Assembly: GCA_965224085.1 (NCBI GenBank)
Contig: CBDCYI010000011.1
Span: forward strand, 1,024,001-1,088,000
Length of the DNA stretch: 64,000 bases
DNA from: Candidatus Marinacidobacterales bacterium
Lineage (GTDB): Bacteria; Acidobacteriota; Vicinamibacteria; Marinacidobacterales; SMYC01
Direction: 5' to 3'
The notes under the pieces are model-generated. The model was not told where the DNA came from and did no database searches. It worked only from the letters and a program-made list of their open reading frames with translations. Position numbers and translations under genes: made by a program. Below are positions 1-64,000 of the stretch, piece after piece; position 1 is the stretch's first letter, and each line of letters opens with the position of its first letter.

Positions 1-9
1 CGCTCGCCC

Positions 10-981
10 ATGGTGGCGATCATGGTTGCGATGATCGCGGCCGTCGGTGCGTTGGTCGTGCTCGCTCTCGTCACAAGCTCCGCAAACGAGGAACCGCAGG
101 CCGCGGGGGCGACGAGCCCGGCTCCGGCCATGAACATCGAGCGGCCGGATGGGCCGATCCTCGACGAAATTGATGCGCAACTTGCCACCGGGAAGTATTC
201 CGACGCGATTGCCGCGTTTCGACAGCGTGACTACGACAGAGCCATCCCGATGTTCGAGGACCTCGCGCGTGATTTGCCCCATAATCCCCGCGTTCTGCAA
301 TTTCTCGGGCTCTCTTACTTCCACAACGGGGAATTTGCGCGCTCCAAACAGACGCTTGCTGACGCGCGCGAGATTCGGCCCGACTCTTTTGAGCTGTTGG
401 ATCACTATGTGACCGCGTGCAAGAAGGACGGCGACGACGAAAGCGCCTTCGCTGCTCTCCAAGACTTCGTCGATCGTCACCCGCAAGAGCTCGAAGCGAT
501 GCTGGAGCTCGCTCGGATTGCCCGGGCCACGGGCGACGAAGACGTCGCGATAGGGCAGACCGAGTACCTGGCGACGACTCGAGAGGCGGACCCCGAGTTC
601 GTGTACGAGTACGGCGTCAGTCTCAAAAACGCGGGGCAATTGGACGAAGCGAAAACGGTGCTCCGGAACTCGATCGAGCTCGACCCGAGCTCCGCTGCGG
701 CGCATCATGCGCTCGGCGTCACCGAGCTCATCTCAGGAAACGCCAGCGGTGCCGTCGCACCTCTCGAGCAAGCCGTCGCGGCCGCTCCGGACAACGGCGA
801 CTACCACTTCAGCCTCGCTCAGACCTACGAGGAGCTGGACCGCATTCCGGAATCTTTGGCGGCCTACGAAGCATATGTGCAGCATGCGCGCCCCGATGAC
901 GCGCGCGCCCCTATCGTGCGCAAACAGCTCGAGCTCGCGAAAAAAGCGCTCGCCGAGCGCGAAAGGGAACGGACGGAGTGA
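10..981 (+). CDS. Membrane-anchored tetratricopeptide-repeat (TPR) protein; true start may lie upstream of the window
   Basis: N-terminal hydrophobic helix followed by repeated TPR-like helices (e.g. AHHALGVTELISG, YHFSLAQTYEEL). Confidence 0.8.
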   Translation: MVAIMVAMIAAVGALVVLALVTSSANEEPQAAGATSPAPAMNIERPDGPILDEIDAQLATGKYSDAIAAFRQRDYDRAIPMFEDLARDLPHNPRVLQFLGLSYFHNGEFARSKQTLADAREIRPDSFELLDHYVTACKKDGDDESAFAALQDFVDRHPQELEAMLELARIARATGDEDVAIGQTEYLATTREADPEFVYEYGVSLKNAGQLDEAKTVLRNSIELDPSSAAAHHALGVTELISGNASGAVAPLEQAVAAAPDNGDYHFSLAQTYEELDRIPESLAAYEAYVQHARPDDARAPIVRKQLELAKKALAERERERTE

Positions 982-988
982 ACTCAAC

Positions 989-1017
989 TTGTGAAGACCC
1001 GGCTCGTGACGTAAAAT
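989..1017 (+). promoter_or_regulatory. Putative sigma70 promoter upstream of 1129 gene
   Basis: TTGTGA-N17-TAAAAT. Confidence 0.4.
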
Positions 1018-1128
1018 ATGGTATCGCTAAAACTAGGAATCGCGGGGGGGCTTCTTGGGGTTTTCTCTTGGCTTCCCGCGACCTGCAGCCACTGAGCCAT
1101 TGATCGAATGAGCCGAGGAGGGAACGTG

Positions 1129-1653
1129 ATGCGAGGATTTCGAACACTTGCACTTGCCGTCGTCGTGTTCGCGATGAGCGTCGGGTTTGCGACTGCTCAA
1201 TCGCTAGCAGAGCTTGCGAAGAAAGAAAAAGAGCGACGTGATGGAAATCCATCCGAGGCGAAGCGAGTCGTTACCGATCGTGAGCTGACTCGAGGCTATG
1301 GCGAGCTCTCGACCCCATCTCAGACTCAAGAGGGCGGAGGCGAGGCCACAGACGCGGCCACAGACGCGGCGTCTGACACCGAGGAGAGTGAAGAGCAAGA
1401 GGACGAGACCCAGACTGAAGAGCACTGGCGAAACCGCGTGAAAGGCGTGAAAGACAAAATCGCGCGCCTGGAACAGCCGATGAGCTCCGAGGATTGGGGC
1501 GACGGCCAGCGGGTCGGGATCGATCCACGCGGTCAGAATAGTCTGGCCTCTCGTGAAAAAGCGTCGCAAGAGCTTGCCGCGTCGCGCGCGGAGCTCGAGG
1601 CTATTCGGGTCGAAGCACGTAAGGCTTCTGTGCCGCCGGGCTGGGTGCGATAG
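1129..1653 (+). CDS. Secreted coiled-coil hypothetical protein (paralog of 7263..7766)
   Basis: GAGGAGG RBS; signal peptide ending ATA-QS; SLAELAKKEKERR N-motif and C-terminal ARKASVPPGWVR. Confidence 0.75.
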   Translation: MRGFRTLALAVVVFAMSVGFATAQSLAELAKKEKERRDGNPSEAKRVVTDRELTRGYGELSTPSQTQEGGGEATDAATDAASDTEESEEQEDETQTEEHWRNRVKGVKDKIARLEQPMSSEDWGDGQRVGIDPRGQNSLASREKASQELAASRAELEAIRVEARKASVPPGWVR

Positions 1654-1713
1654 ACACGCCACGAGCGGCGAGCTTCATGATAACGGCGGGGTGAACGTCG
1701 AGAAGGGGCGGAT

Positions 1714-3138
1714 GTGCGGACGAAAGCGGCGGATGTGCTCGTCGTCGAGGATCGAGACTCTCTTCGAACGATGCTTCGCCGCGCGCTCACAGCCTCCGGC
1801 TATACGGTGCTCGAGGCCGCGAGCACGACGGAGGCTTTGCGTTTTCTCAGAAGCACCCGCATATCGGTCGTGCTCACCGATCTGAGACTTCCGGGAGGCA
1901 CGGGTATGGACGTCTTGAGGGCGTCGCGCGACGCCGACGCCAACATGCCCGTGATCGTGATGACGGCCTACGGGACGATTCAAGACGCGGTCTCAGCGAT
2001 GAAAGACGGAGCGTTCGATTTTCTCGCCAAGCCTGTGGACACGGATCACCTTCTCGTGCTCATGGAACGGGCGGTCGGACAGCGGCGACTCGTGATGGAG
2101 CACCTTATTCTCAAAGAGGAATACGCGGCGCGCTACGGCTTCCCCCGAATCATCGGTAAAGATCCGGCGCTCGAGAGAGTGAGCCTCGACCTTCAGCGAG
2201 CCGCGAGCTCGGAAACGACCGTGCTCTTGCTCGGCGAGAGCGGCACCGGCAAAGAGCTTTTTGCGCGCGCTCTCCATCAGCTGAGCGCGAGGCGTGACGG
2301 TCCCTTCGTCGCCATCAATTGTGCGGCGATTCCCGGCGACCTTCTCGAGAACGAGCTCTTCGGGCAGGAGAAAGGCGCCTATACCGGCGCCAATGCGCGA
2401 AAGCTCGGAAAGCTCGAGCTCGCAGAGGGCGGCACCGTGCTCCTCGACGAGATGGGCGAGCTTCCATTCGAGCTTCAGGCGAAGCTTTTGCGCGTGCTCC
2501 AGGAACGGTCCTCCGAGCGTGTCGGCGGCACACGAACACTACATGTCGATGTGCGCATCGTGGCGGCCACGAATCGCGAGCTGAGGCGAGCGGTCGAGCG
2601 AGGAGAGTTTCGGGAAGACCTCTATTTTCGGCTCTCGGTCTTTCCCATCTCGATTCCAGCTTTGCGTGAACGGCGCGGTGACATCCCTTTGCTGGCGAAG
2701 CATTACCTGGATGCATTTTGTCGCGATCTGAACAAAGCTCCGGTTGCGATTCCCGACGCGTGTATGGAAGCGCTGATGAACTACGACTGGCCGGGTAACG
2801 TTCGGGAGCTCGCCAATTGTCTCGAGCGCGCCGCGATTTTGTGCGACGACATTCGCTTGGACGAATCGCAGCTAGGACTCGGTGGCGATCGCGAACGTGG
2901 GCCCGCTCGTACGTTCGACCTTCATGGAACACTGGCCGAAGTGAGCCGGCGTGCGTCGACGGCTGCGGAGAGCGAAAAAGTCGGGCAGGTTCTCGACGAA
3001 GTCGGCGGCGATCGCCGTCGTGCAGCGGATCTCCTATCCGTGAGCCAAAAGACCCTGCTTCAGAAGATGCGCGATTTCGGCCTTGCCGAGAAAGCGAAGG
3101 AAGCCAAAGATCGAACCCCCCTGCGGACGGGAGTATAA
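1714..3138 (+). CDS. Sigma54-dependent response regulator (NtrC/AtoC/PilR family)
   Basis: Receiver domain (VVED, TDLRLPG, TAYG, KP), AAA+ GESGTGKE, GAYTGA loop, LLDE Walker B, WPGNVREL, C-terminal Fis-type HTH. Confidence 0.95.
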   Translation: MRTKAADVLVVEDRDSLRTMLRRALTASGYTVLEAASTTEALRFLRSTRISVVLTDLRLPGGTGMDVLRASRDADANMPVIVMTAYGTIQDAVSAMKDGAFDFLAKPVDTDHLLVLMERAVGQRRLVMEHLILKEEYAARYGFPRIIGKDPALERVSLDLQRAASSETTVLLLGESGTGKELFARALHQLSARRDGPFVAINCAAIPGDLLENELFGQEKGAYTGANARKLGKLELAEGGTVLLDEMGELPFELQAKLLRVLQERSSERVGGTRTLHVDVRIVAATNRELRRAVERGEFREDLYFRLSVFPISIPALRERRGDIPLLAKHYLDAFCRDLNKAPVAIPDACMEALMNYDWPGNVRELANCLERAAILCDDIRLDESQLGLGGDRERGPARTFDLHGTLAEVSRRASTAAESEKVGQVLDEVGGDRRRAADLLSVSQKTLLQKMRDFGLAEKAKEAKDRTPLRTGV

Positions 3139-3140
3139 CC

Positions 3141-4214
3141 ATGTATGACGTGCAACAGCAACCGCCGTGCTTCAAGAGCGAGAACGAGCGCGGCTTTACC
3201 CTTATCGAGGTGCTCATCTCGATTGCCATCACGGTGGTTGTCATGGCCTCGGTCTTTGCTCTGCTCACCCGCGGTCAACGTTCGTTCCAAAGGGAGCCGG
3301 AAATCGCGGATCTGCAGCAGAACGCCCGCAACGTGCTCGATATGGTGTCGCGCGACATTTTGCAGGCGGGCGCCGGCTTGCCACCCGAGTTCCCCGCTTT
3401 CACCCAGAACGGAGGCGATGGAGCGCCTGCGGATAGTATCGAGATGATTGGGGCGTTGCAGCGTCCGGGACAGACCTTTCTCGTTCCTGAAGAAGTAGGG
3501 AACATCGTCGTCGTCGGCGCGTGCCCGAGCGTTTGCGCCGAGGTCGTGAGCATGACGACGAACTTCGAACCCGGTGACGTTCTCGTGCTTTACAACGACG
3601 TTCCCAACGAGAACCCGATCGGTTCACAGTGGGCGATGGTGGAGGTGGTGTCCGTCGACGAGAGCCAGCCCTTGGCGCTCATCGAGCTCGATTTCGCGAC
3701 CCACGCCGCTTACAGCTTCCACGGGTCCCCTCCGGCGGTGGCGGGGAACGCGGCTGCGGTCGACCCGGTTTTGTTCGGGGGTTTTCCGAAGCTGACTAGC
3801 GTCTCGGTCGTGCGCTACGACACATTGCTGGACGATCCGGCCGGCTATGCCGGCCCTCCGCCGCGGTTGGTCAGACGCAGCGTGGACGGGGCGATTCCGC
3901 AACCGGTGGGCTATCTGGAGGATTTCCAGATCGTCTATTTTATCGGTGTCACCGCGCCCGCACAGCAGAACTTCCCTCCGGTTCCCGTTACGGATATCGG
4001 TCCCCTCTTGCCGTTGACGGCAGAGAACATGTTGTCGAGTGTGCGCGTCACGGTGACCGCGCGCTCCATATCGGCGAATCTCGAGGGCGCCTCTGAAGGT
4101 GCGGATGCCACCAGCATCGCGGACAATTTCATCCGCAAAACGTTCTCGACGAACGTGAATCCCCGGAACTTGAGCGCGGCTCTCGAGATTCGCGCGGTGG
4201 CTGTCGCCCCGTAG
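3141..4214 (+). CDS. Prepilin-type N-terminal cleavage/methylation protein (PilW-like minor pilin)
   Basis: ERG|FTLIEVLISIAI class III signal; ADLQQNAR...DILQAG typical of PilW; ATG 2 nt after regulator stop. Confidence 0.85.
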   Translation: MYDVQQQPPCFKSENERGFTLIEVLISIAITVVVMASVFALLTRGQRSFQREPEIADLQQNARNVLDMVSRDILQAGAGLPPEFPAFTQNGGDGAPADSIEMIGALQRPGQTFLVPEEVGNIVVVGACPSVCAEVVSMTTNFEPGDVLVLYNDVPNENPIGSQWAMVEVVSVDESQPLALIELDFATHAAYSFHGSPPAVAGNAAAVDPVLFGGFPKLTSVSVVRYDTLLDDPAGYAGPPPRLVRRSVDGAIPQPVGYLEDFQIVYFIGVTAPAQQNFPPVPVTDIGPLLPLTAENMLSSVRVTVTARSISANLEGASEGADATSIADNFIRKTFSTNVNPRNLSAALEIRAVAVAP

Positions 4215-4333
4215 CGGGTTTTGTCGGTCTCGAATGCCTGCCCGGAGGCGTCCGTGCCTCTCGGAGCGCTCGAGCCCGGCGTTCGAGGATATACACGCGC
4301 GTTTCCTCGGAGCTCCTTTTCGAGGGTCCCGGC

Positions 4334-4363
4334 TTGACAATGCCGCTGCGCGGTCCATAAACT
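4334..4363 (+). promoter_or_regulatory. Putative sigma70 promoter of argF-like gene
   Basis: TTGACA-N18-TAAACT. Confidence 0.55.
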
Positions 4364-4452
4364 CTAGCGTATAAGGGCTTATATCGCTCTGCGTCGTCTT
4401 TGGTCACTGGTCGGTGCGGCGTGTCCACACTCTGAATCGACTACCCGACGCC

Positions 4453-5376
4453 ATGGAGCCCAAGCATCTCATCTCGATCCGAGACCTGAGCGCGGGAGAT
4501 GTGTCCGAAGTGTTTCGGCTCACGGTGGATCTCAAAGCCACGCCTGACCGCTTTAGAACCTCTCTCGCAGGGAGGACGCTCGGTTTGTTTTTCCAGTCGC
4601 CCTCGACGCGAACGCGCACAGCTTTCCAAGTCGCCATGTTCCAGCTCGGCGGGCTCGCGATCGATCTCAACGATCGCGACATGCAAACATCTCGGGGTGA
4701 GTCGATGGCGGACACGGCGAAGACACTGTCACGATACTTGGACGGTATCGTGGCGCGCATGCGCAGCCACGCTCACCTCGTCGAGCTCTCGCGAAACGCT
4801 GACGTGCCTGTCATCAACGGCCTTACCGACCTCTTGCATCCGTGCCAGGTGTTGGGAGACTTTCTCACGCTCATCGAAAAAAAGGGAAGTCTCACGGGCC
4901 GGAAATTGGCCTATGTGGGTCCGGGCAACCCTATGTGCCATTCGCTCATCTATGGGGCGATCAAGTCCGGGATGAATGTCGTGGTAGCCTCTCCCCCCGG
5001 ATACGAGCCGAAGGCGCTCATCGTTAAAAGCGCCAATCGCGAAGCGAGCGCGGCAGGCCTCACGATCTCCTTGACCGACAACCCGACCGCAGCCGTGCAA
5101 GACGCCGATGTGGTATATACCGACGCATGGGTCTCCATTGGCCAGGAGGCGCAAGCCGCGGATCGGGTCGAAGCGTTGGCGCCTTACCAGGTCAACCCAG
5201 CGCTCATGAGCGAAGCGAAGCCGGACGCACTGTTCATGCACAGCCTTCCCGCGCATCGCGAAGAGGAAGTGACTAACGAGGTCATCGACGGCCCTCAGAG
5301 TGTCGTATTCGAACAAGCCGAGAATCGCTTGCACGTCGCCAAAGCCATCCTGATACGTCTTTTGTCCGGCCTTTGA
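4453..5376 (+). CDS. argF: Ornithine carbamoyltransferase-family protein (several non-canonical motifs)
   Basis: STRTR, HPCQ, YTDAW, QAENRLH motifs; HSLP in place of HCLP. Confidence 0.8.
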   Translation: MEPKHLISIRDLSAGDVSEVFRLTVDLKATPDRFRTSLAGRTLGLFFQSPSTRTRTAFQVAMFQLGGLAIDLNDRDMQTSRGESMADTAKTLSRYLDGIVARMRSHAHLVELSRNADVPVINGLTDLLHPCQVLGDFLTLIEKKGSLTGRKLAYVGPGNPMCHSLIYGAIKSGMNVVVASPPGYEPKALIVKSANREASAAGLTISLTDNPTAAVQDADVVYTDAWVSIGQEAQAADRVEALAPYQVNPALMSEAKPDALFMHSLPAHREEEVTNEVIDGPQSVVFEQAENRLHVAKAILIRLLSGL

Positions 5377-5440
5377 GCCGAGCTCAGCCGGCCCGGGCAA
5401 GAATAACTACCGACTCTTGGACGCCGACGCATCAGGACCC

Positions 5441-6118
5441 TTATGTCGTTCCGCGATGGATGGCGACGATCCCTCCCGTGAGTGTCTGGTAGCTCGGATC
5501 TTCAAAACCTGCGTCCAGCATCAAACCGACCAACGTATCGGGATCGGGGAAGCCGATAATCGATTCGGCGAGGTAGCGATAAGCCTCGCCTTTTCGGCTC
5601 AGCAGGTTTCCGAGCTGCGGTAGCAGAGCGTTCAAGTAGAACCGGTAGGGTTTCCGTAGCCACCCCTTGGGATGCGAGAACTCGAGGATGGCGAGCGTAC
5701 CGCCGGGCACGAGGACGCGGCGGATCTCCCGAAGGCCCGCCGGCATATCGGCCAGGTTACGCACGCCGAACGCGACGGTCGCGGCGTCGAACACGCCATC
5801 GGGAAAGGGAAGCGAGAGGGTATCCGCGGCTGCCACCCGAATGGGCACCCCGCTCTCACGAGATTTGTCGCGGGCGCGCGTCAACATGTTCCATGTGAAG
5901 TCACAGGCGATGCAGCGCGCTTGTCGCGCCAACTCGAGGGCGAGGTCACCTGTGCCGCAGCAAAGATCCAAAACACGCTGATCGCGTTCTAGCTCGAGAG
6001 CTTCGACGACCGCGCGGCGCCAGGAGCGATCAATGCCGAGGCTCAGCACGTGGTTCAGAAGGTCGTAGCGCGGCGCCACACCTTCGAACATCCGGCGCAC
6101 CGCGGAGGCTTCAGGCAT
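5441..6118 (-). CDS. ubiE: Ubiquinone/menaquinone biosynthesis C-methyltransferase
   Basis: YDLLNHVLSLGID..WR, VLDLCCGTGD, AFGVRN, LEFS, YRYLAESI; ATG overlaps aroB stop. Confidence 0.93.
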   Translation of the reverse strand: MPEASAVRRMFEGVAPRYDLLNHVLSLGIDRSWRRAVVEALELERDQRVLDLCCGTGDLALELARQARCIACDFTWNMLTRARDKSRESGVPIRVAAADTLSLPFPDGVFDAATVAFGVRNLADMPAGLREIRRVLVPGGTLAILEFSHPKGWLRKPYRFYLNALLPQLGNLLSRKGEAYRYLAESIIGFPDPDTLVGLMLDAGFEDPSYQTLTGGIVAIHRGTT

Positions 6119-7227
6119 CAGCGTCCCACACCGAGGATCGATAGCGCCCACGCGATTTCGCTCTTTGGAAAATTCTCCACGATTTCCACGCGCCCGAGCC
6201 CCACCGGCAGAATGAAGCGGAGCCCTTCTTTGCTGCGCTTCTTGTCCTTTCGGACTGCGGCGAGAACGCGGCTTTTTTTGAGTCGCCCGAGAGACGGGAG
6301 CGGCCCGACGTTGCGAACCGCGGAGCTCAGCCGCCGCGCTAGCGCAGTCGTGATCGTGGCGCGCCGCTCAGCGAGAGCTATGGCGCCGAGCATGCCCCAT
6401 CCGACAGCTTCGCCGTGACGAAGCCCTTTGTAGCTCGATGCCGCTTCCAGTCCATGGCCGATCGTGTGCCCGAAATTCAATATTCGACGAAGCCCGTGCT
6501 CGTGCTCGTCTTGTCGGACGACGTCGAGCTTTGTACGAACACCGTCACCAATAGAGAGTGCGAGCGTCTCCGAGCCGATGGAAAGCGCCTTCTTCTCCAT
6601 ACGCTTCAGCAATTTGGGCGCGGCGACGAATCCGTATTTGATGAGCTCGAAGAAACCAGATACCAGATCGCGCGGCGGGAGCGTCGCGAGAAGCGTTGGG
6701 TCGATCCAGACGGCGCTCGGTCGATAGATCGACCCGATGAGATTTTTTCCCAGACGATGGTTGACGCCGACTTTGCCTCCGATCGAGCTGTCGATCTGTG
6801 CGAGGAGCGTCGTTGGGAGCTGCGCGAAGGGGATGCCGCGCAGGTACGTCGCCGCGACAAAGCCTGCCGTATCGCCGACGGTGCCGCCGCCGAAAGCGAG
6901 CAGCGCGTCGTCGCGCGTGAACCCGTAACGGAGGAGCCCGCCGTAGAGGCGCTCGACGGTCGCGAGGCTCTTGTTTTCCTCGCCCTCCGGCATCGAAAGC
7001 GTTACGTGGGCAATTCCGGCGCGAGCGAGGCTCGCCTCGAGACGAGCCCCATGGAACCGTCTCACCTGCGCCTGGGTGACGACCGCTACCCGTCCACCTG
7101 GCCAGAGCCGCCGGAGAGCGTGCCCGATATCATCCACGTAGTCGTTCGCAAGAACCACCGGATACGGATCGCCGGGCCGATGTAGCCGGCGCCGTGTCGT
7201 TCTGCTCACTCTGCTCACTCTGCTCAC
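6118..7227 (-). CDS. aroB: 3-dehydroquinate synthase
   Basis: GGGTVGD, PTTLLAQIDSSIGGK, KNLIG, LNFGHTIGH, HGEAV, DKK. Confidence 0.95.
   Translation of the reverse strand: MSRVSRVSRTTRRRLHRPGDPYPVVLANDYVDDIGHALRRLWPGGRVAVVTQAQVRRFHGARLEASLARAGIAHVTLSMPEGEENKSLATVERLYGGLLRYGFTRDDALLAFGGGTVGDTAGFVAATYLRGIPFAQLPTTLLAQIDSSIGGKVGVNHRLGKNLIGSIYRPSAVWIDPTLLATLPPRDLVSGFFELIKYGFVAAPKLLKRMEKKALSIGSETLALSIGDGVRTKLDVVRQDEHEHGLRRILNFGHTIGHGLEAASSYKGLRHGEAVGWGMLGAIALAERRATITTALARRLSSAVRNVGPLPSLGRLKKSRVLAAVRKDKKRSKEGLRFILPVGLGRVEIVENFPKSEIAWALSILGVGR
7201..7227. repeat. Perfect 9-bp tandem repeat x3 (TCTGCTCAC) that includes the aroB GTG start
   Basis: tctgctcac at 7201, 7210, 7219. Confidence 0.9.
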
Positions 7228-7262
7228 TAATGTTTCGGAAGCTTATCAAAAACGTCCAAATA

Positions 7263-7766
7263 TCAGCGGATCCACCCAGGAAAGGCCCCGGCTTTGCGCG
7301 CACGCTCACGAAATGACAAGTCCAGCTTGTCGCGTTCCTCGCGGAGGCTTTCGAGCGATTCCTTGATGAGTGTGATGGTGGGATCGTCGTGCCGCCATCC
7401 CTTCCGCCGCGCAACGAGCTCCCGGCCGGACAGCCGTGACTCCAGCCTACGAATGCGTGCCTCGATCCGAGCCAACTCGCGATCGTGAATCATTTTCTGC
7501 CATCGCCAAAAGGCTTCGGCTTTGACGAGATCCGGGGCGGTATCCCGCCGGGATGGCGGAGGAGCCACACGCGCGCCGAGCTTTGCCGGTCGTCGCTGCC
7601 ATGCGTATCTTTCCAAATGCGCGTCTGTGAAGCGCTTTGTGCCGCGCTCGCTCGCCGGAAGGGCGTCGCGACGGTCGCGCTCCTTCTGGGCGATGCGCTC
7701 TAGATCGCGAGCAAGGACCGCTGCCGACAACGCACCTATACAAACGATGATAACCAATACTTTCAC
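7263..7766 (-). CDS. Secreted coiled-coil hypothetical protein (paralog of 1129..1653)
   Basis: GGAGG RBS; signal peptide; DLERIAQKERDRR; C-terminal ARKAGAFPGWIR. Confidence 0.7.
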   Translation of the reverse strand: MKVLVIIVCIGALSAAVLARDLERIAQKERDRRDALPASERGTKRFTDAHLERYAWQRRPAKLGARVAPPPSRRDTAPDLVKAEAFWRWQKMIHDRELARIEARIRRLESRLSGRELVARRKGWRHDDPTITLIKESLESLREERDKLDLSFRERARKAGAFPGWIR

Positions 7767-7887
7767 GTCGAGCCTCCTTTTCGAAAAACGGAAAAACGTT
7801 CTTTAACTCTCTAGACGACAAACGCCGCGCTCGACCTCCCTGTCGTAAAGAAATCGCCGAGTCCCGTGCTGTGCTACCGTCTTTCCC

Positions 7888-8559
7888 GTGAAGCCCCATC
7901 CTCCTGCCCGAAAACGTGGCCACGGGGCCGACGTCATGGCGGATTACCGCGCGCGCATGGTTGACGAGCATCTCGTGCGACGCGGCATTCAGGACCGTCG
8001 GGTTCTCGACGTGATGCGAAGTATCGAGAGGCATCGATTTGTACCCGAGGCGCGCTCTCACATGGCCTACGGTGACTTTCCCGTGGCGATCGGCAAGGGA
8101 CAAACGCTCTCGCAGCCCTATATCGTGGCCGTCATGACCGAGGCCCTGGAGCTCGACGGCGGTGAGACGGTGCTCGAGATCGGCACGGGCTCGGGCTATC
8201 AGACGGCTGTGCTTGCCGCGCTCGCGCATACCGTCTACACGGTGGAGATAAAACCCGAGCTTGCGCGCTCTGCCAGAGCACGTCTCGAAGCGATGGGCTA
8301 TGAGAATCTCTGCTTCAAGGTGGGAGACGGAAAAGTGGGCTGGGCCGATGACGCGCCGTTCGACGCCATTCTTTGTGCGGCGGCACCGAAGGTTGTGCCC
8401 GACGAGCTGCGGGCGCAGCTCGCGCCCTCCGGGCGTCTCGTGATCCCCATCGGAGGGGCCGAAGAGCAGCAGCTAGAGCTTCATATCCAGGACGCTGCAC
8501 TTGGCTCGGGTTTCCGCGTCCGGAGCCTCGGCGGCGTCCGCTTCGTCCCGCTCGTTTAG
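7888..8559 (+). CDS. pcm: Protein-L-isoaspartate O-methyltransferase
   Basis: RHRFVP, GQTLSQPYIV, VLEIGTGSGYQ, APFDAI, VRFVPL. Confidence 0.95.
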   Translation: MKPHPPARKRGHGADVMADYRARMVDEHLVRRGIQDRRVLDVMRSIERHRFVPEARSHMAYGDFPVAIGKGQTLSQPYIVAVMTEALELDGGETVLEIGTGSGYQTAVLAALAHTVYTVEIKPELARSARARLEAMGYENLCFKVGDGKVGWADDAPFDAILCAAAPKVVPDELRAQLAPSGRLVIPIGGAEEQQLELHIQDAALGSGFRVRSLGGVRFVPLV

Positions 8560-8638
8560 ACGACCCGCCAAAAATCGCGAATTCCGTGTACCGAGATCGA
8601 TAATTTACGCTTCGCTTTTCAGGTTTGATTGGCTACAA

Positions 8639-9412
8639 CTAGCTGTCGGGGTGCTGGCGGTCGCGTCCGAACACCCACGCGATGCCAATCGAGAGCACGT
8701 AGAGCGCAATCATCGGAAACGCGAGGAGCATCTGGGTCACGACGTCTGGGGGCGTGACGATGGCGGCGGTGATGAAGATGGTCAAAACGGCGTACTTGAA
8801 GTTACGCCACAAGAAGCCCGGCGTGACCAAACCGATACGAGCTAGGAGGAACACGACGGTCGGGATTTGAAAAACGAAACCGGTACCGAGGATCACGCGG
8901 CTATAGAAGCTGAACACTTCGGACACGGTCGGTTTAACAGCAATCATCGTTTCGCTACCGAACGTCGTCAGAAAATTTACCGCGGTGGGAAAGACCATGT
9001 AGTGGCTGAAGGCCGCTCCGAGCAGGAAGAAACAGGTGCCAAAGAAGATGAAGGGGACGGCGAATTTCTTTTCCGTCTGATAGAGCCCCGGGGCGATGAA
9101 AAGCCACACTTGGGTGAGCCACGCGGGAGATGCGATGAAAATGGCGATGAAGAACGACATCTTCAGATGCAGCAAGAAGATCTCGGGTACCTTTGTCGCG
9201 ATGAGCTCGCCGCCTTCGGGTAGGGCCATCGTCATGGGCCCCATGAGGAACTCGAAGATCTGGGTCGAGAACGTGAAACACAGAACGAAGGCGACGGCCA
9301 GGCTGACGATGGCGAAGATGATGCGACGGCGGAGCTCGTCAAGATGGTCCAGAAAGGACATCTTCTCCGGAGACGTGTCTTCCGGAGGCGGTAGCGCAGC
9401 AGTCTGAGCCAC
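8639..9412 (-). CDS. tatC: Twin-arginine translocase subunit TatC
   Basis: MSFLDHLDELRRR, QVWLFIAPGL..E, FQIP, AAIVTPPD. Confidence 0.96.
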   Translation of the reverse strand: MAQTAALPPPEDTSPEKMSFLDHLDELRRRIIFAIVSLAVAFVLCFTFSTQIFEFLMGPMTMALPEGGELIATKVPEIFLLHLKMSFFIAIFIASPAWLTQVWLFIAPGLYQTEKKFAVPFIFFGTCFFLLGAAFSHYMVFPTAVNFLTTFGSETMIAVKPTVSEVFSFYSRVILGTGFVFQIPTVVFLLARIGLVTPGFLWRNFKYAVLTIFITAAIVTPPDVVTQMLLAFPMIALYVLSIGIAWVFGRDRQHPDS

Positions 9413-9753
9413 TAAACTTTCGTTTCGTGCGGCTGTTTGGCCCCGTCTTTAGCTTCGCCTTTATTTGGGGGATCGATCGCGGATTCGACGGCGAGGTCGA
9501 TCTCTGTCGCCTTTTTGACGGCTTCCTTCGCTTCCTGCTGAAGAGTTTCGATCGGCTCCATGATCTCCTTGCGGGTCTCCTCGACGCGGATCTCTTGCTC
9601 GAGGGTGCTCCGGAGCTCGTTGCTGGCGCGTTTGAACTCGGCAATGCTTCGTCCCAGCGATTTTCCGAGCTGGGGGAGCTTTCTAGGGCCGAACACGATC
9701 AAGGCAATCACGAAGATGATGATAAGCTCTTGCATCCCGATAGGGCCTAGCAT
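9412..9753 (-). CDS. tatA: Twin-arginine translocase TatA/TatB-family subunit
   Basis: IGMQELIIIFVIALIVFGPRKLP...EFK; coupled to tatC; TatA versus TatB not resolvable. Confidence 0.88.
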   Translation of the reverse strand: MLGPIGMQELIIIFVIALIVFGPRKLPQLGKSLGRSIAEFKRASNELRSTLEQEIRVEETRKEIMEPIETLQQEAKEAVKKATEIDLAVESAIDPPNKGEAKDGAKQPHETKV

Positions 9754-9916
9754 GGCAAAATCCTCCTGACGCCTGTTGGCGCTTATTATAAGACGAAGCC
9801 CCCGGGACCACCAATCGCCGAAAAGCCCCGCAGATTTTACTTGAGATCGGCTCTCTGCTAGGATGGGGCAAGATGGATATTGTCGGCAAAACTCTACTCA
9901 TTTGAGGCGGTTGTTC

Positions 9917-11620
9917 ATGAAGAGATCTGCTTTAGCTGTGGTGGTGTCCCTCGTCATCGCGGGCGCGACCATTGGTGGTCTGTTCGGAAGCCGGGCACAG
10001 GCAAAATCGGATCGTTATTCTGAGTTCCTGCGGCGTTACACGCAAGTGCTGCGCCTGGTGGAAGAGGAATACGTTACTGAGGTCGACCCAAAAGACTTGG
10101 TCCACGCGTCGATCCGCGGCATGCTTCGCACGCTCGATCCGCACTCGAATTTTCTCCCGAAACAGGAATATAACCAGCTTCAAGAGCGCCAACACGGCAG
10201 CTATCACGGGCTCGGGATCTCGGTTCAGATGCGCGAGGGTAACCTGACGGTCATCTCGCCTTTCGAGGGAACCCCCGCCTACCGGCTCGGCATCCGCTCC
10301 GGCGACATCATCTCCAAAATCGAAGGTGAGCTCACCCATGGCGTCGAGCTCGACTCGGCTGTGAAGAAGCTGCGCGGGCCCAAAGGCAGCGAGGTCACGA
10401 TTTCTATCACCCGCGCCGGGTACGACCAGCCGCTCGATTTCACCATCGTCCGGGACAAGATCGACCTCCGCAGTGTTCCCTATGCTTTCATGCTCGATGA
10501 CGATACGGGTTATCTGCGCATCTCCGATTTTACGGAGACGACCGAAGACGAGCTCCATGAAAATCTCGTCAAGCTTCAGAAGGAAGGCGCGACTGAGTTC
10601 GTACTCGACCTGCGCGACAACCCTGGCGGGTTGCTGGATCAAGCAGTCGCGGTATCCAACAAGTTTCTCGAGAAGGGCTTGCGCATCGTCTACACGCGCG
10701 GGCGCACCGACGGCTCGGATTACGACTATCATGCCGAGCGCGCCAGCTCCCATAGCAAGATGCCTCTCGTCGTACTCGTTTCGAGGGGCAGCGCCTCCGC
10801 GTCCGAAATCGTCTCCGGGGCCATTCAAGATCACGACCGCGGGCTGATCATCGGCGAGACCACATTCGGCAAAGGCCTCGTGCAGTCGATCTATCGTATC
10901 AGCGAAGGCAACGGCCTCGCGCTCACGACGGCGGAATACTTCACACCGAGTGGGAGAAATATCCAGCGCGATTATTCGGGCTCGTTCGATGATTACTATT
11001 ACAGCGCGCGCTCCGACACGCCGGAGTCTCCGAGGGGTGAAGTGAAATACACGGATGCCGGCCGGAAGGTCTATAGCGGCGGCGGGATCAACCCCGACCT
11101 TCAAGTGACCTACCCGCGGCTTCCCAAGCCGATTTTGGCGCTCAATAGCAGGAACGCTTTCTTCAAATATAGCACCCACTTTGCCGCCGAGGACGATCGG
11201 CGGCTTCTGGACGGCGCGGGCATTCAGCCGAAGGAGGTCCGGACGACGCGCCCCAAGGATGTCCGGCTCATAGACCAGCGCTTCCGTGTCGACGATGGAA
11301 TCCTCGAGGACTTCATTGCGTTTCTTGATGAAGAGGATGTGAGCTACTCCAAGGACGAGCTTCTGGAGCACCGCGATCGGCTTGCCATCCGCATCGAGGT
11401 GGCGATCTTCAACGCGATTTGGGGCGCGGAAGCGGCCCAGCGTGTAGCTGTCCGGTACGATCCCCAGGTCCAAGCGGCCGTCAACGCGATGACACAGGCC
11501 GCAGACCTTCTGCTCGATCCCGTTGCTTACGCGAAACGAACCAACGAGGCCGGTTCTGAGCAAGATGGCGCCAGCTCCACCGAGAAAAAGCGCGTTTTGA
11601 ACCACCCCAAGCCTCAATAA
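9917..11620 (+). CDS. ctpA: Carboxyl-terminal processing protease (S41A, PDZ)
   Basis: LDPHS, GLGI PDZ, DLRDNPGG, SASASEIV (catalytic Ser), TFGKG (catalytic Lys). Confidence 0.94.
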   Translation: MKRSALAVVVSLVIAGATIGGLFGSRAQAKSDRYSEFLRRYTQVLRLVEEEYVTEVDPKDLVHASIRGMLRTLDPHSNFLPKQEYNQLQERQHGSYHGLGISVQMREGNLTVISPFEGTPAYRLGIRSGDIISKIEGELTHGVELDSAVKKLRGPKGSEVTISITRAGYDQPLDFTIVRDKIDLRSVPYAFMLDDDTGYLRISDFTETTEDELHENLVKLQKEGATEFVLDLRDNPGGLLDQAVAVSNKFLEKGLRIVYTRGRTDGSDYDYHAERASSHSKMPLVVLVSRGSASASEIVSGAIQDHDRGLIIGETTFGKGLVQSIYRISEGNGLALTTAEYFTPSGRNIQRDYSGSFDDYYYSARSDTPESPRGEVKYTDAGRKVYSGGGINPDLQVTYPRLPKPILALNSRNAFFKYSTHFAAEDDRRLLDGAGIQPKEVRTTRPKDVRLIDQRFRVDDGILEDFIAFLDEEDVSYSKDELLEHRDRLAIRIEVAIFNAIWGAEAAQRVAVRYDPQVQAAVNAMTQAADLLLDPVAYAKRTNEAGSEQDGASSTEKKRVLNHPKPQ

Positions 11621-11754
11621 GACCCTGGGTTCACAGGAGCTCCGTCGCGTCAGGACTACTAGATCCTGGGGTAGGCTTTCTGTTAACATACAACCCGTTG
11701 CGATTCCATCCAGACGCATTTTTTGCCGTGACTGCCTTGATTGGAGGTTCATAT

Positions 11755-13071
11755 ATGGGACCGACACGTTTGGTCGTCCTCAACATTGTGGTATTCGGTT
11801 GTTTTGCTAACCTTCCGCTGCCGCTTGCGGCACAGGACACCTTTCAGGACGAGATAGCGAACCTGAGAAGCCCCAATGTGGGCACGCGGGTGAAAGCCGC
11901 GAAAGCGCTCGGCAAGTCGGGGCGCCTCGAAGGCATTCCTGCGCTGACACAAGCTATGAGGGACCCGGAGCTCAAAGTGCGGCGAGTTACGGTCGAGGCT
12001 CTGCGCGCCTTCACGTCGTCGGAGACGATCGACGGCCTCCTCATCGGGCTTCAGGATGAGGACCGGAGCGTCCGTGGCGAAGCCCTGACCGCCGCGCTCG
12101 AGATTTACGTGGGCGCCGGTAACGCGGGCACAGGAGGCTCGTTGAACTGGATCCTCGGGGATAGGAAACGCACGCCCGAGCTCAAGGACCTCATCCCCAT
12201 CGATCTCCGCGTTGCCCAAGCCGTGGAGCTTCGACTTCAGGACGAAGAACCGAAATTGCGCCGGCAGTCGGCCTATACGCTTGGAGTTTTGGGCCTCGCA
12301 AGGTCGGCGCGGCCTCTCGAGAGCTCGCTCTATGATGGGGACAAGAATATCCGCCTCGAAGCCGTCATGGCGCTCGCGAAAATTGGCACGGATGAAGCGG
12401 CAGAAGCCGTCCGCGGTGTGCTGAACGGCGCGGACAAAACGCTGGCGGGCGCGGTCATCGATGCTCTCGGCAAGATGCAGTACCCGGAAGCGGCGCCAGA
12501 CCTGGTCGCGATTTACGATGCGAACGTCAACAAGCTCGGCGATCGCGCCTTGGCTGCGCTTGCCCATATTGGCGCGCCCGAAGCGCGTGGGGTGTTCTAC
12601 CATCAGATGACGAGCAAGAATCCAGACCAGCGTCGATGGGCTGTCGAGGGGCTCGGCCGCTTAGGCGATTCTCGGATAGCATCGGGTTTGGTAAAGGACT
12701 TCCTGCGGGAGCCCGATGAGACGGTTCAGTTGGCTTATTGTTTCGCACTCGTCGAACTTGGCAGGCTGGAGTTCATCGACCGCGTCGCGCTCGATCTCGG
12801 TAACCGAAAGCGGCATGAGCAGGCTTATGAATACGCGGTCGAGCTCGGCAGTGGTGTTTTGGGCGAGCTCGTTCGCTATCTCGCCGATCCTGTTCCGGCG
12901 GTCAGGATAGAGATGGCGCGAGTACTCATGGAAATAGGAGATCCCGCGGCGATACCTCATCTGGAGCCTCTGCTTGGCGATCCGAACAGCAAAGTAGCGG
13001 ATAGCGCAAACCGCGCCATCGCGCGGCTCAAACGAGGGAGGCTGTCGGCGTCTGCAGCGCCCATTCCTTGA
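11755..13071 (+). CDS. Secreted HEAT/PBS-repeat protein
   Basis: GGAGG RBS; signal peptide; repeated VR..A..ALG units. Confidence 0.85.
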   Translation: MGPTRLVVLNIVVFGCFANLPLPLAAQDTFQDEIANLRSPNVGTRVKAAKALGKSGRLEGIPALTQAMRDPELKVRRVTVEALRAFTSSETIDGLLIGLQDEDRSVRGEALTAALEIYVGAGNAGTGGSLNWILGDRKRTPELKDLIPIDLRVAQAVELRLQDEEPKLRRQSAYTLGVLGLARSARPLESSLYDGDKNIRLEAVMALAKIGTDEAAEAVRGVLNGADKTLAGAVIDALGKMQYPEAAPDLVAIYDANVNKLGDRALAALAHIGAPEARGVFYHQMTSKNPDQRRWAVEGLGRLGDSRIASGLVKDFLREPDETVQLAYCFALVELGRLEFIDRVALDLGNRKRHEQAYEYAVELGSGVLGELVRYLADPVPAVRIEMARVLMEIGDPAAIPHLEPLLGDPNSKVADSANRAIARLKRGRLSASAAPIP

Positions 13072-13129
13072 ATAGGCGAAAACAGCGGAGGCGAGCCCAA
13101 AGGGCCTTTAGAAGAGGAGCCTTCCACCC

Positions 13130-14042
13130 ATGCGCAGGTTGAAACCGTTACTTATGACTCTGTTGCTCGCCGTTGGGCTCTGTGGCCCTGGCTGCGATCG
13201 GGTGAAGGCGCTCAAGGACAGCCTTCTAGGCGAATCGACCGCTGGAAGCGACTGTCAACCCGGCGCTCGCAGAGATCGAGAACCTTTATGCGTCCGGCCA
13301 GTACGACGAGACCCTGCGTAAGATCGACGAGGTCATGTCGACGGACCCGAACCTGACCGAACCGCATTACTACCGCGGCCTGTGCTATTTGGCGCTTGCG
13401 GGAGCCCCGGACGTGAAAGGGCCGCTGTCGTCGGCAGAAGAGAGCAGCCTCGAAGCTTTCCGGCGCGCTCTGTCCTTGAACCCGCGACACGCGCCCTCCA
13501 ATATCGGTATCGGGGACGTCTACGTCCGCCGGATGCCCACGAGGCTTCGTCGCTCGGACACCGACGACCCCGAAGATCCGTTCGTCATGGCTCGTGATGC
13601 TTACGAACAGGCGGTGTCTATCGACCCGAAGCATCCGAAGGCCCAATTACGTTACGGCGAGTTCCTCATGCGGACAGGTGAGCTCGAACGGGCGGAGCAG
13701 GCGCTCAAAGCTGCCGTCGAAGCCGCCGCGACCGTTCCCGAGATAGCGCCCGACTACTACTTGGCCTATGGGCGTTTTCTCGCGGGCCCGGCCGACCGCC
13801 AAGACGAAGCTCTCGACCAATTCGAGCTCGCGCGGATGTTTCGTGCTGACGACCTCAGTATCCAACAGGAAATGGCAATGGTGCACGCTCGAGTTGGTCT
13901 GCGCCACTTGCAGAAGCAGGAATACATGTTGGCGGAGGACGCGCTCACGAAGGCGTGGAACATATTTCCGGATCAGAGTATCCAGGAGGCGCAGGAGACC
14001 TCCGAGGCCCTCGCGCAGCTCCGTACGATCCGCCGCCGCTGA
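13130..14042 (+). pseudogene. TPR lipoprotein, split by a frameshift near 13245 (pseudogene or sequence error)
   Basis: Signal/lipobox-like LLLAVGLCGPGC in 13130..13321; reading TVNPALAEIENLY...EVMS in another frame runs into the TPR ORF 13335..14042. Confidence 0.75.
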
Positions 14043-14158
14043 CTTTGTGTGAGTGTGTGGTGTCGTTCACATCTTCGGTGGTAGAGTGTAGTATGATGCC
14101 GAATTGCTAGCATCGCGTAATGTGGCTGGCTTTTGGCCGGCAGGATCGGAGCCGACAG

Positions 14159-15550
14159 ATGGAAACGAGTACGCGGGCGATTTTGAAGGTGGTGGGGCTA
14201 CTCCTGGGTGTGCTTCTTCTGGCGACTCCCATTGCGGCGGATACGCCGGACCGCGACGAATCGTGGAGCGAGGTCGCTTCCGATGGGAAGTCGGTCGTGT
14301 TCGGCCGCTTCGTCGGGAAATTCGATAGCATCGAATTTCGATCGAGGCGCATCCGGCTTCGGGAAGTGTCCACCGGCAAAGACGAAACCCTCGAAATCGA
14401 CGAGGCGCTCGGCTATATTGCCGAGACCATCAAACCAGGTCTTTACAACGTGCTCGGTTTCGAAGCCGTTTACTACCCTCAAATTCGGCCTTCGAAGCCC
14501 GGGAAGTACCGTCCTCTCCGACAGCGCTTTGGACTCAGTCCGAAGAGCGGGGACGCGCAAACCGCCTTCATCCACATTCCCGAGGATCGTCCGGTCTATA
14601 TCGGCACGATCAAAGCATCCAACGAGCTGGATGGCGTCGTCTATCGCGGGCACCAATTGCGCGTGCTCGATGAATACGATGAAGCCTTCGACCGGCTCGA
14701 GAGTTTCTACCCCGTCCTTACCGCGAGCCTCGACCGCGACGGCATTGTGCCCGCTCGCCATTTCATGCTCAAACCGACGCGTCAGCGCCAGCCGCTCGAG
14801 CGGGTGGTGGGTCTCGATGACCCTATCCGGCAGGCACGAGACTACATTGCCGACGGCAAGTATCGGCAAGCGGTCAGTTGGCTCGAGACCTTCATGCCCG
14901 CATCGGATGGCGAACGAACGGAAGCGAAGCTTCTCGTGGGCGAAGCGATGCTCGGTGACGGCGAATATCCTGAAGCGATTGAAGAGCTTGGTGAAGTGCT
15001 TCTTATCGATCCAGAGCAGACGCGCGCTCTGCGTCTTCTGGCGCGTGCCCATGCGCTCGACGGACACCTCGAAGATGCTCGGGATCTGTACACGGCCCTC
15101 ACGGCGGCCATTCCGGGTGATGCCGAGGCGCATCTGCATCTGGGGTATCTCCACGCGCTGAAGGAGAATGCAGTGGCCGCCGAGGAAGAATTCCAGGCGG
15201 CTTTCCAGACCGATTTCGATTATCTGCTGAACGACTTGGTGCCGTTTTTCGTTGCCTTGAAGGAAACGATGGCCGATGACCTCGGCCGCTACGAGCCGCC
15301 CCGCGTAGTCCGTTACCGGACCCCGCCGCCGAAAGCGATGGACTCGAGGCGCCAGTCCCAATCCGGCGGATTTGCCGTCCTTATTGACCATCAAGGAAAG
15401 GTCATCGCCGCCCAAATTGGAGCTCAATCTTCGGGAACTGTGCCGCTGATGATGCTCTCGCTCGTCAGGGCCACCTTCGAGCCCGCGAGCCTGAACGGGA
15501 TCCCAATCCCTGCTATCGTGTCGCTGGGCTCGCCGATGCGGGTACAGTAG
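14159..15550 (+). CDS. Secreted TPR protein with TonB-C-like C-terminus
   Basis: Signal peptide; central TPRs; C-terminal FEPASLNGIPIP resembling TonB_C. Confidence 0.7.
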   Translation: METSTRAILKVVGLLLGVLLLATPIAADTPDRDESWSEVASDGKSVVFGRFVGKFDSIEFRSRRIRLREVSTGKDETLEIDEALGYIAETIKPGLYNVLGFEAVYYPQIRPSKPGKYRPLRQRFGLSPKSGDAQTAFIHIPEDRPVYIGTIKASNELDGVVYRGHQLRVLDEYDEAFDRLESFYPVLTASLDRDGIVPARHFMLKPTRQRQPLERVVGLDDPIRQARDYIADGKYRQAVSWLETFMPASDGERTEAKLLVGEAMLGDGEYPEAIEELGEVLLIDPEQTRALRLLARAHALDGHLEDARDLYTALTAAIPGDAEAHLHLGYLHALKENAVAAEEEFQAAFQTDFDYLLNDLVPFFVALKETMADDLGRYEPPRVVRYRTPPPKAMDSRRQSQSGGFAVLIDHQGKVIAAQIGAQSSGTVPLMMLSLVRATFEPASLNGIPIPAIVSLGSPMRVQ

Positions 15551-15669
15551 ATCAGCGTTCAGTCGTAAGCATTCAGCAACCAGCACTTGCGCCGTGCCGA
15601 ATCGGTCCGAGCGAAAGTTCAGCACCGTAGGATTCGGAGCGTGAACTTGAACGCCGAATGCTAGACCAC

Positions 15670-15699
15670 TTGACACGGTTCGGGCGCGTTCGCTACTAT
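15670..15699 (+). promoter_or_regulatory. Putative sigma70 promoter of MinD/FlhG-like gene
   Basis: TTGACA-N18-TACTAT. Confidence 0.55.
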
Positions 15700-15968
15700 C
15701 TTAGTACTAACGACTTATTCTTGTGGACCCTTAGATTCTTGTTTGGTAGTCCTGCCGGTATCCTTAGATCGTTCAACTTATTAAAAAGGGGACGTACCGT
15801 GGACTCCGATCCGAAACAGTCTCTCTCCGCTTCAGACCCAACTGGCTCGTGGGGCGCGCGCCCAGAGCTCAAAGCCGCTAGCGCGGTCGCGCCCTGTGCC
15901 GAATCCTCTCCTGCGCCAGTGGTGCATCCGGTCGTTGCGGCGACAGCGCGCAAGAAGTCGCAGCCTAG

Positions 15969-17971
15969 CCCATGTTTCCCTTTTAGGTCTCTAAGTCATC
16001 ATAAACAAAGGACTGAGATCCGCGGTTTGTCTCTACGCTGACAGCACCTCCTCGGAGAAGGCTGGCGGGTCGCGTTCAACGATTCCGAGTGCAGTCAGGA
16101 TCGAGTTGGCGCGAGCGGTGCCGCGCGTGACGACGCGCTTGGTCCGCCCAGAACCCAGCTGTAAGTCGACGAGCCGGACCGAGCGTAGCGCTTGTAGTGC
16201 CTCGGTTGCGGACAGGTCGAGTTCGGCGACCTTGAGCTTTTTCTCAAGAGCCCGATGCACAAGGAAGGCCAGCGTAGCTACGAAAAGATGTGCCTCCACA
16301 CGCTCATCGGTCTGGTGGTAAACGGGACGCATCTCAATGACATCCTTAAGGCATGAGAAGGCTCGCTCGACCTCGTTTAGGTCCTTGTAAAGGCGCACGG
16401 CGTCGACCGGAGAGAGGTTTTGCTCCTCGGTTTGAATAACGTACTTACCCTCGTAGGCTTGCTCGCGCTTGAGGTTGTCCGGGTGCTCGAAGAAGCGGAA
16501 GCGAGCGTTTTTGTACTCCCAGTCGTAGTAACGGTGACCGTGGTGGCGTGCCTGTATGCGCGCGGCGGCGGCACCGATTTTCTCGGGGGCTTTCAATCGT
16601 CCCTCGCGCACGCGGCGCTCGAGGGCCTCGAATGCCGCACGGGCACGTCCCATGGCCCGCAGCCTCTGCCCGCGCTCGTAGGCGAGCCTTTCGTCGCTGT
16701 GAACGACGAAGATGCGCACGCCAGACTGCTCGGAGCGGACTTCTTGCACACGAGTCTTAGGTGGCTCGGCTTTTTCGCTCACCGTGATGCCACCAGGGCA
16801 GTCGATCCACTCTCCGCTGGCGCGCTCGATGTAACGATAGACCTCCTCGCGCCGTCGTCTTTGCAGCCCGACGAGATAGCCCTGCTTGCGCGAGCGCACC
16901 ACCGCCAGGCTGTCGCTCGTTACCATCCCTCGGTCGCCGACAAAAACCACGCGGTGCAAACCGAATCGTTCGTTGAGATCGTTGAGCACCTGCGGCACCG
17001 TTTTCGCGTCACGCCAGTTGCCGGCGAAAACATGGTGGGCGATCGGCCAACCGTCCACCATCACCAGACCGACAAGCACTTGCCGGTTACGCGGTCTGCG
17101 GTCGCGACTGTAGCCGTGGGCGCCGAGCCCCGGAGGGCCTTGACCTTCGAAGTACGTCGACGTCAGGTCGTAAAACACCATGTCAACCTCAAGCGAAAAC
17201 AGATCCCGCAAGCGCAAAAACAGCTCTTTCTCGATCTGTTCTTTGCGGGCATGCAGCTGGTCGAGCGTTCGGTACCATTGCTTGAGTTGGCGAGACTCCA
17301 CGCGAACCCGCGGGGAGCGACTCGCTCGCCGCTCCCCATCATCGCGCCACTGCGGCACCCACCGCCGCCCCTGCCGGTCGCAGACGAAGTCGGTCTCGAG
17401 CCAGCGCGCCAGACCGTGCTCGCTTGACGGAGCACATAGCCGGTTGGCGACCAGCACCAAAGCTCGCTCGCTTAGCGCCACTCCGTCGCGCTTGCCGCGG
17501 CCTCCGAGCCGGTCGAGAATCTGCTCCAGTCCGAGCTCGCGCCACAGCGTCGCCGTCACCACCATCGGACCCCAATCCCACGCGTCTGCCCCCGCGATCT
17601 GCTCGGCTGCTCGCTCGGTGTCGGCCGGTTCACCGGCCCCAAGCAACCGATTGAGGGAGTCGAGATTGGCAACTAGGAGATCCTTGCGCCCCAAGTTGCA
17701 CACTACGCGTTGCTTCGGCTTGCCGTGCTCCCGATACGACTCGACCAGGCGGACATACTCATGTTGAACCCCTTTGCCGCCTGCGGCCCGAACGATGCGG
17801 AAGAACATAACCTGTCCTCACGCATACTACATATCATTGTCCACGATTACAACGTATTAATGGCGCTCAAAGCACAATATCTGTCTCTACGTTTTGGGCA
17901 AAATTCAACCCCCGTTCCTTTGAATTCAGTCACTTACGAGCGTTAGGGTGCCCATAAAGGGTAAACATGGG
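15969..17971 (-). mobile_element. IS1634-family insertion sequence, copy 1 (2003 bp), flanked by CTAG direct repeat
   Basis: Imperfect terminal IRs CCCATGTTTACCCTTT / CCCATGTTTCCCTTTT; CTAG at 15965-15968 and 17972-17975. Confidence 0.93.
16033..17808 (-). CDS. IS1634-family DDE transposase (591 aa)
   Basis: YDLTSTYFEG, GYSRD.RP..QV, FAGN..D, VGDRG, YKDLNEVERAF..LK, RPVYH, RVEAH. Confidence 0.92.
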   Translation of the reverse strand: MFFRIVRAAGGKGVQHEYVRLVESYREHGKPKQRVVCNLGRKDLLVANLDSLNRLLGAGEPADTERAAEQIAGADAWDWGPMVVTATLWRELGLEQILDRLGGRGKRDGVALSERALVLVANRLCAPSSEHGLARWLETDFVCDRQGRRWVPQWRDDGERRASRSPRVRVESRQLKQWYRTLDQLHARKEQIEKELFLRLRDLFSLEVDMVFYDLTSTYFEGQGPPGLGAHGYSRDRRPRNRQVLVGLVMVDGWPIAHHVFAGNWRDAKTVPQVLNDLNERFGLHRVVFVGDRGMVTSDSLAVVRSRKQGYLVGLQRRRREEVYRYIERASGEWIDCPGGITVSEKAEPPKTRVQEVRSEQSGVRIFVVHSDERLAYERGQRLRAMGRARAAFEALERRVREGRLKAPEKIGAAAARIQARHHGHRYYDWEYKNARFRFFEHPDNLKREQAYEGKYVIQTEEQNLSPVDAVRLYKDLNEVERAFSCLKDVIEMRPVYHQTDERVEAHLFVATLAFLVHRALEKKLKVAELDLSATEALQALRSVRLVDLQLGSGRTKRVVTRGTARANSILTALGIVERDPPAFSEEVLSA

Positions 17972-18606
17972 CTAGCAAAGGCCGTATCATTGCGGTTGGC
18001 GGCGGCAAAGGCGGCGTTGGCAAGAGCCTCATTACGAGCAGCGTCGGGATCTCCCTTGCACGGCACGGCAAGAAAGTGGTGGTTATCGATGCCGACCTCG
18101 GCGGAGCGAATCTCCATACTTGCTTGGGCTTGTCCATACCGTCGCTCACGCTGAGCGATTTCATCAGTCGGCGCGTCGAGTCGATTGACGACGTGATTCT
18201 CGAGACTGGCGTCAAGAACCTCGGACTCATCAGCGGCGCACACGACCATCTCGCCGCGTCGAATCTGAAATATCGTCAGAAAACCCGAATATTGCCCTGT
18301 ATCGCTGCCGTGGACGCCGATTTCGTCTTGCTCGACATCGGTGCTGGGATCTCGTTCAACGTCGTCGACTTCTTTCTCATTGCGGAGCAAGGGCTCCTCG
18401 TCGCGATCCCCGAGCCGAGCTCGATCGAGAACGCCTACCGCTTCCTAAAAATGAGTTTTTACCGTCATCTGTGGCGCGCTTTGAAGTCGAGCCCGGTGCG
18501 CAAAGTAGTTGAGCAAGCGATGGACCAAAAGAATCGCGACGGCATCCGCACGCCCATCGATCTTCTCGACGCTGTGGAGCGTCGCGACAGTGCTACCGGA
18601 CGCTAT

Positions 18607-20609
18607 CCCATGTTTACCCTTTATGGGCACCCTAACGCTCGTAAGTGACTGAATTCAAAGGAACGGGGGTTGAATTTTGCCCAAAACGTAGAGACAGATA
18701 TTGTGCTTTGAGCGCCATTAATACGTTGTAATCGTGGACAATGATATGTAGTATGCGTGAGGACAGGTTATGTTCTTCCGCATCGTTCGGGCCGCAGGCG
18801 GCAAAGGGGTTCAACATGAGTATGTCCGCCTGGTCGAGTCGTATCGGGAGCACGGCAAGCCGAAGCAACGCGTAGTGTGCAACTTGGGGCGCAAGGATCT
18901 CCTAGTTGCCAATCTCGACTCCCTCAATCGGTTGCTTGGGGCCGGTGAACCGGCCGACACCGAGCGAGCAGCCGAGCAGATCGCGGGGGCAGACGCGTGG
19001 GATTGGGGTCCGATGGTGGTGACGGCGACGCTGTGGCGCGAGCTCGGACTGGAGCAGATTCTCGACCGGCTCGGAGGCCGCGGCAAGCGCGACGGAGTGG
19101 CGCTAAGCGAGCGAGCTTTGGTGCTGGTCGCCAACCGGCTATGTGCTCCGTCAAGCGAGCACGGTCTGGCGCGCTGGCTCGAGACCGACTTCGTCTGCGA
19201 CCGGCAGGGGCGGCGGTGGGTGCCGCAGTGGCGCGATGATGGGGAGCGGCGAGCGAGTCGCTCCCCGCGGGTTCGCGTGGAGTCTCGCCAACTCAAGCAA
19301 TGGTACCGAACGCTCGACCAGCTGCATGCCCGCAAAGAACAGATCGAGAAAGAGCTGTTTTTGCGCTTGCGGGATCTGTTTTCGCTTGAGGTTGACATGG
19401 TGTTTTACGACCTGACGTCGACGTACTTCGAAGGTCAAGGCCCTCCGGGGCTCGGCGCCCACGGCTACAGTCGCGACCGCAGACCGCGTAACCGGCAAGT
19501 GCTTGTCGGTCTGGTGATGGTGGACGGTTGGCCGATCGCCCACCATGTTTTCGCCGGCAACTGGCGTGACGCGAAAACGGTGCCGCAGGTGCTCAACGAT
19601 CTCAACGAACGATTCGGTTTGCACCGCGTGGTTTTTGTCGGCGACCGAGGGATGGTAACGAGCGACAGCCTGGCGGTGGTGCGCTCGCGCAAGCAGGGCT
19701 ATCTCGTCGGGCTGCAAAGACGACGGCGCGAGGAGGTCTATCGTTACATCGAGCGCGCCAGCGGAGAGTGGATCGACTGCCCTGGTGGCATCACGGTGAG
19801 CGAAAAAGCCGAGCCACCTAAGACTCGTGTGCAAGAAGTCCGCTCCGAGCAGTCTGGCGTGCGCATCTTCGTCGTTCACAGCGACGAAAGGCTCGCCTAC
19901 GAGCGCGGGCAGAGGCTGCGGGCCATGGGACGTGCCCGTGCGGCATTCGAGGCCCTCGAGCGCCGCGTGCGCGAGGGACGATTGAAAGCCCCCGAGAAAA
20001 TCGGTGCCGCCGCCGCGCGCATACAGGCACGCCACCACGGTCACCGTTACTACGACTGGGAGTACAAAAACGCTCGCTTCCGCTTCTTCGAGCACCCGGA
20101 CAACCTCAAGCGCGAGCAAGCCTACGAGGGTAAGTACGTTATTCAAACCGAGGAGCAAAACCTCTCTCCGGTCGACGCCGTGCGCCTTTACAAGGACCTA
20201 AACGAGGTCGAGCGAGCCTTCTCATGCCTTAAGGATGTCATTGAGATGCATCCCGTTTACCACCAGACCGATGAGCGTGTGGAGGCACATCTTTTCGTAG
20301 CTACGCTGGCCTTCCTTGTGCATCGGGCTCTTGAGAAAAAGCTCAAGGTCGCCGAACTCGACCTGTCCGTAACCGAGGCACTACAAGCGCTACGCTCGGT
20401 CCGGCTCGTCGACTTACAGCTGGGTTCTGGGCGGACCAAGCGCGTCGTCACGCGCGGCACCGCTCGCGCCAACTCGATCCTGACTGCACTCGGAATCGTT
20501 GAACGCGACCCGCCAGCCTTCTCCGAGGAGGTGCTGTCAGCGTAGAGACAAACCGCGGATCTCAGTCCTTTGTTTATGATGACTTAGAGACCTAAAAGGG
20601 AAACATGGG
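18607..20609 (+). mobile_element. IS1634-family insertion sequence, copy 2 (2003 bp), inverted relative to copy 1; flanks CTAT / CTAG
   Basis: Same IRs and length as copy 1; CTAT at 18603-18606, CTAG at 20610-20613. Confidence 0.93.
18770..20545 (+). CDS. IS1634-family DDE transposase (591 aa), two amino-acid differences from copy 1
   Basis: Identical apart from EMRPV>EMHPV and LSATE>LSVTE. Confidence 0.92.
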   Translation: MFFRIVRAAGGKGVQHEYVRLVESYREHGKPKQRVVCNLGRKDLLVANLDSLNRLLGAGEPADTERAAEQIAGADAWDWGPMVVTATLWRELGLEQILDRLGGRGKRDGVALSERALVLVANRLCAPSSEHGLARWLETDFVCDRQGRRWVPQWRDDGERRASRSPRVRVESRQLKQWYRTLDQLHARKEQIEKELFLRLRDLFSLEVDMVFYDLTSTYFEGQGPPGLGAHGYSRDRRPRNRQVLVGLVMVDGWPIAHHVFAGNWRDAKTVPQVLNDLNERFGLHRVVFVGDRGMVTSDSLAVVRSRKQGYLVGLQRRRREEVYRYIERASGEWIDCPGGITVSEKAEPPKTRVQEVRSEQSGVRIFVVHSDERLAYERGQRLRAMGRARAAFEALERRVREGRLKAPEKIGAAAARIQARHHGHRYYDWEYKNARFRFFEHPDNLKREQAYEGKYVIQTEEQNLSPVDAVRLYKDLNEVERAFSCLKDVIEMHPVYHQTDERVEAHLFVATLAFLVHRALEKKLKVAELDLSVTEALQALRSVRLVDLQLGSGRTKRVVTRGTARANSILTALGIVERDPPAFSEEVLSA

Positions 20610-20906
20610 CTAGCTCAAGGAGCAAGCCTTCTCGTTTCGGCCGCGGCTTCTGATCAATCAGGTCCGCTACCTCGAGGACGAGGGTCTCGGCGCGTCGATG
20701 GCCAGCGTCTGCCGTCGCCATCTCGGAATCGCTATCGACGCCATCGGCTCGGTGCGCTTCGACGAGAGCGTTTGGAAGGCGAACCGCAAACGCAGACCTT
20801 TCATGCTCGACTTTCCCGAATCCGCAGCAGGAAGCTCCCTCGAGAGTGTGGCACAGGCTTTGACGTTCGGGCCACCCACTTTAGCGCGCACGGAGAGACG
20901 AAGTTG

Positions 20907-21599
20907 ATGCTACGACGGCTCAGCGAGCAAGACCATTATCAAGTTCTCGAGGTTTCGTACGACGCGAGCTCCGAAGAGATCCAGTCGGCCTTCGAGACGG
21001 CCCGCGACATCTACTCTCACGAAGCGCTCGTTTCCAGCTCGATTCTGTCGGACCGCGAGCGCCGTCGCACGTTCCACCGGATCTCGGAGGCGTATCAGAC
21101 GCTCATTGCTGAAGAAAGCCGCCGTCTCTACGATAAGAGGCTCGGGGTTCCGGAACCGGTCGTGCGCCGGGAGCAAAGGTCGAGGTTCGCCACCGCCGAC
21201 AACGTCGAGGCGACGTCCACGAATGGCGACGTCGCTCCGTCCGAGGCCCACGCTGAGCGGGAGCACGTCTCCGCCGACGATGTCGAGACGCCCGAGAAAG
21301 CGGGGGGCTCGGAGAGTTCCGTGCGCGAGTGCCCGCTACCACTCGAGACGTCCGCAGAAGCGACTGGAGCGTTTCTTAAGGCGGCGCGACAAGCGATGGG
21401 ACTCGAGTTGGCAACCATCTCTAAAGAAACGAAAATCGGCCGCTCGATGCTCGAATATATCGAGAACGAGAGACTCGATCGCCTCCCGGCCGCGGTCTAT
21501 TTGCGCAATTTCACCAGGCAATTTGCCCGTTGTCTCGGGCTCGACGAAGATCAGGTTTCGACGACCTACTTGGAGCGCATCCACCGCCTCCAAAGCTAA
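20907..21599 (+). CDS. DnaJ-like domain plus C-terminal RodZ-type HTH protein
   Basis: DHYQVLEV...EEI...ISEAYQTL...RRLYD (no HPD); GAFLKAARQ..GL.L..IS.ETKI...LEYIE...LPAAVYLR; ATG overlaps ATPase stop (TGATG). Confidence 0.85.
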   Translation: MLRRLSEQDHYQVLEVSYDASSEEIQSAFETARDIYSHEALVSSSILSDRERRRTFHRISEAYQTLIAEESRRLYDKRLGVPEPVVRREQRSRFATADNVEATSTNGDVAPSEAHAEREHVSADDVETPEKAGGSESSVRECPLPLETSAEATGAFLKAARQAMGLELATISKETKIGRSMLEYIENERLDRLPAAVYLRNFTRQFARCLGLDEDQVSTTYLERIHRLQS

Positions 21600-21659
21600 C
21601 GCCCGATCCCGCGCTCACAAGCTGCTATAGTTAGGAGCTTTGGACGGGAGGTCTCTCTT

Positions 21660-22352
21660 TTGCCCACGCTCTCTGTGGTGATCCCTTGCTACAACGAGGC
21701 GCTTACGATCGAGACGATCGTCGACGCGGTTTCGAAGAGTGAGATCGAGGATCTCGAGATTCTCGTGGTGGACGACTACTCGACGGACGGAACCCGCGAC
21801 AAACTGCGTGAGATCCAGGAGAAACGTTCGATCGAAGTCGTGCACCACGAGCGCAACATGGGCAAAGGCGCCGCGCTCCGCACCGGGTTCGCACGCGCGA
21901 CGGGCGATATCGTCATCGTTCAGGATGCCGACCTCGAATACGACCCCCGCGATTACATGAAGCTCGTTGCACCCATCCTGGAAGGCAAGGCCGATGTCGT
22001 CTTCGGTTCCCGCTTCGCGGGCGGCGAAACACATCGGGTGCTCTATTTCTGGCACTATGCGGCGAACAAGCTGCTGACGCTCGTGTCCAATATGTTCACG
22101 AACTTGAACCTCACGGATATGGAAACTTGCTACAAAGCGTTTCGGCGCGAGATCATCCAATCGATGGAGATCTGTGAGAACCGCTTCGGCTTCGAGCCCG
22201 AGGTCACCGCCAAAGTGGCGCGCAAGGGTTGCCGCATCTACGAGGTCGGCATATCCTATTCGGGGCGCACCTACGCCGAAGGTAAGAAGATCGGATGGCG
22301 CGACGGCGTGCGTGCCTTGTGGTGCATCTTTCGCTACAACGTCTTTGGTTGA
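21660..22352 (+). CDS. Glycosyltransferase family 2 (DPM1-like)
   Basis: [43 protein letters not shown]. Confidence 0.93.
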
Positions 22353-23251
22353 AGTGTTGCGATGATGGCGCGAATCGTATCGGGCGTCGTCCGGCAACAG
22401 CCCCCAATGAGACGAGCGCCAAGCTCATGCCACTCCCGCGCGGAAGCGACGATGGACGTCGCCCCGTGCGCTTCGAGCCACACATGGCGCGTGCCATCCC
22501 ACGCTTCACCCCTATTGGGATAGGCCAAGAGCGGCTTGACGCTCACGCCACGAGCTGAACGCAAAAGTCCTGACACGAATTGGGGCGGGGTGCAGTTTAC
22601 GCCGACCGCGACCACCCTGGGTGATGCGCCCACGAGTCGAACGCACTCCGCGAAGGACTCTCCATGACAGAGCTCGGTGTCGCTCTGGCAACTGAAGCTC
22701 ACCCAAGCCGGCACGTCACCGTCCTGTTCGAGTAGAGCGAGGATGGCTTCCGCTTCCACCGCCGCCGGGATGGTCTCGAAGGCCAGCAAATCGGGGCCGG
22801 CGCTCACGAGCACCTCGAGACGACGGCGGTGAAATGCGACGAGCTGGTCCTTGGTCAACCCGTAATTGCCTCGATATTCCGAGCCGTCATGAAGGATAGC
22901 GCCGTAGCAGCCGATCGACGCGGCCACGATTCCCGAGCCGTGCTCGTCACGAGCTCGGCGGGCGAGCTCCACCGAAAGCCGCAATAACCGTACCGATTCG
23001 GTGTCATCGATCCCACGGTCACGAAACCCCTCGAAGCTTGCTTGATAGCTCGAACTCGTGGCCACGTCCGCACCCGCCCGGAAATAGTCACGGTGGACCG
23101 CCTGGATCAACTCGGGCGCGTCGATGAGAAGCTTCGCCGACCAAAGAGGGTCGTCGAGGTTCGCCCCGCGCCGCTCGAGCTCCGTCGCGAGTGCTCCATC
23201 CAGAACAACGTACCCTTTGTCGCTGAGGATCGAGCTCAGCGGATTGTGCAT
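22334..23251 (-). CDS. mmuM: Homocysteine S-methyltransferase
   Basis: [39 protein letters not shown]. Confidence 0.93.
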
Positions 23252-23277
23252 GACGCCCAATCTTATCTCTCGCGGCG

Positions 23278-23414
23278 TCAGTTATCAGCTGTCAGTTGTC
23301 AGTGTACGCATTTCGCTGATGAAGGTCTCGAGCTTAGGGACCGAAGCCCGAATCATAGGGACACCCTCATCGGAACCAGATACTGAGGGCTGACAACTGA
23401 CAACTGATCACTGA
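23278..23414. repeat. Inverted arrays of 7-bp units (TCAGTTR...YAACTGA) forming a 25-bp IR around an 87-bp spacer
   Basis: tcagttatcagctgtcagttgtcag (23278-23302) versus ctgacaactgacaactgatcactga (23390-23414), 2 mismatches. Confidence 0.85.
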
Positions 23415-23423
23415 TAATGCGCC

Positions 23424-24917
23424 ATGTATTGTCTCGGCTATGACCTTGGGAGCTCTTCAGTCAAGGTTTGTCTTCTCGACGCTGCCTCCGGCCGCGGCGT
23501 TGCGCATGCCTTCTACCCCGACCACGAGATGACGATCGACGCCCCGAAGCTCGGTTGGGCCGAGCAGGCGCCGGAAACGTGGTGGGAATGCGCGAAGCAC
23601 GCCACCGAACGGCTTCGGGAGGGCACGGATAGCGCCATCGCTATCGCTATGGGCGAAATCGGAGCCATCGGCATCTCCTATCAGATGCATGGGCTCGTGC
23701 TCGTCGACCGAAACGGTCGCGTCGTCCGGCCCGCTATCATCTGGTGCGATAGCCGGGCGGTGGACGAGGGTGCCCGTGCATTCGAAGCCCTCGGGGCCCG
23801 CCGCTGCCTCGACGCTCTTGTGAACGCGCCAGGAAACTTCACGGCGTCGAAGCTCGCCTGGGTGCGCGATAACGAGCCGGCCCATTTCGAGCGCGCCCAT
23901 ACGATGATGCTTCCCGGCGACTATTTCGCGTGGCGGCTCACGGGCCGCGCCGCTACGACGCTCTCCGGTCTTTCAGAGGGCATCCTCTGGGACTTCTCGA
24001 AGCACGAAAAGGCAGCGTTTCTTCTCGAGCACTTCGCTATTCCCACTTCCCTCGTTCCCGATGTGGTCCCGACCTTCGGCGAGCAAGGCCGACTCACGGA
24101 AGCTGCCGCGGAGGAGCTCGGGCTAAAGGCAGGAACGCCGGTGACGTACCGAGCCGGAGATCAGCCGAACAACGCACTCTCCCTAGGCGTGCTCGAGCCC
24201 GGTGAAATCGCCGCGACCGCCGGAACTTCGGGCGTCGTCTATGGTATCAGCGATACGGTACGCGCCGATCGTCGATCGCGCGTGAATAGCTTTGCTCACG
24301 TGAATCATTCAACAGAAGCCACACGGCTCGGAATCCTGCTCTGCATCAACGGGACGGGGAGCGCTTATCGTTGGCTTCGCGAAAGGCTCGAAACAGACTA
24401 TGACATGATGAACGAACAAGCGTCCGAAGTCCCGATTGGTTGCGATGGTCTCTGTTTTTTTCCCTTCGGCAATGGTGTCGAGCGCATGCTCGAGAATCGA
24501 GCCTTGGGTGCGTCCATGACCCACCTCGATTTCAACACTCACGGTGACGCGCACCTCGCCCGTGGCGTCCAGGAAGGTATCGCCTTCGCGTTTCAGTACG
24601 GAATGGATGTCCTTAGGGAGCTCGGCATGCGTCCTGCGGTCATCCGTGCGGGGCTTCAAAACATGTTCTTGAGCCCTGTATTCCGGGAGATTCTGACCTC
24701 GACGACCGGCGTGAGCCTCGAGCTCTATCGCACCGACGGTGCCGAAGGCGCAGCGCGGGGCGCTGCGTTCGGGGTCGGGCACTACGCGTCTTTGTCGGAA
24801 GCGTTGACCGGGCTTCGGCGAGATGCGGTTTTTGAGCCGAACCTCGAGCGAGCTTCGCGATATCGCGCAGCCTATCGTGCGTGGGCGGACGAGCTCACAG
24901 AGGGGATGTCGTCGTGA
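23424..24917 (+). CDS. xylB: Xylulokinase (FGGY family)
   Basis: GYDLGSSSVK, ISYQMHG, IIWCDSR, GNFTASKL, AGDQPNNA, GTSG; xylA in same window. Confidence 0.85.
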   Translation: MYCLGYDLGSSSVKVCLLDAASGRGVAHAFYPDHEMTIDAPKLGWAEQAPETWWECAKHATERLREGTDSAIAIAMGEIGAIGISYQMHGLVLVDRNGRVVRPAIIWCDSRAVDEGARAFEALGARRCLDALVNAPGNFTASKLAWVRDNEPAHFERAHTMMLPGDYFAWRLTGRAATTLSGLSEGILWDFSKHEKAAFLLEHFAIPTSLVPDVVPTFGEQGRLTEAAAEELGLKAGTPVTYRAGDQPNNALSLGVLEPGEIAATAGTSGVVYGISDTVRADRRSRVNSFAHVNHSTEATRLGILLCINGTGSAYRWLRERLETDYDMMNEQASEVPIGCDGLCFFPFGNGVERMLENRALGASMTHLDFNTHGDAHLARGVQEGIAFAFQYGMDVLRELGMRPAVIRAGLQNMFLSPVFREILTSTTGVSLELYRTDGAEGAARGAAFGVGHYASLSEALTGLRRDAVFEPNLERASRYRAAYRAWADELTEGMSS

Positions 24918-25281
24918 GCCGACGGGTGGCAGCCGTGATGCTCTATTTCCGCGGCTAGCTCTTCACAGAGTGAATCGATTTCGGAGGATCGTCAGCGCGC
25001 TCACTGTTTGCGGAGCGAGCCTCGCGCATCCAGAGGAGCTTGCTGTCGATAGGTATCGAGAAATTATCGTGACTTACCGCGAGGGGAGGTTCACGGTTGC
25101 GGCAGATCGGCTGCTCACTTTCGAGCTCGCAAGCGTGAGCCTGCGAAACGACGAGCTCCCAGCGGTTGGATGCGCACCTGGCGGGTGATCCTCTATCACT
25201 GACGCCTACTTCGTTGCCACCAAGCATCATGTCCTTGGCCTTAGCCAAACTCGGGCAGAACCTCGTCGTTGCCGAGGCTAC

Positions 25282-26940
25282 TCAGCGCGTGCCGTCTAAG
25301 AGCCCGTATCCCATGTCGCGGCCTGGAAGAATGACTTTGTTCTCGTGAACGTAATCCTCCCAATCGCGCAAAAGCTCCTGTAGCTTCTCCGGCGCTTCTT
25401 CCGATAGATCCCGCGACTCCGAAGGATCGCTCGAAAGATCGAAGAGCTCCCACCGCTCCACGCCGTAGGGCTCCCACAGCCAAACGAGCTTCCAGTGGCC
25501 CTTCAAAACCCCGCGCCGCCCAAAGAGCTCCCAACCCATCACGGCGTCGACACCGTGGACGGTATCGGTTTCGCCCGAGAGAAACGACACCATCGACTTG
25601 CCTTGCATGGGTGCTACCTCGCGCCCATCATAAACACTCGGGTGTTCCACGCCCGCGAGCTCCAGAAGCGTCGGCGCGACATCCTTGACCGATGCAAACG
25701 TATCCATACGATGACCGCGGTGCGCGAGCCCGCTGAGGCGCACGATCGCAGGCGTGCGCGTGCCGCCTTCCGTCGGATGCGTCTTGAACAAGCGAAAAGG
25801 CGCGCCCTGTGCTTGCGCCCATGCAGGACCCGTCCAGACATAAGAGCCGATACGCCCCATGTTCTCGTAGCGATTGTCGAAGCGCGTCGGTATCCAATCT
25901 TCGTTCTCGTACATGGTGCCGATGTTGTTTCCCTCGGCGCCGTTATCAGAAGAGAATAGGATCACTGTGTTCTCGTATTGGCCCGTGCGCTTCAAGTAGT
26001 CGAGGAGCCGTCCAATATTGTCGTCCAAGCTCTCGACCATCGCCGCGTAGATCTCCATGCGTCGAGCTTCGAACTGTTTTTGCGCGTCGTCAAGAGAGTC
26101 CCAAGCCGGGACCCAGTCGACCCGATCAGGAACAGGAACGTCGGGAACCACTTGGCCATCGATGAGATTCTGGACGCGCTTGGCCCGAAGCGCGTCATAG
26201 CCGTCATCGTAGACACCGCGATAGCGATCGATGTAGTCGTCGGGCGCTTGAAGCGGCCAATGCGGCGCCGTATAGGCCGCGTAGGCAAAAAACGGGTGAC
26301 CGTCCTCTGAGCCGTCCTCGAGATAGTCGATGAGCTTGTCGGTGTAGTAGTCCGACGAGTAGAAGTCTTCGGGGATCGAGACGTCCGCGCCATTCTCACG
26401 GTAGACGGCGGGGTAGCCCTCCATGAGCGGCGACGCGTCGCCGAAGTGGCTGGCACCCCCAGCGATGGTCGCGAAGGCTTTCTCGAACCCGCGACGCTCC
26501 GGCGACAATTCCGGTGTCACGCCGAGGTGCCATTTACCAGCCATGTAAGTGTGATAGCCGGCATCGCGCAAGAGATTCGATACCGTCACCACCCGATTAC
26601 TCAAATAGCCTTCATAACCCGGATGGCCGTCCTGGTTCTCGTCCGCTTCGCCCGCCATCGTCCCTAGCCCTGCGTGATGCGCATCCGTCCCCGAGAGCAA
26701 CATCGCCCGCGTAGGAGAGCAGCTGGGCGAGACGTGGTAGTTCGTGAGGATCACGCCCTCGGCAGCGAGGGCGTCGATGTTTGGCGTGCGGATTTCGCTT
26801 CCCAGGAGGCTGAGATCCGAATAACCGAGATCGTCCGCGAGGATGACGAGAAAGTTGGGACGGTCTTCCACTACCGCGCCTTCCGGGGCGCAAGAGAGCG
26901 CACTCGTGAACGCAATTATCCAAGCCCCTCGCGATTTCAT
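25282..26940 (-). CDS. Arylsulfatase (Cys-type formylglycine sulfatase), probable lipoprotein
   Basis: PNFLVILADDLG, CSPTRAMLLSG, GKWHLG, TAPHWP, SDNG; ALSC lipobox. Confidence 0.93.
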   Translation of the reverse strand: MKSRGAWIIAFTSALSCAPEGAVVEDRPNFLVILADDLGYSDLSLLGSEIRTPNIDALAAEGVILTNYHVSPSCSPTRAMLLSGTDAHHAGLGTMAGEADENQDGHPGYEGYLSNRVVTVSNLLRDAGYHTYMAGKWHLGVTPELSPERRGFEKAFATIAGGASHFGDASPLMEGYPAVYRENGADVSIPEDFYSSDYYTDKLIDYLEDGSEDGHPFFAYAAYTAPHWPLQAPDDYIDRYRGVYDDGYDALRAKRVQNLIDGQVVPDVPVPDRVDWVPAWDSLDDAQKQFEARRMEIYAAMVESLDDNIGRLLDYLKRTGQYENTVILFSSDNGAEGNNIGTMYENEDWIPTRFDNRYENMGRIGSYVWTGPAWAQAQGAPFRLFKTHPTEGGTRTPAIVRLSGLAHRGHRMDTFASVKDVAPTLLELAGVEHPSVYDGREVAPMQGKSMVSFLSGETDTVHGVDAVMGWELFGRRGVLKGHWKLVWLWEPYGVERWELFDLSSDPSESRDLSEEAPEKLQELLRDWEDYVHENKVILPGRDMGYGLLDGTR

Positions 26941-26950
26941 CGGCCCACCT

Positions 26951-28651
26951 CTAGCGTTTGAGCGCGAACACCCAGACAACGCCGCCTTGAGGGACTTCCC
27001 TACGCTCACCTCGCAGAACGTTGAGGCTCGAGTGCATCTTCTGGGCATCGACGCCCCACCCGGACTGCACAGCAATGTACTGCACGCCGTCCACAGCGAA
27101 GGAGGTCGGGACACCAGTGATGCCGGAATTCGTGCGCAGCTCCCAAACAACGTCTCCGGTCCGCCCGTAGAAGGCCCGAAAGTAGCGATCGTTCGTGCCG
27201 CCCATGAAGACGAGCCCGCCTCCGGTCGTCAAGACGGGGCCCCAGTTCGGTGACGCAAAGCTCTTCGTCCAAACAAGCTCGCCACGAGCCACATCCCACG
27301 CTTGAAGCTCGCCAACCGTTTCCGCGTTGTCGTGAATTTGCATGCCTCGATTACGCCGCACGCGCTGGCCCACATAATATCTTCCCGGCTCGTACGTCAC
27401 CTCCCGACCTTCCATGAACATACAGAGGTTGTTGTTCGCCGGGATGTAAACGAGGCCGGTCGCTGGACTATAGGCGGCGGGAGGCCAATTCTTGCCGCCC
27501 CAAAGAGAGGGGCAGAACCGAGCCTCTTTGCCCGTGCCCGGCTTTCGATCCGGATGATATTCCGGACGACCCGTCCCGGGGTCGATGCTCGTGAACACGT
27601 CTTGATGCACGAAAGGCCAAGCGTCGACGAAACCGATCCTGTCGCGCTCGCGCGAGAGAAACCATAGATAGCCGTTGCGGCCCGGATGGACGAGACTCTT
27701 GATTGTGTCTCCGTCGCGCGGAATATCGATGAGCATGGGCGCGTCGACTTCGTCCCAGTCCCAGGAATCGTTCCAGTGATATTGGTGATGAGCTCGGAGC
27801 TCCCCGGAATCGGGATCGATCGTCACGACAGAACTCGAGTAGAGATTGTCGCCCGGCCGCGTATCGCCCATCCACGGCGCCGCGTTTCCTGTGCCCCAAT
27901 AGGTCAAGTTGAGCCCGGGGTCGTAGGTCCCCGTGACCCACACAGGAGCGCCGCCCGTCTTCCACGTATCGCCGGGCCACGTGTCGTGTCCGGGCTCGCC
28001 CGGTCCCGGGATCGTGTACGTCTTCCAAACCGGCTCGCCCGTATCCGCGTCGTAGGCAGCAACGAAGCCGCGCACGCCCAGCTCGCCTCCCGAGATCCCC
28101 ACCATTACTTTGCCGTGTACGACGAGCGGCGCGAGTGTCAGGTAATAGCCGTGTTTGTAGTTCTCGACCGCCGTCTCCCAAACGAGCTCACCGGACGCCG
28201 CATCGAGCGCAACGAGGAAAGCGTCCACGCCGCCGAAATAAACGCGGTCGCCATAGAGCGCGACACCACGGTTCGTCGGGTGGATGTTGAGCACGTCGTC
28301 GGGGAGCTCACGCCGATAGCGCCAGAGAAGATCCCCGCTCGCGGCGTCGAGCGCCAAAACTTGATTGCCCGGCGTCGTGATGTACATGACGCCGTCATTC
28401 ACGATCGGTGGCGATTGATGGCCTTCGTCGACGCCGGTCGAGAGCGTCCAAGCCGGAACGAGATCACCGACGTTCTTGGTGTCGATTTGCTTCAGCGGGC
28501 TGTAACCCCAGCCGCTGTAATTACCTCGGTACATGAGCCAGTTTTCCGGCTCCGGGTTTCGGAGACGCGCGTCGGTAACGGGTCGAGGCTGCGCTGCCTT
28601 GACCCCACCATTCACGAAGAGCAGCAGCGTGGCAAGAAACAGAGGCTTCAC
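26951..28651 (-). CDS. PQQ-dependent dehydrogenase (alcohol dehydrogenase-like beta-propeller)
   Basis: W..Y.G...G..YSPL.QI, NRGVA, SGGE.GVRGF, WGTGN, WDWD, CPS..GGKNW; signal peptide from GTG 28651. Confidence 0.9.
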   Translation of the reverse strand: MKPLFLATLLLFVNGGVKAAQPRPVTDARLRNPEPENWLMYRGNYSGWGYSPLKQIDTKNVGDLVPAWTLSTGVDEGHQSPPIVNDGVMYITTPGNQVLALDAASGDLLWRYRRELPDDVLNIHPTNRGVALYGDRVYFGGVDAFLVALDAASGELVWETAVENYKHGYYLTLAPLVVHGKVMVGISGGELGVRGFVAAYDADTGEPVWKTYTIPGPGEPGHDTWPGDTWKTGGAPVWVTGTYDPGLNLTYWGTGNAAPWMGDTRPGDNLYSSSVVTIDPDSGELRAHHQYHWNDSWDWDEVDAPMLIDIPRDGDTIKSLVHPGRNGYLWFLSRERDRIGFVDAWPFVHQDVFTSIDPGTGRPEYHPDRKPGTGKEARFCPSLWGGKNWPPAAYSPATGLVYIPANNNLCMFMEGREVTYEPGRYYVGQRVRRNRGMQIHDNAETVGELQAWDVARGELVWTKSFASPNWGPVLTTGGGLVFMGGTNDRYFRAFYGRTGDVVWELRTNSGITGVPTSFAVDGVQYIAVQSGWGVDAQKMHSSLNVLRGERREVPQGGVVWVFALKR

Positions 28652-28839
28652 TCGGCGTCGCTCACGAAGCCCTTGGCTTCCTGATAGCTCAGATTCTCCA
28701 AGTAGTCGCCTAGGATCTCGAGGATTTTCTCGTAGCTCTCGCGCGCGGCCTCTGCGTCGCCTGATCGTAGATCTTGGGCGACGATCGTCGACGATGGCAT
28801 GAGTGCGGCGACGAGGAGAAGAACAGACTTTCTCAGCAT
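28648..28839 (-). CDS. Small secreted hypothetical protein (possibly a remnant)
   Basis: Signal-peptide-like start; stop overlaps PQQ gene start. Confidence 0.45.
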   Translation of the reverse strand: MLRKSVLLLVAALMPSSTIVAQDLRSGDAEAARESYEKILEILGDYLENLSYQEAKGFVSDAE

Positions 28840-28954
28840 GCGATGGGCCCTCCGTGCCTTCCGGTACACCCATTTTTAGGCCTAAACGCTCGGACCTGCA
28901 ACCCGTTGCAGTCCTCGAGGCGGTGCAGTAAAGTCGGTGTCGGGAGGCTTCGTC

Positions 28955-30121
28955 ATGTCCAGACGTGTCTGCGTCGCGATTATCCTCGCCGCCGTTTTCC
29001 TCGCGGGTTTTACGCTCCAGTCCCGCCGCCAGCGTGAGGAGGCGGCTTTGGCCGAGCCTTTCAAAGGCGTCACGCGGGACGGCACGGTGACCCCGGGTCT
29101 GTACTCGATCCAATCGACCGGCGTGTCGACGGAGCCGGTACGCGAGGCTGCGGAACAATTTCTCACGTCGCTCGACGGAGAGGTCTTGAAAAAGGCGCGC
29201 TATGCCACGGACGACATCGAGTGGCGTAAATGGCATAACGTGTACCGCGCTTCACGCGAGGGTGTGAGCTTCGGCGAAATGAGCGACGCGCAACGCGAGC
29301 GAGCGTTCGGGCTACTCGGCGCGAGCCTCAGCGCCAAGGGCGTGAAGAAAACGAAGAATGTCATGCGGCTCAACGAGTACATCGCTGAGCTCGTGAACAA
29401 GCATGACGAATATGGTGAAGAATTCTATTGGCTTACTATGATGGGCGAGCCGTCCGCGACGGAGCCCTGGGGTTGGCAGCTCGACGGCCATCATCTCGTC
29501 ATCAATTATTTCGTTCTCGGCGATCAGGTCGTGATGACCCCGGCCTTCATGGGCTCGGAGCCGGTCATCGGCAAGGGCCGCTTCGAGGGCATCGAAGTGA
29601 TGCAGGACGAACAGAACAAAGGCCTTGCTTTCATGGAATCGCTCGATGCGAGCCAGCAGAAACAAACCATGCTCGAGGGCGAAAAGACGCGGGGAAATGC
29701 GCTCGCACAGGCCTACAACGACAATCTCGTGCTCGATTATGCGGGGCTACGCGTAGACACTTTGAGCGCGCCGCAGAAAAAACTTTTTCGCGAGGTCATC
29801 GCTGAATATGTCTTCAACATGGACGAAGGCCATGCCGCCCTCCGCATGAAAGAAATCGAGGCGCATCTCGACGAAACCTACTTCGCGTGGCTCGGGACTA
29901 CGGGACCGGAAAGCGTTTTCTATTACCGCATTCAAAGTCCCGTCATCCTCATCGAGTTCGACCATCAGGGGCCGATTGCTCTCGATGCTCCGCGCGTCCC
30001 GTCGCGCCGCCACGTGCACTCCGTCGTCCGCACACCCAACGGCAACGACTACGGAAAGGACCTATTGCGTCAGCACTACGAGCAACATCGCACCGATGCC
30101 GCTCACGGGCACGTTCACTGA
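28955..30121 (+). CDS. DUF3500-family secreted protein
   Basis: PWGWQLDGHHLVIN, TPAFMG, FYYRIQSPVILIEFD, HVHSVVRTPNGNDYG. Confidence 0.88.
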   Translation: MSRRVCVAIILAAVFLAGFTLQSRRQREEAALAEPFKGVTRDGTVTPGLYSIQSTGVSTEPVREAAEQFLTSLDGEVLKKARYATDDIEWRKWHNVYRASREGVSFGEMSDAQRERAFGLLGASLSAKGVKKTKNVMRLNEYIAELVNKHDEYGEEFYWLTMMGEPSATEPWGWQLDGHHLVINYFVLGDQVVMTPAFMGSEPVIGKGRFEGIEVMQDEQNKGLAFMESLDASQQKQTMLEGEKTRGNALAQAYNDNLVLDYAGLRVDTLSAPQKKLFREVIAEYVFNMDEGHAALRMKEIEAHLDETYFAWLGTTGPESVFYYRIQSPVILIEFDHQGPIALDAPRVPSRRHVHSVVRTPNGNDYGKDLLRQHYEQHRTDAAHGHVH

Positions 30122-30927
30122 GCCCAGAAGAACCGGATCGTCTGCTCGCGCGTCTCGGACGGGGCCTCTGAACTCTTTGCCGTCTCGAGCGTCGTGAGTG
30201 AATAGGGGATGAGGCCGTCGGCGAGCGCGATCAACGTAATCGTCTTCTCTAGGTACAGCTCTTCGTAGAGCTCATTGACACTGACGCGGCCTGGATCCGG
30301 ATACGCGTGGACTACGAGCTCGACGCACTCGACCTTCGACGGCGCGGGCGTACAAGGGACCCAAGCGGAAGCGCCGAACTCGAGGAGCATCGGGAGCACG
30401 CGACCGTTAACGCGCGGGAAGGGGAGCTCGGACTCGACCTGGTACACCGCGCCGAGCTCGAGCTCCGTGCCGCGCCAGAACCCTGCCAGCCGGTTCCACT
30501 GCTCGGCCAGGCCGTGATCATCGGCCGGCTCGAGCGCGCGCAAGAACGCGCCACTGAGGGTAACGACAAAGCCTGTCGCCGAGACGCTCCTTTCCACCAA
30601 GAGGCCGTCCTCGTGCTCTCGAACGACAAGCTGGTGGGTTCGGGTCTCCTGTGACGTCGTGACGTCGACGCGTGCTGTCATGCCCGGCCGCCAGCCGAAC
30701 CTGAGCGGGACGATTTCCACCGTGCCGAGCGCTTGGGTGGCTTCGAGGTCGACGAGGCTCAAAGGCAGCGACTGAAGCCTGCCATCGAGCGCCGTAATGA
30801 CGACGAGCGCGTCGCGGATCTCGAAGCTCTCCACTTCGAGGCGGCTCCCGTCCTGGAGAACCATTACCGTTTGAGCGGCGCCGAGCGCGGCGCATAGGAT
30901 GGACGGAAGAAACAGCGCTTGACGCAT
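30115..30927 (-). CDS. Secreted hypothetical protein
   Basis: 270-aa ORF with signal peptide and host-like codon usage. Confidence 0.65.
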   Translation of the reverse strand: MRQALFLPSILCAALGAAQTVMVLQDGSRLEVESFEIRDALVVITALDGRLQSLPLSLVDLEATQALGTVEIVPLRFGWRPGMTARVDVTTSQETRTHQLVVREHEDGLLVERSVSATGFVVTLSGAFLRALEPADDHGLAEQWNRLAGFWRGTELELGAVYQVESELPFPRVNGRVLPMLLEFGASAWVPCTPAPSKVECVELVVHAYPDPGRVSVNELYEELYLEKTITLIALADGLIPYSLTTLETAKSSEAPSETREQTIRFFWAQ

Positions 30928-31024
30928 GAGCTCGATACGACATTCTACCGTGGGATCGTGGGAGGAAGACGGCTACGGCGTCCTACGTTTTGTCGCGGCT
31001 TACGAAACTATGTGGACGTAAGAA

Positions 31025-31564
31025 GTGAACAACCACCGCCTAGAAGGCGGTGGCTTCAAGGGCTGTCAATTGGAAATTGACTGTCGTCGTGAAGAGGCTC
31101 GCCATCCTGGGAGTCTATGTACTCCTTTACCATCTCGTCCGTTATGCTTCCTGAACTCACCGCCAGATATCCTCGGGCCCAGAAGTGCCGGCCCCAAAAC
31201 TTCTTCCTCAGGTGAGCAAACTCCTGAAGGAGTACTCGGGAGCTTATTCCTTTTAGCCACTGCACGATCGTACTCAGGTCCTGGTGTGGTCGGTAGGATA
31301 CGAACACGTGGACGTGGTCGCGTGCAACCTTACCCGAGATTATGTGCAGCTCATGTTCCATCGCGATCTGACGAATCAGATCGCGCACACGAACCGCTAC
31401 TGGACCGATCAAAACCTTTTTACGGTATTTCGGTATCCAAACGATGTGCGCTTTTAGGTCCGTTTTCGTGTGCGCTCCGTGCCTGTAGTGACGCACGCGA
31501 CCACAATACCACGATCTTCTCTTCGCCTAAAGGCGAGGGGTTTCGACCATCCCCGGAAGAGACA
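31025..31564 (-). mobile_element. IS200-type element (tnpA only, no tnpB); ends approximate
   Basis: Subterminal hairpins AGCCACCGCCTTCTAGGCGGTGGTT (right end, followed by GTTCAC) and CCCCTCGCCTTTAGGCGAAGAG (left end) on the minus strand. Confidence 0.8.
31056..31496 (-). CDS. tnpA: IS200/IS605 Y1 (HUH) transposase
   Basis: HIVWIPKYRK, DHVH, LKG.SS, FWARGY, catalytic YIDSQ. Confidence 0.95.
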   Translation of the reverse strand: MRHYRHGAHTKTDLKAHIVWIPKYRKKVLIGPVAVRVRDLIRQIAMEHELHIISGKVARDHVHVFVSYRPHQDLSTIVQWLKGISSRVLLQEFAHLRKKFWGRHFWARGYLAVSSGSITDEMVKEYIDSQDGEPLHDDSQFPIDSP

Positions 31565-33061
31565 CTAATTTCGATACTTTCCGAGGACCGGCCGCCCTGG
31601 AAAGGCGCCCTCCACGGTCATCCCGTCCCGCACGACGAAAGTGCCGTTCACGAGCACGTGCGGGATACCGTTGGCAAAGCTGAGCTCCTTGCCGAAATCT
31701 GCCGTGTCGATGATGGTGGCGGGATCGAATATCGTTAGGTCTGCGTCACATCCGATTTGAATGCGGCCCTTGAGCCGCATCCCGGGCGCTACCGGATCGA
31801 GCCGCTCCGCTGGCATTAGCGTCATCTTGCGAAGCGCGTCCATGAGCGAGAGAACTTTGCGCTCGCGCACATAGCGGCCGAGAACACGTGAGAACGTCCC
31901 TGCCGAGCGAGGATGGGCGAGCGGCGCGTAAGGCATACCGTCGGACGCGATCAACGTAAACGGCGCGCGCATGCCCGCGTCGATCCAGGCGTCTTTCATC
32001 ATATGAATGATGAGCGTCCCGCCCTCGGCGCGGTATTTGTAGAACGTCTCTTTGGTGAGCCGCTCTCCCGTGGCCTCCCACTGCAAGTCGCCATAGTCCA
32101 TTTCCCAGACGTCTTGCCATCCCTCGTCGAAGAGCGTCGATTCGATGCTCGTCGAGCCAGCGGTATAGGGATAGAGCTCGGTCGTGATGTCGAGGCCCTG
32201 CTCTTGTGCGGAGGCGATCATCTCGAGTGCAACATCGACTTTGCCGAGCGCCATGCTGTTGAGATGAACGATATGGAGCGAAGCCCCGGTCGACGCGGCG
32301 TTCGCGATGGCTTCCTGGATGGCCGGAATGTCCGGGTCCCGTACGTGGGTATAAACGGGGACTCCCGCCTTGGCGGCGAACGCGTAGACGCGGAAGATCT
32401 CCTGACGGGTCGCTCCCGGATAGTAGCCGACCGAAACGCCGACACCGAGAGCGCCTTCTCGGACGCCCGAGGAGAGCGTCTCGGCCATTCCGTCGAGCTC
32501 GTCGAGCTCGAGCGATTCGTAGCGGGAGGTGAAGGCCGGCTGCACGGCCTCGTCGAGCTCGGGGCCATCCAGGCCTTTCTCGGCGACGATGGAGCGGATG
32601 CGCGCCACGTTCGACGCGTATTTCTTCATGTCCATGAAGCGCGTCCCGCCGTGGGAAACGGTCGCCCCGAAATTGAGGATCGCGTTGCCACGGCGCGATT
32701 CGATCCATTCCTTCAAGAACCGAACGCCGCTTTCGAGCTCGAGCGCCGTCGTTACGCCATCATGCGCCTGGTATTCGTTCGCCGCGTTCGTCTGGCCGTG
32801 CGCGTGAAGGTCGATGAACCCGGGCGCCACGACGAGCCCGGCCACGTTCACGACTTCGGCGGCGGACAGACCCTCGGAGCTGATCTCGACGATGCGATTG
32901 CCCCGGATGCCGACGTTGCGCACCGCGTCGAGACCGGTCTCCGGATCCATGACCCGGCCGCCCTCGAGCACGAGGTCGTAGCTCTCTTGAGCGCCAACGA
33001 GCGTGCACGAAAGAAGAAGGAATGTTGCTAAGAGATACTTGATCATTCGCGTCGTTCTCAT
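31565..33061 (-). CDS. Secreted amidohydrolase (N-acyl-D-amino acid deacylase-like)
   Basis: PGFIDLHAH, YPYTAGST, IASDG, HPRSAGTF, GRIQIGCDAD. Confidence 0.88.
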   Translation of the reverse strand: MRTTRMIKYLLATFLLLSCTLVGAQESYDLVLEGGRVMDPETGLDAVRNVGIRGNRIVEISSEGLSAAEVVNVAGLVVAPGFIDLHAHGQTNAANEYQAHDGVTTALELESGVRFLKEWIESRRGNAILNFGATVSHGGTRFMDMKKYASNVARIRSIVAEKGLDGPELDEAVQPAFTSRYESLELDELDGMAETLSSGVREGALGVGVSVGYYPGATRQEIFRVYAFAAKAGVPVYTHVRDPDIPAIQEAIANAASTGASLHIVHLNSMALGKVDVALEMIASAQEQGLDITTELYPYTAGSTSIESTLFDEGWQDVWEMDYGDLQWEATGERLTKETFYKYRAEGGTLIIHMMKDAWIDAGMRAPFTLIASDGMPYAPLAHPRSAGTFSRVLGRYVRERKVLSLMDALRKMTLMPAERLDPVAPGMRLKGRIQIGCDADLTIFDPATIIDTADFGKELSFANGIPHVLVNGTFVVRDGMTVEGAFPGRPVLGKYRN

Positions 33062-33067
33062 TCGCGT

Positions 33068-34855
33068 CTACTCCACGATCGTCAGCCAGCTGAACCAGAG
33101 CGGGTGCTCGGTTTTGTACCATTGAAGCGCGTCTCGCAATATCTTCTGCTGGTCCTCCGAGATGACCTCGGGCGGGATGCGATCGAATCGTATACGTATA
33201 TTGCCACCGTCTTCGTGGTCGAGAGCTTCCGAGCACAATGTCTGGAGCTCGTTGCGAATGCGCCCGGAATCCGAGATCCGCACAGCGCGCTCGCGAAAAT
33301 TCTCACCACCGAGAAAGCGCGTCAACAAGGGATTGAAGACAAGACGCGCGCGCTTGCCGTCTTCTAAATTGCGGAGGGTGAACTGGATCGTTTTGCGGCC
33401 TTTGCGCGTCGCGAGTGCGACCGTCACCCGATAGCGGCCACCCCCGAGATCCACGACCTCGGGAGCGCCGCTATAGGGATCCAGGCACATGTAGCCGCAC
33501 GCCGCGAGCACACGCCAGCGCCGCTCTGGAAAGAAATCATCGGCGCGCACCACCGAAGTGTCGAGTGGAAGCCCAGCGTCGCGCGCCGCGCGCACGGCGT
33601 CGCGATAGTCGACGATCATCTTGTCCTCGATCGGCTCGCCCGCGATCTTGCGGAGCTGCGCTCCGAATTCTTCCGCTTCGGGATCGAGGCGCATGACGGC
33701 GCGCTCTTTCTCCCAAGACATCCGGAATCTCGAAGTCAACACCGTCATCGAAACATCGAGGCCGAGCACGGGGGCGAGGCTCGCGGCTTGCATGGCTTCG
33801 GCCGAGCCCGCATAGCCGTCGACGAGAAAGACATGCGGCTCGCCGGCGTCGTCTTTCCATGCGCCGATTTGATAAGTAGGAGCATAGCTTCCCGTATCCA
33901 CGAACGCTTCGCGTCCGTTCGGAAGCCGATAGCCGGCCTCGACGAGATGGGCCCCCGCTTTTTCCCATTGATCCCAGAGCGTCCCGAGGCGCTTCGCGCG
34001 CGTCTTTCCCGCGAGCGTCCATACGTGGACGTTCTTGCGTTTGATGCCTGGATAGGTTTGTTCGATGGCCTCGACGACTTTGCCTCGCTCGGTCCGGTAG
34101 TCGATGAGCGTCGCGCGCTCGGCGGCGGTCTCGACGACTTCTCGAGGCAAGAGTAGCGTCCCGACATAGCCTTCGTAGGGACGGCCGATACGTAGCGGCT
34201 GATCGAAAAGGTGCAGCACCGTCATGGGCCCGGTCTTTTCGCCTTTGGCGAAACGCGAAGTGTTCTCTAGCGTGTCGATGGCGGCGCTCCAAATCACGAT
34301 GCCCGAGCGCTGGCTCTCGTCATAGAACGTTTCGAAGTCGTATTCGGGATCGTTGATGAGCTTCTTGACGTGCTCGTCGATCCACTTGGCAACCTGGGGC
34401 CGCGCGTAGACCCGGCCGAAGCCGAGCTGTGGGTTCGAGCCCATCTCGGGCGACTCGCCGAGCTTGGGCATGAGACCTTCGCCGAGCGAGACCATGATCG
34501 CGTGGTTCTCGGGGAGCTGGCGCGTTGCGTACCAGAGCGACTCGCTCATGGCATAGGCCGAGATCGCGTCCGCGTCTTTTTTGACTTGGTTGAGCGCGGC
34601 GTTGTCGAGCCCTTTTCCTTCGCCGTAGCGGCCGTAGAGCTTGGTTCCGAGAGCGGTGACGGCCGCCGTCATCGCGATGAGCGATTCCATGCGCGGCGGG
34701 AGAAACGAGAACCGGGTCTCGGGCTCCCGGCGGCGCTCCTCGCTAAGCTCCACGTCCTCGAGCCAGAGATGAAAACGCCCCAAGATTGGGCTCGTGTCGA
34801 AGGCCCATTGGGCGATGAGATTTCTCTTGAGTCTTTGCTGTTCCGTCGATTTCAT
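33068..34855 (-). CDS. Divergent GlpX-like (class II fructose-1,6-bisphosphatase fold) protein with C-terminal extension
   Basis: Motifs in GlpX order: KKDAD..S..AM, VSLGEG, IDTLENT..FAKG, GY, GSAEA. Confidence 0.6.
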   Translation of the reverse strand: MKSTEQQRLKRNLIAQWAFDTSPILGRFHLWLEDVELSEERRREPETRFSFLPPRMESLIAMTAAVTALGTKLYGRYGEGKGLDNAALNQVKKDADAISAYAMSESLWYATRQLPENHAIMVSLGEGLMPKLGESPEMGSNPQLGFGRVYARPQVAKWIDEHVKKLINDPEYDFETFYDESQRSGIVIWSAAIDTLENTSRFAKGEKTGPMTVLHLFDQPLRIGRPYEGYVGTLLLPREVVETAAERATLIDYRTERGKVVEAIEQTYPGIKRKNVHVWTLAGKTRAKRLGTLWDQWEKAGAHLVEAGYRLPNGREAFVDTGSYAPTYQIGAWKDDAGEPHVFLVDGYAGSAEAMQAASLAPVLGLDVSMTVLTSRFRMSWEKERAVMRLDPEAEEFGAQLRKIAGEPIEDKMIVDYRDAVRAARDAGLPLDTSVVRADDFFPERRWRVLAACGYMCLDPYSGAPEVVDLGGGRYRVTVALATRKGRKTIQFTLRNLEDGKRARLVFNPLLTRFLGGENFRERAVRISDSGRIRNELQTLCSEALDHEDGGNIRIRFDRIPPEVISEDQQKILRDALQWYKTEHPLWFSWLTIVE

Positions 34856-34890
34856 GCTTCCCCGAGGGAGAGTTATATCAGCTTCGCGAC

Positions 34891-34919
34891 TTGACGGAAA
34901 AGACGAGAGCGCCTAACCT
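34891..34919 (+). promoter_or_regulatory. Putative sigma70 promoter of LMF operon
   Basis: TTGACG-N17-TAACCT. Confidence 0.45.
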
Positions 34920-34955
34920 CCTCGCTTTGAACTACATGACGCTCGAAAGCCGCGC

Positions 34956-36491
34956 ATGAGCGACCAAGAGCTCTTCGTCCAGGACGCGCCCTCTTTCTGG
35001 GATCGCCTGTGGAGTTCCGAGACCGGCCCAAGCTATTGCATCGCGCGCTTTTTGATCCTTCGCCTTGTCGGGGTCGTCTACTTCATCGGATTTCTGACGG
35101 TCATCGATCAAGGCTTACCTCTGCTCGGGAGCGACGGACTCACGCCCGCCGCGGACTACCTCGGCCGGATCGAGAACACGCTCGGCTCGAGAAGCGCGGG
35201 CTTCGTGCAGCTCCCGAGCATTTTTTGGCTTCGCGACTCCGACCGCTTTCTCGTGCGCGTGGCCTGGCTCGGCGCGGGCGCGTCGCTCCTCGTTGTCTTC
35301 GGCTACGCCAACGCGTTAACACTCGCGTTTCTCTGGTTTCTCTACATGTCCTACGTGCATATCGGCCAAGTCTGGTATGGCTTCGGTTGGGAGATCCAGC
35401 TATTGGAAACGGGCTTTCTTGCGATTTTTCTCTGCCCACTGCTCGATGGCCGCCCGTTTCCCGCGCGGCCGCCGCCCGTCGTCGTCATCTGGCTGTACCG
35501 CTGGCTCATCTTTCGCATCATGCTCGGCGCCGGCCTCATCAAGCTGCGGGGCGATGCTTGCTGGACGGATCTGACCTGTCTCGTCTACCACTACGAGACG
35601 CAGCCCGTCCCGAACCCACTGAGCCGCTGGCTCCATCTCATGCCGCTCTGGTTCCACAAGCTAGGCGTGCTCGCAAACCATCTTTGCGAGGTCGTGGCGC
35701 CGTTTTTCGCGTTCGGCCCGCGCCGTGCGCGCCATGTCGCCGGCGTGCTTCTCGTGGGCTTCCAAGCGATGCTCATCGTGAGCGGGAACTTGTCGTTTCT
35801 GAACTGGCTCACGATCATCCCCGCACTCGCGTGTTTCGACGACACGTTTTTCGCGGGGGTGATTCCCGACGGTTGGAAGCGCCGCCTTACGAGGCTCCAG
35901 CGCGTCCCCCATCACCGCGCCCAGCAAGTGGCCGCGACAGCACTCTTCATCGTGGTCGCGTTGGGAAGTATCGGACCGGCAGCGAATCTACTGTCCTCCC
36001 GCCAGATCATGAACACGTCCTTCAGCCGACTCCACCTCGTCAATACCTATGGCGCTTTCGGGAGCGTTGGGAAGGAGCGCTACGAGCTCGTCTTCGAGGG
36101 AAGGGAGGAGGGAAGCGATGCGTGGCGCGCCTACGAGTTTCCCTGCAAGCCGACACGCGTCGACCGACGCCCCTGCGTCATCACGCCGTATCACTACCGT
36201 CTCGACTGGCTGCTCTGGTTTGCCGCAATGGGCCGCGTGCAGCAATACCCATGGGCCGCCCACCTCGTTTGGAAGCTGTTGCAAAACGATCCCGGCGCGC
36301 TGAGCCTACTGATGTCGAATCCTTTTCCCGACGCCCCGCCGCACGAGATCCGGATCGATCTCTATCGCTACGCGTTCACGCCCTCCCGGGAGGACGCTTG
36401 GTGGACGCGCGAGCGGTTGAGGAGCTGGATTCCTGCAACGAAGCTAACCGACACGTGGATGCAGGAATTTCTCAGAAGCCAAGGCTGGTAA
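34956..36491 (+). CDS. Lipase maturation factor (LMF1)-family membrane protein
   Basis: GWEIQLLETGF, FRIMLGAGLIK, HYETQPVPNP, SGNLSFLN, NTYGAFG, PYHYRLDW..WFAAM. Confidence 0.92.
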   Translation: MSDQELFVQDAPSFWDRLWSSETGPSYCIARFLILRLVGVVYFIGFLTVIDQGLPLLGSDGLTPAADYLGRIENTLGSRSAGFVQLPSIFWLRDSDRFLVRVAWLGAGASLLVVFGYANALTLAFLWFLYMSYVHIGQVWYGFGWEIQLLETGFLAIFLCPLLDGRPFPARPPPVVVIWLYRWLIFRIMLGAGLIKLRGDACWTDLTCLVYHYETQPVPNPLSRWLHLMPLWFHKLGVLANHLCEVVAPFFAFGPRRARHVAGVLLVGFQAMLIVSGNLSFLNWLTIIPALACFDDTFFAGVIPDGWKRRLTRLQRVPHHRAQQVAATALFIVVALGSIGPAANLLSSRQIMNTSFSRLHLVNTYGAFGSVGKERYELVFEGREEGSDAWRAYEFPCKPTRVDRRPCVITPYHYRLDWLLWFAAMGRVQQYPWAAHLVWKLLQNDPGALSLLMSNPFPDAPPHEIRIDLYRYAFTPSREDAWWTRERLRSWIPATKLTDTWMQEFLRSQGW

Positions 36492-36492
36492 C

Positions 36493-37248
36493 ATGACGAC
36501 GATGCGTAGCCTATTTTTTGGCGCGGCGGCGGCCGGGGGTCTCGCGATTCTCGCCGCCTGCGGAGACGACGCCGCGCCTGCCGCCCCGAGCTCCACGGCG
36601 CCCGTCTCGACGGTCGCACCGAGTGGCGCATGGTTGCGGCTCGCGAACTTGAGCGCGGACCTTGCGAGCGCCGAGGTCCAGCTCGACGGGACAACGTTGC
36701 GTCCCGCCATCGCTTATCCCGTCGTGAGCGGCTACCGGCCGATCCAACCGGGCACTCATCGCCTCCGATTCGTGCCGGGCGGGAAATCGCCGATCGATCC
36801 GAGGACGGTGGAGCTCGACGTCAAGTTCACGGTCTCGGCGGGCGGGGCGCGGACCGTCGTCGCTGCGGGCCTCGTGGACACCCGCACGCTGCGGGTCGTT
36901 GCGCTAGAGGACGACCTCACCACGAGCCCGAGCGTCGTCCGCATCCGCCTCGTCCACGCGATGTCCGACTTCCCAACGCCCCTGGAGCTTTGGTTGCGCC
37001 CCGATACGCCGCTCGTACGACGCGTGGAGTTTCTCGTCGCGAGCCCATATCGCAGCGCCGAACCCGGCAACTATCCTTTGGAGGTCCGGCGGGCGGACAC
37101 TGAAGGTCCACTTCTGCCTGCGATCCATCAAGGCCTCGCGGGAAGCGCCAGCTATACGGTTTTCGCCTTTGGCACGCTCCGCCAAACCGATTTGGATGCG
37201 AGGCTCGTCCTCGACGCGAGCCTCGGCGCCCCGACGCTATACCCCTGA
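36493..37248 (+). CDS. DUF4397-like lipoprotein
   Basis: LAAC lipobox; two repeats starting LRLANLS / IRLVHAM. Confidence 0.75.
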   Translation: MTTMRSLFFGAAAAGGLAILAACGDDAAPAAPSSTAPVSTVAPSGAWLRLANLSADLASAEVQLDGTTLRPAIAYPVVSGYRPIQPGTHRLRFVPGGKSPIDPRTVELDVKFTVSAGGARTVVAAGLVDTRTLRVVALEDDLTTSPSVVRIRLVHAMSDFPTPLELWLRPDTPLVRRVEFLVASPYRSAEPGNYPLEVRRADTEGPLLPAIHQGLAGSASYTVFAFGTLRQTDLDARLVLDASLGAPTLYP

Positions 37249-37545
37249 ATCGACGCGCGCGTGCACGATCTCGAAATGTCGGACTCGCTCGTCGAAGCTG
37301 GCGAGAAGCGCCCGTGCGTCCGGCGGGACGACGGCTGCCTCCGGATCATCCCCCGCGAAACGGCGGATCGCGTCCATCGAGTCCCAAAGCGTTACGACTT
37401 GAAACGCGTGCCCGTCGCGCAACACGTAAGCGCCTCGATGCCCGTCGATTTGACGGATCTCGGGAAGAATCGTGGACTCGAGGTGGGCGAGGTAAGCATC
37501 TCCGCTGTCAGGGCGGGACGTGCCGGACCAGGTTCTCGCGATCAT
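37237..37545 (-). CDS. Antibiotic biosynthesis monooxygenase (ABM)-like protein
   Basis: MIARTWSG...TLWDSMDAIRRFAG.D...AVV; AGGAG RBS. Confidence 0.85.
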   Translation of the reverse strand: MIARTWSGTSRPDSGDAYLAHLESTILPEIRQIDGHRGAYVLRDGHAFQVVTLWDSMDAIRRFAGDDPEAAVVPPDARALLASFDERVRHFEIVHARVDSGV

Positions 37546-37609
37546 AGTAGCTCCTGAATCGTTTCCATGGCGTCGAGAAGATGCACTTGTTCGGATAGAG
37601 ACATGGCGG

Positions 37610-37794
37610 CGAGGTTTCATGGTCCCACCGAGCCTTACGCGATCGTGAGCGCGGGGTTCGGGGTGCATTGGGAAGAGGGCAAGCTCACGACCGCGGTCAA
37701 GGTGACCAACCTCACTAATGCCGAAGTCCAGCATCATGTCTTCGGCGACATCATCAAGCGGCAGATCGTCGGCGAGTTGCGCTTTCGTTTCTGA
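37610..37794 (+). pseudogene. C-terminal remnant of a TonB-dependent receptor
   Basis: VKVTNLTN.EVQHHVFGDIIKRQIVGELRFRF ending in Phe; no N-terminal part. Confidence 0.55.
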
Positions 37795-37841
37795 CACGCG
37801 CTGCCCGAGAGGTAGAATCCGCTCAAGTGGAGGCATATCTG

Positions 37842-38279
37842 ATGAGAATCTTTTGGCTCGTTTCTTTTCTCATGACGTCGAGCGCGACCGCTCAGCAAAT
37901 CGAGCGGAAGAACCCGGAGGGGATGACGCAGCCGACTGCCTATAGCCATCTCGTCAAAGTCGGGAATTTGATGTTCCTTGCCGGCCAGGTGGCGCTCGAC
38001 GGGGAGGGCAACGTCGTTGGGGAAGGCGATATGAGCGCGCAGGTTCGCCAAGTGCTCGAGAACATGAAGTCGGTGCTCACTTCCGAAGGTGCCGATTTTT
38101 CGAACGTCGTGAAGATCAACATCTTTACGACAGACATCGAGGCCTTTCGTGGCGCCGCTTCTGTGCGCCGGGAATATTTCGGGGGCCATCCTCCGGCGAG
38201 CACGCTCGTTCAAATCGAGCGGCTAGCGCGGCCGGTCTTTCTCGTAGAGATCGAAGCGATCGCGGTGGCTCTGGAGTAG
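37842..38279 (+). CDS. RidA/YjgF-family protein with signal peptide
   Basis: YSH..K.G...F.AGQ, PASTLV, LVEIEA. Confidence 0.88.
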   Translation: MRIFWLVSFLMTSSATAQQIERKNPEGMTQPTAYSHLVKVGNLMFLAGQVALDGEGNVVGEGDMSAQVRQVLENMKSVLTSEGADFSNVVKINIFTTDIEAFRGAASVRREYFGGHPPASTLVQIERLARPVFLVEIEAIAVALE

Positions 38280-38324
38280 CAGCTAGTCGTCGTCGAAGCC
38301 CGCAGCTAGTCGTCGTCGAAGCCC
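38279..38324. repeat. 23-bp tandem duplication of the 3' end of the YkgJ gene
   Basis: gcagctagtcgtcgtcgaagccc x2. Confidence 0.9.
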
Positions 38325-38761
38325 GCGACGTGGTCCCGGCCTCGGAGGATGGTTGTGATTTCTTCCTTCTTGAAAAGCCGTCCTTTGCCGATCCCGGGGC
38401 AGAATTTCTTCTCGTATCTCCACGTGTTCGGCGCCTCGAGCGGCGTGTAGCCGTCCAGGGGCAGAAACGGGTAGGTGCGGCACTGTAATGGCCGCGCGTC
38501 GTGGACGGTGCAGCGTCGTTGGTCCAGGAAGCGGCAGTCGCCGTTTTCGACTTGGGCGAGCTCGAGCTCGCCATAGTCGCTCGTCGTGTACTCCATGACA
38601 AAGGCACGGCTCGTCATGCCGAGATGTTTCGCGAGGCGCTCGATATCCTCGGGCTCGAGAAAGACGCTCCCTTCGCGGTTCTCTCGCGTGCAGCATTTGC
38701 CGCAATCGGGCTGACACTCGAAGCGGAGCCCGCGCCGAATCCAAGTGAGCTCGTCGCTCAT
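38306..38761 (-). CDS. YkgJ-family cysteine-cluster protein (CxxxCxxCC)
   Basis: FECQPDCGKCC, CRFL...C.V...RP.QCRTYPF, CPG. Confidence 0.88.
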   Translation of the reverse strand: MSDELTWIRRGLRFECQPDCGKCCTRENREGSVFLEPEDIERLAKHLGMTSRAFVMEYTTSDYGELELAQVENGDCRFLDQRRCTVHDARPLQCRTYPFLPLDGYTPLEAPNTWRYEKKFCPGIGKGRLFKKEEITTILRGRDHVAGFDDD

Positions 38762-39695
38762 TCGGGAGGGATGACGGGAGGGATGGCGCCGCGGCGCTCG
38801 GTGATGAGGCCGTAATGCTCGATCTGTCGGTTCTTCTCGAAATTGAAGAGCGCACGGTGGTTGTGTGCACACAGGTCGAGGTCGCAGCGCGCGGTGATGA
38901 GCTCGTCACCCTTGGTCGAGGCGACGGCGACGATCTCGCCCGATGGCGCAATGATGGCGCTTCCGCCGATGAGCTCGCAGCCTTCCTCCGTTCCGGCTTT
39001 GGCGACGCCGACCACCCAGGTGTTGTTCTGATAGGCGCCCGCTTGCATGACGAGGTGGTTGTGGAAGTGGGACAAATCGTCATAGATGGGCTCCCACGGA
39101 ATGCTCGAGGGTGTGTTGTAGCCGAGGAGGATCATCTCGACGCCCTGGAGCGCCATCACCCGGTAAGACTCGGGCCAGCGCCGGTCGTTGCAGATCATCA
39201 TTCCGAGCACACCACCCATCGTGCGCCACACGGGGAATCCGATATCGCCGACAGTCAAAATAGCGTTTCTCCAGATGTTGGAACGCGAGATCAGGCCGGT
39301 TGTCGTCGTGTCCCGGTAGATGAACTTTGCGGTATTTGCCGACGAAATTGCCATCCCCGTCGACGAGGATGGATGTGTTGTAGTGGCGTCCGCTTACGAG
39401 CTCGGCGAAGCCGAGATAGAAGCCGAGGCCGAGGGCTTTCGCTTCGTCGAAGAGTGGCTGGGTCGCCCCGGACGGCATCTCGCGCTCGAAAAAGGCGTCC
39501 ATCTCTGCATCGTCGTCGACCCACCACCGGGGAAAAAACGTTGTGAGTGCGAGCTCCGGGAAGACGACGAGATCGCACCCGCGGGTCTTCGCCTGGTGCA
39601 AGAGTGACGTCATGCGCGCCACGACTTCGGAGCGCGTCTCTTCCCGCGCTGATGGGACCGAGCTGCGCGCCAGAAACCGTCAGAAACCGGCTCAT
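38758..39695 (-). pseudogene. N-carbamoyl-D-amino acid hydrolase (nitrilase superfamily), two frameshifts
   Basis: AQLGPI / VFPELALTTFFPRW, YRKVHLPG, HLEKRYF / ICNDRRWPE, GYNTP spread over three frames. Confidence 0.88.
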
Positions 39696-39745
39696 CGAGA
39701 TCTCCTCTTCCTTTTAGCTCCGATGCATCGCAGCGAACGCGTCGT

Positions 39746-40243
39746 TCATGTCGGGTCGTTCGCGGCGGTGATGACATTCTCCCGGCCGCGTCTTGCGCGG
39801 TATTGCAACAAGAAGCGTTTCAGAATCCAATAGGCCATCATGGCAAAAGCGGCCGAGAGGATGAAGTTTCCGGCGACAAAAGGCACGAGCAGATTCCACG
39901 CGTCGGCGGTCAGCTCGCTCCAAAACCGTCGGGAAGATAGCGTTTCATAGTTCATTTCGGGCAAGGCTGCATCGCTCCCGAGAATGAAGACGCCGAGGCC
40001 CGTGCCGAGCGCTGCCGCGGGCGCCACGGTCCATGGGGTATTCGAGTAGACGCCGGCAAGGAAGGCGAGGCGATTGACGCGAAACAGAAGGAGGACCGCG
40101 ATCGCGATAAGCGTGTGAAAACCTATGAACGGTGAGAAGCCGACGAGCACCCCGAAACCAAAGGTCCGGGCGGTGCGCTCTGGCGGCTCATCCATGAGCA
40201 ACAACTGGCGCAGGGTGCGCCTAAACCTTCGTTTTTCGGTCAT
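39746..40243 (-). CDS. DUF2062-family membrane protein
   Basis: P...A..F..GV..GFSPFIGFHT, N.......NTPWT. Confidence 0.85.
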   Translation of the reverse strand: MTEKRRFRRTLRQLLLMDEPPERTARTFGFGVLVGFSPFIGFHTLIAIAVLLLFRVNRLAFLAGVYSNTPWTVAPAAALGTGLGVFILGSDAALPEMNYETLSSRRFWSELTADAWNLLVPFVAGNFILSAAFAMMAYWILKRFLLQYRARRGRENVITAANDPT

Positions 40244-40620
40244 TGCTCGAATCGCTGTTCGCCCAAGTCTTGCTCCTCCGCATGGGTTCACGGGTGTGTT
40301 CTCTGCATTTTCGCACTTTTTGATCTCGAAGGCAGAAAGGATCACTGAGGGTTCCTGAAAGCGTGGGACAAAGGCGATTCGTTGGACGACGGATGGGCTG
40401 ACTCGACTCGATCGTTGAAGATCGCGCGCTTTCGATTTAGAATAACTTCTCGCGGAGACGGCATTTCGACTGCGCTAGATGTGATGACCGATGGGCTCGG
40501 CACCCAGTTAACGAAACTTCGTGCCGGGCCGAAACGTTTGAGCGTGCGCGAGGTCGTGGTTCGTAGCTGGACATTCAGCGGCCAGGCACAGGCGTCCTGG
40601 CTGTCCGAAGGTGCGAAGCC

Positions 40621-40916
40621 ATGCGAAAGACGAGTTCTGATTCGTTCTACCCTTTGCTGGTGGGTCTGCTTTTAGCCAGTCTTCCCGCAATCGGCTCGGC
40701 CCAGTCCAAGGTCTGGATGGGCAAAGAAAAAGACTCCGAGCGATTCTTGGCGAATGCCGAGATTACGTCCGTCCGGGATGTAGGTAGCGGCGTGAATCAG
40801 CCGAAGCGGATCACGTTGAGGCAAGGGACTCGGGAGCTCGACGCATTGTGGAAGACTATCTCGAGCTGCGGCACCTTCTGGTCATCCCGAATCCGAGCTG
40901 GGTCCAAGGAGGTTGA
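40621..40916 (+). pseudogene. Internally deleted secreted kinase-like paralog 1
   Basis: Signal peptide then FL.NAEI...DVGSGVNQPKRITL....ALWK; homology lost after ~40860. Confidence 0.65.
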
Positions 40917-41718
40917 TGATGTCGACATTGTGCTACGCCTGCCTCCCTCTCCTCCTCGTTGGTGCGCCGGGCGAAGCACTCGAGGAGCCGAACGCGGAGC
41001 GCGCGTCTTTCCTTCGCGAGGCTGAGGTCGTCGGCCAGGAGACGATTAGTACCGGAATCACGCGTCCGCAGTTCGTCGAGTTCCGCCGGAACGGCGTGAC
41101 GCGCCGCGCGGCTTTCAAGCGCCTCGAAGCCGAGTTCCCGCGCCGGGTCACGAAGGTGGGGGGCGAGCAGCAGCAGGGTTTGCGGGATTCGTGGAAGTTC
41201 GAGGTGGCCGCCTACGAGCTGGATCAGTACTCGGACTCGGGATGGTGCCTGTGACAGTCGTTCGAGAGGTGGACGGGCACGAAGGGGCTCTGATCGACTG
41301 GGTGGACGACATCCTGCCTGATTTCGAGACGTCTCCTGTGGGCTTCTCCCTCGCCGATTGGCAGAAACAAGTCGAAGCTGTATGGTTTTTCGACTACCTT
41401 GCCTACAATATTGATCGCACACCCGAGAACCTGCTCGTCACCAAAGGATTCAAAATCCGGCTGATCGATCACTCGCGTGCGTTTCAAAGTTTCTTGAGGC
41501 CGATGCGGCCGCTGACTCGATTTCCCGAGCTTGCGATCGACCGGCTGCGGGTGCTCGAGGAAGATGACTTTCAAAAGGCGTTGGGATCCTATCTGGACGG
41601 CGATGAAATGGAGGCCTTGCTCGAGAGAAGAAAGCGCCTGCTAGAGCACGTGGACCGACTGCTCGAAGAGCGCGCAAACGCCGAAGTGTTTTCTCGAGCT
41701 AAAGGAGAGCAACTATGA
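40916..41718 (+). pseudogene. Secreted atypical kinase-like paralog 2, frameshift near 41228
   Basis: FLREAEVV...GITRP...AAFK...EVAAYELD / LGLGMVP.TV.R...DYLAYNIDRTPEN...LIDHSRAF. Confidence 0.8.
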
Positions 41719-42512
41719 AGAAAGTACTTTTTGCCATTCTGACGACGCTGGCGCTCGCAGCCACGGTCACCGCGGCCCAGGCCGTCGATGACGTATCGTG
41801 CGAGTACAAATCATGGTTGTCCGCGGAGGACGACGTCTCGGCTCTGTTGACCGGTGCCGAGATCGTCTCGATGGAGGCTATCGGCATGGGCGTCACCAAT
41901 CCGTCGCGCGTCGATCTAAAGCAGGGGGAGCACGTGCTCGCCGGAGCATTCAAGCCCATCAAGCGCGGCCGGCAACGTGGCTTCTGGGAAAGCTACCAGG
42001 CGGAGATTGCGACCTACCTGATCGACAAGCTCATCGGCCTCGGTATGACACCTCCGACCGTCGAGCGGCGTATCAAGGGCAACAGAGGCTCTCTCCAGTT
42101 CTGGGTGGACGATTGCGAGCTTTACCGAGACGTTGAGAACAAAACGCCCAATACGCCGAGCTGGAGCCAGCAGCTATCACGCATGAAGATGATGGATGTC
42201 CTGATCAACAACGATGATCGGAACGCGCAGAACTTTCTCGTCGATCCCGACTTTCACATCATTCTCATCGATCACTCCCGGGCGTTCATTTCCAGCAAGA
42301 AGATGATCAACAACCCCAAGAAGCTTCCGAACCAGTTCGATCGCAAGCTCGTGGAGGCGTTGAAGGGGCTCGACAGCGACACGCTCGACGCCCATCTCAA
42401 GCCTTATTTGAACGGAGGCCAGATCAAAGGCGTTCTCGAGCGGCGCGACTTCCTGATGGAGCATCTCGACGAGCTCATTCAGGAGCGGGGCGAGGCGAGG
42501 GTTCTCTTCTAG
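41715..42512 (+). CDS. Secreted atypical kinase-like protein (PI4K-II/Fam20-like fold), paralog 3, intact
   Basis: Signal peptide; GMGVT loop, AFKP, EIATY, DVLINNDDRNAQN, LIDHSRAF. Confidence 0.8.
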   Translation: MKKVLFAILTTLALAATVTAAQAVDDVSCEYKSWLSAEDDVSALLTGAEIVSMEAIGMGVTNPSRVDLKQGEHVLAGAFKPIKRGRQRGFWESYQAEIATYLIDKLIGLGMTPPTVERRIKGNRGSLQFWVDDCELYRDVENKTPNTPSWSQQLSRMKMMDVLINNDDRNAQNFLVDPDFHIILIDHSRAFISSKKMINNPKKLPNQFDRKLVEALKGLDSDTLDAHLKPYLNGGQIKGVLERRDFLMEHLDELIQERGEARVLF

Positions 42513-42521
42513 CCGATTTTT

Positions 42522-42865
42522 CTACAGCTTCGCCCAACGGCGCACCGTTTCGTGGTGTTGCTTCCACGCGCGCCAAACAGCGGCGGCCCATTCGCGGACG
42601 CGCTCTTGGTGCGCGGCCACATCGTGGGCGGCATGCACGTGCTCGATGGTGACCGCGCCGAGGGATTCGGGCGGATCGAGCCACTCGAGAACGTCCTCGA
42701 GCGACGTCGCCCGCTTCATCATTCACGAGACTGGACTTCCCCGAAGAGCGCCCAGCACTGCGGCGGAGCGCTGATGTAGCGATGTGTCGGGCCCGGCGTG
42801 TAGGGCACGAGCGCGCCGCATCCCGGGCAGGCAATACGGGTAATCTTTTCCACCGTGGGGCTCAT
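42522..42865 (-). pseudogene. DUF5946-like gene with internal deletion/stop
   Basis: CPGCG...GPTHRYI...CWALFGEV..RE* followed directly by WLDPP..LG..TI..V......H...VREWA..VW.AW. Confidence 0.65.
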
Positions 42866-42920
42866 GGCCGAGGCCTCTCGCCATCATCTTTCACCCCGAT
42901 AGGCTTCATGGAGGCCAAGT

Positions 42921-43055
42921 CTACCGAACCTTGTGGCTCCGGATTCCGTTAAGTAGCGGCATAGGTGGCGCAGGGGAGGCGCTTTGAGCCTCTTGTGGCG
43001 CATCACCACCACACGCAATGGCGACGCACGCTAAAACACCCAGCATCTTTTTCAC
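42921..43055 (-). pseudogene. 44-codon lipoprotein-signal ORF, probably a 5' remnant
   Basis: GGAGG RBS, GTG start, MKKMLGVLACVAIAC lipobox, early stop. Confidence 0.4.
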
Positions 43056-43082
43056 GAAAAGTCCTCCCGAGGTCGGCCTCTA

Positions 43083-43145
43083 CGTTAACGCGTGAACCAA
43101 GCTGACGGCAGCGAGCGCCTCGTACGCCTTCTATGACCGTTATGA
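43083..43145 (-). other. Solitary degenerate integron attC-like site
   Basis: Minus strand TCATAAC-GGTCA-TAGAAGGC...GCTTGGT-TCACGC-GTTAACG, 63 bp, 16 nt after a stop codon and just before an RBS. Confidence 0.45.
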
Positions 43146-43161
43146 GCCGGAGTGGGTGAGC

Positions 43162-44736
43162 CTAAATCGAGGCCTCCGTGAGCGCGAGGGCTTGGCGTGC
43201 GGTCCGTAGTGGATGCTTTTGTTTGAGCGGCGCCTTGAGGAACCGGTTCAACGCTCCGATGCCATGGCGTCGTGCGCCATCCGAAAGAAACGGAAGAGCC
43301 GCTTCGACCGCGAGAGTCGTCTTCAAGAGATGCGCCGAGAAGATCGGCTCGAGAAGCCCGTGGTCGAGGATCTGCGCTTCCGCGTTCGCGAAGAACGCTG
43401 CCTCGTCTTCGACGAGCCAGCCTGCGACGTCTGCCGATTCATTGACGTACCTTTTGTTCCTTCCGACGAAACACGCCATTTGAAGAAGCGCTTTGGGCCA
43501 AAGCTCCGGCTGGCTTTCGCACAAAACGCGCACTGCGTTCGCGAAAGTCAAAGCGTGAGTGAAGTAGAGCCAACCGGCGTTCTGACTGACGGTCCGCTTG
43601 GCGGCAACGTCGAGCCGCTCGTCGAAACGCAACAAGTTGAGCGCGCTTGCTTCAAAGAGCGCCGAGTAGATCGCCGGCGGAGCGTGTCGCTGCAGCCGCT
43701 CGCCCGTCCATGCGAGCGTGGCTTTCGTGCTCATCCCAAACGGCGCTACAAGCTTTCCGGCGTCTTGACCCGTGGCGGTCGCACCTTCGAGATGCTCGCC
43801 ATAAACGGCGAAATCGGGTAGCAGGTCGTCCCGTGTCGTGTAGCAGAGCATTCGGGTGAGCGGCAAGACGACGAGCGACGTATAGGCCTCCCCGAGCGCC
43901 TCGATGAGCGCGCCAGCCTTCGAGACATAGATCGCCGCGTGACCGAAGTCGTTGTAGTGGGCGAACGCCACCTGGGAATACCAGGGCTCGAGCTCGCTCC
44001 AAAGGCGTCCTTCGTCGAGAGCACCGCGCGCGAGCCCCATGGCGCGCGGCTCGCCTTCGGCTTCGATGGCGTCGAGAAACGCTTTTCCCTCGAATGGCGC
44101 TGTCTTCTCGGCAAAAGGGTAGGTCGGGTGTCGCAGCGCGTCGTGAGCGATATGGTCGATCGCTTCGGTCGAACAGACGACTTTGCGTTCGGGAAGGCCC
44201 TCGCGCCGGTAGAGCTCGATCCAGTCCGCTGCTGCGGCGTAGGCGTGAGTCGTTCCGTATTCGAAGCGGTCGTACGTGTGCCTGACGGCGGTCCGGATCC
44301 CGTCGAGCGGATCGAGGCCCCGCAACAGCAGCCGGGAGATCTCTCTCGCGATGCGTCCGTATTGACGATCTTCGATGGCCTCCTCGAGTCCTTTGAGGAT
44401 AGTGTCGTGATAGGACGCTGCCGGTGGATCGGTCACGTCTACATAGATGAAGCCGTCGGCCACTTTGGTAGGGTACGAGCGTACGTGGTCTTCGCCTAGA
44501 ATACATTCGCCCGATTCGAGACGAAATCGCCAGTTGTGCCATTGGCACGTCAGAACACACGTCTTAGTGTCGACCGTGCCCTGGAGCAGTGGGTAGCCCT
44601 CGTGGGGACAACGGTTGTCGACCGCAAAGACCTCACCTTCGACGGTGAACAAGGCGATCTGGCGCTTTCCACGCCTCACGAGAGCTTGCCCTTTTTTCCG
44701 CACCTCCGATATCGGGGCAGCTTGGATCCAATCCAT
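43162..44736 (-). CDS. Rieske [2Fe-2S] domain fused to a His-rich helical region
   Basis: NRCPHEG...TCQWHNW; later TTHAY, DFGHAAI, FTHALT, SAHLLK. Confidence 0.85.
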   Translation of the reverse strand: MDWIQAAPISEVRKKGQALVRRGKRQIALFTVEGEVFAVDNRCPHEGYPLLQGTVDTKTCVLTCQWHNWRFRLESGECILGEDHVRSYPTKVADGFIYVDVTDPPAASYHDTILKGLEEAIEDRQYGRIAREISRLLLRGLDPLDGIRTAVRHTYDRFEYGTTHAYAAAADWIELYRREGLPERKVVCSTEAIDHIAHDALRHPTYPFAEKTAPFEGKAFLDAIEAEGEPRAMGLARGALDEGRLWSELEPWYSQVAFAHYNDFGHAAIYVSKAGALIEALGEAYTSLVVLPLTRMLCYTTRDDLLPDFAVYGEHLEGATATGQDAGKLVAPFGMSTKATLAWTGERLQRHAPPAIYSALFEASALNLLRFDERLDVAAKRTVSQNAGWLYFTHALTFANAVRVLCESQPELWPKALLQMACFVGRNKRYVNESADVAGWLVEDEAAFFANAEAQILDHGLLEPIFSAHLLKTTLAVEAALPFLSDGARRHGIGALNRFLKAPLKQKHPLRTARQALALTEASI

Positions 44737-44811
44737 GATTGTCTCCTCCTATGATATCGTCACGGGCGACCCGGGCGCATCTTTTTTGACGCGCCGGGGA
44801 TCGAGCGCCTC

Positions 44812-45240
44812 ATGTGGTTGGTTTTGTTCCTCGCGTTCGCCGCCGATGCCGAAAAAGACGTTCGAGCTTTCGTTGTCGAATTTGCCGACACGTGGACCCA
44901 CGCTGACAGGCCCGAGGACGTCGCGGCTTACTACGCCGTTGATGCGACGCACGTGAATCCTCAAGGCAAGTGGGTGCGAAGCCGCGCGGAGCTCGTTCCT
45001 TATTTCGAGCCTCTCGTTTTTGGCCGCTCCGATAGCTTCGACGCCGCCTTCGACATCGAGGCTGTTCACTTCGTGACGGACGACGTAGCGCTCGTGGACG
45101 GCACGATCGTCATTCGCGGGATGCGGGGGCGGGACGGCGTCATCATCCCGCGCCTTCTCGAACGCTTCGCGTTCGTATTGAAAACAAACGGTGGTCGGTG
45201 GGAGATCACTGCATCACGCGTGATGTTTCCCGCCGGCTGA
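44812..45240 (+). CDS. NTF2-like (SgcJ/EcaC, DUF4440) secreted protein
   Basis: YAVDA..VNP.G......E, VHFVT.DVALV, GRW.I. Confidence 0.75.
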   Translation: MWLVLFLAFAADAEKDVRAFVVEFADTWTHADRPEDVAAYYAVDATHVNPQGKWVRSRAELVPYFEPLVFGRSDSFDAAFDIEAVHFVTDDVALVDGTIVIRGMRGRDGVIIPRLLERFAFVLKTNGGRWEITASRVMFPAG

Positions 45241-45267
45241 GACGAACAAAAACAAGGAGAGTTTCTT

Positions 45268-46452
45268 TTGAAGAATGCCATCGTTGCTGCCGCCTTGATG
45301 GCCGCGGCCTGCAGTGTCGAGGCCGCGGACAAGAAACCCGTCACGCTCGACGGCGCCAATCCTGACGCGACTTTCAGCTCTGCTGTTTGGACGGGCGATT
45401 TCCTGCATCTCTCTGGCAATCTCGGAGGCGTGCCGGGGAAGGGCATCATCGGGGACATCCGCGCACAGACAAGGCAGACCTTCGCGAACTTGAAGCGCAT
45501 CCTCGACGCGGCCGGGCTCGACTATTCGCGTGTCGTGAGTGTGAGCGTCTATCTGACGGACGATCGTCATTACGAAGCGCTGAACGAAGTCTTTCATGAG
45601 GTCTTTCCCGAAGACGCGCCGACGCGGGCCACCGTTCGGACAGACCTCGCCGCCGCGAGCGGCTTCATCGAGATCTCGATGGTCGCGGCTCGCCGCGGCC
45701 TCGACATCCGTCGCATTCATCCCGAAAGTTGGCGGCCTGCACGACAAGGCTTTGCCTATGGCATGCTCGCCGGCGACACGCTCTTCGTCTCCGGCCTCGT
45801 TTCGAGCGACCCCGCGAAGGGGGGGATCGTCAACGGCGATATCGGCGTGCAGATGAAACAAACGCTCGATAATCTCGGCAAAGTGCTCACGGCCGCGGGC
45901 ATGGATTATAGCGACGTCGTCGCGAACCGCGTTTACTTGAGGGACGGTCGTGACTTCTCGGGGATGAACGAAGTCTATCGCACCGTCTTCAGCGAGAACC
46001 CTCCTGCCCGCGCGACGGTACGTGCTGGCGTGATGCATCCCGACGCGCGTCTCGAGATCCATTCGGTCGCGGTGAAGGACAGCGCGCGCCGCGTCGCCGG
46101 AGACAGGCGCCCCGGGAGCCTGATCTCGCCTTCGGTCGTGTCGGGCGGCCGTCAATATCTTGCGGGCATGACGGGTCGCGGCCCGGATGGCTACGCTCCG
46201 GGTGATGTGAAAGCGCAGACCCGCCAAGCGGTAGCAAAGCTCAAAGCGACGCTCGAAGCGGCGGGGCTCGGACTCGAAGATGTCGTTGAGAGCACGGTGT
46301 TTCTCACCGACATCCGGCACTTCTCCGCGATGAACGAGATCTATCGCGAGCTCGTGCCCGGGCCGCGTCCGGCGCGCACGACGGTGGGTACGGCGTTGAT
46401 GTCCCCCGACGCGCTCGTCGAGATCATGATGATCGCCGATGCGAAAAAGTAA
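45268..46452 (+). CDS. Lipoprotein with three tandem RidA domains
   Basis: AAAC lipobox; three repeats ending PTRATV..IEI, PARATV..LEI, PARTTV..VEI. Confidence 0.88.
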   Translation: MKNAIVAAALMAAACSVEAADKKPVTLDGANPDATFSSAVWTGDFLHLSGNLGGVPGKGIIGDIRAQTRQTFANLKRILDAAGLDYSRVVSVSVYLTDDRHYEALNEVFHEVFPEDAPTRATVRTDLAAASGFIEISMVAARRGLDIRRIHPESWRPARQGFAYGMLAGDTLFVSGLVSSDPAKGGIVNGDIGVQMKQTLDNLGKVLTAAGMDYSDVVANRVYLRDGRDFSGMNEVYRTVFSENPPARATVRAGVMHPDARLEIHSVAVKDSARRVAGDRRPGSLISPSVVSGGRQYLAGMTGRGPDGYAPGDVKAQTRQAVAKLKATLEAAGLGLEDVVESTVFLTDIRHFSAMNEIYRELVPGPRPARTTVGTALMSPDALVEIMMIADAKK

Positions 46453-46475
46453 GCAAAAAAGATGAGCAACCCGGC

Positions 46476-47042
46476 CTATTTGCGGCAGCGGTAAACGACC
46501 GCCGGAGGGAAGTTCTTCCAGACGATCTCGCTCGTCTCGACACTTGTAAAGTGGTCGTCGAGACATCGACGGAATCGTCTGCCGCTCGTGAGTGGAAGAC
46601 CGACGACGTAGGCATACGTGACGAACTGAGCGCCGGGAGGCATCTTCTTCAACATCTCGGCGACATAGTGATCTTGCTGCTCGTCCGAGAATGAGGCCCA
46701 AGGAAGGCCACTAATGACGCTGTCGATCTTCGAGACCCCGTGCTCGTCGCAGATGGCCGCGATGTTCTCGACGGAATCGTGATAGAGAGTGACGTTCGGG
46801 AACGATTCGCGGAAGGAAGTCGCGAAGGACGCGTTCCGCTCGATGGCGAAAAACGTCGCCGCGGGACGCAAGTGCTGCAAGATCTCTCCGGTGATGATAC
46901 CCTTTCCCGGACCATATTCGACGGCCATGTCGACCCGGTGCCACTCGATCCAGTCCACCATGGCCGTCACGAGGCTCTTGGAGCTTTCGGTGACGGTCCC
47001 GACCTCGCGCGGCGTGCGCAAGAACTCAGCGAAGTGATCCAT
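46476..47042 (-). CDS. SAM-dependent methyltransferase (phospholipid N-methyltransferase PmtA-like)
   Basis: F.EFLR.P..VG.V..SS..L, VEYGPG.G.IT, VISGLP, WKNFPPA. Confidence 0.85.
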   Translation of the reverse strand: MDHFAEFLRTPREVGTVTESSKSLVTAMVDWIEWHRVDMAVEYGPGKGIITGEILQHLRPAATFFAIERNASFATSFRESFPNVTLYHDSVENIAAICDEHGVSKIDSVISGLPWASFSDEQQDHYVAEMLKKMPPGAQFVTYAYVVGLPLTSGRRFRRCLDDHFTSVETSEIVWKNFPPAVVYRCRK

Positions 47043-47068
47043 GGCGCTTGGTAGTGTAGCATGTAGCC

Positions 47069-47662
47069 TTGCTTTTCAAGACGCGATTTCACGACGGGAT
47101 TCGGCAAGGCGCGATCACCGCGACGGTACGGGCGTGGAAGAGCGAGCGCGTCAAAGTCGGCAAGCGATACCGTGTGGGAGCATTGGGTAGCATCGTGGTG
47201 GAGGCGGTCGATCGCATCCACCTCGATGCCGTTCGATTGAAAGATGCTCGGGAATCGGGGTTCGACTCTCTGGCGTCACTTGCAGAGATGCTAAGAAACG
47301 AAAGCCATCGAAGGCTCACGCCCAAGAGCCACGTCTACCGCGTCCGCTTCCACTTTGCCGGTGAAGGGAAGGACCCGCAGCCAGCGCACTCCGTAGAGGA
47401 GCTGAACTTGCGGCTCGCGCGCATGGACAGATTGAGTCGCAAAGGCCCGTGGACCCGGCAGGTGCTCGCGCTGATTGGGAAGCATCCGCGCGTCGCCGCG
47501 TCCGAGCTCGCGCGTCAACTCGATTGCGACCGGGCCGTCTTCAAATCGGACGTACGAAAATTGAAGAAGCTCGGGCTCACGACGAGCCACGCCGTGGGCT
47601 ATGAGCTGACGGATACCGCGACAAGGCTCCTGCGATCTCAATCGAGAAAATCGCGAGCGTGA
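47069..47662 (+). CDS. ASCH/PUA-like domain plus winged-helix protein
   Basis: GI..G.IT.T.R.W, DARESGF; FK.DVRKLKKLGLT.S..VGY.L. Confidence 0.75.
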   Translation: MLFKTRFHDGIRQGAITATVRAWKSERVKVGKRYRVGALGSIVVEAVDRIHLDAVRLKDARESGFDSLASLAEMLRNESHRRLTPKSHVYRVRFHFAGEGKDPQPAHSVEELNLRLARMDRLSRKGPWTRQVLALIGKHPRVAASELARQLDCDRAVFKSDVRKLKKLGLTTSHAVGYELTDTATRLLRSQSRKSRA

Positions 47663-47694
47663 TCCAGCTCGCTACGGCCTCCGAAAGCCGTCAC

Positions 47695-49026
47695 TTACTC
47701 TCCATGGTTTCCGTAGAGGTAGTCGTTCACGAGGTTTTCGAGCGCTTCCTGGCGGCCGCTGACGCGCGGGGGCTCGCCGGCGGAGGCCGCGGTCTCTTCG
47801 AGCTCCACGAATGTCGTCTCACGAGCGAGGATCTTCTGCCCGAGCTTCGATTCGCGAAAGCCTGCATAGCGCTCGGCGATGGGCGTCGAGAGAACGCCGT
47901 CGTCCGTCATCTTCTGAGCGACGAGCAGAGCACGCGCGAAGGTGTCCATGCCTCCAATGTGAGCGTGGAAGAGATCGATGGTGTCGAACGAGCCGCGGCG
48001 GAGTTTGGCGTCGAAGTTCAGTCCGCCATCGCCGAGACCACCTTGTCCCAGAATGACGAGCATCGCCATCGTGGCACTCGCGAGATCGGTGGGAAACTGG
48101 TCCGTGTCCCAACCCAAGTTGAGGTCACCCCGATTGATGTCGAGACTTCCCAGCCTTCCCGCAATCGACGCGACCATCAGGTCGTGCTGCCACGTATGGG
48201 CGGCGAGGGTGGCGTGGTTGGACTCGATGTTCAGCTTGAAGCGGTCGAAGAGGTCGAACTCCCGCAAAAAGCCAATCGTCGTCGCGGCGTCGTAGTCGTA
48301 TTGGTGCGTCGTCGGCTCCATGGGCTTCGGCTCGATGAGCAAAGTTCCTTCGAAGCCGATGGACTTGGCGTAGTCCGACGCGAGGTGAAGAAATGCGGCC
48401 ATTTGCTCTCGCTCTTGCCTCAAGTCGGTGTTGAGAAGCGTCGAATAGCCTTCGCGTCCGCCCCAGAAAACGTAGCCGGTCCCGCCGAGCTCGAGCGTGG
48501 CGTCCATCGCCCGGCGCACTTGAGCTGCGGCATGAGCGACAACGAGCGGGTCGGGGTTCGTAGCTGCACCGTGGATAAAGCGCGGATGAGAGAACAAATT
48601 AGCCGTACCCCAGAGAAGTCGCACGCCCGTCTCTTTCTGTCGCCGCGCGGCATGCTCGACCATCGCCGAGAGGTTCTGGTGGTTCTCCGAGATAGAGCTC
48701 CCCTCCGGCGCGATGTCGCGGTCGTGGAAGCAGTAATACTCGACGCCGAGCTTGGTGAACAACTCGAACGCGGCGTCCATCGTCGAGCGCGCGGCCTCCA
48801 TCGGGTCGAATGCCGTCCCCCATGGCCGCACAAAGCTTCCTCCTCCAAACACGTCGGCCCCCGTGCCGCGCATCGTGTGCCAGTAACAGACGGCAAACTT
48901 CAAATGCTCGGACATGCGCTTTCCCGCTACTTCCCGATCCTTGTCGTAGTAGCGGAACGCGAGAGGATTCCTCGAATCGGGACCTTCATAAGGGATGGGC
49001 GTTTCGACTTCCGGAAAATAGGTCAT
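47695..49026 (-). CDS. xylA: Xylose isomerase (class II)
   Basis: AVCYWHT, CFHD.D, VFWGGREGY, LIEPKP.EPT, KLNIE.NHA, GWDTDQFP, NFDAK.RR. Confidence 0.97.
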   Translation of the reverse strand: MTYFPEVETPIPYEGPDSRNPLAFRYYDKDREVAGKRMSEHLKFAVCYWHTMRGTGADVFGGGSFVRPWGTAFDPMEAARSTMDAAFELFTKLGVEYYCFHDRDIAPEGSSISENHQNLSAMVEHAARRQKETGVRLLWGTANLFSHPRFIHGAATNPDPLVVAHAAAQVRRAMDATLELGGTGYVFWGGREGYSTLLNTDLRQEREQMAAFLHLASDYAKSIGFEGTLLIEPKPMEPTTHQYDYDAATTIGFLREFDLFDRFKLNIESNHATLAAHTWQHDLMVASIAGRLGSLDINRGDLNLGWDTDQFPTDLASATMAMLVILGQGGLGDGGLNFDAKLRRGSFDTIDLFHAHIGGMDTFARALLVAQKMTDDGVLSTPIAERYAGFRESKLGQKILARETTFVELEETAASAGEPPRVSGRQEALENLVNDYLYGNHGE

Positions 49027-49049
49027 GGCGTCCTGTCTTTTTGTGTAGT

Positions 49050-49119
49050 GCTCGCTCTCTCTTCGTTCGCTCGCTGGACCCGTCGTCGGCGCTTCGCGCC
49101 GGGCTCGCTCCGCTCGCGC
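49050..49119. repeat. REP-like GC-rich intergenic repeat, copy A
   Basis: ctctctcttcgttcgctcgc...tcgtcggcgcttcgcgccggg shared with 51567-51638. Confidence 0.65.
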
Positions 49120-49193
49120 ACGCTATTGTATTTTCACCCAGCCTGCTAGTGCGCGGTCATCACGCGGTTTGGGATCAAGAGAAAAGGTGCTAA

Positions 49194-50553
49194 GGTTCTG
49201 TTACATAATAATATTTACAAATACGAGTTCGGTAAGAATTAATACCCTCAATCAAGCACGTCGGGGATGGAGAGTGTAATTCCAGTTGCCGTAGAAGGGG
49301 TGGATTTTGAGTCGAAGCTCCTGCATTTCTTCGTTACTGACCTTCTGGCCTGTCTCGTAGGAGTTCTTGTCCAGCATGGCCTTTACCTTCAAGCCGGTTC
49401 GGGTCTTGGTGTTGCCGATAAGATTGACGACCGCCTCGTAGCTCACGAGAGGCCGTCCTTTCCAGTTCATGCTGACAAAGGAGAATAGTCGATGTTCGAT
49501 TTTGTTCCATTTACTGGTTCCCGGTGGATAGTGGCATACGGTGATGGGAATCTTCAGTTGGTCCGATAGCTTTTGGAGGTGGAGCTTCCAGCCTCGCAGC
49601 CGGTTTCCGTTGCTTCCACCGGCGTCCGCGCAAACAAGCAGACGTTTCGCCATCGGATAAGACTTTTTTCCGAGTATGCGCCACCATCTCCGGATGCTTT
49701 CTACCGCGAATTCCGCAGTCTCGTGAGTAATGCCGACGTTGACCAGCGCTTCGTCGCGGGACACATCGTAAGTCCCATAGGGAATTGCTTTGCCCTCAGC
49801 CATACTGGGGAAGTCGTGTACAAGAACCGGCTCACCTCCGCCCTTCTTCTTCCTCCACGTTTTACCCCTGTTTTCAAAGGCTCCTATCAATTCCTTCTTC
49901 TTGGTATCGACGCTCACGACCGGATCCTTGCTTCGCATGAACTTGCTTACTTGCTTGTTGATGTAACGAAACTGTTTGTCCCGATCCGGGTGCTGATCCC
50001 CTTCCAGTCTCTTCACGTTAGCTTGCAGCGAGTAACCCATTTCTCCTAGGCGTCGAGCAACTGTCACGTGCGAGACATCGTGACCTTTGCGTTCAAGCTC
50101 CTCCGCCATCGCTCTCGTGGACTTGTTCGTCCATTTGAGATGCTTCATCGGGTCGCCGGCGGTTCTTTCGTCGAGGATCTTCTTCAGCTGCCGCTCGATT
50201 CTCGGGTCTAACTCCTCGACCCGCTTTCTCCCCCCGCCAGGCTTGCGCACTCGGGCGCTGTCGTCATCAACTATCGGCGCTTTCGCTTTGAGTTCCGCCA
50301 CGCCCTTCATGATGGTCGGCCGCGACATCCCCGTAAGTCGTGACAGCCGACTGACCCCGCCGCGTCCTTCTTCAAGCGCCCGTTGAGCCACAAAAACACG
50401 CGCTTGCGCTTCGTTCAACGTCCCCAGCACCCTCAACCAGTGACGCTCAGACTCTGGTACCTTTCGATCTGTTGCCATCCTCGTATAGTCTCGCAACCAG
50501 CAGAGGATAGCAGCAATGACAGTGTATTGTAAATATTAATATGTAACATGCCC
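49194..50553 (-). mobile_element. ISAzo13-family insertion sequence (1360 bp), 3-bp TAA direct repeat
   Basis: 27-bp imperfect IRs ggttctgttacataataatatttacaa / gggcatgttacatattaatatttacaa; TAA at 49191-49193 and 50554-50556. Confidence 0.9.
49252..50478 (-). CDS. ISAzo13-family transposase
   Basis: GDP...LKWT.KS, GYSLQ.N.K..EG, SVDTKKKE, ADAGGSN, PPGTSKWNKIEHRLFS. Confidence 0.95.
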   Translation of the reverse strand: MATDRKVPESERHWLRVLGTLNEAQARVFVAQRALEEGRGGVSRLSRLTGMSRPTIMKGVAELKAKAPIVDDDSARVRKPGGGRKRVEELDPRIERQLKKILDERTAGDPMKHLKWTNKSTRAMAEELERKGHDVSHVTVARRLGEMGYSLQANVKRLEGDQHPDRDKQFRYINKQVSKFMRSKDPVVSVDTKKKELIGAFENRGKTWRKKKGGGEPVLVHDFPSMAEGKAIPYGTYDVSRDEALVNVGITHETAEFAVESIRRWWRILGKKSYPMAKRLLVCADAGGSNGNRLRGWKLHLQKLSDQLKIPITVCHYPPGTSKWNKIEHRLFSFVSMNWKGRPLVSYEAVVNLIGNTKTRTGLKVKAMLDKNSYETGQKVSNEEMQELRLKIHPFYGNWNYTLHPRRA

Positions 50554-50833
50554 TAAGTAGGCCGGGATGTTCGAGACCGGAAGCACTTCGGGCTTCAGAC
50601 GGATGCCCAACGCTTCGGCCATGAACGTGCGGCGCTTTTGAATCCGGTCCCAAGCTTCCGGATAACTCTGTGCGAAGCCGTTCCGGAGTGGCGCGCCCGC
50701 GAGTGCTAAGCCGTCCTCGATATTCGTCGTGAAGTATGCAGCTCCCGTGGCTGGGATCACGTCGACTTGAAAGGCCATTCCTGAGCGGAGTGCTATCGTC
50801 GAGCCGTCAAAGATCGGCGAGTTGACCCATTCA

Positions 50834-51028
50834 TCAGATGCCGGCGACGGGGTCGTCGCTTTGGGGCGGCATCATGTTGTAGTCGTTGTAGCCGCCCATA
50901 TCGCACGGGGAATGTTTCCATCCCACGACCTCGGCGTAGAAGTCGCGAATGACGTCGGCGTTCTCGACGGTGAGATCTTTCCAAACGATGGTGCCTGCCG
51001 GTTGGTCTTGACTCCATAGCTTCCTCAC
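50834..51028 (-). pseudogene. 5' half of a VOC/glyoxalase-family gene, fused by deletion to the M24 remnant
   Basis: GTIVW.DLTV.NA..IRDFY..VVGW....DMG.Y.DY.M......VAGI then stop. Confidence 0.7.
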
Positions 51029-51553
51029 GATTCAAATCTTTTCTTGGCTCGTTGGCTCAACTTGGGGAACAAAGTGTCGACGGTCTCCGTGTTCCACGGT
51101 TCGCCTTCGGGCTCGACAAGAGTTTCGGGTGTCTCGAGCGGATCGGGAATCGGCACCGTTCTTCCCGGTCTTTTGCTCGAGGGTATATATGGGTAGATAC
51201 AGGAATTCTTCGAACTCGGCAAACCATTCCGAGTCCAGAGGAACGAGGTCGGTCAGTGTTTCGGGGTTGTGGAGCGCGCCTTCATAAACGCTGCGGCCGC
51301 GGGAGACGAGCCATCCACGAAAGTACTCGAATCCGTCCTCGGAGGCGCTGCGGTTGATAATGTACGCCGCAGCCCAGAGATCCCAGCGAAAGGCGCTTCG
51401 CACGATGTCGTCGAGCCGATCGCGAAAGCCTTCGATCGCGTTCGGCGGCAGCTCCATGAGCGAGTTCTCGAGCCCTCTCAGAAACGCCTCGTCGTCGTCA
51501 TAGGCGTCGGCGCGCGCCTCGTCGACGATCTTCCAGAACGTTTCTTCGGTCAT
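51025..51553 (-). pseudogene. DUF4240-family protein with frameshift near the 3' end
   Basis: M.EE.FWKIV, DLWAAAY.IN...SEDGF.YFRGWL..RG; tail GEPW......LFPKL in another frame. Confidence 0.75.
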
Positions 51554-51566
51554 TTTACTGCTTAGG

Positions 51567-51638
51567 GCTCTCTCTCTCCTCGTTCGCTCGCCCGGCCTTT
51601 CGTCGGCGCACTCGCGCCGGGGGAGCGAAGCGAGCAGC
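51567..51638. repeat. REP-like GC-rich palindromic repeat, copy B
   Basis: ctcgttcgctc...cccggc...gccggg...gagcgaagcgag stem-loop; similar to 49050-49119. Confidence 0.65.
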
Positions 51639-51643
51639 ACGTG

Positions 51644-52647
51644 CTAAACATCCAGCTTGAACACCTTCTTCGCGTTCTCGGCGTAGATCTTGTTTCGATC
51701 GTCGTCGCTCAGAAAATCGATACCGTCGATGAGCGGCTTGATGTTATCGAGCCAACCACCTGTCTCGGGGTCTTTCGAGCTCCCGATACCCGGCTTCTCC
51801 GTCCCAAAGAGGCACCGATCCGGGCCCACGACTTTGAAGAGAAGCTCGAGCGATTCCTTGCTGTAGAGGCAGGTATCGAAGTAGAGCTTTCTCAGATACT
51901 CGTCGAACGCCGGCTTCTTGCGCCGAATCCACATCGAACGGTAGCGGCCTTTCTGATACGCGATGGCGCCGCCCCCGTGGGAGATGATGAGCTTCAAGTC
52001 GGGAAACTCTTCGAAGACATTCGAGCTCAATAGCGACACGATCGCGATGTTCTCCTCGTTCAGAAAATGGAGCGAATAGGGCTCGCGCATCGACCGGCAT
52101 CCCGCGAGTGTACGAGCGCGGGGACGTCGAGCTCGACGAGCTTTTAGTAGAGCGGATACCAGTACTCCTCCCCGAGTCCGGGTGGGGGAGGGCCTTCGCC
52201 CTCAGTCGGGTCGGGGTTGAGCAAGCAGCCGACGAAACCGTGTTCTTTCACGCAGCGTTCGAGCTCATCGAGCGAGCTCTTCGGAGCAACCCCGATATTT
52301 TGCGGTAAGCCGCACACGCCTCGGAACGTTTCGGGATAGAGCTCGCACTCCCTGGCGATGATGTTGTTCGTTTCTTCGATGAACCAGCGGACGAACTTTT
52401 CGGGCTTCTCGCTATGCATCATCGTATAGGGGCGCGGGGAGATGAGTTGCATGTCGGTCCCCACTTCTTGGAGCTGCTCGAGGTGCGAGCCTCCGCCGAA
52501 TACCGGCGACTCGAGTGTCTGTTTCAGAAGTGCGTCCGACACTTTGACAGCGCCTCGGCCATGAGCGCCACGGTGGGCGAGGATTCCGGCCTTGTAGGCA
52601 TAGAGCTCTTGTGGCGCGGTCACATGCGCATGGATATCGATGATCAT
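51644..52647 (-). pseudogene. Amidohydrolase_2, 4-oxalomesaconate hydratase (LigJ)-like; nonsense codon plus frameshift
   Basis: MIIDIHAH, QLISPRP, LNPDP, YWYPLY*KLVELDVPALVH then frameshift into SLHF..EE, SHGGGA, YFDT, FGTE.PG. Confidence 0.85.
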
Positions 52648-52754
52648 TCGAGGCTTCTCCTTGTGGGGCGCGAAGCATAACCCATTGCAAAAGCGCACGG
52701 CCAGTCATTAAGATTAAGATGGCGCCGGGGACGCACGGGGGGCAGTCCCGAGAA

Positions 52755-53774
52755 ATGCAGAAACTCGATATCTTCAACCACATTTTCCCGAAACCGTTCT
52801 ACGAGCTGATGATGAAGATTGCGCCGGGTCACGAGGATATGGGCAAAAGGGTCCGCGGCGTTCCGATGCTCTGCGACCTCGATGAGCGGTTTCGCGTCAT
52901 GGATCGCTTCGAGGACTATCAACAGATCCTCTGTCTCTCGTCGCCTCCGATCGAAGCGCTCGGCGAACCCGAGGTCGCTCGGGAGCTCGCCAAGGCGGCG
53001 AATGACGGTATGGCGGAGCTCGTCGGCAAATACCCGGATCGGTTTCCGGGATTCGTTGCCTCGCTCCCGATGAATGCGCCTTATGCCTTGCTCGAGGAAG
53101 CCCGCCGCGTGGTGGATGAGCTCGGCGCGCGCGGTGTTCAGGTATACACGAACGTGAACGGAAAGCCTCTCGATGCTCCGGAGAGCCTTCCTCTCTTCGA
53201 CTTGATGGCGGGCTACGATCGGCCGATTTGGATCCACCCAGCCAGACGAGCGAGCCACGCGGACTACCCGACCGAGAAAAAATCAAAATACGAGATTTGG
53301 TGGACGTTCGGCTGGCCGTACGAGACGAGCGCCGCGATGGCGCATATCGTGTTCGCGGGCCTCTTCGACAAACACCCAAACCTCAAGATCATCACCCATC
53401 ACATGGGCGGGATGGTGCCTTACTTCGAAGGACGGGTGGGCCCGGGCTGGGACCAGCTCGGAAGCCGCACTTCCGACGAAGACCTGACGGCTCTTCTCGA
53501 AAAGCTCGAGAAGCGGCCGCTCGACTACTTCAAGATGTTCTATGCCGACACCGCGACCTTCGGCGCCCGGGCGGCGACGGAATGCGGGTTGAGCTTCTTC
53601 GGTCCGGAGCACGTTTTGTTCGCTTCGGACTCACCGTTCGACCCGGAGAAAGGCCCGATGTACATCCGGGAAACGATCAAGATCGTCGATGGTCTCGATA
53701 TTTCCGACCACGTTCGGGCCGATATCTACCGCAACAACGCGCTGAAGTTGCTGCGGCTCAACGGCGCTGACTGA
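52755..53774 (+). CDS. Amidohydrolase_2 (ACMSD/aromatic acid decarboxylase-like)
   Basis: DIFNH, IWIHP, GWPYET, ITHHMGG, YADTA, LFASDSPF. Confidence 0.9.
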   Translation: MQKLDIFNHIFPKPFYELMMKIAPGHEDMGKRVRGVPMLCDLDERFRVMDRFEDYQQILCLSSPPIEALGEPEVARELAKAANDGMAELVGKYPDRFPGFVASLPMNAPYALLEEARRVVDELGARGVQVYTNVNGKPLDAPESLPLFDLMAGYDRPIWIHPARRASHADYPTEKKSKYEIWWTFGWPYETSAAMAHIVFAGLFDKHPNLKIITHHMGGMVPYFEGRVGPGWDQLGSRTSDEDLTALLEKLEKRPLDYFKMFYADTATFGARAATECGLSFFGPEHVLFASDSPFDPEKGPMYIRETIKIVDGLDISDHVRADIYRNNALKLLRLNGAD

Positions 53775-53784
53775 CGACTTCTAT

Positions 53785-54678
53785 CTAATTCGAGGAGGCC
53801 GCCGCGATAGCCGGCTTCAAAACCTCGCGGGCAAATTGGACGAGGCCGGTTGGAGTCGTTGTCTCGGGCGTTCTCGGCTGCTCGGGGGCGATGCGCCCCT
53901 CTTTCATCGCGAGCAACATTTCCATATAGAGGTCGACGACGAAATCAGGAAGGCCGGCTTGCGCCAGGGCTTCACGCGATTGCTCGATCGAGACTTCGAC
54001 ATATTCCACAGGCTTGTCGATGCCTTTGGCGATGAGACTCGCGGACGCGACCCCGGTCAGGTCTCTCGGCCCGCGCAGTTCATGTACCTTCTGCCCCGTC
54101 CAATCGGCGCCGAGCAGATACGTCGCCGCAACATCGGCGATGTCGCAGGTCGCGATCGTTGACATCGCTGCGTTTCGCGGAAGCGGCGAGTAGATGGTGC
54201 CCGCGCTCGCGATCGTGGGAACGTCGGCAAGGTGATTCTCCATGAACGATCCGGGTCGCAAGTGCACCACGTTGGGAGCGGCTTCGCTCAAAAAGCTCTC
54301 GACCTCTCCCAGAAAAGCAATCGGCCCGGTCTTCGGCCCGGCGTGAGCGCCGATGCTGGACACGTTGACGACGTGCTCGACGCGTGCGTCATGAAGCGCA
54401 GTGGCGGCTTTCGACGCGGTGTCGCGTACCCACGTTTGGTAGTCCGGACGATAGGCGGGCGGCGTGAGCCAGAAGACGGCTTCTGCTCCTTCGAAAGCTC
54501 GTGTCAACAGCTCTTCGTCGTCGCACGAGCCGACGATCAAGCTCGCACCCCGGGCCGTGAGGTCGCTTACTGTGTCAGGATTGCGAGTGATGATATCGAC
54601 AGCCATCTCCGAATCGAGTAAGCGCGTTACGACCCGGCGCCCGATATGGCTGTTGGGTGTATTGATCACGATCGTCAT
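53785..54678 (-). CDS. NmrA-like NAD(P)H-binding protein
   Basis: Degenerate Rossmann start (NTPNSHIG), AFEGAEAVF, LRPGSFMEN, DIADVAA. Confidence 0.85.
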   Translation of the reverse strand: MTIVINTPNSHIGRRVVTRLLDSEMAVDIITRNPDTVSDLTARGASLIVGSCDDEELLTRAFEGAEAVFWLTPPAYRPDYQTWVRDTASKAATALHDARVEHVVNVSSIGAHAGPKTGPIAFLGEVESFLSEAAPNVVHLRPGSFMENHLADVPTIASAGTIYSPLPRNAAMSTIATCDIADVAATYLLGADWTGQKVHELRGPRDLTGVASASLIAKGIDKPVEYVEVSIEQSREALAQAGLPDFVVDLYMEMLLAMKEGRIAPEQPRTPETTTPTGLVQFAREVLKPAIAAASSN

Positions 54679-56072
54679 GGCAGCTCCTGCCTTTCGTAGA
54701 TTTCGGTCGATGGGTAAAAAGCGTACCACCCGAACCAGAACGCGTCATGGCCGGCAATGCGCTCGAGCACGGACCCATCTTCGGACTCGAGACGGTCCTC
54801 GTGGACCATCCACCGGATTCCCGGCGGCTCTTCGGAGAGCTCGCTATCGCTCACGAGAATGAACTGCCGGGCCTTGGTTTTATAGGCGCGCACCGCGCCG
54901 GACTGCGCGTTGGTCAAAAGCACGATGTCCACGCCCCCTAAGGTGTCATGCGTGATGCGCTCTTCCTGCAGTAGATCCACCGGATAGGCTTTCGGCCGCC
55001 CGCCCAAAACCAGTGTGAAGACCCGTTGCTTGGTCGCGAGCGCCTCGCTCCGAAGCCATACCGGGAACATCGTCTTATCGGAGGCAAAATAACCCTCGTA
55101 CGGGCTCACTTCGTAGTCGCGCGCAAAGCCCGTGTTCTTGCGGTCGAGGACGAGTGTCTCCGGGTGGCGTTTCTTCCACTCACCCCACGTGCTGACGACG
55201 AGCGGTGCGAGCTCGAGCTTGATCCCCGATTCCGCGAGACGGCCGGCGACGGGCTCTCCCGTCAAGTTGTTCCACAAGCTGTTCGTCGGCCGGTCATACA
55301 TGAGCTTGTTGGAGCGATAGAGGAGCCCGGACGAGCCGAACGTGAACGGTTTCTTGCCCTCGCGAGAAGGGTGTGCGCCGCGGTAGAGCACCCCCGAGCC
55401 GCAAAGCGTGCAGTAGGAGAGCGAGACCGGCTCGCCGCCGATCACGTCGTTACACATCTCGTGCGGATCCATGATGATGTGCGGATAGGCTTTCGCGACC
55501 CCGTTCAAAAAGACGCCGAAGACGCGGTCGTCCTCGTCGAGATAGTCTTGTTCTCCGGCGGCGATGAACCCCGGTTGGTCGAGTGCGGGGATGCCGTCTT
55601 TCACAACGCCGCCCCACTCGATCTCTTCGGGCCGGATCCGAAACCTGAAGCGCGGGTTCAAATAGCCCCGAAACGCGGGGTCATAGTTCTCGAAAACCCA
55701 GCGCTTGAACGCGAGGTAGCCGCTTTTAGGCGCGATTTCCTCGTGACGCCCAATCCACTCGACCCAGCCGTCGCGCGGATTGTCACCGATTTCTTCGCCG
55801 GTGATCGACTCTATCAGCGTCGAAAGCTCGAGCGCAGCCCCTGGATTTCGGGTGACGATATAGAGGTATAAAACGTCGTTGATGCCGGCGATGAGCGATA
55901 GGTCACCGCTTTGCTGAACGGCGGCTATCGCTGTCGCGCGCACGTCCTTGTCGGATGTAAGAAGTCCCTTGACGTCGTCCCAGCCGACCTCGGTTTGGCC
56001 GAGGGAAACCACGGCAGCCATGAGCCAAACGCCCGCAAGCCCCATTTTCACATCCCGGAGAGTGTCCAACAT
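54675..56072 (-). CDS. DUF3179-family protein
   Basis: GGV.KDGIPAL, AYP..I...HE..ND, SYCTLCGSG, FGSSGLLY.SN.LMYDR.T.SLW, FWFGW. Confidence 0.9.
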   Translation of the reverse strand: MLDTLRDVKMGLAGVWLMAAVVSLGQTEVGWDDVKGLLTSDKDVRATAIAAVQQSGDLSLIAGINDVLYLYIVTRNPGAALELSTLIESITGEEIGDNPRDGWVEWIGRHEEIAPKSGYLAFKRWVFENYDPAFRGYLNPRFRFRIRPEEIEWGGVVKDGIPALDQPGFIAAGEQDYLDEDDRVFGVFLNGVAKAYPHIIMDPHEMCNDVIGGEPVSLSYCTLCGSGVLYRGAHPSREGKKPFTFGSSGLLYRSNKLMYDRPTNSLWNNLTGEPVAGRLAESGIKLELAPLVVSTWGEWKKRHPETLVLDRKNTGFARDYEVSPYEGYFASDKTMFPVWLRSEALATKQRVFTLVLGGRPKAYPVDLLQEERITHDTLGGVDIVLLTNAQSGAVRAYKTKARQFILVSDSELSEEPPGIRWMVHEDRLESEDGSVLERIAGHDAFWFGWYAFYPSTEIYERQELP

Positions 56073-56127
56073 ACCACGAAAGTAGGGCGCTTCTGCTAGG
56101 ATCGGCGCTCGAAACGGGAGGCTAGGA

Positions 56128-57762
56128 ATGGATACAAGGGTGTGGGCTGGCTTACTCTTTCTTCTCGCCGTCGTCCCGACGGGATGTGTGCCGCCGAGCG
56201 AAGATGAGGAGACCCAAACGGTCGGTTTCAGCGGGGAAAACCTCATGACGCATATCGAAACACTCTCCTCCGATGCGTTCGGCGGCCGGGCGCCCGGCTC
56301 TGACGGGGAAGAAAAGACGGTAGCCTATCTGCGCGACCGTTTTAACGTCCACGGCCTCGCGCCAGGCAACCCTGACGGGACGTTCGTTCAAAACGTCCCG
56401 CTCGTCGGGATCACCTCCGAAAGCCGTGTATCGCTGGTGCGGGACGGCGGGGAGGATGAGCTCACGGGGGGCGTCGGCTATGTGGCGTGGACGAAACGTG
56501 TCGTCGAAGAAGTCTCTCTCGATGAGGAGCTCGTCTTCGTAGGCTATGGCGCCGTCGCTCCTGAATATGACTGGGATGACTACAAAGATGTGGACGTCCG
56601 CGGCAAGGTGCTCGTCATGCTCGTCAACGATACACCTGTCGAAGGTATTTTCGGCGACGAAGCGATGACGTATTACGGACGCTGGACGTACAAGTACGAG
56701 ATCGCTGCCGAGAAGGGCGCCGCCGGCGCGTTCGTCGTGCACGAGACCGTACCCGCCGGTTATCCGTGGGAAGTTGTCGCGGGAAGCTGGACGGGCGAGC
56801 AGTTCGATCTCGAGACCGAAGACAAGAACGTGCGCCGCGTCGCCGTCGAAGGCTGGTTCTCTCTGGAAGTGGCGGAATCGCTTTTCGAGAAAGCCGGTTT
56901 GGACTTCGACGCTCAGAAGCAAGCCGCCGCGGACCGCGCGTTTCGTCCCGTGGCGCTCGGCGCTCGGGTGAAGGCGACGATCGAGAACACGATGCGCAAC
57001 GTCGACTCAGCCAACGTCGTTGCGCGGCTCGAAGGCAGCGAGGTCCCCGACGAAATCGTCCTGTACGTCGCGCATTGGGACCATCTCGGAACGATCGAGT
57101 CCATGGAAGGCGACAACATCTTCAATGGCGCCTACGACAATGCGACCGGCGTCGCGGGCCTTTTGGAGCTCGCGCGCGTTCTCGGCGAGCTCGACCCTGC
57201 GCCCAGGCGAAGTGTCGTCTTCGTTGCGGTGACCGCGGAAGAGCAAGGCCTGCTCGGCTCACGCTACTACGCGGAGCAGCCGCTCTATCCCGCTGAAAAA
57301 ACGGTGGCGGCCATCAACATGGACGGGCTCAACATCTGGGGCCGGACGAGCGACATCACCGTCGTGGGGCTCGGTCAATCCGAGCTCGACGATCTCGCTC
57401 GTGAGGTCGCGACCGGGCAGGGCCGCATCGTGCGTCCGGATCCCGAGCCCGAGAAAGGCTTCTACTACCGATCGGATCATTTCGAGCTTGCGAAAGTCGG
57501 CATCCCGTCTTTCTACGCCGATGTCGGCATCAGCTTCGAAGGTAAACCCGAGGGCTGGGGGGAAGAACAACGCGCCATCTACACAGCCGAGGACTATCAC
57601 AAACCGTCCGACGAGATTAAGGACTGGTACGCGTTGTCCGGCATGATTCAAGACCTCGAGCTCTTTTTCGAGATGGGCAAAAGGCTTGCGGGGGGCGACG
57701 GCTGGCCTGAGTGGAGCGATACGAGCGAGTTTCGCGCGCGCCGCGAAGCGTCGAGAGAGTAG
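56128..57762 (+). CDS. M28-family peptidase lipoprotein with PA domain
   Basis: PTGC lipobox; LSSD.F.GR.PG, YYGRWTYK, AHWDH, NGA.DNA.G, TAEE.GL, NMD, RSDH, YH.P.D. Confidence 0.92.
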   Translation: MDTRVWAGLLFLLAVVPTGCVPPSEDEETQTVGFSGENLMTHIETLSSDAFGGRAPGSDGEEKTVAYLRDRFNVHGLAPGNPDGTFVQNVPLVGITSESRVSLVRDGGEDELTGGVGYVAWTKRVVEEVSLDEELVFVGYGAVAPEYDWDDYKDVDVRGKVLVMLVNDTPVEGIFGDEAMTYYGRWTYKYEIAAEKGAAGAFVVHETVPAGYPWEVVAGSWTGEQFDLETEDKNVRRVAVEGWFSLEVAESLFEKAGLDFDAQKQAAADRAFRPVALGARVKATIENTMRNVDSANVVARLEGSEVPDEIVLYVAHWDHLGTIESMEGDNIFNGAYDNATGVAGLLELARVLGELDPAPRRSVVFVAVTAEEQGLLGSRYYAEQPLYPAEKTVAAINMDGLNIWGRTSDITVVGLGQSELDDLAREVATGQGRIVRPDPEPEKGFYYRSDHFELAKVGIPSFYADVGISFEGKPEGWGEEQRAIYTAEDYHKPSDEIKDWYALSGMIQDLELFFEMGKRLAGGDGWPEWSDTSEFRARREASRE

Positions 57763-57789
57763 ACCGATGTAGTGGCGGTGTTGTGCGCT

Positions 57790-58241
57790 ATGACGCCTGA
57801 CGACTATCTTCACGCGGAGGAACGAGGCCAAATCCCGATCGTGAAGCCGCCTTACGGCCGCATTACTGCCATCGACATGAATCGCGGCGAGCACGTGTGG
57901 ATGGCGGCCAACGGCGACGGGCCGCGCAATCATCCGCTGCTCGAAGGACTCGACGCACCCGCGCTCGGGATTGCGGGCCGCGCCGCGCCGCTCGTGACGA
58001 AAACGCTTCTCTTCATTGGAGAGGGCAGCGACTAGATCCCAGGTATTCGAGGCCGTGAGGGGCGCTGGGGTAAGAACTTTCGTGCCTATGACACGCTGAC
58101 GGGCGAGGTCCTTTGGAAGTTCGAGCTCGACGCTGGAACTACCGGCGCCCCCATCACCTATCTGTTCGAGGGCACGCAATATATTCTGGTTGCAATTGTA
58201 GGGAAGGACCACCTGCCGAGTGGGTGGCTCTCAGCTTGTAG
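57790..58241 (+). pseudogene. C-terminal remnant of a PQQ-dependent (glucose dehydrogenase-like) gene with internal stop
   Basis: KPPYGRITAIDMN.G...W, PLVTKTLLF.GEG.D*, FRAYD..TG..LW, GAPITY...G.QY. Confidence 0.8.
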
Positions 58242-58245
58242 AGCC

Positions 58246-61200
58246 TTACCCTGAGGGGTCGTCGAGGCCTCTAACGAGCGGCGATCGTTCGAAAATCTTG
58301 CGCCGTTGCGCATCCTCGATGTCTGCTGCGATCGAATCGGTCATTTTCTTCGCGCTTTTGTAGAGTTCGTGCGCCTCGCGCTCCTTCGCATTCGCGGCGT
58401 ACCACTCGGCGAGAGTGCACGCGACAGGGTACAGGATTGTCGGACTCGCCGTTTTCTCGGCGATTTCGTAGGCGCGCTCGAAATCTACGCCCGCCGCTGC
58501 AGCGTCTCCTTGTTCGGCGGCGATTCGGCCCCGCAGCGTCAGAGCGTGCACGAGATATTTCTGCGACGAGGTCGCCTCGGCTTTCTCCAAGCCCAAAGTA
58601 TTCAAACGGAGAGCTTCTTCGTTCCGCCCAGAGGCATGGTGGACTTCTGCGAGAAGATTGATCGAGCGCACCATCCAGCGCCATCGATGGGAGCCGATAC
58701 CTTCTTTTTCCACCCTCTCGAGCGTCGGCTCGAGATAAGTCCGCGCCCGGTCGAGTTGTTTGAGCATGAGGTAGTCGTGGCCGAGGTCGATGAGGGCGCT
58801 GATCTCGACGTTGAAGACACCGGCCTGTCTCGCGAGCTCGAGCCCTTCCTCGTGAAGCTCGACAGCGCCGTAGAAATCGCCGAGATCCCGGTGAAACCAT
58901 CCCAGGCTATTGGTGAGGCGTCCTTGGATGAAGCGATTCTCCTGCTGCTTCGCTTTCGTGAGCCCGGTCTGCACCGTATCGAAGGCCGCCGCGTAATCTC
59001 CAACTCCCCAGGTGGACAGACAGCCGACGGCGAGGTTGAAGAGCTCTTGAAAGCTGTCGCGAATCTCGCTCGAAACGTCGACGCCCTCGTGTGCGATCTT
59101 CTTCGATTTGGAAAAGTCCGCCTGCCAATAGGCTTGCTGGCCCAGATGAAAAAGATTCTGCACCAAAGCACTCTTGAAACCTTCCTTTCGGCAGATGCGT
59201 GTGGACTCTTCGAGCTTTTGCACAGCCTCAGGAAGCTCGCCGCGTCTCGTGGACGATACCCAGGATCGTCAGGCTTCTCGAAAGAATATTCTGATTGCCG
59301 TCGCTTTCTATGAGCGCGAGAGCCTCATGGGCGTATTGCTCCATGAAAGGGATTTCGTCATCGCCCATCTTCAGAAAATGAGCATAGGCGAGGTGCGACA
59401 GACTTTCGGCTTCCATCTTGACGTCACCGGCCGCTTTGGCGACACGCCGCATTTCTTGAAAGTCCGCGAGCGCATCGTCGAATCGCGTAAGCGACATCGA
59501 GACGAGACCGCGGCCTTCGAAGACCGACAGGAGCCGGGGGTCATCTGGTGCCGGTGCCACTTCGCGGCTAGCGTCAGCGTCAATCGCCTGGGTATAGAAC
59601 CGAATCGCCTCGTGGGTGGCGTAGGCCCAGCGTGCTTTGTCCGCCGAACGTAAAAGATAGTGAAACGCTTTATCCGGCAGTCCCGCCTCTTGAAAATGAT
59701 GCGCGAGTTGCACGGCGGCGTCGTCGGCTTGCTCGCCCATCAGCTCTTCGAGGGTGGTGCCGATCGCCTCGTGCAGATAGGAGCGTTCAACGCGGTCGAG
59801 GCTTTGGAAGAGGTACCTTTGAAACAGGATGTGCCGGAAACGATACACCGATAGTCGCCGTGCTCCCGAACGCCGCACGTCGAGCGCGCGCACGAGGTGG
59901 TAACGCTTGTCGGCTTCCTCGCTCAAGAGTCGGATCATCGCGCGCTCGTCGATGTTCTCGATGCGCGCGATGACTTCCGCGGTGAGGTCACCACCTGACA
60001 CGCTCGCCACTGTCAAGACTCTTTGAAGCTTTTCGGGAAGGCGGCCGATGCGGTCGGCGATGACCGCCTCGGTACGGACGGGCAACTTGTCCCAGTCGAG
60101 CGCCTGCGACGCGACGTAGCGTCCGTCCGCGTCTTGCACGAGCACGTCGCGCTCACGCAAAGTCGCGAAGAAGCTCCACCGTGAATAACGGGTGGCCTTT
60201 CGTCTGTCGGTAGAGCGCCTCGCGAAAGACATCGTCGAGGCGATTGGGCTGCGCATCGATCAAGGCGTCGACGAATTCCCGACCGCGCGCTTCTCCCATG
60301 CGGAGCTCGAACTCCCCATATTTTCTGCGAAGCTCATGGCGAGCCGCTTCGAGCGGATGTCGTTCGTCCCCTTCGTGGGTGAGGTCCTCCGGGCGATAGC
60401 TCCCCGCGATCATCACGGGAAACCCGCCGAGTTGCTGACACAGATGGCACAGCAAAGCGATCGTCCCGGCATCAGCCCAATGCAGATCTTCGAAGACGAG
60501 GAGCAACGGCCGGCGGCGGGAGAGACCTTGGATGAATTTGGCGCACTGCTCGAGCAAGATGCTTTGTTGCACGCCCGTTGCGACTTCTTGTGAGGCTTTT
60601 TGTGCCGCGCGCTCTCGCAGCTGCTCTCGGTCTGCCGCGGGGCAGCCATATTGCTCGGCGCGCTCGAGCAAGCCGCTTGCGTCGACGAAGGTTTCAATGA
60701 GGTCGGGACCGACTTTGAGAAGCGTCGCGAGGGCGTGCGGCAGGAGATGCCAGAGGCAAAGTGCCTCGCCGCGGCCCATAGCTCGCGCTTCACGTCGCGC
60801 TTCCACATCGCCCGTCAAAAGATGCGCGATCTCGCGGAAGGGGAGGTAGGGGTCGCCCGCCCCCGTTTGAGCATTGCAGTGGCCGACCGCGGTAACGAGC
60901 CCGTCGTGATCCTCATGGGCGCGCCGGATGAACTCGTTGAAAAGAGTCGTCTTGCCGCTTCCCGGCTCGCCGGTCACGAAAACGAGTTGTCCCGCGCCGG
61001 TGAGCGCCTTTTGGAGTCTTTCGCGGAGCCAAGAATATTCGGTGTCACGACCGACGAAAAACGGCGCGGAGCGGCTCTCTCCTTCATCGCTCGGGGTATC
61101 GAGAAATTCTGGAGCTCTATCTCCCGTGAACGCAAAGGAGCTCTCCCCGTGCTTGTCGTGAGTGGCTCGCTTCGAGCCGCTTTCAATCGTTCGGCGACTT

Positions 61201-62014
61201 CTCGCGTCGATGGGAAGCGGTCGCTTGGTGATTTCGCGAGCAAGCGCATAACCATCGCGGCGAGCTCGTCTGGCACGCTGCGGTGGCGCGGCAGAGGGTC
61301 GGGCTCCGTTTCCATGATCGCGACGACGGTCTGCACCGCGGAAGGCCTGTCGAAAGGACGCTTCAAAGCGAGCATCTCGTAGAGAATGGTGCCGAACGAG
61401 AACTGGTCGGAGCGTTCGTCGACCGTCTTGTCGGAGAGCTGTTCCGGCGACATATAGGCGACGGTGCCGAAAATAACGCCGGTTTGGGTGAGCTGGCGCT
61501 CCATCGTCGTCTCCTCCGCACCCGGGTCGTGGCCGGTGAAAAACTTCGCGAGGCCGAAATCTAGAATCTTGATGAGTCCATCTGGAGTGAGCATCATGTT
61601 CTCGGGTTTGAGATCCCGGTGCATGATGCCGGCCTCGTGCGCCTTCGCGAGACCGTCGGCGATTTGGCTGGCGAGCTCTAAAAACTCGTCGAGTGGGAGC
61701 GTACGTTCTCTCAGAATCTCACGCAGTGTGGAGCCCTTGACATATTCCATGACGAGAAAGTGGGTCTCGTTCTCGACGCCGATCTCATAGATGGTGATGA
61801 TGTTCGGATGATTCAACGCGGAGGCCGCGCGCGCTTCGCGCCGAAAGCACTCGACGCGTGTGGGGTCTTGAAACAGCTCGTCCTTGAGCACCTTGATCGC
61901 GACCGAGCGGCCAAGCTCGAGATCCTTCGCTCGGTAGACCGCTCCCACGCCTCCCGTACCCAACAGGGACAGGATCTCGAACGACCCGATGCGCGAATGC
62001 GGGGCAAGTTCCAT
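58246..62014 (-). pseudogene. Ser/Thr kinase - STAND-like AAA ATPase - TPR protein, broken into four ORFs
   Basis: LG.GG.G.V, VAIK, HRDLKPEN, DFG, YMSPE; GEPGSGKT, EDLHWAD, GHPLF; YRFRH; C-terminal TPR-like helices. Confidence 0.88.
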
Positions 62015-62083
62015 AGTCGAGTGAAGAACTCGATGGTAAATCGCTTCTTGTTTCGTGTCAACAACGCGCGATGGCGACGAGGC

Positions 62084-63550
62084 TCAAGCTTCGACGAACT
62101 TTCGCACGTGCTCGCCGTCCATGGGCGCCGTCCGCTTCGAGACGACGACGAGAACGAGGATATGCACGCCGATGCCCCAGATCCCGGGATGGAGTTGCTG
62201 CCACTGAAGCGAGGGTACGAGGTTCCACACGATCACGACCGCGCAGCCCGCGAGGAGCCCGGCGATGACGCCCGCCGGCGTCGACCGCTTCCAGTAGAAG
62301 AGGGCGATGAGGGTCGGAAAGATCTGGGCGATGAACCCGTAGGACAAAAGGAGCAAGTAGACGAGTGAATATTCCGATATAGCGGCGAAGAAATAGGCGA
62401 TGGCGCCGATCACGATGACGGAGAAGCGGATGAGGCGTGTCTCCTGGTGGCCGTCGAGCTTTTCAACGCGCGTCACGCCGTAGAAATCTTTGATGATCAC
62501 GGAGGCCGCGGCGTGCACGATGGCGTCTCCCGAGGACATCGATGCTGCGAGGGCACCCGCGCAGAACAGCCCAACCGCGAGCGGAGGGATGTCCATCGAA
62601 GTCACGATGTGCGGGAGGATTGTGTCGACCGGAGTAACGTCCGGAAAGGCGGTGATGCCGGCAAAGCCGATGAACATGATCGGCACGAGAAAGATCTGAA
62701 ACGTCGGGTAGAAGACGATCATGCGCTTCAACGTCGCGATGTTGCGTGCGGTGTAGATCTTCATGAAGTAATGCGGCCAAACGCTGAATCCGAGAACAGA
62801 GATGACGATGGAGCTCGAATAGCCGGCCCAGGTCCACGGATTGCCGGCCGCGTCGAGGCCGGGCGCACGCAACAGCTCAGGTGCGACGCGGGCGAGCTCC
62901 TCGAACATCGGGCCGACGCCGCCGTGAAGCTTGTACGGGAGATAAAGGCCGAGCACCCACGCGAGCCCCATCATCAAGATTCCTTGGAAGGTGTTTGTCC
63001 ACGCGACCCCCATGACGCCGCTGTTGAAAACGTAGATGAGCACCACACCATAGGCGATGGCCGCGCCGCCCCATTCCGGGATGCGCCCTTCGGTCACGAT
63101 CGAGAAGACGTAGCCCGCGCCTTTCATCTGGATCACGAGATAGGGCACGAACGCCACGAGGCTGATGGTTGCGAGGATGCAGGAGATGAACCGGCTCTCG
63201 TAGCGGTGCGCAAAGAGCTCTGCTTGGGTGACGTAACCGAACTTGCGCCCTAGGCGCGCGATGCGGGGGCCGAGGAAATACCAGGGGAGAAGACCCACGG
63301 TCCCGTAGGAGATGATGTAAAACGCTGCGGCGCCGCGCGAATAGGCCCAGCCCGGACCGCCGAGAAACGCGAAAGCGCTGTAGATCGACGCGCCGAGAAT
63401 GAAGTAGAGCACGAGAAAACCGAGATTGCGGTCTCCCGCGACATAGCCTTCGGTGCTCGCAGAGGCTTTCCGGCCGGAGAAGAGCCCGACGGCGAGCGAC
63501 AGGATCAGATACCCGATCGTGACGAGAAAGACGATGAGCCAGCTCTCCAT
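62084..63550 (-). CDS. Sodium:solute symporter family protein
   Basis: Y..GDR, SAFAFLGGPG, G...VAWT..FQG, GALAASMSS; many TM helices. Confidence 0.92.
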   Translation of the reverse strand: MESWLIVFLVTIGYLILSLAVGLFSGRKASASTEGYVAGDRNLGFLVLYFILGASIYSAFAFLGGPGWAYSRGAAAFYIISYGTVGLLPWYFLGPRIARLGRKFGYVTQAELFAHRYESRFISCILATISLVAFVPYLVIQMKGAGYVFSIVTEGRIPEWGGAAIAYGVVLIYVFNSGVMGVAWTNTFQGILMMGLAWVLGLYLPYKLHGGVGPMFEELARVAPELLRAPGLDAAGNPWTWAGYSSSIVISVLGFSVWPHYFMKIYTARNIATLKRMIVFYPTFQIFLVPIMFIGFAGITAFPDVTPVDTILPHIVTSMDIPPLAVGLFCAGALAASMSSGDAIVHAAASVIIKDFYGVTRVEKLDGHQETRLIRFSVIVIGAIAYFFAAISEYSLVYLLLLSYGFIAQIFPTLIALFYWKRSTPAGVIAGLLAGCAVVIVWNLVPSLQWQQLHPGIWGIGVHILVLVVVSKRTAPMDGEHVRKFVEA

Positions 63551-63780
63551 CAGTCGAGCCGGTCGTTCTTCCCTTCCCATAGGAAGAGCGTGAGCATCAC
63601 GAGGAACACTGTGACGATGATCGTCACGATATAGAACAAGGACAGCGGCATGCCCAGAATCATCGGACGGATGCCGCCGAACAAGGGATAAATCGGCCAG
63701 ATCAGCGCGAGGAGTGCAAAGACGCTGAAGCCCATCGCATAGCGCCCCGGACGCGAGACCTCTGGCCTTTCAGAGCTCAT
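63550..63780 (-). CDS. Small two-TM SSS partner protein (DUF3311/DUF485-like)
   Basis: P.ILGMPL..F; stop overlaps symporter start. Confidence 0.75.
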   Translation of the reverse strand: MSSERPEVSRPGRYAMGFSVFALLALIWPIYPLFGGIRPMILGMPLSLFYIVTIIVTVFLVMLTLFLWEGKNDRLD

Positions 63781-64000
63781 GGCGGCGTCCATCCTACTCC
63801 AAAGCGATCGACTTTGCCGTCAATATCCGGCGGCCTGTGCTACGATTGGCATTCCCGCGTTTCGTTTTGTAGCGACTCGATCGCGAATCGTGCCGTTCTC
63901 ACGTCAGTTTACAAAGACCGCCGCAGGACTCTCGGTCTGTGTCCTTCTCCTAGCCAAACTGGCTTTGGCTGCCCATCTCGATCTTATCGGGGACGAAGCG

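Follow-up and report, generated by a model that had tools for sequence, protein, structure and literature searches.

How an insertion sequence can come to stand between two different tetramers, of which one is its target and the other is not derived from that target, is the question raised by a locus in a window of 64,000 bases (the whole stretch of DNA that was analysed) from a Candidatus Marinacidobacterales bacterium. Two copies of one IS element lie in the same gene in opposite orientation, with 635 bp between them (Table 1). In element sense, copy 1 reads CTAG-CCC...GGG-CTAG and copy 2 reads CTAT-CCC...GGG-CTAG. A preliminary description of this DNA had reported these flanks and proposed that the element, like piggyBac, carries its target tetramer along, and re-examination found the same bases at all four junctions. 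The unequal flanks of copy 2 are a hint, not proof, that the element carries CTAG from an old site. Flank asymmetry at near-match sites is also a cheap genomic test of such carry-over.

The two copies and their ends

The inverted pair formed by the two copies is the sole long repeat in the window, with arms at 15965-17976 and 18602-20613. The element starts with CCCATGTTT and finishes with AAACATGGG, and 16 of the 19 terminal bases match. The copies differ from each other at 2 of 2,003 positions, and the transposase of copy 2 features two private substitutions, R494H and A534V, both at conserved residues. Frameshifts are found neither in the two 591-codon frames nor in the three pieces of the host gene. 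CTAG occurs only 51 times in the 64,000-base window, where about 100 occurrences are expected, so that finding it at three of the four ends, and a tetramer that differs by one base at the remaining end, is not due to chance. The G at 20613 is read here from the assembled sequence.

Table 1. Coordinates of the IS copies, their flanks and the interrupted gene in the window
Feature	Positions	Strand	Remarks
FlhG/MinD-like ATPase gene, first piece	15799..15968	+	start codon set by orthologue P0123
CTAG at right end of copy 1	15965..15968	+	
IS copy 1	15969..17971	-	2,003 bp; possible donor of copy 2, or its sister
Transposase of copy 1, 591 aa	16033..17808	-	residues 494 and 534 differ from copy 2
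FlhG/MinD-like gene, middle piece	17972..18606	+	contains P-loop (GGKGGVGKS); not inverted relative to outer pieces
CTAG at left end of copy 1	17972..17975	+	
Left flank of copy 2, CTAT	18603..18606	+	tetramer of the original target; cgc TAT in host codons
IS copy 2	18607..20609	+	2,003 bp, CCC...GGG
Left terminal inverted repeat, copy 2	18607..18625	+	16/19 match to right end
Transposase of copy 2, 591 aa	18770..20545	+	NF033559 (IS1634 family), 330.5 bits, cut-off 100
Right terminal inverted repeat, copy 2	20591..20609	-	
Right flank of copy 2, CTAG	20610..20613	+	G at 20613 not target-derived
FlhG/MinD-like gene, last piece	20614..20907	+	

Assignment of the transposase

The transposase matches the IS1634 family model far above its cut-off (Table 1), in agreement with the family named in the preliminary description. 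The IS5 family model gives 21.4 bits, below its cut-off of 110, and the IS701 model gives no match at E up to 0.001. The residues D214, D292 and E481 are invariant in the aligned proteins (25/25), and D292 and E481 are separated by a spacer of 188 residues. The YREK-type motif takes the form Y474-L477-E481-K488, and the complete YREK of the IS4 family is not present. The arginine position of this motif is L in 121 of 121 proteins, and the position after it is S, N or T in all 121. We take these two positions to be the counterparts of Tn5 R322 and W323, the match being made by Y-x-E-K motif spacing. The protein has no cysteine after residue 486 and consequently no C-terminal cysteine-rich domain. 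The element ends, CCCATGTT, fit the IS1634 pattern C-----YT, and the size of 2,003 bp lies at the upper edge of the 1,500-2,000 bp range of the family.

The available text of PMC2266710 describes the IS1634 family as mostly without the YREK arginine and gives its direct repeats as AT-rich and 5-6 bp long, with 8-514 bp for two elements. Judged by its predicted protein, the element is an IS1634 element by transposase criteria, but not by the usual repeat. It is filed as a variant IS1634 subclade and not as a typical member because it features a 4-bp CTAG flank instead of a 5-6-bp repeat.

The interrupted gene and the original target

The two insertions divide an FlhG/MinD-like ATPase gene into three pieces. 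An intact orthologue, P0123, is 97% identical over the middle piece; its protein has QPSKG where site 1 lies and GRYLKE where site 2 lies. With the elements and one tetramer per site removed, retaining the left tetramer at site 2 leaves 363 codons open, and retaining the right tetramer instead gives a stop at codon 266. The residue at site 2 is Y in 24 and F in 25 of 62 anchored homologues (66 were examined, 4 being unanchored), and it is Y in all 7 closest orthologues. Read from frame and homologues, site 1 is originally CTAG and site 2 is originally CTAT, as had been proposed from the reading frame. The tyrosine of the orthologues and the open frame point to a CTAT target, which makes the G at 20613 a foreign base. 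The host gene itself features 11 private residues out of 359, among them a likely T-to-G change.

Three other histories of the site were considered and rejected. If site 2 had originally been CTAG, with the stop present first and the left flank reverting later, two changes would be required, and the orthologues have Y. A swap of flanks by recombination of the inverted copies is ruled out because the middle piece is collinear with P0123. Intramolecular replicative insertion followed by re-inversion yields, on paper, a symmetric CTAT/CTAT and leaves the data unexplained.

A fixed CTAG flank in related elements

A single scan of a genome collection with a motif of the clade gave 42 loci, all in MAGs and from many phyla, and the full-length relatives share 45-78% protein identity with the window transposase. 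Left tetramers were readable at 39 loci (37 CTAG, 1 CTAA, 1 GTAG) and right tetramers at 34 (32 CTAG, 1 GTAG, 1 CTTC), which gives CTAG at 69 of 73 ends; these counts leave out ends cut by a contig end, the right flank of L022, of which three bases can be read, and the right ends of L040 and L044, which are damaged. CTAG/CTAG is found in 29 of 32 flank pairs, and the prediction of the preliminary description that copies would mostly show this pair is thereby upheld. The other three pairs occur once each and are CTAA/CTAG (L023), GTAG/GTAG (L031) and CTAG/CTTC (L014); the right flank of L014, two bases off CTAG, is probably rearranged. Many of the clade contigs are short ones in which repeats may have been collapsed and their flanks mixed. 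Ten pairs have 500 or more bases to either side, and these comprise eight CTAG/CTAG pairs, L023 and L031.

The bases adjoining the tetramer are variable, and in 26 of 28 pairs exact repetition extends over 4 bp and no further. Other registers (2-bp TA, 3-bp, and 6-bp with CC ends) are ruled out by these observations and additionally by the alignment of the ends with those of relatives that have 6-bp repeats, which fixes the first C. A FastTree phylogeny of 11 clade and 9 plasmid-borne proteins splits the two groups with a support of 1.0; L013 and L030 have no usable frame and were omitted. Of the proteins that read into the right end, just two are informative, P0242 (A-S) and P0244 (T-S), and the junction residues of both fit CTAG. 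Plasmids yielded no clade member above 31% identity (30 records) and no match to the left end, and no clade members were found in phages. The window's own element has no locus in the genome scan, where the best match is 78% over the full protein.

All 30 plasmid records have distant IS1634 matches; 17 of them were analysed, and 18 elements from these were examined. A readable repeat is present in 10 of the 18 and is symmetric in each, and no readable repeat was found in the other 8. Eight of the repeats are 6 bp long (that of L057 was read by eye), one is 5 bp and one is 4 bp. The terminal repeats of the window element and of the relatives with 6-bp repeats are in register (CTCAAGTTTGACA vs CCCATGTTTGACA). 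The available part of PMC4549789 gives 6-mer targets centred on CTAG for an Acidiphilium IS1634 element (ACTAGT, TCTAAA and GATAGA), and two loci of the Acidiphilium type, L001 and L046, feature the symmetric repeats TCTAGC and TCTAGA. The text supplements of PMC2266710 do not contain CTAG, and its picture items (Figure 3 and Additional file 10) may list IS1634 targets. Since CTAG is fixed in the clade and the repeats of described and distant IS1634 elements are variable, the 4-bp CTAG flank is a trait of the clade. It is a firm conclusion that the element belongs to an IS1634-type clade with a fixed 4-bp palindromic CTAG flank and a 4-base target stagger.

The same loci bear on an explanation of copy 2 that involves no duplication at all. 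The CTAG would be part of the right end of the element, which would insert just after CTAN in the manner of core-sequence elements. Both window copies and L023 fit this scheme letter for letter; however, the right end of L031 carries GTAG, the inverted ends are symmetric and align in register with those of relatives whose repeats are of the plain 6-bp type, and the enzyme is a DDE transposase. We regard this explanation as barely credible.

Origin of the foreign base

There are two near-match loci besides copy 2, and they point in different directions. L023, on a 9.1-Mb chromosome, shares the polarity of copy 2; its transposase is frameshifted, the copy is decayed and the site is intergenic, so that a CTAA target and a later G-to-A change are indistinguishable. 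L031, on a 285-kb contig, encodes an intact transposase; GTAG stands at each of its ends, and its site is likewise intergenic. Such a symmetric near-cognate pair is what plain gap filling predicts, and it runs against the expectation of the preliminary description that an insertion at a near-cognate site would in every case have CTAG at one flank. However, the two ends may be repaired separately, which makes the symmetry of L031 compatible with donor carry-over; an asymmetric piggyBac insertion is explained by separate repair of the two ends in the available part of PMC8717057. In total there is one asymmetric site with a known target (copy 2), one without an anchored target (L023) and one symmetric near-cognate site (L031).

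For carry-over speaks the fact that the foreign base at the CTAT site is exactly the consensus of the clade, and that L023 is asymmetric in the same polarity, although its target is not anchored. Additionally, a point change in the flank is improbable at the divergence of copy 2 itself. Copy 2 has accumulated about 1 change per 1,000 bases, and at this rate a mutation to exactly this base would be expected at one flank or the other with a probability of about 3-7 in 10,000, with an upper bound of about 1-2 in 1,000; if copy 2 were as old as the divergence of the host gene the chance would be roughly 0.4-0.9% by our arithmetic. Under carry-over, an asymmetric outcome would be expected in something like one in two cases. 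Against carry-over stands the single asymmetric site with a known target. L031 is intact yet symmetric, and L023 is equally explained by a later G-to-A change. Furthermore, the observed daughter would require ligation of a mismatch at a nick.

The small chance of a point change weighs on the alternative in which gap filling gave CTAT/CTAT and the right flank went from T to G later, by point mutation, conversion or template switching with copy 1. The symmetry of L031 and of all 10 readable repeats among the 18 distant IS1634 elements is in line with it, and the region is decaying: copy 2 has 2 private changes, and the host gene has 11 private residues. The G also adds one base to the outer end of the 2-kb inverted repeat, and template-switch mutations go in that repeat-extending direction according to the part of PMC7202029 that was available. 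A conversion, however, must halt one base past the homology and spare an easier mismatch in the inner flank, which has four matching bases beyond it, and it would also leave the two internal mismatches uncorrected. The internal and inner-flank mismatches of the inverted copies are not homogenised, which argues against conversion and equally against a consensus of collapsed repeats. A later change of the flank is considered unlikely, although it is not a negligible explanation.

An error of consensus or polishing, in which the CTAG of the majority of copies replaced the true bases at the right junction of copy 2, is clearly improbable in our judgement. Base 20613 does lie where the repeat ends and agrees with the majority, and the protein set contains at least one further near-identical copy, P0242, whose right junction is compatible with CTAG. 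Nevertheless, copy-specific bases are retained both inside copy 2 and in its left flank, and the transposase frames and host-gene pieces are free of frameshifts.

The observation is thus real and the clade trait is new, and donor carry-over, with one anchored site and one counter-example, is attractive but unproven. CTAG targeting and the CTAT target of the preliminary description stand; a symmetric duplication at another near-cognate site, which it had named as evidence against carry-over, is found in L031 and does not exclude carry-over.

Predicted structure and proposed mechanism

An AlphaFold2 model of the transposase has a mean pLDDT of 73.6, with values below 50 in the region of the first aspartate. 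A sequence search against solved structures gave no significant match. The top structural match of the model is the Tn5 transposase (Z 16.8, 347 residues aligned, rmsd 5.4), and Foldseek gives E < 0.001 for 5 Tn5 chains alone, with a Tn5 E of 6.6e-08. Next among the integrases come the copy-out transposase ISCth4, with Z 10.1, and piggyBac, which ranks 29th with Z 9.1 over 317 aligned residues and an rmsd of 6.4. In this model the fold appears nearer to Tn5 than to piggyBac, which speaks against a piggyBac likeness as such. However, the available part of PMC7351741 describes a reaction path that piggyBac shares with Tn5, with hairpins on the transposon ends, except that the attack of piggyBac falls four bases into the flank; the predicted Tn5 match would therefore also suit carry-over. 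The same source states that piggyBac is without the tryptophans that form the tight hairpin of Tn5. The presence of L and of S, N or T in 121 of 121 proteins at the positions matched to R322 and W323 makes a tight Tn5 hairpin unlikely in the window transposase. The motif residues would allow a long-loop hairpin, which is not a demonstration of one, and the loss of the arginine is not specific evidence for it because the loss is family-wide and also found in members with ordinary repeats.

In the proposed mechanism, the Tn5-fold transposase would nick the 3' ends, and each of these would be joined to the opposite strand at a point four bases inside the donor flank. Opening of the resulting long-loop hairpin would expose the donor tetramer as a 5' overhang. 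If the target is CTAG, these overhangs would pair with the target gaps, and ligation alone would be needed, with no fill-in. At a near-match target such as CTAT each end would contain one mismatch. Replication or end-by-end repair could then settle one end on the base of the target and the opposite end on that of the donor, which would give the flanks of copy 2; if both ends settled on the target base, flanks like those of L031 would result. Copy 1 or a close sister would be the likely donor of copy 2, and an empty donor with complementary CTAG ends could presumably reseal scarlessly. That 4-nt donor overhangs made via a long-loop hairpin anneal at the target is a tentative proposal, to which we give slightly less than an even chance. 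The wider proposal, that an IS clade with a 591-aa Tn5-fold enzyme and 19-bp ends converged on the full piggyBac chemistry, with strict CTAG targeting, 4-nt donor overhangs from a long-loop hairpin, synthesis-free integration and footprint-free excision, is doubtful but still to be taken seriously.

The donor tetramer could also be carried over via a circle. A figure-eight intermediate of the copy-out/paste-in type would hold a 4-bp donor spacer in the order right end-CTAG-left end, the donor would stay in place and there would be no scarless excision. This route predicts identical mismatched junctions. IS1634 copies were gained without reported donor loss in Acidiphilium (available part of PMC4549789) and Geobacillus (PMC8024623), and ISCth4 also resembles the model; cut-and-paste with repair from the sister, however, raises the copy number as well, and Tn5 is clearly the better structural match. 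No end-next-to-end junction was noticed in the window or in the 42 loci, which were not the object of a dedicated search for one. The circle is judged to be somewhat less probable again than a consensus error.

Relation to known systems

The literature searched, with ISfinder, TnCentral and subscription papers beyond reach, contains no description of a CTAG-specific IS1634 group or of donor-tetramer carry-over by a bacterial IS; PMC8086355 (His701) was a false lead. What is new is that a subclade of IS1634, spread over many uncultured phyla, keeps strictly to a 4-bp CTAG flank. The family to which it belongs has a poorly characterised mechanism and repeat lengths from 5 to >500 bp. If carry-over is true, it would be a prokaryotic counterpart of the synthesis-free integration of piggyBac and would show how a Tn5-like enzyme exchanges a variable 6-bp target for a palindrome of four fixed bases. 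It would also offer a possible tool for reversible, scar-free insertion at a tetramer uncommon in bacterial genomes.

The element shares with piggyBac a strict 4-bp palindromic target (available parts of PMC7351741 and PMC8717057). The asymmetric flanks of copy 2 at a non-canonical site may be a further likeness, as may the RNase H fold with an insertion domain in the predicted model. The two differ in target (CTAG vs TTAA), in the catalytic triad (DDE vs DDD) and in the cysteine-rich C-terminus, which the window element lacks. By its CTAG target, its DDE triad and the lack of a cysteine-rich tail, the element is not a member of the piggyBac family, but it may work alike. The hairpin, the overhang and seamless excision are demonstrated features of piggyBac in the accessible part of PMC7351741, whereas for the window element they are proposals.

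Tn5/IS50, of the IS4 family, provides the best structural match of the predicted model; however, its repeats are 8-9 bp long (available text of PMC2266710) in contrast to the specific 4-bp flank, and the YREK arginine is missing here. IS5 also has 4-bp repeats, a preference for CTAG (15 of the 24 targets listed) and the possibility of precise excision, as the available part of PMC5493358 describes, and IS701 elements share the 4-bp repeat. Both families differ in their transposases and have a looser target. Asymmetric flanks are not mentioned for IS5 in that part of PMC5493358, and its near-cognate targets are listed there as ordinary duplications, which by analogy may speak against carry-over.

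The closest comparison is with the IS1634 family itself, as described in the available text of PMC2266710. The NF033559 match, the long D-E spacer, the missing YREK arginine, the C-----YT ends and the length of about 2 kb are the same, whereas the window clade features a fixed 4-bp CTAG and forms its own branch apart from 9 plasmid-borne members. The Acidiphilium IS1634 element shares the CTAG-centred target preference, but the available part of PMC4549789 gives it 6-bp repeats with variable outer bases, and its protein is about 30% identical to that of the window element.

Paired copies and the interrupted gene

The FlhG/MinD-like ATPase gene carries two insertions of the IS1634-type element approximately 635 bp apart. 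The left ends of the two copies point at each other, so the 635-bp middle piece of the gene is an invertible segment, which is at present in its original orientation, and the 4.6-kb unit made up of both copies and the middle piece has the two right ends as its outer boundaries. The gene product has private residues at 11 of 359 positions, spread over all three pieces. This decay is greater than the divergence between the two IS copies, which suggests either that relaxed selection preceded insertion or that the copies have been homogenised.

At the element tip and the matching ends, the end together with a CTAG flank reads outward as ATG GGC TAG, which is a start, one codon, and a stop. With a hypothetical CTAT at 20610-20613, the frame of the tip ATG would have stayed open and run on, in phase, through the host gene's third piece.

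Features of the window and their positions
Feature	Position	Strand	Description
FlhG/MinD-like gene	15799-20907		Two insertions
IS1634-type copies 1 and 2	15969-20609		
Element tip with flank	20598-20613		
Downstream gene	20772-21599 (start putative)		DnaJ domain and RodZ-like helix-turn-helix
Second IS	49194-50554		ISAzo13 family
Transposase of second IS	49252-50496	minus	NF033519, 547 bits

Relatives of the element

Two distant plasmid-borne elements, L059 (NZ_CP046256.1) and L055 (NC_009467.1), are near neighbours on the tree and feature unlike repeats, a 4-bp CAAG/CAAG and a 6-bp GCGAGA, respectively; the difference may reflect a variable stagger or a rearranged flank. The distant IS1634 elements of Acidiphilium plasmids, L001 and L046, have CTAG-centred 6-bp repeats (TCTAGC and TCTAGA), which possibly represent a precursor state or a parallel origin of CTAG recognition. 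Within the CTAG clade, the right ends of L040, L044, and L014 are damaged or cut a few bases from the tip (at ~2109, ~2218, and ~2352 in oriented coordinates) and are followed by unrelated sequence, for which adjacent deletions or secondary insertions are possible causes.

Neighbouring genes and a second insertion sequence

In the relative L031, positions 1-960 encode a protein built from ~27-residue leucine-rich-repeat-like units that ends immediately upstream of the GTAG insertion. P0242 is a histidine kinase that is cut off by a near-identical copy of the IS1634-type element; approximately 30 residues of its ATPase domain are duplicated internally, ahead of the element junction. The inverted ends of the window's ISAzo13-family IS match imperfectly, and TAA stands on both sides of the element as a symmetric repeat of 3 bp.
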